Below are positions 1 through 13,591 of a stretch of 13,591 bases of DNA, in pieces. The notes under the pieces were generated by a model. That model had not been told where the DNA came from. It did not search any database and saw only the letters and a list, made by a program, of their open reading frames with translations. Positions within the stretch are counted from its first letter, which is position 1, and each line of letters starts with the position of its first letter. The stretch comes from Candidatus Thorarchaeota archaeon (GTDB lineage: Archaea > Asgardarchaeota > Thorarchaeia > Thorarchaeales > Thorarchaeaceae). The stretch spans positions 1-13,591 of the forward strand of contig PRDH01000011.1 in assembly GCA_003345545.1 (NCBI GenBank), read 5' to 3'. The position numbers were made by a program, and so were the translations under genes.

Positions 1-608
1 TCTCCCGTCTTTCGTGATGAAACAGTACGAGGGCCAGACATGCTTTCAATGTGCCCCTCAACTACGACTTGATTCTGACCGTTGTGAAGATCACCTATCA
101 TTGACATCGCCCTTGGAAATTTGTCTGAGAGTTTCTTTTCGTAGTAGTTTCCACTCCATTGAGGGAGGTCGTGTGTCTTTCCAATCTGGACAAATCCAAG
201 TTTCCTGTAGAATGGGTTGGTCCTGACATTCCATTCGGGAGTCCCCAATGCCCATAGCTCGGCTGAGGGATATCCCAGCCAGACTATCTCGAATGCCTTC
301 TCGCCTACGCCCTTTCTCATATGGTCAGGATTCACCCAGATTCTCTCGCACACTTGATATCCTGGGCCCCTATCTCCTGCGATGAATCCTCCAATAATGT
401 TGCCGCTTCTGAGAATCTTGTAGTATTGCAGGTATGGATTGCCGATTATGCCTTTATTCCATTCAACCGAGTCATAGCCCGGAGGGCCGCCTGGGCCAGG
501 AGCTCCTACCTCTGAGTCAGAGTCGAATGCCTTCTTGCATATTCCCGTCAGAATCTCTGCATCTTCCGTTTCTGCTCTGCGGACTGCAATCTCATTTGTC
601 GCGTTCAT
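1..608 (-). CDS. GNAT-family N-acetyltransferase fused to a C-terminal OB-fold (SSB/RPA-like) domain; 3'-partial, runs off the window edge
   Basis: Manual translation from ATG 608, open to base 3 with no stop: MNATNEIAVRRAETEDAEILTGICKKAFDSD...GPGGPPGYDSVEWN...ERIWVNPDHMRKGVGEKA...LGTPEWNVRTNPFYRKLGFVQIG... It has the GNAT acetyl-CoA motif A (VxPxxxRKGVG) and the NxxxxxFYxKLGF motif. It continues as MSMIGDLHNGQNQVVVEGHIESMSGPRTVSSRKTG, resembling the first strands of archaeal SSB/RPA OB folds. Not in the supplied ORF track. Confidence 0.85.
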   Translation of the reverse strand, partial: MNATNEIAVRRAETEDAEILTGICKKAFDSDSEVGAPGPGGPPGYDSVEWNKGIIGNPYLQYYKILRSGNIIGGFIAGDRGPGYQVCERIWVNPDHMRKGVGEKAFEIVWLGYPSAELWALGTPEWNVRTNPFYRKLGFVQIGKTHDLPQWSGNYYEKKLSDKFPRAMSMIGDLHNGQNQVVVEGHIESMSGPRTVSSRKTG

Positions 609-776
609 TGAAAAACCCGTTTGACATCGAGGGCGCTCGTTCTTTACCTAATCGCTCAGGCTTAACGAGCTATGGCTACACTTTCCATTGACTGTGCTCC
701 TATCGAAGTGATAGAGAGGATGGCTAATGGCCCACGTCGTCTGAGAGTTCAAGGAATCGCCACTCTCTTTGAGAGC

Positions 777-1556
777 TCATCTTCGCCTTCTAATGACCAA
801 GCGAGAGAATGTTATATTCCGACCCTCGTCATCTTGAGCAATCTTCTCAGGATATCCTATGATTCGTTCCCACTCAAGATACGTCAGGTATCCCTCTTTA
901 TCTGGAAAGTTATCTGCCACCTCAACCTCCACTTGTTCTGTCTTGAGCCAGTGTCTTTTCCACCATTCCGCTGAGTGCCACGTATAGAGCATGCAAGACT
1001 CCCAATACTGTCTTAGATGCGCAGGAATGTCGTCTAATAGTGTTCCCTGAAACTCGGTGTAAAATCCAGGAACAACACTGCCTATCTGCCCACCGAGCTT
1101 CACTCGTGGAATGAGATGGTGTTTCAGATAGATGTCTTCAGTAGCGAAGAAGAAAAGGGAATTTACACATATGATAGCGTCAAAGAAATCTTTGGGGAAA
1201 GGAAGCTCTCGGGCATCGCTTCTGAGTGGAAAAATCTGCGCCTCAAGGCCCATCTGCTTTATTCGTTCCCAATTCTCCGTTTGGCTGACAGCATTGTCGA
1301 CTGCCCAGACTTGTACATCGAATTCCTTTGCCAGGAATATTGCTCCTCCGGCCTTTCCGCATCCAAGATCCAGGACACGCATCCCTGGTTTCAAATCCAT
1401 CTTCTCACAGAGCCGCTCTAGTAGCCAAAGAGTAGGGCATCCCATATCGAGACTTACCATCCAATCGGGCTCATATTTGCAGGTGCGAGGAAAGTCTTCA
1501 TTTCTCAGCAGCTTGCGAGCCAGTTCCATATTGACATTTGTCGCCACATGAGTCAC
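777..1556 (-). CDS. Class I SAM-dependent methyltransferase (Cfa/UbiE-like fold), substrate unknown
   Basis: 259 aa ORF, GTG start. Motif I RVLDLGCGKAG, acidic end of strand 2 (VWAVD), and DARELPFPKDFFDAI motif II region. Confidence 0.88.
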   Translation of the reverse strand: MTHVATNVNMELARKLLRNEDFPRTCKYEPDWMVSLDMGCPTLWLLERLCEKMDLKPGMRVLDLGCGKAGGAIFLAKEFDVQVWAVDNAVSQTENWERIKQMGLEAQIFPLRSDARELPFPKDFFDAIICVNSLFFFATEDIYLKHHLIPRVKLGGQIGSVVPGFYTEFQGTLLDDIPAHLRQYWESCMLYTWHSAEWWKRHWLKTEQVEVEVADNFPDKEGYLTYLEWERIIGYPEKIAQDDEGRNITFSRLVIRRRR

Positions 1557-1573
1557 CTACTTCCATAGTCTGG

Positions 1574-1595
1574 AGATACATAGACACCTGTATCT
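1574..1595. promoter_or_regulatory. 7-bp inverted repeat AGATACA-N8-TGTATCT upstream of the methyltransferase start; possible operator or hairpin
   Basis: Perfect arms at 1574-1580 and 1589-1595 in the 86-nt deaminase/methyltransferase spacer, adjoining the AT-rich minus-strand TATTTTAGA. Function is inferred only. Confidence 0.3.
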
Positions 1596-1642
1596 AAAAT
1601 AGAGCTAGAAGTAAGCAAGATTGTGGCGAAGCACCCCGCATG

Positions 1643-3037
1643 TTAGAGTACAGGCCACTTGGGACTGATGTCGACATCAGCCCGCTCCAGAAGCTCAGTG
1701 ATGTGGGACTTGGCCTTCTCCATGACCTCGTCTATGTTCAGCGTCAGGAGTTGCTTGTTGCACATCAGAACCTTCCCGTTCACTATGGTAGTGTCAACAC
1801 TCTGACCACTCCCGCTATAGACAAGATTGGACACGGGATTCACTGCAGGTGTGAGACCAAGTTCGTGTAGGTCGATGATGATGACATCAGCGAGTTTCCC
1901 AGGCTCAAGGGAGCCCACCTTGTCAGCAATTCCCATGGCAACAGCGCCTCTAAGGGTTGCCATCTCGATCACATCCTCAGCACTCACCACGAGGGGGTCC
2001 TTGGCAACTGGCTTATGTATGAGAGCGGCAAGACGCATCTCGCGGACCATGTCATAGGTATTGTTACTGGGTCCGCCATCACACCCGAGAGACACAGGCA
2101 CACCCTGTTCTAACATCTGCGGAATCTTTGCAAATCCCGAGGCAAGTTTTGTATTGCTCGCTGGACAGTGGCTGATGTTAGTATGTGTTTCAGAGAGGGC
2201 CTTCAGCTCAGTATCCTCGAAATGGATGCCATGGGCAAAGACCATCTCAGGGCCAAGCAGGTTGTGCTTCCGTGCAAAGCCAGTGAGGTTCGTGCCGAAG
2301 TTGTCCCGGACATACCTGACATCATCCACGACCTCTCCAAGGTGCATGGTCATGTGGGTCTTCTTCTCCCGGGTCCTCTGGGCGACCTCCATGAATAGGT
2401 CGGGAGTCACACCGCCCAGGGACCTGAGGCCATACCAGACCTGAATGCGGCCATCTGCCTTCCCATGCCACTTTCGGTACATCTGATTGGTCTCGCGCAG
2501 GCAGGCATCAGCATTCTCTACCATCCCGGGATACATAATGTCCGAACTATCGGCATAGCCTGCGGAGTCCATGATGATCTTTGAGAGCCCACCACGCATC
2601 CCGGCTTGCACCACAGCCTTGGCGATTCCATCGAAGCCGTATCGCGTGTGAATCATACAGTCAACAAAGGAGGTAGTGCCGGTTCGAATCATCTCTGCCA
2701 TACAGAGATTTGCGGAAACCCTACCATCATCCTTTGTGAAGTTGCCCTGTAGCACCCAGACATATTTCTTGAGCCAATCAACAAGAGATACATCATCCGC
2801 ACAACCACGTATCAGAGCCTGAGACAGGTGAACATGGGTATCTATGAGACCAGGCATCACGATCTTGTTCTTGGCATCGATGACAGTCTCAGCTCCATGT
2901 GCCTGCAGGGCCTCAGTCTTTCCTACCTCGACTATCTTTGTGTCCTCGATGTAGATGGCACCATCACGGACTATCTGGCGTCTGGGATTGAGGGTCAGAA
3001 CATATCCATTCTTGATTAGTATTGAGTCTGAGGGCAT
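1643..3037 (-). CDS. Metal-dependent amidohydrolase/deaminase (COG0402; guanine/8-oxoguanine/MTA-SAH deaminase and Atz/Trz-like family)
   Basis: Motifs PGLIDTHVHLSQ (HxH), MHLGE (H plus catalytic E), FAHG, HCPASNTKL, LGCDG (metal Asp) and GSLEPGKLADVI. Start moved from 3085 to ATG 3037 (MPSDSILIKNGYVLT), with a GGAGGT SD at 3052-3047. Confidence 0.92.
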   Translation of the reverse strand: MPSDSILIKNGYVLTLNPRRQIVRDGAIYIEDTKIVEVGKTEALQAHGAETVIDAKNKIVMPGLIDTHVHLSQALIRGCADDVSLVDWLKKYVWVLQGNFTKDDGRVSANLCMAEMIRTGTTSFVDCMIHTRYGFDGIAKAVVQAGMRGGLSKIIMDSAGYADSSDIMYPGMVENADACLRETNQMYRKWHGKADGRIQVWYGLRSLGGVTPDLFMEVAQRTREKKTHMTMHLGEVVDDVRYVRDNFGTNLTGFARKHNLLGPEMVFAHGIHFEDTELKALSETHTNISHCPASNTKLASGFAKIPQMLEQGVPVSLGCDGGPSNNTYDMVREMRLAALIHKPVAKDPLVVSAEDVIEMATLRGAVAMGIADKVGSLEPGKLADVIIIDLHELGLTPAVNPVSNLVYSGSGQSVDTTIVNGKVLMCNKQLLTLNIDEVMEKAKSHITELLERADVDISPKWPVL

Positions 3038-3059
3038 TGGCGCTATACCTCCGATGCAG

Positions 3060-3074
3060 ACAGACATCTGGCAG
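3060..3074 (-). promoter_or_regulatory. Candidate operator CTGCCAGATGTCTGT (near-palindromic core CAGAYRTCTG) upstream of the deaminase
   Basis: 13/15 identical to CTACCAGATATCTGT at 7513-7527 upstream of the PreA-like gene; both copies are intergenic. Confidence 0.3.
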
Positions 3075-3108
3075 TAGAATAACATAATGATTGTGGTGCC
3101 GCTGACAT

Positions 3109-4911
3109 TTACTTTACTATCTCGAACTTCAGATCTATACTGAGACCCTCTTCAGGATGCCCCTTTACACGGTCGCGTAGTGTGGGATAGGCACCACCAT
3201 ATTTCTCTGCAAGTCGTCGGACAAGATGGAGCCCGACACCTCCGTATCTCCGAGTTGGGTCAAAGAAATCGATCTTCTTTGCATCTGAAATTCCAGGACC
3301 GTTGTCGGTAATCGTGAGAGTGTATGTCTTGCCAGATGACTTCCCTGAGACACTGACGGTCTTGTACAATTCTTCTTTCGGATTATGAATGACTGCGTTC
3401 TCTAGGAGATTCCATATGAGCTGACTCAGTGCTTGGTCCGCATAGACCATGACATCGCCTTTGAATCCACTGAGATCGGTTCGGACTCCCCGTTGTTTGA
3501 AGAGAAGTTCAGCCTCAGCCTCTACTACTGGACGGAGACGCACAGGTATGAGAGGCTCCGACTTTGATTCCTCAGCACGACGCACTTTTTGAATCAGTTC
3601 AAGGCAACGAAGGGCTCCGTCCATGATGTATCTCTTTGAGCGGACTATCTGGTCAGGCTTGGAGTCGGTATCCAAGAAATCGCTCCCCGCAACAATCAGC
3701 TGCAGCTGATTGCCAATATCATGTAGAAGCAGGTCTAGCAGGAAGTACACCTCAGCCTCAACCTTCTTCATATCAGAAATATCAGTGAATACTGCCATAC
3801 TTCCAGCATACACGCCATCTCGATTCAGTACTGGTGATGCTGAGACCATGACGGGAACAAGGCCGCCCTTCTTGTGAATGAGCTGAGCCTCATAGTGCTC
3901 CAATTTTCCCTCTTTTCGTGCCTTGACTTTTTCGTGCACGTTGTTCTCAGTCCAGCCGTGTAGAATCTCCGTTATTGGATGCCCGACCAGTTCCGCGGGT
4001 GAATCATACCCAAGCATACGGCACAATGCGTCATTGACCAGAACCATCTTGCCATCGCCATCGTCAACACTCAATCCTGAGTCCATTGTTTCCACGAGTG
4101 AGCGATAGCGATATTCTGATTCTTCAAGCGCATGAGCACTCTTCAGTTCCTCAGTAATATCGAGGAGCTGTCCGACTGTTCTAACCTTACCATCTCTGCC
4201 TCTTATGGATCCAACACTCATCCGGATATTACGTGATGCTCCATCCTTGCGTACCACCTTGAACTCGTAGATGGTGGGAACTTCCTCACCCCGTTGACGT
4301 TTTATGTACCGCTCCGAAACTAGTTCAAGACTATCAGGGTGAAGAAACTCACGAAAGTCATGGCCTACGATCTCGCTCCTGAGCCTTCCAAGGATATCAC
4401 AGAGCTTGTCATTCACATATCTGAATCTGTAATCATCGCCGACTATGAGTGTCCCGCTGAGATTATTGTAGTCCACAATATACTCCAGTATCTCTTTTTG
4501 TGAGAGTATCTTCTCTTCAACGGCCTCCCTACGAGCTAGATCAACAACATAAGCAATATAGCCTGTGACCTTCTCGTCTGTCTTGATTGCATTGGCGTAC
4601 ACCTGCGTTGGAACAGCCACACCACTAGGACCGACTACACGAAGTGAGATTGATGTGGGTGTTGCACCCTCGCGGAGCTGATTCAGTCCTTCATGCACCA
4701 GAGCGTGTTGCTCTGGGATGACTAGGGAATCTAGATGAACTCCCGCAGCTATCCTGGAATCATCCAGGTTCAGTAGTTTTGCCGCAGAAGGATTTGCATA
4801 GGTCAGCATGAAATTTAGATCGAACTCCACTACCGGAATCAGCATCATATCTGCCACTTCGTGGAATCCTCTTCTATGCGGGAGCGGCTCTCGCCGGCGT
4901 TTTTGTTTCAT
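3109..4911 (-). CDS. Soluble PAS-domain sensor histidine kinase (3 PAS/PAC + HisKA-like + HATPase_c)
   Basis: Three PAS repeats (LTYANPSAAKLL; FRYVNDKLCDILG...FLHPDS; VLVNDALCRMLGY) ending in DL/DIT/DIS. H-box LLLHDIGNQLQ, N-box LIWNLLENAVIH, G1 DNGPGI, G2 GGVGLHLV. No evident TM helix. Start set at ATG 4911 (MKQKRR); the 5052 start would overlap the divergent promoter region. Confidence 0.92.
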   Translation of the reverse strand: MKQKRRREPLPHRRGFHEVADMMLIPVVEFDLNFMLTYANPSAAKLLNLDDSRIAAGVHLDSLVIPEQHALVHEGLNQLREGATPTSISLRVVGPSGVAVPTQVYANAIKTDEKVTGYIAYVVDLARREAVEEKILSQKEILEYIVDYNNLSGTLIVGDDYRFRYVNDKLCDILGRLRSEIVGHDFREFLHPDSLELVSERYIKRQRGEEVPTIYEFKVVRKDGASRNIRMSVGSIRGRDGKVRTVGQLLDITEELKSAHALEESEYRYRSLVETMDSGLSVDDGDGKMVLVNDALCRMLGYDSPAELVGHPITEILHGWTENNVHEKVKARKEGKLEHYEAQLIHKKGGLVPVMVSASPVLNRDGVYAGSMAVFTDISDMKKVEAEVYFLLDLLLHDIGNQLQLIVAGSDFLDTDSKPDQIVRSKRYIMDGALRCLELIQKVRRAEESKSEPLIPVRLRPVVEAEAELLFKQRGVRTDLSGFKGDVMVYADQALSQLIWNLLENAVIHNPKEELYKTVSVSGKSSGKTYTLTITDNGPGISDAKKIDFFDPTRRYGGVGLHLVRRLAEKYGGAYPTLRDRVKGHPEEGLSIDLKFEIVK

Positions 4912-4947
4912 GGCCGTGCATCTACAGGCTTTGATGGTCACCACTAT

Positions 4948-4967
4948 ATGTCCAAAATCGATTGGAC
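4948..4967. promoter_or_regulatory. Candidate regulator-binding site: GTCCAA-N6-TTGGAC inverted repeat overlapping the 16-mer AATCGATTTTGGACAT (minus strand)
   Basis: Lies in the divergent kinase/Fe-S-AOR spacer. The 16-mer (4963 to 4948) matches 10968-10983 in the second divergent spacer at 15/16. Confidence 0.45.
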
Positions 4968-5090
4968 GCAGAGTGGAATACAAGACTGAACCACTAATAT
5001 CTTTGTATGATGTATACGACCAAGAGGAACAACTTAAGAGCCAACTATACATTTGCGTGGGGGCTTACAGAATACAGGAGAAACCACCCT

Positions 5091-5582
5091 GTGAAAGACA
5101 TACTCGCCATCGACTTGAGACTGTGCACAGGATGTCGCAGCTGTGAGCTTGCCTGCTCTATTGCCCATACGCGATCTTTCAACCCGAAGAGGTCGAGGAT
5201 TCAGATTCTGAAAGAGGAGGTCAGGAATCTCGTTGTACCCATGGTATGCCTGCAATGCGAACGGCCCCTCTGCCAAGAGGCGTGTCCGAATGGCGCGATA
5301 GTGGAGAACAAACACGGAGTTCTCTACGTTGATAGTGAAATCTGCATTGGTTGCATGAACTGCGTGACTGCATGTGTATACGGTGGGATTGCCATCGACC
5401 CCGTGACTAGAAGAGCAATAAAGTGCGACCTGTGTAAGGGAGATCCAGCTTGCGCCAAGGCATGCCAATACGGTGCAATCAGTCTCAGCACCTCAGAGGC
5501 AGGAGGGCTCAATCAACGCAGGAGAGGGGTCGTGCCAGCATTTCGAACGCTGGGAATCCAGGTAGAGGAGGGAAGAGAGTGA
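5091..5582 (+). CDS. 4x[4Fe-4S] electron-transfer protein (DmsB/HydN/AorA-like), probable small subunit of the adjacent AOR
   Basis: 16 Cys in four motifs: CTGCRSCELAC, CLQCERPLCQEAC, CIGCMNCVTAC, CDLCKGDPACAKAC. GTG start at 5091 with AGGAG at 5076-5080. The stop overlaps the AOR start (GTGA). Confidence 0.93.
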   Translation: MKDILAIDLRLCTGCRSCELACSIAHTRSFNPKRSRIQILKEEVRNLVVPMVCLQCERPLCQEACPNGAIVENKHGVLYVDSEICIGCMNCVTACVYGGIAIDPVTRRAIKCDLCKGDPACAKACQYGAISLSTSEAGGLNQRRRGVVPAFRTLGIQVEEGRE

Positions 5583-7507
5583 CATTTCCATACAAGGGCT
5601 ATGCAGGGAAATACCTGGATGTCGACCTCACAAAGGGCGTTGTCCATGTGAAAGACATGGAGAAGGAGTGGGCAAGGCTTTTCCTCGGAGGCAGCGGGGT
5701 TTCTTCAAAGATACTCTGGGAGAGAACGAATGCCAGGACAGACCCGTTGTCACCCCAGAATATACTGATCGCAGGGACCGGGCCCCTCACTGGTGCATTG
5801 TTCTCACCATCGGGGAGAATGATGTTTGCAGCAAGAGGCCCCCTGACAGGTGTATGGGCGGAGTCCCATGTTGGTGGATTCATGGGTCCTGAGATGAAGT
5901 ACGCGGGATTCGACTTTGTCATCTTCAATGGGCGTTCCAAGAAGCCCGTCTATCTCTTCATGAGGGACGGACACGCAGAGCTCAGGGACGCCTCGCACGT
6001 CTGGGGGCAAGAGACCAATATCACAACAGTGATGATCCGTGAAGAACACAAGGACCCGTCGATTGAGACTGCGGTCATTGGGCCTGCGGGAGAGCACGGA
6101 GTACTCTACGGTTCCATCACTGTGGACTTCTATCGTGCAGCAGGGCGAGCCGGTCTTGGGGCGGTGATGGGGTCTAAGAATCTGAAGGGCATAGCAGCCT
6201 CTGGAGCCATCGGTCTGGAGGCGTATGACATGGACAAATTCGTCGAGGCCAGCGCACGCGAGGTGGCAAAGCTCAACGACCCTCTTTGGAAGGAATCACT
6301 TGCATCACTAAGAAAGTATGGGACCACAGGCCTTGTAGCCGTCATCAATCAGATTGGAAGACTCCCCACAAAGAACCACTGGACTGGCTACTATGAGCTG
6401 GCCGAGGATATCGGTCCTGAGATCATTGCAGAGAAGTACAGGATTGGACAAGAAGCATGCTATGGATGTGCAATCGGCTGCAAATACATCATCCGCATAA
6501 AGGACGGTGACTACGCTACAGAACCTGTCGGTGGCCAAGAATATGAAACAATCATGGCCTTTGGTTCTAACTGCCTGAATAACGATATTGAGTCCATCCT
6601 CCATCTGGGCAAGAGGTGTGACTTGCTTGGTCTGGATACCATATCATGCGGTAAGACAATCGGATTTGCAATGGAGCTCTTTGAGAAGGGCATCTTGACG
6701 GAGAAGGACACAGGAGGTATTGACCTCACCTGGGGCAACAAGGAGGCACAGGTCAAGCTTGTCGAGATGATTGCTAGGAGGGAGGGTATAGGTGACATTC
6801 TCGCAAACGGGGTCAGAAAGGCAGCCGAGCAGATAGGTGGTGATGCATGGAAGTATGCAGTCCATGTGAAGGGGCTCGAGGCCTCGGGACAGGACCCACG
6901 GGCACATCAGAGCGTTGGTCTGACATATGCCACAAATGTGCGCGGAGCAGACCACCTTAGAAGCCTGTCAAGCCTAGAAGAGCTGGGATATCCGAATATC
7001 GTCATCCAACGGTTTGGTGAGGAGAAAGCGGATGCAATCCTAAATATCATGTCACCAAAGTACAAGGGCCAGGTTGTGTGGGACATGGAGGACCTGTATG
7101 CCTTGGTCGATTCTGCAGTGATATGTAAGTACTCAACGATGTGGCCTCCGGTATTCTATTATGACACGTTTGTCAATGTCATCCCGTCCCTGACTGGCAT
7201 GAAGGAGTGGTCAGACCCGAAGTACGTGCGGCAGACTGCGGAGAGGATAAGCCACCTCAGACGAGCATTCAATCACAGGCTTGGAATCACGCGGAAAGAC
7301 GAGACCCTGCCTCCGAGGTTGCTGCATGAGCCGATGCCAACCGGACCTGCAAAGGGTGGACTTCCAGACCTTGACGAGATGCTTGATGAGTACTACGAGT
7401 ATCGTGGCTGCGACAGAGAGACCGGGTACCCGAAGGAGTCGAAGCTCAAAGATCTGCAGCTAGACTTCGTGGTTGATACGCTCAAGCCCAAGGGAATGAC
7501 GCGGTAG
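5579..7507 (+). CDS. aor: Tungsten-containing aldehyde:ferredoxin oxidoreductase (AOR/WOR) family catalytic subunit
   Basis: GYAGKYLDVDLT N-terminus, GPLTG...GGFMGPEMKYAGFD, IGPAGE, AAGRAGLGAVMGSKNLK, [4Fe-4S] ligands CYGCAIGC plus ICKY, EYET, DLLGLDTISCG, VKGLE, GADH. Real start is GTG 5579, overlapping the upstream TGA; the ORF-track extension from 5450 is not AOR-like. Confidence 0.95.
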   Translation: MTFPYKGYAGKYLDVDLTKGVVHVKDMEKEWARLFLGGSGVSSKILWERTNARTDPLSPQNILIAGTGPLTGALFSPSGRMMFAARGPLTGVWAESHVGGFMGPEMKYAGFDFVIFNGRSKKPVYLFMRDGHAELRDASHVWGQETNITTVMIREEHKDPSIETAVIGPAGEHGVLYGSITVDFYRAAGRAGLGAVMGSKNLKGIAASGAIGLEAYDMDKFVEASAREVAKLNDPLWKESLASLRKYGTTGLVAVINQIGRLPTKNHWTGYYELAEDIGPEIIAEKYRIGQEACYGCAIGCKYIIRIKDGDYATEPVGGQEYETIMAFGSNCLNNDIESILHLGKRCDLLGLDTISCGKTIGFAMELFEKGILTEKDTGGIDLTWGNKEAQVKLVEMIARREGIGDILANGVRKAAEQIGGDAWKYAVHVKGLEASGQDPRAHQSVGLTYATNVRGADHLRSLSSLEELGYPNIVIQRFGEEKADAILNIMSPKYKGQVVWDMEDLYALVDSAVICKYSTMWPPVFYYDTFVNVIPSLTGMKEWSDPKYVRQTAERISHLRRAFNHRLGITRKDETLPPRLLHEPMPTGPAKGGLPDLDEMLDEYYEYRGCDRETGYPKESKLKDLQLDFVVDTLKPKGMTR

Positions 7508-7512
7508 AACAG

Positions 7513-7545
7513 CTACCAGATATCTGTTCAGGAGAATGATTTATG
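7513..7545 (+). promoter_or_regulatory. Palindrome CAGATATCTG (7517-7526) and TATA-like TTTATG (7540-7545) before the PreA-like gene; possible internal promoter/operator
   Basis: Perfect 10-bp palindrome in a 62-nt spacer. TTTATG sits about 25-30 nt upstream of ATG 7570, the spacing expected for an archaeal leaderless transcript. Confidence 0.3.
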
Positions 7546-7569
7546 TTCATGGAGCTGTAGGTCACGTCT

Positions 7570-8661
7570 ATGGCAGACATCAGTGTTGAGTTGCTTGGAC
7601 TCAGATTCAGGAACCCGATTCTCACCGCAGCTGGACCGGCCTCGAGAGATGGTATGACACTCCTCAATGCAGCTGCAGGTGGAGCTGGTGGGCTTGTAGC
7701 CAAGACTGTGAGCGTCAGGCCGGCAGATGTCCCAAGGCCGAATATGGCAGCTCTCAAGGAGGGAAGAGTTGGATCAAGACTGGGTATGCTCAATGCGGAA
7801 CTCTGGAGTGAACTTCCCCTCGAAACTTGGCTTGAAAGAGAGTATCCGATAGCACTGAGCTCGGGGCTGCCACTGATTGCCAGTGTTGGGTACACTCCTA
7901 AAGATGTCAGCGCGATTGCGCCAAAACTAGAGAAGGCTGGCGCAAAGGCGATTGAGTTCAGTACGCACTATGTCGGAGGCCATGTTGAGATCGCTAAGGC
8001 GCTGAGAGATGCCGTGGACATCCCGATTATCGCGAAGCTGAGCCCAAAGGTGGATGTGGCAGAGGTGGCGCGAGCACTGGAGCCCTATGTTGACGCCATA
8101 GCTGCAATCAATACCTTTGGCCCATGTCTCAGGATAGACGTGGAGTCAGGAAGACCTATGCTTGGGAGCAGTGACGGTTACGGATGGATGAGTGGCTCTG
8201 CCCTGAAGCCCATAGCACTGAGATGTGTTGCGGATATTGCACAGGCCATCAGACTCCCGATTATTGGAGTGGGCGGTGTGATGTCAGGCGAAGATGTCAT
8301 CGAGTTCCTCATGGCAGGAGCATCAGCAGTTCAGGTGTGTACAGCCGCAATCCTTGAAGGGCATACGGTATACGGGAAGATAGCAGGACAGGTTGAGGAG
8401 TGGCTGGACAGACATGACTACTCCTCCATACAGGATGTCCAGGGAATGGCGCTTCAGCACTTGAAACAGGGGGTCTCTCTGGAGCCACCACCCACAGTAG
8501 ATCTGGACAAGTGTACACGCTGCGGACTATGTGAGAAGTCCTGCGTCTATGGAGCAATCACAGTGAAGAAATCAGAGAACATCTTTGCAATAGACGCTGA
8601 CAAGTGTGAGGCCTGTGGAATGTGCATCTCTGTATGCCCATACTATGCTCTTAGCTATTGA
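7570..8661 (+). CDS. Dihydropyrimidine dehydrogenase PreA/PydA-like (class 1 DHOD fold) FMN protein with C-terminal 2x[4Fe-4S]; non-canonical active-site loop
   Basis: FRNPILTAAGP, GGLVAKT, GMLNAELWSE, AKLSP, AINT, GWMSGSALKPIAL, IGVGGV, GASAVQVCTA. C-terminal CTRCGLCEKSC and CEACGMCISVC. The usual ELNxSCP loop reads IEFSTHYVGG. Confidence 0.88.
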   Translation: MADISVELLGLRFRNPILTAAGPASRDGMTLLNAAAGGAGGLVAKTVSVRPADVPRPNMAALKEGRVGSRLGMLNAELWSELPLETWLEREYPIALSSGLPLIASVGYTPKDVSAIAPKLEKAGAKAIEFSTHYVGGHVEIAKALRDAVDIPIIAKLSPKVDVAEVARALEPYVDAIAAINTFGPCLRIDVESGRPMLGSSDGYGWMSGSALKPIALRCVADIAQAIRLPIIGVGGVMSGEDVIEFLMAGASAVQVCTAAILEGHTVYGKIAGQVEEWLDRHDYSSIQDVQGMALQHLKQGVSLEPPPTVDLDKCTRCGLCEKSCVYGAITVKKSENIFAIDADKCEACGMCISVCPYYALSY

Positions 8662-8733
8662 GCGTTTCCCGATTGCCTCTGAGAGCACAAGCAGTTGTCT
8701 AAGCTGACTTGATGCATTATATCACTACAGTCC

Positions 8734-9918
8734 TCAGACAAAGAGGATATCATCGATGCCAGTGGTGAGTCTTCTAGCTCTCCCTTTGGTGACCGCATAG
8801 TCGTTTTCGATACGTACACCACCAACGGATTTCAGATAGACGCCTGGTTCAATGGCCATGACATGTCCCTCAAGGAATGGTTCCTCACGGCTGTACATGC
8901 TGGGCAATTCATGCACCTCAAGGCCTATACCATGCCCGAGCCCGTGCGTCATGCCGTCCTTCGCATCTGGATTGAGTCGACGGGAGTCGAACCCATGTTG
9001 CTTCAGGGTGTTGACACAGGCGAGGTTCACCTTATCGATGAGAGTACCATCAGTCAGAGCATCCACGGATGCTTCGGCAGCAGCAGCAACAGCATCGAAC
9101 ATCTTCTGCACGCGCCTTGGAACAGGTCCTCTCACAACAGTGCGAGTCACGTCGGCAACGTATCGTTCCAGTTTCAACCTTGGAAACACATCCATGATGA
9201 CAGGAGCTCCGCCCTTGAACCTGTCACCTTGCGCACCGAGATAGTGCCAGTCAAAGGCCTTGCTTCCGACTGCGACAATGGCATCCTCAGAGGACTCTGC
9301 CCCCCTGTCAAGCAGAAAGTGTTCCAGGGCCAGCTTGATCATTCCCACAGTCAGCGGGTTCCCCTTGTGCATCAGAACCTTGTTGGCTCCAATCGTGCTG
9401 TTCTTCACCATCTCTACGACCTGCATAATGGCACCAGTCGTCGCATCACCAGCCTTCTTGATGGTCTTGATCTCTTTCACAGACTTTCTGGCTCGCGCCT
9501 CAAGAACAAGGTCACGAACCACCTTGACGGTGTACCCCATCTTCTGAAGCATCACAAGCAGACTTGCAGGAAACTCATCAGGAACACCAAGAATCTTTCC
9601 TGAGAACTGAGCTCTCAATAGGGAGCCGTAGATCTGGTCCATGTTGTCATTGACCTTCTTGTTCTCATGGAGTATCTTCAGAACGACATCGGTGAAGTCA
9701 TGTGTGTGAGTGATGAAGCTCTCCTTTACGACGCGTTCAAGTGCGAGGAATGAGGCGGCTACAAGAGGCGCATCTCCGCGATTCTTGAGATAGATTATCT
9801 CGTCAGTGGAGCGAAATCCTGTCAGCCAATACACACTAGGATTGTCAAAGGCACTACCACATGTCAGTAGTGCGTCGATTCCATACCTCTCCATGAGGGG
9901 ATCTAGGTCTTCATACAT
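8734..9918 (-). CDS. M24 family metallopeptidase (Xaa-Pro dipeptidase/aminopeptidase P-like) with creatinase-like N-terminal domain
   Basis: Metal ligands D (MDVFP), D (ADVTRT), H (HGLGHGIGLEVHE), E (IEPGVY), E (GVRIEND); N-terminal SVYWLTGF. Start probably ATG 9918 (MYEDL) with GAGG upstream; GTG 9948 is the alternative. Confidence 0.92.
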   Translation of the reverse strand: MYEDLDPLMERYGIDALLTCGSAFDNPSVYWLTGFRSTDEIIYLKNRGDAPLVAASFLALERVVKESFITHTHDFTDVVLKILHENKKVNDNMDQIYGSLLRAQFSGKILGVPDEFPASLLVMLQKMGYTVKVVRDLVLEARARKSVKEIKTIKKAGDATTGAIMQVVEMVKNSTIGANKVLMHKGNPLTVGMIKLALEHFLLDRGAESSEDAIVAVGSKAFDWHYLGAQGDRFKGGAPVIMDVFPRLKLERYVADVTRTVVRGPVPRRVQKMFDAVAAAAEASVDALTDGTLIDKVNLACVNTLKQHGFDSRRLNPDAKDGMTHGLGHGIGLEVHELPSMYSREEPFLEGHVMAIEPGVYLKSVGGVRIENDYAVTKGRARRLTTGIDDILFV

Positions 9919-9968
9919 TTGACTTGCCTCGGCCCGATGATGGGGCACATCATGAAAAAGGCTTCTGT

Positions 9969-10877
9969 TTACGCCTGAATATACGCCCGCATGCGGGACT
10001 CAACCATGGACCGCGTGGGCATGTCATAGGGTCCCACAGACTCTACATTGAAGGAGGCACAGGTCGCCGCGAACAGCCCTGCGCGCCGGACATCACCAGA
10101 CCGCATGTACTCTAGCAGGAAACCAATCGTGTATGTGTCGCCGCAACCAGTCGTGTCTGCTTGGACCCTCGCAAGCACTAACGGAATCTTCACCTGTGAA
10201 TTTCGAGTATAGATGACGGAACCTCGTTGGCCATGAGTCACTAGAACTACTCTTGGACCAAGACTGAGTATCTGACTGGCGGCTGATAGCTCGGATTCTG
10301 CTCTAACTGTGGCGAACAACTCACTTACATGAAATTTCACGACGTCCACTAGTTCCAGAATCTCATCCCGCGCTGTCCAATTCTTTGGAGTGACCACCCC
10401 ACTACGGTCGATCGATCGGGTGTAGCCCTGAACATCGAGAGACGTGAGGGCGGCGCTTGAGCGGGCCTGTTTAATACACTCAGTGCTAATCTCTTCAGCT
10501 GTCAGCGGAGAGAAATGGATGACATTCGCCTCAAGATGGTCGTCTGTGAAGTCCTTTGGCCTGATTGGGGGAGCTAGCGCTTCCACATACTGAACGCGGG
10601 CACCAGAAGTATCATACTTGTTCACGAACCGTGTTGATTTCGGTCCCTCAGTGAGTAGTCCGGAGAGATCAAGACCTGAGGAGCGCAGGGTGTCACGATA
10701 GCTCTGCTCGAAGTCAGTTCCTACCTTCGTGACAATCCCAGCCCCGAATGCGCCAATAGAGGGGGCAAGCATTGCATAAGCAGTACCTCCTCCAAGCGCC
10801 TCTTTGGTAGTATTAGGCGTTATGATGAGGTCTCTGCTAAGATGACCTGCAACAACAATTTCCAATGGACTTCTCAC
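9969..10877 (-). CDS. PfkB/ribokinase family carbohydrate or nucleoside kinase
   Basis: N-terminal VAGHLSRD...LGGGTAY, KVGTDF, VTHGQRGS, anion-hole motif DTTGCGDTY, C-terminal AATCASFNVESVG. GTG start. Confidence 0.9.
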   Translation of the reverse strand: MRSPLEIVVAGHLSRDLIITPNTTKEALGGGTAYAMLAPSIGAFGAGIVTKVGTDFEQSYRDTLRSSGLDLSGLLTEGPKSTRFVNKYDTSGARVQYVEALAPPIRPKDFTDDHLEANVIHFSPLTAEEISTECIKQARSSAALTSLDVQGYTRSIDRSGVVTPKNWTARDEILELVDVVKFHVSELFATVRAESELSAASQILSLGPRVVLVTHGQRGSVIYTRNSQVKIPLVLARVQADTTGCGDTYTIGFLLEYMRSGDVRRAGLFAATCASFNVESVGPYDMPTRSMVESRMRAYIQA

Positions 10878-10918
10878 GACCCGAGCACTGAGAGGAGCCG
10901 TCCGATGCGGATGGTACC

Positions 10919-10983
10919 TTTAACTTATACGCTGAGATGTGGACTCTGTGCATAAGGCAATTGTTTTAATCGATTTTGGGCAT
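10919..10983. promoter_or_regulatory. Divergent promoter region: TATA-like TATAAGTTAAA (minus, 10929-10919) for pfkB, and TTTTAA (plus, 10964-10969) overlapping the 16-mer AATCGATTTTGGGCAT (10968-10983) for the moaD operon
   Basis: AT-rich boxes roughly 40 nt upstream of each divergent start. The 16-mer recurs at 4948-4963 with one mismatch. Confidence 0.4.
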
Positions 10984-11006
10984 CTCATCGCATTGGGTGT
11001 ACAATC

Positions 11007-11288
11007 TTGGCTCAGGTCACTGTGAAATTCTTTGCTACTGTCAGAGAAGTGACAGGGGTAAAGAGCAGAGAGATGGAGGCGAACACTATTAGAGACCTCC
11101 TTGATGGCTTGAAAGTGGCCTATGGAGAGAGGTTTACAGACACAGTGTTCGATAGAGCAACAGGCAATCTGAAGCAGTTCTATTCTTGCATGGTGAATGG
11201 TAGACGGATTGAGTTGCTTGATGGCTATGAAACGAAACTCTCAGACAATGATGCGGTGGCGCTGTTCCCACCTGTTGGGGGCGGATGA
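11007..11288 (+). CDS. moaD: MoaD/ThiS/SAMP ubiquitin-like sulfur carrier protein
   Basis: 93 aa, TTG start. VTVKFFATVRE N-terminus, VNGRRI, and DAVALFPPVGGG C-terminal di-glycine. Such genes commonly accompany AOR-family genes. Confidence 0.9.
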   Translation: MAQVTVKFFATVREVTGVKSREMEANTIRDLLDGLKVAYGERFTDTVFDRATGNLKQFYSCMVNGRRIELLDGYETKLSDNDAVALFPPVGGG

Positions 11289-11289
11289 G

Positions 11290-12699
11290 ATGAGTAGTTC
11301 ACTTACATCAAAACACAGGAAACAGACTGGCAGAGGAAGTGTGGACCTCGTCGTACGAAATGCGCAGCTATTGATGGAGTCTGGACTTGTGCGGGGAGGA
11401 CTAGGAGTCAAAGGAGGAACCATCTGCATCATCGCCACTGATGAGCATCTCCCCGAGGGAGATGTCACAATCGACGCACGAGAAAGAATCCTGATGCCAG
11501 GACTGATAGATGGGCATGCACACATCCATGACCCGGCTATGCTGTCCCACGAGAGCTTTCAATCAGGCTCCAGAGCTGCAGCAGGAGGGGGAGTCACGAC
11601 AGTCATCGATATGCCTCTGACCAGTCAAGTTGACTCAATCAAGTCGGTTGAAGAGAAGATACAGCAGGGCAAGGCACACTCAGTGGTCGATTTCAGCTTC
11701 TATGCAGGGATGATCAACTCTGGCAACGTATCTATCATACCGACCTTCATAGAGAAAGGAATTGCAGCCTTCAAGGCCTTTACCTGCGCACCCTATCAGG
11801 CAGGAACAGGAGTAATAGCAAAGGCCTTGAGTGAGGTCTCAGAGTACGGAGGACATCTCACAGTACACTCTGAGGACCAGGGTGTTCTTGATGAGTTCAA
11901 GAAGGACATGGATGGTGAATGGGATGCTCCAATCAGTCATTCACTGGCACGACCCAATCTTGCTGAGCAGCTTGCTGTAAGGCAGAACATCTCCCTGGCG
12001 GAACAGACAGGAGGCCACCTGCATATAGCGCACGTCACTACGCGAGAGGGTCTTAGTGAGATTGAGAGTGCAAAACTGCGTGGCATCATGGTGACTACAG
12101 AGGTATGTCCGCATCACCTTGTGTTCTATAGGGATGATATGAACCGTCTGGGGCCAAGAAGCAAGATGAACCCGCCTCTCAGGACCAAGGAGGACAGAGC
12201 TGCACTCTGGTCAGCACTGCTCCGAGGGATGATTGACATCACAGTGAGCGACCATGCGCCCTGTCCTATTGAGAAGAAAGAGGCGGGAAAAGATGATATC
12301 AGAGAGGCATGGGCGGGAGTCGATGGAACTCAGATGATTCTCAGGGTCCTGCTCTCAGAGGGAATCAACAAGGGAAGGCTCTCGTACACAAGGCTGCTCA
12401 GGGTGGCAGCACGGAACCCTGCACGTATCTTTGGCCTTTACCCAAAGAAAGGAACACTCCGGATAGGCTCTGATGCAGACTTCGTCATCATCGACCCCGA
12501 CAGAGAGGAGAAGATCACTGCAGAGATGATGTTCTCGAAGTGTGAGTGGACTCTCTATGAGGGAATGACAATGAAGGGCTCCCCGGAGATGACCTTCGTT
12601 CGGGGGACGCAGGTATTTGGCGACGGCAAAATACTCACCAAACCAGGACGAAGTGAATTCCAAGCTATGGGAAGCGGGGGACGACCAGTAGGAGAGTGA
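11290..12699 (+). CDS. Cyclic amidohydrolase (allantoinase/hydantoinase/dihydroorotase superfamily), most similar in motifs to allantoinase or L-hydantoinase
   Basis: PGLIDGHAH (HxH), AAAGGGVTTVIDMP, AFKAF (carbamylated Lys), VHSED, HIAHVT, EVCPHHL, KMNPPLR, SDHAP, AWAGV, NPARIFGLYPKKG. Start is ATG 11290, 1 nt after the moaD stop, or GTG 11341 (VDLVVRNA, GAGG upstream). Confidence 0.92.
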   Translation: MSSSLTSKHRKQTGRGSVDLVVRNAQLLMESGLVRGGLGVKGGTICIIATDEHLPEGDVTIDARERILMPGLIDGHAHIHDPAMLSHESFQSGSRAAAGGGVTTVIDMPLTSQVDSIKSVEEKIQQGKAHSVVDFSFYAGMINSGNVSIIPTFIEKGIAAFKAFTCAPYQAGTGVIAKALSEVSEYGGHLTVHSEDQGVLDEFKKDMDGEWDAPISHSLARPNLAEQLAVRQNISLAEQTGGHLHIAHVTTREGLSEIESAKLRGIMVTTEVCPHHLVFYRDDMNRLGPRSKMNPPLRTKEDRAALWSALLRGMIDITVSDHAPCPIEKKEAGKDDIREAWAGVDGTQMILRVLLSEGINKGRLSYTRLLRVAARNPARIFGLYPKKGTLRIGSDADFVIIDPDREEKITAEMMFSKCEWTLYEGMTMKGSPEMTFVRGTQVFGDGKILTKPGRSEFQAMGSGGRPVGE

Positions 12700-12702
12700 A
12701 TT

Positions 12703-13194
12703 GTGAGCGAACTCAAATTTGTCTTTGGCGACCCGCAAGTCTGTTCAGGCTGTATGATCTGCGTGAACGTATGCAGCATGTATTACTTCAAGGTGATAAG
12801 CCCAACACGGTCACGTGTGCGAGTTGTGAGAGCTGAGCCAGGTCTGGATTTCCCACTCTTCTGCCGCAACTGCGAGGATGCACCCTGCATCGATGCCTGC
12901 CCATCGGCTGCCTTGAGTCGCACCTCCAAGGGAATTGTCATTGTGAACAATAACAAGTGTGATGGTACAGGTGAGTGCGTTGAAGCTTGTCCGTACAATG
13001 CCATCCACATCAATCCGGACACAGGGAAAGCCATCAAGTGCATCCAGTGTGGCCAGTGCGTGGACCGCTGCCCTGCAGACGCCCTGTTCATGACCATGAA
13101 AGAGGACCTTGCCAAGAGGGATAAGGAGGGACGAATGATGGCACTGTACGAGAAGCATAAGACAGAGCTGTACGGCGAGGAGGAGGATTATTGA
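12703..13194 (+). CDS. Multi-cluster Fe-S electron-transfer protein (DmsB/HydN/AorA-like), probable small subunit of the second AOR
   Basis: CSGCMICVNVC, CRNCEDAPCIDAC, CDGTGECVEAC (one Cys replaced by Thr), CIQCGQCVDRC. GTG start; the stop overlaps the next ATG (TGATG). Confidence 0.93.
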   Translation: MSELKFVFGDPQVCSGCMICVNVCSMYYFKVISPTRSRVRVVRAEPGLDFPLFCRNCEDAPCIDACPSAALSRTSKGIVIVNNNKCDGTGECVEACPYNAIHINPDTGKAIKCIQCGQCVDRCPADALFMTMKEDLAKRDKEGRMMALYEKHKTELYGEEEDY

Positions 13195-13591
13195 TGTTCG
13201 GTATGGGTGGGGAGATCATCCGGGTTGACCTGACAACGGGAAGCATCAAGAAAGAGCCCATTGACAAGAAGCTAGTCCGCAAATACCTCTTGGGAGCCGG
13301 ATATCTCTCGAGGGTCCTCTATGATATGATTCCTGGAGGAACAGATCCGCTAGGAAAAGACAACGTTCTTGGATTTGCAACAGGCCTGCTCACTGGATCC
13401 ATGTTTCCTCAGTCCTCGAGACACGTCATTGCCGCACTATCACCTCTGACAAATATCTGGGGAGAGAGTCACGCAGCAGGATTCTGGGGGCCAGAACTCA
13501 AGCTTGCAGGCTATGATGCCATCATATTCACTGGAGCGTCGCCAACGCCTGTTTACCTGCATATCGAAGACTCAATCATCGAGCTTCTGGA
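13194..13591 (+). CDS. aor: Second AOR/WOR-family tungsten oxidoreductase, N-terminal part (3'-partial)
   Basis: Manual translation from ATG 13194 (GGAGGAGG upstream): MFGMGGEIIRVDLTTGSIKKEPIDKKLVRKYLLGAGYLSRVLYDMIPGGTDPLGKDNVLGFATGLLTGSMFPQSSRHVIAALSPLTNIWGESHAAGFWGPELKLAGYDAIIFTGASPTPVYLHIEDSIIELL, a classic AFOR_N sequence open to the window end. Not in the ORF track. Confidence 0.93.
   Translation, partial: MFGMGGEIIRVDLTTGSIKKEPIDKKLVRKYLLGAGYLSRVLYDMIPGGTDPLGKDNVLGFATGLLTGSMFPQSSRHVIAALSPLTNIWGESHAAGFWGPELKLAGYDAIIFTGASPTPVYLHIEDSIIELL

Follow-up and report, generated by a model that had tools for sequence, protein, structure and literature searches.

An archaeal gene island pairing tungsten-type oxidoreductases with a PreA-like protein as a candidate system for anaerobic purine-type ring breakdown

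The reductive bacterial pathway for uric acid and 2,8-dioxopurine, described in 2025, relies on XdhD, YgfK or UacX, SsnA, HyuA, YgeW/UacY, YgeY and YgeX (PMC12507026; bioRxiv 10.1101/2025.04.24.650524). The archaeal island analyzed here presents the same cast minus the xanthine-dehydrogenase-family enzyme. The window, 13,591 nucleotides that make up the entire contig C11 of a wetland Thorarchaeota (Asgard) genome (G000; 93% complete), instead encodes enzymes of the tungsten-type aldehyde:ferredoxin oxidoreductase (AOR) family, to which no paper found in the literature assigned a role in purine-ring breakdown.

Gene content and conservation of the island

Profile matches to Pfam and NCBIfam identified every gene named in the initial annotation (Table 1), including the two Fe-S/AOR modules, one followed by the PreA-like gene and the other preceded by MoaD and the amidohydrolase AH2, as well as the COG0402 protein, the PfkB kinase, the M24 hydrolase and the PAS kinase. 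The same profiles confirmed that neither a xanthine-dehydrogenase-family nor a PreT gene is present in the window. All genes are intact except AOR2, so that the second module, although real, is incomplete within the window. Residues 8–133 of AOR2 are 95% identical to a full-length 619-residue orthologue in the nearest relative, G001, and another contig of the same assembly (C80:2-949) encodes the last 315 residues (305–619) with 97% identity to that orthologue, followed by a leucyl-tRNA synthetase gene in the same order as in G001. AOR2 continues from C11 onto C80. Several island genes overlap (GTGA, ATGA) or are only 1–4 nt apart, which indicates operons: the GTG start of AOR1 overlaps the FeS1 stop as GTGA, FeS2 and AOR2 share 4 nt, and the AH2 ATG directly follows the MoaD stop. 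FeS1 itself starts with a GTG preceded by GGAG.

Table 1. Genes and promoter motifs of the island in the window
Feature	Position	Strand	Profile match or context
AH1, COG0402-type amidohydrolase	1643..3085, likely start 3037	-	Amidohydro_1, E 1.6e-69
PAS-PAS histidine kinase	3109..5052, likely start 4911	-	PAS_9, PAS_4, HATPase_c
12-nt motif CCAAAATCGATT, copy 1	4952..4963	+	PAS-kinase/FeS1 divergent promoter region
FeS1, polyferredoxin with four [4Fe-4S] motifs, AOR1 partner	5091..5582	+	Fer4 families
AOR1, tungsten-type aldehyde:ferredoxin oxidoreductase family	5579..7507	+	AFOR_N, E 5e-70; AFOR_C, E 5e-125
PreA-like, DHO_dh FMN barrel and C-terminal 2x[4Fe-4S]	7570..8661	+	DHO_dh, E 1.5e-33; Fer4
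M24 'pita-bread' metallohydrolase	8734..9948, start near 9918	-	Peptidase_M24, E 4e-38
PfkB-family kinase	9969..10877	-	PfkB, E 3e-24
12-nt motif CCAAAATCGATT, copy 2	10968..10979	-	PfkB/MoaD divergent promoter region
MoaD/SAMP-type ThiS-fold protein	11007..11288	+	ThiS, E 1.6e-15
AH2, cyclic amidohydrolase	11290..12699	+	Amidohydro_1
FeS2, polyferredoxin, AOR2 partner	12703..13194	+	Fer4 families
AOR2 N-terminus, first 133 residues	13191..13591	+	AFOR_N, E 1.4e-41; cut by contig end

Synteny comparison anchored on the PreA-like gene revealed that the island is conserved across many archaeal phyla. In each of the approximately 65 Thorarchaeota loci the cluster is preserved to the limit of the available contig, and the 11-gene order is retained at PreA-like identities of 63–96%. 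In six further archaeal types (Hermod-, Baldr-, Heimdall-, Bathy-, Kor- and Nitrososphaeria-type), the PreA-like gene lies beside one to three Fe-S/AOR pairs in all loci; COG0402 amidohydrolases are present in most, with AH1 orthologues of 50–52% identity in the Hermod-type islands, and an AH2-type enzyme is found in the Nitrososphaeria-, Bathy- and Kor-type loci. The co-occurrence predicted by the initial annotation thus holds for a recurring core of the PreA-like gene, Fe-S/AOR pairs, COG0402 amidohydrolases, MoaD and, in some loci, a hydantoinase-like enzyme. Loci of the other phyla additionally carry amidohydrolases with SsnA as the best match (380–396 bits), paired OTCase-family carbamoyltransferases, an adenine deaminase immediately upstream of the PreA-like gene and Bmp/PnrA-type (nucleoside-type) ABC transporter genes, and an 8-oxoguanine deaminase scoring above its cut-off adjoins one related AOR. 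The SsnA-like enzymes, carbamoyltransferases and adenine and 8-oxoguanine deaminases point to purines or ureides, and the island is probably one for the catabolism of purine-type rings.

In the Thorarchaeota genome, the SsnA-like (366 bits) and adenine deaminase genes are on contig C76 and OTCase homologues on contig C47, outside the island itself. Of the 28 genomes of the genus, 23 encode the SsnA-like orthologue, among them all seven high-quality ones. A xanthine-dehydrogenase-family molybdenum domain was detected in none of the 28, G000 included, while control genomes gave matches. Contigs from a wetland RNA library, mostly at least 99% identical, fall on FeS1/AOR1, the PreA-like gene, AH2 and other island genes, a weak hint of expression.

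M24 and PfkB are always paired and were observed solely in Thorarchaeota loci. M24, 394 residues long in public gene calls, which place its start as in Table 1, shows only distant similarity to Pyrococcus prolidases (95 bits); nearly all of its close homologues are thorarchaeotal, and some of them bear a Creatinase_N domain. The PfkB protein is nearest to the structures of TM0415 and MJ0406 (63–70 bits) and has weak NCBIfam matches far below cut-offs, among them ribose-1-phosphate kinase, ribokinase and nucleoside kinase models. The MoaD-like protein, a predicted pterin-cofactor sulfur carrier or small modifier, scores 76 bits on the archaeal MoaD model TIGR01687 (cut-off 49.5), and a ThiS gene also adjoins related AORs in other phyla. 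The PAS kinase, which may serve as the island's sensor, holds the same position in most Thorarchaeota loci extending that far; the first 47 codons of its open reading frame are unmatched in more distant orthologues and codon 48 encodes Met, so the shorter form is likely the true one. As for the shared intergenic motifs that had been annotated, a single 12-mer, CCAAAATCGATT, was recovered, with both window copies in divergent intergenic regions against a chance expectation of 0.04 copies. G001 has it at both sites with one mismatch; it is not kept in distant Thorarchaeota.

AOR modules and the use of their electrons

The 16 cysteines of FeS1 are invariant across 16 aligned orthologues, and FeS2 shares 34% identity with FeS1. 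AOR1 is closest to the structures 9mqx_D, 1aor and 8c0z (392–424 bits) and retains the equivalents of Cys288/291/295/494, Tyr312, Glu313 and His448 of Pyrococcus furiosus AOR. The classical catalytic Glu313/His448 pair is present in both AOR1 and AOR2, and among solved structures both are closest to aldehyde oxidoreductases of broad range; by itself, the sequence of the two enzymes would require no new substrate. Phylogenetic analysis placed all but one of the island AORs in a single clade (SH-aLRT 98) that excludes eight further AOR paralogues of the same genome, and AOR2 in a distinct clade (SH-aLRT 100) common to five lineages. Six 50%-identity cluster representatives, all from unrelated metagenomes, lie nearest to AOR2; five of them adjoin amidohydrolases, two also adjoin PreA-like genes and two adjoin Bmp-type ABC transporters. 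The AOR clades therefore keep the neighbors anticipated for them. A variant among related loci consists of Fe-S, AOR and Pyr_redox_2 flavoprotein genes flanked by two amidohydrolases, an arrangement paralleling bacterial XdhD and its FAD subunit YgfM.

Co-occurrence, the AOR clade and the lack of the xanthine-dehydrogenase family in all 28 genus genomes support the original suggestion that AOR-family tungsten enzymes fill the redox slot of an anaerobic nucleobase-catabolic cast. Aldehyde oxidation has its aza-analogue in the hydroxylation of a ring C-H adjacent to nitrogen, and the aldehyde oxidases of the xanthine-oxidase family perform both reactions at one site. It is possible, on the strength of this analogy and the gene neighborhoods, that the heterocycle itself is a substrate of the AORs. 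We consider it rather unlikely that, within the same purine-type pathway, they are ordinary aldehyde oxidoreductases that oxidize fermentation aldehydes or reduce acids and supply, via the polyferredoxins, only low-potential electrons to the PreA-like protein. The enzymes match classical AORs in their Glu/His pair, Fe-S ligands and nearest structures, and the succession of Fe-S, AOR and flavoprotein genes, together with a MoaD gene, parallels AorABC-type operons, the PreA-like protein replacing the flavoprotein AorC; the Pyr_redox_2 variant fits the same pattern. In addition, the PreA-like protein needs an electron donor because it has no PreT partner, and a paralogue on contig C19 of G000 that belongs to the island AOR clade adjoins an aminotransferase and a glutamate dehydrogenase, a normal amino-acid fermentation context. 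However, the purine pathway has no known aldehyde intermediate (PMC12507026). Since many enzymes yield reduced ferredoxin, two to three dedicated AOR/Fe-S pairs per island across phyla seem excessive for this purpose, and the oxo-adjusting step would be left without an enzyme in a genus lacking the xanthine-dehydrogenase family.

Ring-reducing and ring-opening enzymes

The PreA-like protein scores 198 bits on the PreA model (cut-off 335) and is also below the cut-off of the PyrD model. Alignment with pig DPD (1gt8) showed that Lys574, Asn609, Glu611, Lys709, Asn736 and Thr737 are kept. DPD has a catalytic cysteine, Cys671, whereas the corresponding loop of the PreA-like protein contains none and reads IEFS-HY, invariant in 17 orthologues. 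Like UacX, the protein has an FMN domain without an FAD domain, and it is a candidate UacX/PydA-like ring reductase; a ferredoxin-dependent relative, PydAc, has been characterized (PMC7332683). AH2 scores below cut-off on the allantoinase (342 bits), dihydroorotase (329) and D-hydantoinase (307) models and above it on the general pyrC_multi model (303; cut-off 279). Its HxH, carboxylated-Lys context, two His and SDHAP motifs are present and its nearest structures are L-hydantoinase 1gkr (263 bits) and allantoinase 3hm7, in agreement with the annotated ring opener and with a predicted hydantoinase/allantoinase/dihydropyrimidinase type.

These two enzymes could also serve a reductive pyrimidine or orotate pathway, in which the PreA-like protein would reduce uracil, thymine or orotate, AH2 would act as dihydropyrimidinase or dihydroorotase, M24 or the carbamoyltransferases would release beta-alanine or aspartate, and the AORs would close the redox loop by oxidizing malonic or methylmalonic semialdehyde. 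In the PreA-like protein the residues with which DPD binds pyrimidine, Asn609 and Asn736/Thr737, are kept; a DPD that depends on ferredoxin has been described (PMC7332683), AH2 matches dihydropyrimidinase and dihydroorotase models, and a cytosine-deaminase-like protein adjoins one related AOR. Biosynthetic PyrD and PyrC are encoded elsewhere in the genome, so the island genes would be spare copies. Nevertheless, this pathway is improbable: the PreA-like protein lacks the Cys that is catalytic in DPD and class 1 DHODH, a semialdehyde-making aminotransferase occurs in none of the islands examined, and the SsnA-like enzymes, adenine deaminase and 8-oxoguanine deaminase indicate purines.

AH1 contains the HxH, HxxE, His and Asp motifs. 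Its COG0402 type stood up to analysis while the annotated guanine-type assignment was not supported: the best NCBIfam match is 5'-deoxyadenosine deaminase (413 bits; cut-off 522), with SsnA at 230 and guanine deaminase at 195 (cut-off 375), and the nearest structure is the MTA/SAH deaminase 4f0r (228 bits), guanine deaminases reaching only 125 bits. A nucleobase or nucleoside deaminase activity is predicted for AH1, with the closest resemblance to 5'-deoxyadenosine, MTA/SAH and 8-oxoguanine deaminases. A route salvaging or disposing of 5'-deoxyadenosine and methylthioadenosine, by-products of radical-SAM and polyamine metabolism, with AH1 deaminating the nucleoside, PfkB phosphorylating the deoxy-sugar and the AORs oxidizing released acetaldehyde or methylthio-acetaldehyde, would suit these matches and the PfkB kinase and would yield aldehydes as the DHAP shunt does, but is very improbable, since every AH1 score is below its curated cut-off, Pfam and NCBIfam detect no phosphorylase, isomerase or aldolase in the island, PfkB and M24 were observed in Thorarchaeota loci alone, and the PreA-like protein, AH2, SsnA-like enzymes and carbamoyltransferases kept in other phyla are left unexplained.

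A proposed route for purine-type rings

The most likely reading remains that the island breaks down purine-type rings without oxygen, by a route akin to the bacterial one for uric acid and 2,8-dioxopurine. In the scheme, whose substrates and electron paths we infer throughout, purines would first be released from nucleosides or nucleotides and then be deaminated by AH1 and the C76 adenine deaminase. Each of the two tungstopterin AORs would exchange electrons through a four-cluster polyferredoxin of its own, and the pair would make the oxo-group adjustments that XdhD/DOPDH-type molybdenum enzymes make in bacteria, by ring C-H hydroxylation and/or reductive removal of ring oxo groups. With low-potential electrons received from FeS1, the PreA-like FMN/Fe-S protein would dearomatize the ring as UacX/YgfK does. 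The two rings would then be opened by the unlinked SsnA-like amidohydrolase (C76) and the hydantoinase-like AH2, and ureido groups removed by M24 and the unlinked carbamoyltransferases. MoaD would serve the pterin cofactor, and the PAS kinase and common promoter motif may co-regulate the operons.

Several observations count against this purine-type route: the classical Glu313/His448 pair, the amino-acid context of the C19 paralogue, the missing DPD Cys and sub-threshold PreA and PyrD scores, and the location of the SsnA-like, carbamoyltransferase and adenine deaminase genes outside the island. The bacterial pathway has nothing equivalent to M24 or PfkB, and a search of the 93% complete genome for NCS1 or NCS2 nucleobase permeases gave no match. 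Nor was a diaminopropionate ammonia-lyase detected; in two related clusters the PLP enzyme is threonine-synthase-like.

With these points weighed, the window could well be the Thorarchaeota form of a widespread archaeal island for reductive anaerobic breakdown of purine-type nucleobases, in which tungsten-type AORs would take the place of the molybdenum xanthine-dehydrogenase-type enzyme of bacteria and adjust the oxo groups of the ring.

Organization and conservation of the island

Six-frame ORF calling together with Pfam and NCBIfam scans recovered every gene named in the initial annotation and resolved four transcription units in the window. The host assembly (2.69 Mb in 82 contigs, 93% complete) carries the island on contig C11, which is the window in full, and several wetland metagenomes contain near-identical DNA. 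Packing is tight in unit 4, in which successive genes overlap or are separated by gaps of 1-4 nt.

Genes of the island and its upstream flank in the window
Gene	Unit	Strand	Position	Features
GNAT acetyltransferase and SAM methyltransferase			3-1556	upstream of AH1
PAS-PAS histidine kinase	1	minus	3109-5052	probable true start 4911
AH1	1	minus	1643-3085	COG0402 amidohydrolase
FeS1	2	plus	5091-5582	polyferredoxin; four [4Fe-4S] motifs; 16 Cys invariant across 16 orthologues
AOR1	2	plus	5579-7507	tungsten-type aldehyde:ferredoxin oxidoreductase (AOR) family protein; GTG start overlapping FeS1 stop
PreA-like	2	plus	7570-8661	candidate ring reductase; DHO_dh FMN barrel and two [4Fe-4S] motifs
PfkB	3	minus	9969-10877	kinase
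M24	3	minus	8734-9948	metallohydrolase
MoaD	4	plus	11007-11288	ThiS-fold protein
AH2	4	plus	11290-12699	cyclic amidohydrolase
FeS2	4	plus	12703-13194	polyferredoxin
AOR2	4	plus	from 13191	truncated at contig end

The GNAT/methyltransferase pair lies outside the conserved island, as it is kept only in the nearest relative. At the other end, contig C80 opens with the last 315 residues of AOR2, 97% identical to the orthologue of the nearest relative, and continues with the leucyl-tRNA synthetase gene that also follows AOR2 in that genome. The island therefore ends there, with about 171 AOR2 codons in the assembly gap. A DUF998 membrane-protein gene follows AOR2 in the nearest relative (L013:13746-14417) and in several other Thorarchaeota; it appears to be missing in the host, where the distance from AOR2 to the leucyl-tRNA synthetase gene on C80 is just some 390 bp.

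The shared intergenic motifs proposed earlier came down to one 12-mer, present as a single copy in each divergent promoter region (chance expectation 0.04) and retained in the nearest relative only. Apart from it, a general repeat search of the window returned just short, chance-looking matches. A sigma-70 promoter and terminator scan gave hits at chance level, such models being unsuited to an archaeon. The genes matched by contigs of one wetland RNA library, mostly at least 99% identical, include the kinase, FeS1/AOR1, PreA-like and AH2; no contig covers M24 or PfkB, and such contigs cannot prove absence. Because libraries of this kind can contain DNA, the contigs give just a weak hint that the island genes are transcribed.

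Orthologues of the PreA-like protein (73-96% identity) are present in 24 of 24 sampled genomes of the genus. A scan anchored on this protein with one genome per species yielded 80 loci, and the gene order AH1, PAS kinase, FeS1, AOR1, PreA-like, M24, PfkB, MoaD, AH2, FeS2, AOR2 was the same in every Thorarchaeota locus with sufficient flanking DNA. Some Thorarchaeota species carry one or two genes for CLC-type, CBS-domain channels, absent from the window, between AOR1 and PreA-like on the same strand (L018:7997-9829 and L018:9971-11788; L016:7622-9496). M24 and PfkB were seen in Thorarchaeota islands only, and a homologue search with M24 returned almost exclusively Thorarchaeota orthologues and no functional lead.

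Beyond Thorarchaeota, PreA-like orthologues with 49-56% identity occur in Hermod-, Baldr-, Heimdall-, Bathy-, Kor-/Thermoproteota- and Nitrososphaeria-type MAGs. Their loci contain one to three Fe-S/AOR pairs, in most cases one or two COG0402 amidohydrolases, and in some AH2-type amidohydrolases and MoaD; AOR, PreA-like reductase and amidohydrolase form a core shared across phyla. The islands of these other phyla also contain genes not present in the Thorarchaeota island. One Nitrososphaeria locus has two OTCase-family carbamoyltransferases on either side of the AH2-type gene, an amidohydrolase with SsnA as its best match (396 bits) and a threonine-synthase-like PLP enzyme; in one Hermod-type locus the AH1 orthologue is joined by two OTCases and an SsnA-like enzyme (380 bits). 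In a Bathyarchaeia locus an adenine deaminase gene lies immediately upstream of PreA-like, accompanied by ABC permease genes, and a Kor-type locus encodes a Bmp/PnrA-type binding protein of the nucleoside class. The paired OTCases of these islands score best as acetylornithine- or ornithine-type enzymes, not as YgeW. The threonine-synthase-like PLP enzyme (354-368 bits on PRK08197, above cut-off) recurs in purine-type islands of other phyla (L092:14968-16227, L110:5989-7239), in the slot of the bacterial diaminopropionate lyase YgeX.

Amidohydrolases, candidate ring reductase and the uric-acid pathway

The guanine deaminase reading of AH1 in the initial annotation was not borne out: the protein reached 195 bits on TIGR02967 (cut-off 375), and guanine deaminases in the PDB scored 120-126 bits versus 228 for an MTA/SAH deaminase. 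Its nearest families are the 5'-deoxyadenosine, MTA/SAH and 8-oxoguanine deaminases. Assignment as SsnA was rejected as well (230 bits on SsnA versus 413 on the deoxyadenosine deaminase model). AH2 scored 307 bits on D-hydantoinase (cut-off 393), with an L-hydantoinase as the nearest structure. Metal-binding and catalytic motifs are intact in both enzymes. Creatinine or hydantoin utilisation and ergothioneine breakdown were considered for the island and set aside, as they account for AH2 and M24 only and not for the conserved core.

Alignment of PreA-like with pig dihydropyrimidine dehydrogenase (DPD) showed that the equivalents of Lys574, Asn609, Glu611, Lys709 and Asn736/Thr737, which bind FMN and pyrimidine, are retained, as are eight Cys and the two C-terminal [4Fe-4S] clusters. 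The loop that holds the catalytic Cys671 in DPD is shorter and has no Cys; its IEFS-HY motif does not vary among 17 orthologues from several phyla. Five residues past the Asn-Thr motif there is a nearly invariant Cys. All curated models scored below cut-off (PreA, 198 bits versus 335). About 100 bits were obtained on DPD (103) and likewise on class 1B DHODH, and PreA-like is therefore a distinct subfamily.

PydAc, the characterised ferredoxin-dependent dihydropyrimidine dehydrogenase of Clostridium chromiireducens, is a relative of this reductase (PMC7332683). Like PydAc and E. coli PreA, PreA-like combines an FMN barrel with two C-terminal [4Fe-4S] clusters, has no FAD/NAD(P)H domain and is expected to need a low-potential Fe-S donor. 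Unlike them, it is encoded in AOR operons, not alongside PydB/PydC, and has no catalytic Cys; the N-terminal ferredoxin domain of PydAc was not found by Pfam, which detected the DHO_dh barrel and C-terminal Fer4 only. No PreT/FAD partner is present in the island; the strongest Fer4_20 (GltD/PreT-type) gene of the genome, one of two passing the cut-off, is on contig C70. Without a PreT partner or an N-terminal ferredoxin domain, electrons must come from another Fe-S protein, the prime candidate being FeS1, whose gene stands two positions upstream in the operon. Complex prediction for PreA-like with FeS1 (score 0.00, controls not run) returned no verdict.

In the reductive uric-acid pathway reported in 2025, 2,8-dioxopurine is produced by XdhD or DOPDH and dearomatised by YgfK, or by the FAD-less UacX in C. 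difficile; ring opening falls to SsnA and HyuA, the ureido groups are taken off by YgeW/UacY and YgeY, and YgeX yields pyruvate (PMC12507026; bioRxiv 10.1101/2025.04.24.650524). Pathway clusters are known from E. coli (ygeW ... ygfK-ssnA-ygfM-xdhD), Clostridioides difficile (the UacX variant) and Clostridium sporogenes (PMC12507026; bioRxiv 10.1101/2025.04.24.650524). The gene cast of the islands in other phyla is that of this pathway. The likeness comprises a candidate FMN/Fe-S ring reductase without an FAD domain, a putative hydantoinase-type ring opener, a COG0402 amidohydrolase (SsnA-like in related archaeal islands and elsewhere in the host genome), carbamoyltransferases in the related islands, and an anaerobic, ferredoxin-linked setting. 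The fit of PreA-like to UacX is one of domain make-up (PF01180 plus Fer4).

There are also differences. The xanthine-dehydrogenase-family Mo domain PF02738 was found neither in the host genome (93% complete) nor in any of the 28 genus genomes searched, control genomes being positive; the operons instead encode two or three pterin enzymes of the AOR family together with polyferredoxins. The reductase has no DPD-type catalytic Cys loop, the host is an Asgard archaeon, and M24, PfkB, the PAS kinase and, in some species, the CLC channels are extra. No YgeX-type lyase or M20-type YgeY was seen, and the window contains no gene for ureido-group removal (YgeW/UacY, YgeY) or for diaminopropionate lyase.

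Other candidate components are encoded elsewhere in the host genome. SsnA was not found next to the reductase in the window, although SsnA-like genes do occur within the Hermod- and Nitrososphaeria-type islands. An unlinked SsnA-like gene on contig C76 (366 bits on the SsnA model, cut-off 444) shares 49-52% identity with its island counterparts in other phyla and has an orthologue in 23 of 28 genus genomes, including 7/7 of high quality; C76 also encodes an adenine deaminase. The three ORFs immediately upstream of the SsnA-like gene (838, 291 and 496 aa; L104:3347-8366) point the same way and have no match in Pfam. Among eight ORFs tested around this gene, seven had no Pfam match and the remaining one matched Amidohydro_2. 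OTCase homologues are encoded on C47 and C27, and one on C47 shares 65% identity with the copy in the Nitrososphaeria island. Next to this OTCase gene lie two penicillin-amidase-family genes in tandem (859 and 870 aa; L106:13025-18305), and the contig ends just past the OTCase gene. A search of the host genome for an NCS1/NCS2 permease found none. The genome also contains a RuBisCO-like gene, which may point to the archaeal route for nucleotide-sugar salvage, by which free bases would be released.

The island AORs and their neighbours

AOR1 matched the AFOR_N and AFOR_C domains of Pfam with 236 and 418 bits and the N-terminus of AOR2 matched AFOR_N with 143 bits. Both retain the equivalents of the catalytic Glu313/His448 pair (EYE and GADH in AOR1, EFE and GADH in AOR2); a tungsten (or Mo) bis-pyranopterin cofactor and aldehyde/carboxylate turnover are further traits of the AOR family. 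All four [4Fe-4S] Cys ligands (P. furiosus Cys288, 291, 295 and 494) are present in AOR1; in AOR2 the first of them is altered. Asp replaces the first cluster Cys in Thor-, Hermod- and Nitrososphaeria-type members of the AOR2 clade, and Cys is found in the Baldr-type one; the Asp could indicate an Asp-ligated or 3Fe cluster with a shifted potential. The [4Fe-4S] motif reads ADW-SCLQRC in the Asp-bearing members of the AOR2 clade (as in AOR2 of the nearest relative, L013:14881-16740) versus ACY-GCAIGC in AOR1.

The solved structures closest to both enzymes are the classical AORs 9mqx, 1aor, 8c0z and 9g7j (361-431 bits), followed by FOR, WOR5 and BamB (220-293 bits); closeness to characterised AORs is judged here from PDB bit scores, the tree being built without those members. 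The island AORs share the catalytic Glu/His pair with AorABC(DE) of Aromatoleum aromaticum (8c0z), P. furiosus AOR (1aor) and the 9mqx AOR, which score 365-431 bits against AOR1 and AOR2. The layout of the AorABC operon is also matched: a four-cluster polyferredoxin gene comes immediately before the AOR gene, a flavoprotein gene follows it, and the cluster includes a MoaD-like gene. The island flavoprotein is a predicted FMN-containing, DPD-like ring reductase with two [4Fe-4S] clusters, whereas that of AorABC is an FAD/NAD protein. Unlike these three AORs, the island AORs belong to a clade of their own that is tied to amidohydrolases and nucleobase deaminases, and the first cluster Cys of AOR2 is Asp in most lineages.

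About 13 AOR-family paralogues are encoded in the 2.7-Mb host genome (contigs C3, C9, C13, C15, C17, C19, C33, C39, C47 and C65), several with their own polyferredoxin gene (C13, C19, C39). We computed a maximum-likelihood tree of 34 AOR sequences, comprising the island AORs of all phyla and eight other host paralogues. All island AORs but one fell into a single clade (SH-aLRT 98) separate from these eight paralogues. Within it, an AOR2 clade (support 100) unites Thor-, Hermod-, Baldr- and Nitrososphaeria-type sequences with one further Asgard family; the AOR1 group has its genes next to PreA-like; and a third clade has support of 99. The host member of the third clade, on C19 (L108:1977-4384), has an Fe-S partner, a class IV aminotransferase beside it, glutamate dehydrogenase about 2.4 kb upstream and genes of no assigned function, which is an ordinary amino-acid context and not a purine one.

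Conservation of neighbours was also tested from the AOR side. Full-length AOR2 served as query against 1.8 billion cluster representatives, and the gene neighbourhoods of its six best matches (41-47% identical) were inspected.

Neighbours of the six best AOR2 matches
Match	Upstream	Downstream
1	AOR fragment, PreA-like, Fe-S	amidohydrolase
2	Bmp-type ABC transporter, OTCase, ThrC-like enzyme, phosphoribosyltransferase, AH1-type amidohydrolase, Fe-S	PreA-like, Fe-S, ThiS, second AOR
3	Bmp-type ABC transporter, Fe-S	cytosine-deaminase-like protein
4		bona fide 8-oxoguanine deaminase (594 bits, cut-off 532)
5	amidohydrolase, Fe-S	Pyr_redox_2 flavoprotein, amidohydrolase, second AOR, ThiS
6 (Fe-S and ThiS as the only neighbours)		

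In unrelated organisms, then, the island AOR clade is accompanied by nucleobase enzymes. In one metagenome variant of the island (L114:7542-14826), a Pyr_redox_2 flavoprotein of the FAD/NAD type follows Fe-S and AOR in the usual PreA-like slot, surrounded by two amidohydrolases, another AOR and ThiS.

Inferred purine-type ring breakdown and possible roles of the AORs

The sequences show the gene content, intact motifs and operon packing of the island, a core of AOR, PreA-like and amidohydrolase genes conserved across phyla and associated with purine-specific enzymes, and the lack of the xanthine-dehydrogenase family in the genus; that purine-type rings are broken down by the island through reductive and hydrolytic steps is inferred. 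Within this pathway we tentatively favour, at somewhat less than an even chance, direct action of the AORs on the purine ring: no aldehyde occurs as an intermediate in the published pathway, the oxo-adjusting step would otherwise be without an enzyme in the genus, and two or three distinct AOR/Fe-S pairs are retained within operons. The same reading is favoured because ring C-H hydroxylation is the chemical aza-analogue of aldehyde oxidation, and because in one variant the AOR is paired with a flavoprotein of the FAD/NAD type, comparable to XdhD with YgfM. It is less likely that the AORs only supply electrons, a role for which three points speak: the catalytic residues are unchanged, the nearest relatives are broad-range aldehyde enzymes, and one clade member has an amino-acid context. 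A pyrimidine or orotate version of the pathway is improbable; de novo pyrimidine synthesis is ruled out for the island by the spare PyrD- and PyrC-like paralogues elsewhere in the host genome. Salvage of by-product nucleosides is very improbable.

If the AORs do act on the ring, two or three of them would make up, with the DPD-like reductase that lacks the Cys, a redox loop wired by ferredoxin and balanced within itself, in which oxidation at some ring carbons would be followed by oxo-group removal and ring reduction elsewhere. M24 may cut a ureido or amidino bond, and PfkB may tie the pathway to nucleoside or ribose-phosphate handling. The AOR-family tungstoenzyme clade, each member with its own polyferredoxin, may on the ring-acting reading comprise purine-ring hydroxylases or dehydroxylases, taking the place that the xanthine-dehydrogenase family has in anaerobic purine breakdown, in Asgard as well as other archaea.

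To our knowledge, purine hydroxylation and dehydroxylation are known solely from the molybdenum xanthine-oxidase family. Our literature searches found nothing linking the AOR family to nucleobase breakdown, and no paper joining aldehyde ferredoxin oxidoreductase with dihydropyrimidine dehydrogenase and archaea, or with SsnA; what the searches gave on tungsten, purine and archaea combined consisted of general reviews. Among the four Thorarchaeota papers found to mention AOR, none treats the island in its title or abstract. The many AOR genes of Thorarchaeota and other sediment archaea are usually interpreted in terms of amino-acid or aldehyde metabolism.

There is a substantial chance that the island represents a new reaction class for AOR-family enzymes. 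If true, it would also be a second, independent solution to purine catabolism and would extend the gut-bacterial 2,8-dioxopurine pathway of 2025 to archaea and wetlands, giving Thorarchaeota and other sediment archaea a defined substrate, the nucleobases from necromass.

Follow-up and report, generated by a model that had tools for sequence, protein, structure and literature searches.

A thorarchaeal Fe-S/AOR/FMN-reductase gene trio as the candidate core of an archaeal reductive purine degradation cluster

Reductive degradation of uric acid is known from the E. coli genes xdhD-ygfM, ygfK, ssnA, hyuA, ygeW/X/Y and yqeA, from C. difficile XdhD, UacX and UacY, and from DOPDH and DOPOR of C. sporogenes. 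Both steps of the known reductive purine pathway consume electrons. To our knowledge, activity on N-heterocycles has been shown for no AOR-family enzyme. Within that family, four residues are conserved in aldehyde-oxidising WORs, Tyr427 of PfAOR among them, and the Class V enzyme CsWOR41 is reported to be without aldehyde-oxidising activity (PMC13328260). A literature search found no paper describing the Fe-S/AOR/PRE arrangement analyzed below.

The window, a stretch of 13,591 nt, is the entire contig C11 of a Thorarchaeota MAG that is 93% complete; its features are collected in Table 1. The run of FeS1, AOR1 and PRE noticed in the initial annotation is real: FeS1 and AOR1 overlap by 4 nt, with the AOR1 start lying within the FeS1 stop (GTGA), and PRE follows after a gap of 62 nt (7508-7569). 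Neither preT nor pyrK was found in the window, as had also been noticed, and in about 140 related loci PRE has no PreT-, PyrK- or GltD-like neighbour. The one match of any kind is PyrK-like, weak (21%) and about 7 kb off, in a single Heimdall locus (L075/L140). The absence of an NAD(P)H-input subunit accompanying PRE is confirmed. Elsewhere in the MAG, where the initial annotation had advised a search for preT, the GltD/PreT-like genes are two: one of 489 aa on C70, adjoining a PyrK-like gene and of the NfnAB/SudAB type, and a 925-aa Hdr/Bam-like fusion on C47, adjoining a BamB-like AOR. The one PyrK proper is encoded on C68, together with a canonical PyrD.

Table 1. Features of the window (coordinates refer to the 13,591-nt stretch)
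Feature	Position	Strand	Basis or remark
AmhA, COG0402 amidohydrolase (deaminase/SsnA superfamily)	1643..3085	-	Amidohydro_1 1.6e-69; conserved cluster member
PAS sensor histidine kinase, divergent from FeS1	3109..5052	-	Pfam; position conserved in Thor loci
FeS1, WorS/AorA-type polyferredoxin subunit	5091..5582	+	GTG start, 163 aa
AOR1, tungstopterin AOR/WorL-family large subunit	5579..7507	+	GTG start, 642 aa
AOR1 Gln438 codon	6890..6892	+	Position of PfAOR Tyr427, pocket residue
TATA-like box TTTATGTT	7540..7547	+	23-30 nt 5' of PRE ATG
PRE, DHOD/DPD-superfamily FMN barrel with C-terminal 2x[4Fe-4S] domain	7570..8661	+	363 aa
PRE active-site loop E129-F-S-T-H-Y134	7954..7971	+	HMMER alignment to pig DPD
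M24 metallopeptidase, convergent with PRE	8734..9948	-	Peptidase_M24 4e-38; conserved in Thor loci
PfkB-family kinase	9969..10877	-	PfkB 3e-24
MoaD/SAMP-like small protein	11007..11288	+	TIGR01687 moaD_arch 76 bits (cut-off 49.5)
AmhB, cyclic amidohydrolase (hydantoinase/allantoinase/DHPase family), HyuA-like	11290..12699	+	31%, 1e-61 to E. coli HyuA; start taken from orthologue length (462-469 aa)
FeS2, second WorS-type polyferredoxin	12703..13194	+	Pfam, alignment
AOR2, N-terminal 133 aa, cut by contig end	13191..13591	+	PRK09849 N-terminal match 3e-32

FeS1 carries 16 cysteines in four CxxCxxCxxxC-type motifs, corresponding to four [4Fe-4S] sites. All 16 are invariant in an alignment of 26 orthologues, which also share the start position. 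Its closest solved relatives are AorA (8c0z_C, 1e-30) and WorS (9mqx_E, 7e-25), and it is 36% identical to E. coli YgfS. AOR1 matches AFOR_N (4.9e-70) and AFOR_C (4.2e-125) in Pfam and, among PDB entries, 9mqx_D (1e-126), PfAOR 1aor (4e-123) and AorB 8c0z_A (2e-116). Thr243, Glu313 and His448 of PfAOR and the four cluster cysteines are retained.

PRE matches DHO_dh (1.5e-33), followed by an eight-cysteine cluster domain. The initial annotation had called it PreA-like. PreA is indeed the top NCBIfam match, but at 198 bits against a cut-off of 335, and the N-x-S-C-P catalytic loop is missing, so that PreA orthology was rejected. Where DPD and DHODH have the Cys loop E-L-N-x-S-C-P, PRE has E-F-S-T-H-Y. 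Every orthologue with 44% identity or more (about 120 loci) keeps this loop, as does Asgard family f5 (35-38%); neither the catalytic Cys nor the preceding Asn was found in any of these. Four homologues at 37-41% identity have other short loops. By its sequence, PRE is a member of this Cys-less subfamily, with the signatures E-[FL]-S-T-H-Y and LNxELWS. In the family alignment it keeps the FMN-binding Lys45 and Lys156, together with Asn75 and Asn181/Thr182, equivalents of the pyrimidine-binding residues of DPD. These residues, the PreA match and the matches of AmhB to D-hydantoinase/dihydropyrimidinase models would fit a ferredoxin-dependent dihydropyrimidine dehydrogenase of the PreA/PydA kind, in which uracil or thymine would pass from PRE to AmhB as dihydropyrimidinase and on to the peptidase, with the AOR acting on malonic semialdehyde. 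Such a role is highly improbable given the low score and the altered loop. Moreover, many Thor genomes have a separate paralogue with an ELNVSCPHG loop, located beside a DHPase-like gene and no AOR, and this paralogue makes a better candidate for pyrimidines. Thor paralogues L088-L094 carry the canonical Cys loop, as does the PyrD of this genome, and bacterial PRE orthologues lie in uric-acid rather than Pyd clusters.

The genomic context of these bacterial orthologues is informative. In Bacillota, PRE orthologues (44-51% identity) are located in reductive uric-acid (2,8-dioxopurine) clusters such as YgeY-YgeW-YqeA-XdhC-MocA-XdhD-PRE-HyuA and SsnA-YgfM-XdhA-PRE, gene families that make up the reductive uric-acid pathway (PMC12507026; bioRxiv 10.1101/2025.04.24.650524). 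An XDH large-subunit gene lies at most about 100 nt upstream of PRE in 9/16 Bacillota loci, and in Asgard family f5 PRE likewise directly follows an XDH-family molybdenum gene. Because the subfamily directly follows an XDH-family gene in these uric-acid clusters, Fe-S plus AOR most plausibly occupies the genomic slot of XdhD/DOPDH and not that of PreT, as had been proposed at first. Across loci L055-L174, 93 have an AOR only, four an XDH only and none both; a Bacillota locus outside this range (L231) has an XDH with an AOR fragment at its edge. In the genome itself, AFOR_N is matched 12 times and the XDH family not at all. Complementarity at genome level is imperfect: Hadarchaeales have both, and XDH occurs elsewhere in 3/5 AOR-type genomes.

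AOR-type clusters of other lineages contain further pathway genes. One locus reads FeS-AOR-FeS-AOR-PRE-PALP-M20-OTCase-AmhA, its M20 being 41% identical to YgeY (L148); another has AmhB, PALP and two OTCases (L143); a third reads FeS-AOR...YqeA-YgeY-YgeW-SsnA-PRE-HyuA (L229); and a PnrA-type nucleoside ABC transporter lies upstream in a fourth (L164). The Thor cluster has no YgeW/X/Y and no clear SsnA. AmhA is more GuaD-like (GuaD is the best E. coli match at 26.5%, SsnA reaches 22%), and a better SsnA match is encoded on C76. All NCBIfam equivalog matches of AmhA and AmhB fall under their cut-offs. Those of the PfkB-family kinase are all weak, with ribose-1-phosphate and nucleoside kinases among them. 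Many phyla have a MoaD/SAMP-like gene adjoining PRE-linked AORs. The true start of the PAS kinase is probably near 4911, the orthologues being about 600 aa long.

The AOR-PRE link is ancient. It was found in 37/37 Thor and 11/11 Hermod-like loci and further in Baldr, Bathyarchaeia, Thermoproteota/Kor, Coprothermobacterota and Bacillota. The AOR1 clade (SH-aLRT 99), always a neighbour of PRE, is on the same strand and adjacent across Asgard families and recurs in distant archaeal and bacterial phyla; the gene order on which the initial annotation had made its proposal depend is thus conserved. That proposal of a W-FeS-FMN complex can be put as a stable three-subunit enzyme: serving as the plug of a WorSL-type Fe-S nanowire where AorC/WorN would otherwise sit, PRE would take electrons from substrate oxidation at the W site directly to its FMN for heterocycle reduction. 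The WorS/AorA wire is known to take varied plugs, AorC and, via a C-terminal helix, WorABC (PMC12318220). Whereas clostridial PydAc has two Fdx domains (PMC7332683), PRE lacks a donor module and has the distal 2x[4Fe-4S] domain only. In Hermod-like, Thermoproteota/Kor, Nitrososphaeria-labelled, Coprothermobacterota and Bacillota loci the genes run AOR-PRE(-FeS-AOR) and either overlap or are 0-30 nt apart, with a stop-start overlap or 0-nt gap between AOR and PRE in L164, L148 and L143. A redox-neutral scheme, with hydroxylations feeding dehydroxylation and ring reduction, is conceivable.

Nevertheless, such a complex is unlikely. The C-terminus of PRE directly follows the last Cys motif, leaving no WorS/WorA-like helix. 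In 23/37 Thor loci 0.15-4 kb, for example a CLC channel gene, separates AOR1 from PRE, and in one further Thor locus (L065) no AOR1 lies upstream. The internal promoter suspected in the 62-nt gap gained support: a TATA-like box at -36..-20 before PRE is present in 37/45 Thor species-level loci, this window included, and the remaining eight have a gap of roughly 20 nt with a Shine-Dalgarno-like motif and no box. Transcription of PRE in this genome probably starts from a leaderless promoter of its own. Since the subfamily also occurs without an adjacent AOR, in XDH-type clusters and in Hadarchaeales (AOR within 9 kb in 0/7), there is no need to assume an obligate W-FeS-FMN complex. Consecutive pathway steps would explain adjacency equally well, as for bacterial xdhD and ygfK.

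The AOR pocket bears on a further reading, in which AOR1/FeS1 and AOR2/FeS2 would be ordinary Class II aldehyde:ferredoxin oxidoreductases that supply reduced ferredoxin or remove aldehydes for co-regulated ring degradation, PRE being fed by free ferredoxin. AOR1 is most similar to characterised broad-range aldehyde oxidoreductases, with Glu313 and His448 kept. Clostridial PydAc and UacX run on reduced ferredoxin or viologen, and Class II WorLS enzymes use ferredoxin (PMC13328260). However, AOR1 has SGQDPR in place of LPAYDPR. The PRE-linked AORs form one group of three clades sharing this Gln at the Tyr427 position, in all phyla examined, as well as RGADH; the genome's other AOR paralogues have neither, the Gln being absent from eight examined outside the PRE-linked clades. 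Each cluster has two or three distinct AOR paralogues of ancient conservation (these clusters also keep the AOR2 clade, SH-aLRT 100), more than an electron supply would call for; the same slot alternates between AOR and XDH, and known reductive purine and pyrimidine routes have no free aldehyde until the last steps. This reading is therefore considered decidedly doubtful.

The trio is best read, with a probability of about 0.55, as the core of a cluster for reductive purine (uric acid / 2,8-dioxopurine) degradation, in an archaeal variant in which Fe-S plus AOR replaces XdhD/DOPDH. Contigs of a wetland RNA library that agree at 99% or more with stretches of each of the three genes count weakly in its favour, as DNA carry-over may account for them. 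PRE would be an FMN/[4Fe-4S] reductase of the UacX type that works without NAD(P)H and dearomatises an oxopurine-like ring, an assignment to UacX made by genomic context. His133/Tyr134 would probably donate the proton instead of the usual Cys, and amidohydrolases would then open the ring. FeS1 would serve as the built-in electron wire of AOR1, and the two may do in the pathway what the molybdenum hydroxylase XdhD/DOPDH does, interconverting urate and 2,8-dioxopurine; AOR2 and AOR3 may correspond to further XDH-type enzymes. Electrons would enter or leave at ferredoxin potential via Fe-S chains with no pyridine-nucleotide subunit involved, and direct FeS1-PRE contact is possible and not required. 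If correct, this would hint at a new job for the tungsten-type AOR family, in the place of a molybdenum XDH-type enzyme.

Compared with AorABC of Aromatoleum aromaticum (Class III WOR, WorLSN) and WorABCSL of Acetomicrobium mobile (Class IV), to which FeS1 (AorA/WorS) and AOR1 (WorL/PfAOR/AorB) are nearest, the order of an Fe-S gene, a W subunit with overlapping start and a third redox gene is the same. In contrast, the third gene here encodes a putative substrate-reducing FMN enzyme instead of an FAD/NAD subunit or Bfu module, and Gln replaces Tyr427; no class of the 2026 WOR classification matches it. PRE resembles PreA/PydA2 in its FMN barrel followed by a ferredoxin domain, and the lysines and pyrimidine-site equivalents are conserved as in PreA, DPD and PydAc. 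Unlike E. coli PreA/PreT it has no PreT, unlike PydAc no N-terminal Fdx domain, and unlike PreA/DPD a short F-S-T-H-Y in place of the N-x-S-C-P loop and long flap. Relative to the uric acid cluster, whose clostridial form is presumed to depend on ferredoxin, XdhC, YqeB and MocA are absent with a MoaD-like gene instead, the Thor version has M24, PfkB and PAS kinase genes, and no sequence similarity between PRE and E. coli YgfK was detected apart from Fe-S motifs. The pterin enzyme belongs to the AOR family (tungsten-type) instead of being a Mo (Se) hydroxylase of the XDH family, and its four-cluster polyferredoxin is a separate protein. The likeness lies in a pterin enzyme gene directly 5' of a flavin/Fe-S ring reductase, accompanied by COG0402 and hydantoinase-type amidohydrolases, in PRE orthologues holding the UacX position in Bacillota, and in the YgeW-, YgeX-, YgeY- and YqeA-like genes of AOR-type clusters in other lineages.

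The run of three genes proposed in the initial annotation was borne out by gene coordinates and Pfam domains. The source MAG is 2.69 Mb in size and 93% complete, the window is its entire contig C11, and placement in Thorarchaeota was supported by homologue names. AOR1 contains AFOR_N and AFOR_C, PRE contains DHO_dh followed by a C-terminal double [4Fe-4S] domain, and the three proteins comprise 1168 residues. The closest relatives of FeS1 were AorA (8c0z_C) and WorS (9mqx_E), and those of AOR1 were WorL of A. mobile, the P. furiosus enzyme (PfAOR) and AorB. By sequence, FeS1 and AOR1 have the core of a Class III WOR (WorL with tungstopterin and [4Fe-4S] ligands, the metal being W or Mo; WorS with four [4Fe-4S] clusters). 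The third subunit of that class is WorN/AorC, an FAD protein that reduces NAD+; here the third gene encodes a DHO_dh/Fer4 protein, and the window contains no Pyr_redox/FAD gene. For the trio, we infer the identity of the metal, the direction of electron flow and the protein contacts. Along its whole length FeS1 also shares 36% identity with YgfS, a polyferredoxin that E. coli encodes beside YgfT in its purine/uric-acid region, and given this likeness the four-cluster wire may be an old companion of the purine/uric-acid pathway. With default thresholds, neither Pfam nor NCBIfam gave a match for an open frame at the contig edge that had been read as GNAT plus OB fold.

Features of the window and of related loci (L, numbered related loci; G000, this genome; C, its contigs)
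Feature	Record	Coordinates	Strand	Description
Open frame	window	3-608	-	202 aa
Inverted repeat	window	4948-4963 / 10968-10983		16 nt, 15/16 complementary, AATCGATT palindromic core; in both divergent intergenic regions
FeS1	window	5091-5582	+	GTG start; 163 aa, 16 Cys, four cluster motifs
AOR1	window	5579-7507	+	GTG start, overlapping the FeS1 stop (GTGA)
TATA-like box	window	7540-7547		TTTATGTT; 23-30 nt before the PRE ATG
PRE	window	7570-8661	+	62-nt gap after AOR1
Third FeS-AOR pair	G000:C19	39997-42368		Gln at the Tyr427 position; unlinked from PRE
AOR-family match	G000:C17	1878-3752		within a 1218-aa open frame
Flavoprotein module	G000:C47 (L023)	4915-10395		925-aa HdrA/GltD-like fusion and CCG-domain (HdrB-like) gene, divergent from a 728-aa AOR-family gene
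CLC chloride-channel/CBS gene	L014	6118-7956		612 aa, same strand, between AOR1 and PRE
Second PreA-like paralogue	L090	9010-10194		ELNVSCPHG loop
Topoisomerase IB	L168 (Hadarchaeum)	13242-14834		eukaryote-type (Topoisom_I_N, Topoisom_I, Topo_C_assoc)
ygfS-ygfT	L181 (E. coli)	28525-30932		

PRE has the PreA/DPD architecture, with an FMN barrel (DHO_dh, residues 5-278) and a C-terminal pair of [4Fe-4S] clusters held by eight invariant Cys (C315, 318, 321, 325, 346, 349, 352 and 356). Its score against the PreA model (NF006183, NAD-dependent dihydropyrimidine dehydrogenase subunit) was 198.5 bits, with a curated equivalog cut-off of 335, and against the pyrD_sub1 model 183 bits, with a cut-off of 270. 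Compared with pig DPD, the E-L-N-L-S-C-P-H segment and its long flap are replaced by a short E-F-S-T-H-Y, about 12 residues shorter. PRE thereby lacks the catalytic Cys of the DPD loop and the Asn before it, while Lys45, Asn75, Lys156 and Asn181/Thr182 are retained. With a score below the cut-off and no N-x-S-C-P loop, PRE was ruled out as a PreA orthologue. As a relative of E. coli YgfK it was also rejected, comparison revealing no real similarity.

All orthologues with 44% identity or more (about 120 loci) keep the short loop, as does, at 35-38%, Asgard family f5, an Asgard lineage with molybdenum xanthine-dehydrogenase-type (XDH) clusters. Four homologues at 37-41% identity had other short loops, and the canonical E-L-N-x-S-C-P loop was seen in Thorarchaeota paralogues (loci L088-L094) as well as in the PyrD of this genome. 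PRE thus typifies a DHOD/DPD subfamily that lacks the Cys and in which His/Tyr is the probable proton donor. Clostridial PydAc, which uses free ferredoxin, has been described with two ferredoxin domains (PMC7332683); PRE has the C-terminal one only. Many Thorarchaeota and other Asgard genomes have, as at loci L088-L094, a further PreA-like paralogue (about 405 aa) that is 30-34% identical to PRE and adjoins a DHPase-like amidohydrolase. Neither an AOR nor a PreT-like gene lies within 9 kb of this paralogue, which was not found in the present MAG (93% complete) and is likely to be a true pyrimidine reductase.

Nearly all characterised WOR members are treated as aldehyde oxidisers. Residues conserved in the aldehyde-oxidising members are Thr243, Glu313, Tyr427 and His448; none of the classes in the same 2026 classification has a DHOD-like partner or a nucleobase context, and a physiological role is defined for five of its 92 clades (PMC13328260). 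AOR1 keeps the equivalents of PfAOR Thr243, Glu313, His448 and Cys288/291/295/494 and has Gln at the position of Tyr427, so that three of the four residues of the Class I/II aldehyde-oxidising pocket are kept. In a quick ML tree, the PRE-adjacent AORs formed a single clade (AOR1; SH-aLRT 99) and the second AOR of the clusters a separate one (AOR2; SH-aLRT 100). A third clade includes the C19 pair of this genome, and the three PRE-linked clades together split from other paralogues. Gln at the Tyr427 position, together with RGADH, was found in every PRE-linked AOR examined, across the three clades and all phyla, including the Bacillota locus L229. Eight other comparable AOR paralogues of the genome have Tyr, His, Trp or Val there. 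In clusters of Baldr, Kor and other Thermoproteota, members of the C19 clade immediately follow PRE, and a YgeY-like M20 gene is found 13 kb from the C19 pair itself. The C17 frame may be a fused or extended AOR.

In the reductive uric-acid/2,8-dioxopurine route, urate is reduced to 2,8-dioxopurine by XdhD/DOPDH, dearomatisation is carried out by YgfK in E. coli and by UacX, a PF01180 protein, in C. difficile, and SsnA and HyuA open the rings (PMC12507026; bioRxiv 10.1101/2025.04.24.650524). PRE orthologues with the same loop (44-51% identity) were found in 18 of 401 sampled genomes of Bacillota, in clusters such as YgeY-YgeW-YqeA-XdhC-XdhC-MocA-XdhD-PRE-HyuA and AmhA-SsnA-YgfM-XdhA-PRE, and in 9/16 PRE is preceded, at a distance of about 100 nt or less, by an XDH-family large-subunit gene. 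Asgard family f5 has the arrangement XdhA...PRE-SsnA-HyuA...YgeW-YgeY without AOR, its YgeY being 60% identical to that of E. coli. The Bacillota and f5 clusters are made up of gene families belonging to the uric-acid/2,8-dioxopurine route. Among loci L055-L174, AOR occurred without XDH in 93, XDH without AOR in four and both in none. No XDH-family (MoCoBD_1) match was found in the 93%-complete genome, which has 12 AFOR_N matches, or in the AOR-type loci. Genome-wide complementarity of XDH and AOR was not clean in other lineages and was discarded; only the alternation within loci stands.

On these comparisons, membership of the trio in an archaeal version of the reductive purine pathway appears somewhat more likely than another role (probability about 0.55). 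PRE would be a UacX-type, ferredoxin-level ring reductase, FeS1 and AOR1 would stand in place of XdhD/DOPDH, and the further XDH-type enzymes of bacterial clusters would have their counterparts in AOR2 and AOR3. That AOR1 and PRE are neighbours would then be explained first by consecutive pathway steps, as for xdhD and ygfK. An ordinary aldehyde:ferredoxin role of the AORs, which is distinctly unlikely, and a pyrimidine role for PRE, which is highly improbable, are less consistent with the AOR/XDH alternation, the number of conserved AOR paralogues, the pocket change and the PRE loop. A bolder extension of the purine reading can be put forward only as speculation. The Gln427-pocket AORs would be purine-ring (de)hydroxylases, AOR1 interconverting urate and 2,8-dioxopurine and AOR2/AOR3 hydroxylating hypoxanthine or xanthine. 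The polyferredoxins would form a shared Fe-S wire to which PRE docks, and hydroxylation electrons would feed dehydroxylation and ring reduction internally, giving a redox-balanced purine degradation free of pyridine nucleotides.

The initial annotation had instead proposed a W-FeS-FMN complex of the trio, replacing the NAD(P)H-input subunit PreT. The absence of PreT beside PRE was confirmed: searching with the genome's GltD/PyrK-like proteins by tblastn, no such gene was found beside PRE in about 140 related loci, and the sole PyrK/GltD-type match near any PRE was weak (21%), about 7 kb off in one Heimdall locus. Apart from PRE, the MAG has one DHO_dh gene, a canonical PyrD accompanied by PyrK (C68). 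In this 93%-complete genome the GltD/PreT-like genes lie in NfnAB-like and Bam/Hdr-like contexts. One encodes 489 aa and is paired with a PyrK-like gene (NfnAB/SudAB-type), and the other is a 925-aa Hdr/Bam-like fusion adjoining a BamB-like AOR. The C47 genes resemble a class II benzoyl-CoA-reductase (Bam)-like module.

Lack of a conserved gene order had been named as evidence against the complex; across 80 species-level loci from GTDB genomes, the order proved to be conserved within and beyond Thorarchaeota. FeS1-AOR1 lies upstream of PRE on the same strand in 37/37 Thorarchaeota loci with enough flank, and a further locus from a genome search (L065) is without AOR1 upstream. AOR1 and PRE are within 150 nt of each other in 14 of these loci, 151-1100 nt apart in nine and separated by inserts of 2-4 kb in 14. 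The AOR-PRE gap is 26-29 nt in all 11 Hermod-like loci. FeS-AOR pairs occur in every locus from Baldr, Heimdall, Bathyarchaeia, Nitrososphaeria-labelled and Thermoproteota/Kor genomes, one Coprothermobacterota and one Bacillota, often as FeS-AOR-PRE-FeS-AOR-AmhB-AOR with overlapping or 0-3 nt junctions. In Hadarchaeales, AOR is within 9 kb of PRE in 0/7. A stable complex of the three proteins, made attractive by the WorSL nanowire-and-plug precedent, seems unlikely. It is not required, because members of the PRE subfamily also function next to XDH enzymes or with no AOR adjacent, and because the two genes are often separated in Thorarchaeota. The CLC chloride-channel/CBS gene lies between AOR1 and PRE in many Thorarchaeota genomes (L014, L057, L058, L095, L098, L099 and others), inserts of 0.5 or 4 kb occur in others, and none is present in the window or its nearest relative.

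The suspected internal promoter between AOR1 and PRE was backed by the TATA-like box, an equivalent of which is found in 37 of 45 Thorarchaeota species-level loci irrespective of the upstream gene. The other eight have a gap of about 20 nt and a Shine-Dalgarno-like motif, and no such motif lies at a usable distance before PRE in the window. The box, its conservation and the missing motif together make an own leaderless promoter for PRE probable in this genome; read-through from AOR1 is possible. RNA contigs from two wetland metatranscriptomes matched parts of FeS1, AOR1 and PRE, those of one library matching parts of all three at 99% or more, with DNA carry-over possible. No contig in either metatranscriptome covers 7479-7760, across the AOR1-PRE gap. 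A sigma-70 promoter and terminator scan, a model inapplicable to archaea, stayed at shuffle level. The 16-nt inverted repeat was rejected as a conserved operator because it is kept in just 1/32 (FeS1 upstream) and 1/29 (MoaD upstream) other Thorarchaeota species.

Full-text literature searches returned no paper in which AOR-family enzymes are connected with clusters for the degradation of purines or pyrimidines. Under the purine reading, an anciently conserved, pocket-modified AOR group would replace a Se/Mo XDH-type enzyme in a purine-degradation cluster of many archaeal phyla, including Asgard, and some bacteria. It is a testable candidate for a reaction class new to the AOR family, the (de)hydroxylation of N-heterocycles at very low potential, and suggests that a pathway first described in 2025 has a tungsten-based version independent of selenium and molybdenum. 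As a new "plug" on WorSL nanowires, PRE would be a natural candidate, and nucleobase fermentation is suggested as a conserved trait of sediment Asgard archaea.

Compared with the bacterial clusters, the window lacks the XDH-family Mo hydroxylase (XdhD/DOPDH) with XdhC/YqeB/MocA. Its HyuA-like protein AmhB is 31% identical to HyuA (1e-61); the amidohydrolase AmhA is only 22% identical to SsnA and nearer GuaD, and a 30% SsnA match is located elsewhere in the genome (C76). YgeW/YqeA (or UacY), YgeY and YgeX are absent from the window, with M24 and PfkB in their place. The Thorarchaeota cluster may act on a substrate other than urate, since it is without YgeW/X/Y and has no clear SsnA. Downstream enzymes of the YgeW/YqeA/YgeY/YgeX type do occur in AOR-type clusters of other lineages (L143, L148, L150, L162 and L229). 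PALP, M20 (41% to YgeY), OTCase and AmhA directly follow PRE in L148; L143 has two OTCases, AmhB and PALP, L162 has YqeA and YgeW, and L229 reads FeS-AOR...YqeA-YgeY-YgeW-SsnA-PRE-HyuA. A PnrA/Bmp nucleoside ABC transporter is found upstream in L164. The topoisomerase IB gene of Hadarchaeum is a few kb from its PRE cluster, in which PRE is followed by XdhC, MocA-like, MoeA and MogA genes, an order that parallels E. coli yqeB-mocA-ygfK. In the Bacillota and Asgard f5 clusters, PRE orthologues hold the position of the PF01180 protein UacX, a likeness of cluster position.

Follow-up and report, generated by a model that had tools for sequence, protein, structure and literature searches.

A cysteine-less dihydroorotate dehydrogenase-like protein in a Thorarchaeota gene island, a probable UacX-type oxopurine reductase

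The window analyzed here is the whole 13,591-nucleotide stretch of Candidatus Thorarchaeota DNA (contig PRDH01000011.1, positions 1 to 13,591). It contains a gene for a flavoprotein related to dihydroorotate dehydrogenase (DHOD) and dihydropyrimidine dehydrogenase (DPD), called the reductase below, set in an island with amidohydrolases and tungsten enzymes of the aldehyde:ferredoxin oxidoreductase (AOR) family. The features are:

1643..3085, minus strand: AmhA, a COG0402 amidohydrolase, deaminase/SsnA-like (Amidohydro_1; conserved island member)
3109..5052, minus strand: PAS sensor histidine kinase, in divergent orientation to the Fer-AOR operon (PAS, HATPase_c; syntenic)
5091..5582, plus strand: polyferredoxin (AorA-like), translationally coupled to AOR1 (ortholog starts agree; Fer4 in syntenic genes)
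5579..7507, plus strand: AOR1, tungsten aldehyde:ferredoxin oxidoreductase family (AFOR_N, AFOR_C)
7570..8661, plus strand: reductase homolog, 363 aa, DHOD/DPD-fold FMN domain and C-terminal 2x[4Fe-4S] ferredoxin domain (ORF, translation, Pfam)
7951..7980, plus strand: flagged stretch I128-G137 (IEFSTHYVGG) within the reductase, the end of beta4 and a 6-residue loop replacing the Asn-x-Ser-Cys-Pro active-site loop
8488..8658, plus strand: 2x[4Fe-4S] domain of the reductase, C315/C318/C321/C325 and C346/C349/C352/C356 (Fer4 Pfam matches at residues 307-361)
8734..9948, minus strand: M24-family hydrolase, directly downstream of the reductase on the opposite strand (Peptidase_M24; syntenic in 49/63 loci)
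9969..10877, minus strand: PfkB-family kinase (PfkB; syntenic)
11007..11288, plus strand: MoaD/ThiS-like small protein, head of the second operon (ORF; the syntenic genes in loci L001 and L002 match PF02597 ThiS)
11290..12699, plus strand: AmhB, cyclic amidohydrolase, HyuA/allantoinase-like (alternative start 11197)
12703..13194, plus strand: second polyferredoxin (Fer4 families)
13194..13591, plus strand: N-terminus of a second AOR paralog, running off the contig (open-ended ORF)

The reductase gene is a single open frame with zero internal stops, as the first-pass annotation had read it. Residues 5-278 match PF01180 (DHO_dh) at 1.5e-33 and 116.7 bits, where the curated cut-off is 27 bits, and translation and Pfam place all of the Fe-S content in the C-terminal domain. 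The top Foldseek matches are chains of pig DPD (E about 2e-24), and the class 1 DHODs rank after these with a target-normalized TM-score of about 0.75. The fold and domain order are those of the DPD group (pig domains IV-V, E. coli PreA and clostridial PydAc). Like DPD the protein has a 2x[4Fe-4S] domain at its C-terminus and keeps the FMN lysines K45 and K156. Of the three asparagines that bind the pyrimidine it retains two, with N75, N181 and T182 equivalent to Asn609, Asn736 and Thr737 of pig DPD; its N-x-E-L-x-S motif resembles the N-I-E-L-I-S of DPD. It lacks the extra N-terminal ferredoxin domain of PydAc, and no gene for PreT, the FAD/NAD(P)H partner, is present in the window. The TIM-barrel FMN fold is also that of class 1B PyrD (1.6e-27 to L. 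lactis PyrDB), but the reductase has neither the catalytic Cys nor an adjoining PyrK, and it carries the additional Fe-S domain. It lies under every NCBIfam equivalog cut-off, the best family matches being PreA (198.5 bits on NF006183, cut-off 335) and class 1 PyrD (183 bits on the class 1B model TIGR01037, cut-off 270).

A cysteine acid is the defining feature of class 1 DHOD and DPD chemistry. Replacement of the loop that carries it had been flagged at positions 7951-7980, and codon arithmetic, the raw sequence and the phmmer alignment all confirm this. In phmmer comparison with the PDB the segment AIEFSTHYVGGHVEI aligned to both pig DPD and L. lactis PyrDB. Compared with DPD and the canonical ELNxSCP loop, the lid is shorter by about 13 residues and contains no Cys; in an ungapped alignment S131 falls at Asn668, H133 at Ser670 and Y134 at the catalytic Cys671. 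In the AF2 model residues 127-131 form a strand, 132-137 the loop and 138-148 a helix; confidence is low in both of the substrate-side hairpins (residues 54-77 and 183-208).

The new loop is strongly conserved. Across 20 homologs that are 56-89% identical to the window protein, E129, F130, S131, H133, Y134 and V135 are invariant. The motif E-x-S-(T)-H-Y occurs in 20/20 Asgard homologs and 64 rows overall, and in a sister family at about 35% identity, 120 of 120 members have E-x-S-T-H-Y. Judged from these alignments, conservation of the motif is far beyond chance. The FMN and Fe-S motifs listed in the first pass are likewise present and invariant among the homologs, comprising K45-T46, K156-L-S-P, I-N181-T182, G-V-G-G, G235-G236, C257-T258, and both CxxCxxCxxxC motifs with all eight of their cysteines. 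A motif confined to the window sequence would have pointed to decay; this one recurs throughout the homologs and the sister family just named and the frame is intact, so a decayed gene or pseudogene is ruled out. Three aromatic residues, W79, Y108 and W206, are specific to the clade with the His-Tyr loop. This clade specificity, taken with the invariance of the loop, argues for selection on a substrate pocket.

In a tree computed without the loop columns, 23/23 of the xxHY rows fall within one clade of 33 rows (SH-aLRT 94). This is nested in a short-loop clade of 83 rows (97), apart from the PreA and PyrD types with the Cys loop. On the evidence of its sequence, the reductase is a member of a conserved Cys-less short-loop branch of the DHOD/DPD family. 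A distinct subfamily with a shortened loop had been proposed from the single sequence, and the homolog alignments and sequence comparisons agree with this. Besides the window protein, the 33-row clade contains L175-type proteins from the bacterial operons described below. Identity of the window protein to the Fusibacter and L175 enzymes of uricolytic clusters, with which it forms sister subclades, is 34-37%; to the Aminiphilus reductase it is 46%. The active-site signature is the same in the two subclades.

Around the reductase, the order polyferredoxin, AOR1, reductase is compact, with a gap of 62 nt from the AOR1 stop to the reductase gene. The first polyferredoxin has 16 Cys that are invariant in the ortholog alignment. 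Among solved structures AOR1 comes closest to genuine AORs (9mqx, 1aor and 8c0z, 1e-126 to 1e-116). We therefore reject a BamB-like ring-reducing role for AOR1, since the bona fide AORs are far closer (1e-126 against 1.6e-65 for BamB). A full-length syntenic AOR corresponds to the second, truncated paralog in L001 and most related loci. Where there is enough flank, an AOR lies upstream of the reductase in 45/45 related archaeal loci and a COG0402 amidohydrolase is present in 34/37; a cyclic amidohydrolase is found in 37/45. AmhA scores 413 bits on the 5'-deoxyadenosine deaminase model (cut-off 522) and 230 bits on the SsnA model (cut-off 444; both NCBIfam), and is closer to deaminase models and E. 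coli GuaD than to SsnA. AmhB lies under the NCBIfam cut-offs for allantoinase, dihydropyrimidinase and DHOase, and is 31% identical to E. coli HyuA. In the literature we found no Asgard link of an AOR with a DHOD-like protein.

The gene neighborhoods of the relatives suggest what the branch may do. Comparing the neighborhoods of homologs with the motif, as the first-pass annotation had proposed, gave contexts of the purine type, with XdhD, SsnA and YgeY. In bacteria and Heimdallarchaeia, clade members have an SsnA-like amidohydrolase on one side and an XdhD-type molybdoenzyme on the other, within clusters of YgeY, YgeW, HyuA and YgeX. The order in loci L175-L177 is YgeY, OTCase, HyuA-like, SsnA-like, reductase, FAD subunit, Fer2, XdhD-like, with a YgeY that is 56% identical to that of E. 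coli. Clade members also occur in full uricolytic-type clusters in Fusibacter tunisiensis (L179), a Heimdallarchaeaceae MAG (L180) and Aminiphilus (L257). In the L004 archaeon a reductase 53% identical to the window protein adjoins an SsnA-like amidohydrolase, XdhC and XDH subunits; that amidohydrolase is 33% identical to AmhA, and AmhB is 44% identical to Amh444 of the same locus. In L172 two amidohydrolases flank the reductase gene.

Eighty bacterial loci centred on YgeY, sampled independently, show the same pattern. A PF01180 gene is present in 10 of them, and in 10/10 it encodes the motif E[IVF]S[TCV]HY, adjoins an SsnA-like gene and is found without YgfK. Conversely, 26/80 have YgfK and no PF01180 gene. 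Thus YgfK and the xxHY-clade reductase are mutually exclusive in these loci, and no Cys-loop form of PF01180 was seen among the 80. Direct comparison of E. coli YgfK with the reductase gave only short, weak local matches, and YgfK is therefore unusable as a homology reference.

The position occupied by these proteins is that of UacX. In C. difficile, UacX (Q181U4) has been described as a ferredoxin-type reductase of 2,8-dioxopurine ('yanthine') in the reductive uric-acid pathway (Li et al., Life Metab 2025, PMC12507026). In the parts of that account on which we draw, UacX together with SsnA converts 2,8-dioxopurine to ureidomethyl-hydantoin with reduced methyl viologen, is a PF01180 protein without an FAD domain, and is treated with YgfK as an alternative beside SsnA; its main text mentions no cysteine (PMC12507026). 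As far as UacX is described there, the window protein resembles it in combining a PF01180 FMN domain with an Fe-S domain and in lacking one for FAD/NAD(P)H. The clade members resemble it in having an XdhD-type enzyme and amidohydrolases of the SsnA-like and HyuA-like kinds as neighbors and in excluding YgfK, and those in the UacX slot share E-x-S-T-H-Y and W79/Y108/W206 with the window protein. The link of the window protein to the published activity would thus run through operon position and clade. The C. difficile locus itself was not among our matches: a homolog search with E. coli SsnA returned Enterobacteria only, E. coli HyuA as the query of locus scans gave Proteobacteria only, and the locus scans with the L175-type alignment or the YgeY alignment contained no C. 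difficile record.

Because clade members fill the UacX slot and exclude YgfK, we consider the window protein most likely to be a UacX-type reductase of an N-heterocyclic (oxopurine) ring, a working enzyme fed by ferredoxin or polyferredoxin, with a probability of roughly two in three. That the same branch takes the UacX position in bacterial uric-acid clusters is a further reason to regard the loop as a real functional variant and not decay. The first-pass annotation had suggested a different and possibly bulkier substrate; the gene context favors a bulkier one, other than uracil or dihydroorotate, pointing to an oxopurine-type ring as for UacX to the extent that this enzyme is described (PMC12507026). 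It had listed 2,8-dioxopurine among the substrates to assay, and had missed that the branch occupies the slot published in 2025.

The window island differs from the bacterial uricolytic cluster. It has no XdhD/YgfM, YgeY, YgeW or YgeX, and carries instead two W-AOR/polyferredoxin modules, the M24 hydrolase and the PfkB kinase. The genome, which is 93% complete, has zero matches to PF02738 of the xanthine-dehydrogenase family and no clear ortholog of YgeX or YgeY. For this reason the pathway and the precise substrate may not be the bacterial ones. Contig C76 has an SsnA-like gene (30% identical) that is a better SsnA match than AmhA, and contig C47 has OTCase paralogs; both neighborhoods are uninformative. 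A canonical PyrD with the motif ELNLSCPH is encoded with PyrK on contig C68, and for that reason a housekeeping PyrD role for the reductase is rejected.

The reductase might instead be the electron-transfer subunit of a tungsten enzyme, comparable to AorC, such that Fer1, AOR1 and the reductase form a W/Fe-S/FMN complex whose FMN passes electrons from aldehyde to a soluble acceptor. The gene order does parallel aorA-aorB-aorC, and AOR1 matches chain A of 8c0z, the AorABC-type tungsten aldehyde oxidoreductase of Aromatoleum aromaticum, at 1.8e-116. The close spacing behind AOR1 and the constant presence of an AOR upstream in the archaeal loci fit as well, as does the bacterial locus L173, where the order is Fer-Fer-AOR-radical SAM-reductase and no amidohydrolase lies within 8 kb. 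Yet AorC has an FAD/NAD-binding fold and the window flavoprotein is a DHOD-fold FMN barrel, in which retention of Asn75 and Asn181/Thr182 together with the invariant loop and W79/Y108/W206 argues for a substrate pocket. Clade members also occur in operons without any AOR (L172, L174, L175, L179, L180, L257 and the 10/80 YgeY loci), some beside SsnA-like genes, and in contrast to AorABC, many of the related Thorarchaeota loci have a ClC channel gene, or two of them, lying between AOR and reductase. We judge such a complex improbable, and a flavoprotein dedicated to electron transfer, which the first-pass annotation had offered as an option, is disfavored on the same grounds.

An ordinary pyrimidine enzyme is very unlikely. 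This would be a ferredoxin-dependent dihydropyrimidine dehydrogenase of the PydAc kind, or a DHOD with another acid/base, with AmhB as the dihydropyrimidinase of a reductive pyrimidine pathway. The best family and structural matches, to PreA, class 1 PyrD and pig DPD, are what this predicts, the cyclic amidohydrolase of the island scores 307 bits on the dihydropyrimidinase model, and a ferredoxin-dependent PydA is known (PMC7332683). Against it, the scores lie far under the PreA (198 vs 335) and PyrD (183 vs 270) cut-offs, every member has other residues at the positions of the catalytic Cys and of Asn668, and no Cys-loop form occurs in the xxHY clade, whereas PydA-type relatives retain LSCPH. 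The contexts are of the purine type and not those of PydB/PydC, and the genome already encodes PyrD/PyrK. A further, unlikely suggestion is that the substrate is a non-purine N-heterocycle or ene-type compound (a pterin, a nicotinate-type ring or a hydantoin) and that the island merely resembles the uricolytic pathway. The genome without XDH, YgeX and YgeY orthologs, the deaminase-like character of AmhA, a NicX-like gene in the Heimdall-type locus L002 and the separation of the window subclade from that of the bacterial uricolytic operons are all consistent with this. But members of the window's own subclade are also found beside XDH and SsnA-like genes (L004, L257), an NCS1 nucleobase permease follows the reductase gene of another (L008), and both subclades carry the identical signature.

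For the UacX-type oxopurine reductase, a course of reaction can be proposed. Electrons of low potential would pass by way of the two [4Fe-4S] clusters of the C-terminal domain to the FMN, and the reduced FMN would give a hydride to the substrate, 2,8-dioxopurine or a closely similar oxopurine-type N-heterocycle. Asn75 and Asn181/Thr182, which are retained, and the clade-specific aromatics W79, Y108 and W206 would hold this ring, and the short S131-T132-H133-Y134 loop would stand in for the Asn/Cys lid. By its position Tyr134, with His133, is a candidate proton donor or polar clamp. Reduction of a purine can place the proton on a ring nitrogen instead of a carbon, and a dedicated Cys acid may thus have become dispensable. 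The unstable dihydro product would be trapped by the ring-opening amidohydrolases of the same island, AmhA and/or AmhB. The two tungsten AOR and polyferredoxin modules would replace the absent Mo XdhD, most simply as a source of electrons of very low potential. A more far-reaching proposal, which we put forward only tentatively and think doubtful, is that Thor- and Lokiarchaeota have a purine-ring reductase wired to tungsten, and that the whole His-Tyr clade, UacX included, uses Tyr/His for the cysteine acid. The two AOR/polyferredoxin modules, taking the place of the molybdenum XdhD-YgfM system, might then be a dedicated source of very low potential that drives an otherwise unfavorable dearomatization, or might be the first AOR-family enzymes to act on N-heterocycles.

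If the main assignment is right, the purine-ring reductases found in place of YgfK in clusters for anaerobic uric-acid breakdown can be recognized by a clear sequence signature, E-x-S-T-H-Y with W79, Y108 and W206. A branch of a textbook family would then appear to work without its catalytic cysteine, which raises a mechanistic question about the His and Tyr. The pathway described in 2025 in gut bacteria would extend to Asgard archaea (Thor-, Loki-, Heimdall-, Hermod- and Baldrarchaeota) and beyond these to Bathyarchaeota, Nitrososphaeria and Undinarchaeales. This would bear on the use of nucleobases by uncultured sediment archaea and on the role of the many Asgard AOR paralogs that have no assigned function. 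Most of the archaeal loci have tungsten AOR modules in place of the Mo hydroxylase, the exceptions being Undinarchaeales and the L004 archaeon. Current annotations name the genes with this signature 'dihydroorotate dehydrogenase' or '4Fe-4S binding protein'.

The reductase is read from two features of contig C11, which is the whole 13.6-kb window and belongs to a Thorarchaeota-like genome of 2.69 Mb, 93% complete.

7570-8661, + strand, reductase gene, an uninterrupted frame of 363 codons
7951-7980, + strand, codons of the stretch I128-E-F-S-T-H-Y-V-G-G137

In the protein a 2x[4Fe-4S] domain comes after a DHO_dh domain (Pfam, 1.5e-33). It falls far short of every NCBIfam equivalog model, with 198 bits against 335 for PreA and 183 against 270 for class 1 PyrD. 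In a phmmer comparison with PDB sequences the stretch aligns to pig DPD and L. lactis PyrDB, with a loop that is ~13 residues shorter and lacks cysteine. Read without gaps against pig DPD, S131 falls on Asn668 and H133 on Ser670, and Y134 takes the position of the catalytic Cys671. The protein still has the FMN lysines, N75 (DPD Asn609), N181/T182 (Asn736/Thr737), GVGG and the full set of eight Fe-S cysteines. The first-pass annotation had claimed an N-x-S-C-P loop replaced by F-S-T-H-Y in an unshifted frame with intact FMN-binding and Fe-S motifs, and translation and alignment bear this out in every detail. In an AlphaFold2 model (mean pLDDT 77) only a six-residue loop (132-137) separates strand 127-131 from helix 138-148, which leaves essentially nothing of the mobile DHOD/DPD lid. 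The top Foldseek match is pig DPD (E 2e-24), with class 1 DHODs next.

The annotation had also asked whether the motif is unique to this sequence, which would indicate decay. It is not: E129, F130, S131, H133, Y134 and V135 are invariant in 20 of 20 aligned homologs, and more than 100 homolog clusters from Thor-, Loki- and Hodarchaeota (64-95% identity) have the same length, ~363-365 aa, which together rule decay out. We regard the loop swap as a real, conserved and mechanistically interesting feature. A canonical class 1B PyrD ('ELNLSCPH') and PyrK are encoded on another contig of the genome, ruling out a housekeeping PyrD role for the window protein.

An exhaustive profile-free search (330 representatives at E <= 1e-30) gave three kinds of loop: the long N-x-S-C-P form, a large short-loop group lacking the cysteine and, nested within the latter, S-(T/V/I/C)-H-Y. 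In a maximum-likelihood tree of 129 rows, calculated with the loop columns left out, the short-loop forms all lie in one clade of 83 rows (SH-aLRT 97), all 23 His-Tyr-loop rows in one 33-row clade (SH-aLRT 94), and the window protein in a 24-row subclade (SH-aLRT 98). W79, Y108, S131, H133, Y134, S158, G184-P185 and W206 are invariant in 64 His-Tyr-loop proteins when set against 30 Cys-loop enzymes; K45, T46, N75, K156 and N181 are kept in both sets. A large sister group of short-loop DHOD-like Fe-S flavoproteins (P0141, P0157, P0165, P0192 and others), apparently uncharacterised, has E-(L/V)-V-S-Y or E-L-P-A-Y, and I-D-S instead of I-N-T.

In the reductive uric-acid pathway published in 2025, XdhD produces 2,8-dioxopurine, which is dearomatised by a flavoenzyme (PMC12507026). 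This is NADH-dependent YgfK in E. coli and, in C. difficile, UacX, a PF01180 protein that lacks FAD. With reduced methyl viologen, CdUacX and SsnA convert 2,8-dioxopurine to ureidomethyl-hydantoin. For Chloroflexota the paper suggests that an F420-dependent reductase of the luciferase family takes the place of YgfK/UacX. Genes for F420 biosynthesis and for a luciferase-family oxidoreductase are found close to one His-Tyr-loop homolog ('ELSTHYI'; P0128 locus, L006/L007).

Gene neighbourhoods place the His-Tyr-loop clade in this pathway slot. A bacterial relative, 34% identical to the window protein and with the loop 'FFEVSTHY', sits in a uricolytic-type operon ordered YgeY (56% identical to E. 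coli YgeY), OTCase, HyuA-like, SsnA-like (overlapping the reductase start), reductase, FAD subunit, Fer2 and XdhD-like subunit. Among the matches listed, 120 of 120 of its homologs have E-[VI]-S-T-H-Y. Such a reductase also occurs in cultured Fusibacter tunisiensis and in a Heimdallarchaeaceae MAG, in both cases as part of a complete cluster with YgeX-like PLP enzymes. A PF01180 gene occurs in ten of 80 bacterial loci sampled independently around YgeY, each of the ten with E[IVF]S[TCV]HY and an adjoining SsnA-like gene and none with YgfK; 26 have YgfK and no PF01180 gene, and the Cys-loop PF01180 form occurs in none of the 80. One of these loci, from Aminiphilus, has the order XDH, AmhB-like, SsnA-like, reductase (46% identical to the window protein). 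Closer relatives of the window protein show the same pattern. The L004 reductase (53% identical) has an SsnA-like amidohydrolase, XdhC, Moco genes and XDH subunits as neighbours; the one in L174 adjoins an SsnA-like gene and the small and FAD subunits of XDH, in L008 an NCS1 nucleobase permease gene follows, and one Undinarchaeales gene has an amidohydrolase on either side. By the operational definition of PMC12507026 (PF01180 replacing YgfK beside SsnA) the clade would be of UacX type, as judged from gene slot and clade rather than from the C. difficile sequence. That enzyme type is already published (2025). Apparently PMC12507026, whose main text makes no mention of cysteine, does not describe the cysteine-less signature or its invariance across the clade, and the tungsten-linked archaeal version is new.

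We infer that electrons from reduced ferredoxin or polyferredoxin would reach FMN by way of both [4Fe-4S] clusters, and that FMN would pass a hydride to the heterocycle. The first step can be hydride transfer to C6 of 2,8-dioxopurine with protonation of N1, because after SsnA hydrolysis the published products have C6 as CH2 and C5 as CH (PMC12507026). Protonation at N1 would remove the need for the dedicated carbon-protonating cysteine of DPD and DHOD. Tyr134, in the cysteine position, and His133 are a candidate pair for proton delivery or substrate polarisation, and W79, Y108 and W206 could stack the bicyclic ring in the lid-less pocket. Reduction was seen only when coupled to SsnA (PMC12507026), which fits the strict amidohydrolase adjacency.

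In Thorarchaeota the gene lies in an island ordered AmhA(-), PAS kinase(-), polyferredoxin, AOR, ClC channels (in many genomes), reductase, M24(-), PfkB(-), MoaD, AmhB, polyferredoxin, AOR. The window holds:

3-608, - strand, GNAT acetyltransferase ORF, extending past the contig start
1643-3085, - strand, AmhA, a COG0402 amidohydrolase
5579-7507, + strand, AOR1, a tungsten AOR
11290-12699, + strand, AmhB, a cyclic amidohydrolase
13194-13591, + strand, second AOR, continuing past the contig end

Across 80 related archaeal loci, counted where there is enough flank, an AOR lies upstream of the reductase in 45 of 45. Amidohydrolases of the COG0402 type occur in 34 of 37 loci and cyclic ones in 37 of 45, and the gene directly downstream encodes an M24 hydrolase in 49 of 63. 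The association with polyferredoxin plus AOR and amidohydrolase is kept at 51-56% identity in Baldr-, Heimdall- and Hermodarchaeota, Bathyarchaeota, Nitrososphaeria and a Thermoproteota MAG labelled Kor4. By its matches to 9mqx and 1aor (1e-126), AOR1 is a true AOR-type protein and not BamB-like; AOR paralogs in the genome number 12-13. A 5'-truncated AOR fragment (profile positions 92-385) opens contig C80 (G000:C80:14-943) and may continue the window's second AOR.

AmhA is nearer to deaminase models and GuaD than to SsnA, though it shares 33% identity with the SsnA-like neighbour in L004; for AmhB the identity is 31% with HyuA and 44% with its L004 counterpart. The 93% complete genome has no xanthine-dehydrogenase family member and no clear YgeX or YgeY ortholog. 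On this evidence the ring-reduction and ring-opening core looks conserved in Thorarchaeota, with the Mo step before it and the YgeY/YgeX steps after it replaced or missing. The genome's best SsnA-like amidohydrolase (G000:C76:32503-33747; L181:7426-8754) is far from the island, 30% identical to E. coli SsnA and 31% to that of the Heimdall cluster, with neighbours lacking a Pfam match. Two OTCase-family paralogs (G000:C47:54322-55347 and 71634-72665; L182, L183), share 34-44% identity with the OTCases in the uricolytic clusters of bacteria and Heimdall; a penicillin-amidase-family gene adjoins one of them and peptide ABC transporter genes the other.

Aldehyde oxidation by AOR gives very low-potential electrons, and the gene neighbourhood suggests that AOR would be the electron source for the reductase. 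The resemblance of the gene order to aorA-aorB-aorC, together with the L173 context, suggests a pure electron-transfer flavoprotein of the AorC kind. The conserved substrate pocket, the clade members in operons that have no AOR and the ClC genes intervening between AOR and reductase argue against such a role, and only the L173 context fits AOR coupling without ring opening. That bacterial metagenome contig (L173:3392-9200) reads Fer-BFN-Fer-AOR-radical SAM, His-Tyr-loop reductase, glutamate dehydrogenase, and shows no amidohydrolase within 8 kb. A standard PydA or PyrD role does not agree with the defining residues, model scores and gene context. The archaeal subclade may act on a different heterocyclic substrate.

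The window itself has no ClC gene. Voltage_CLC genes lie between AOR and reductase in many Thorarchaeota loci (L016:8082-9956; L026:6259-8055 and 8141-9946), with CBS domains in the copies checked, and after the XdhD-type gene in bacterial uricolytic-type clusters (L175:9666-10922; L179:20894-21074). The ClC-type gene is a recurrent companion of the pathway, possibly a transporter of substrate or anion.
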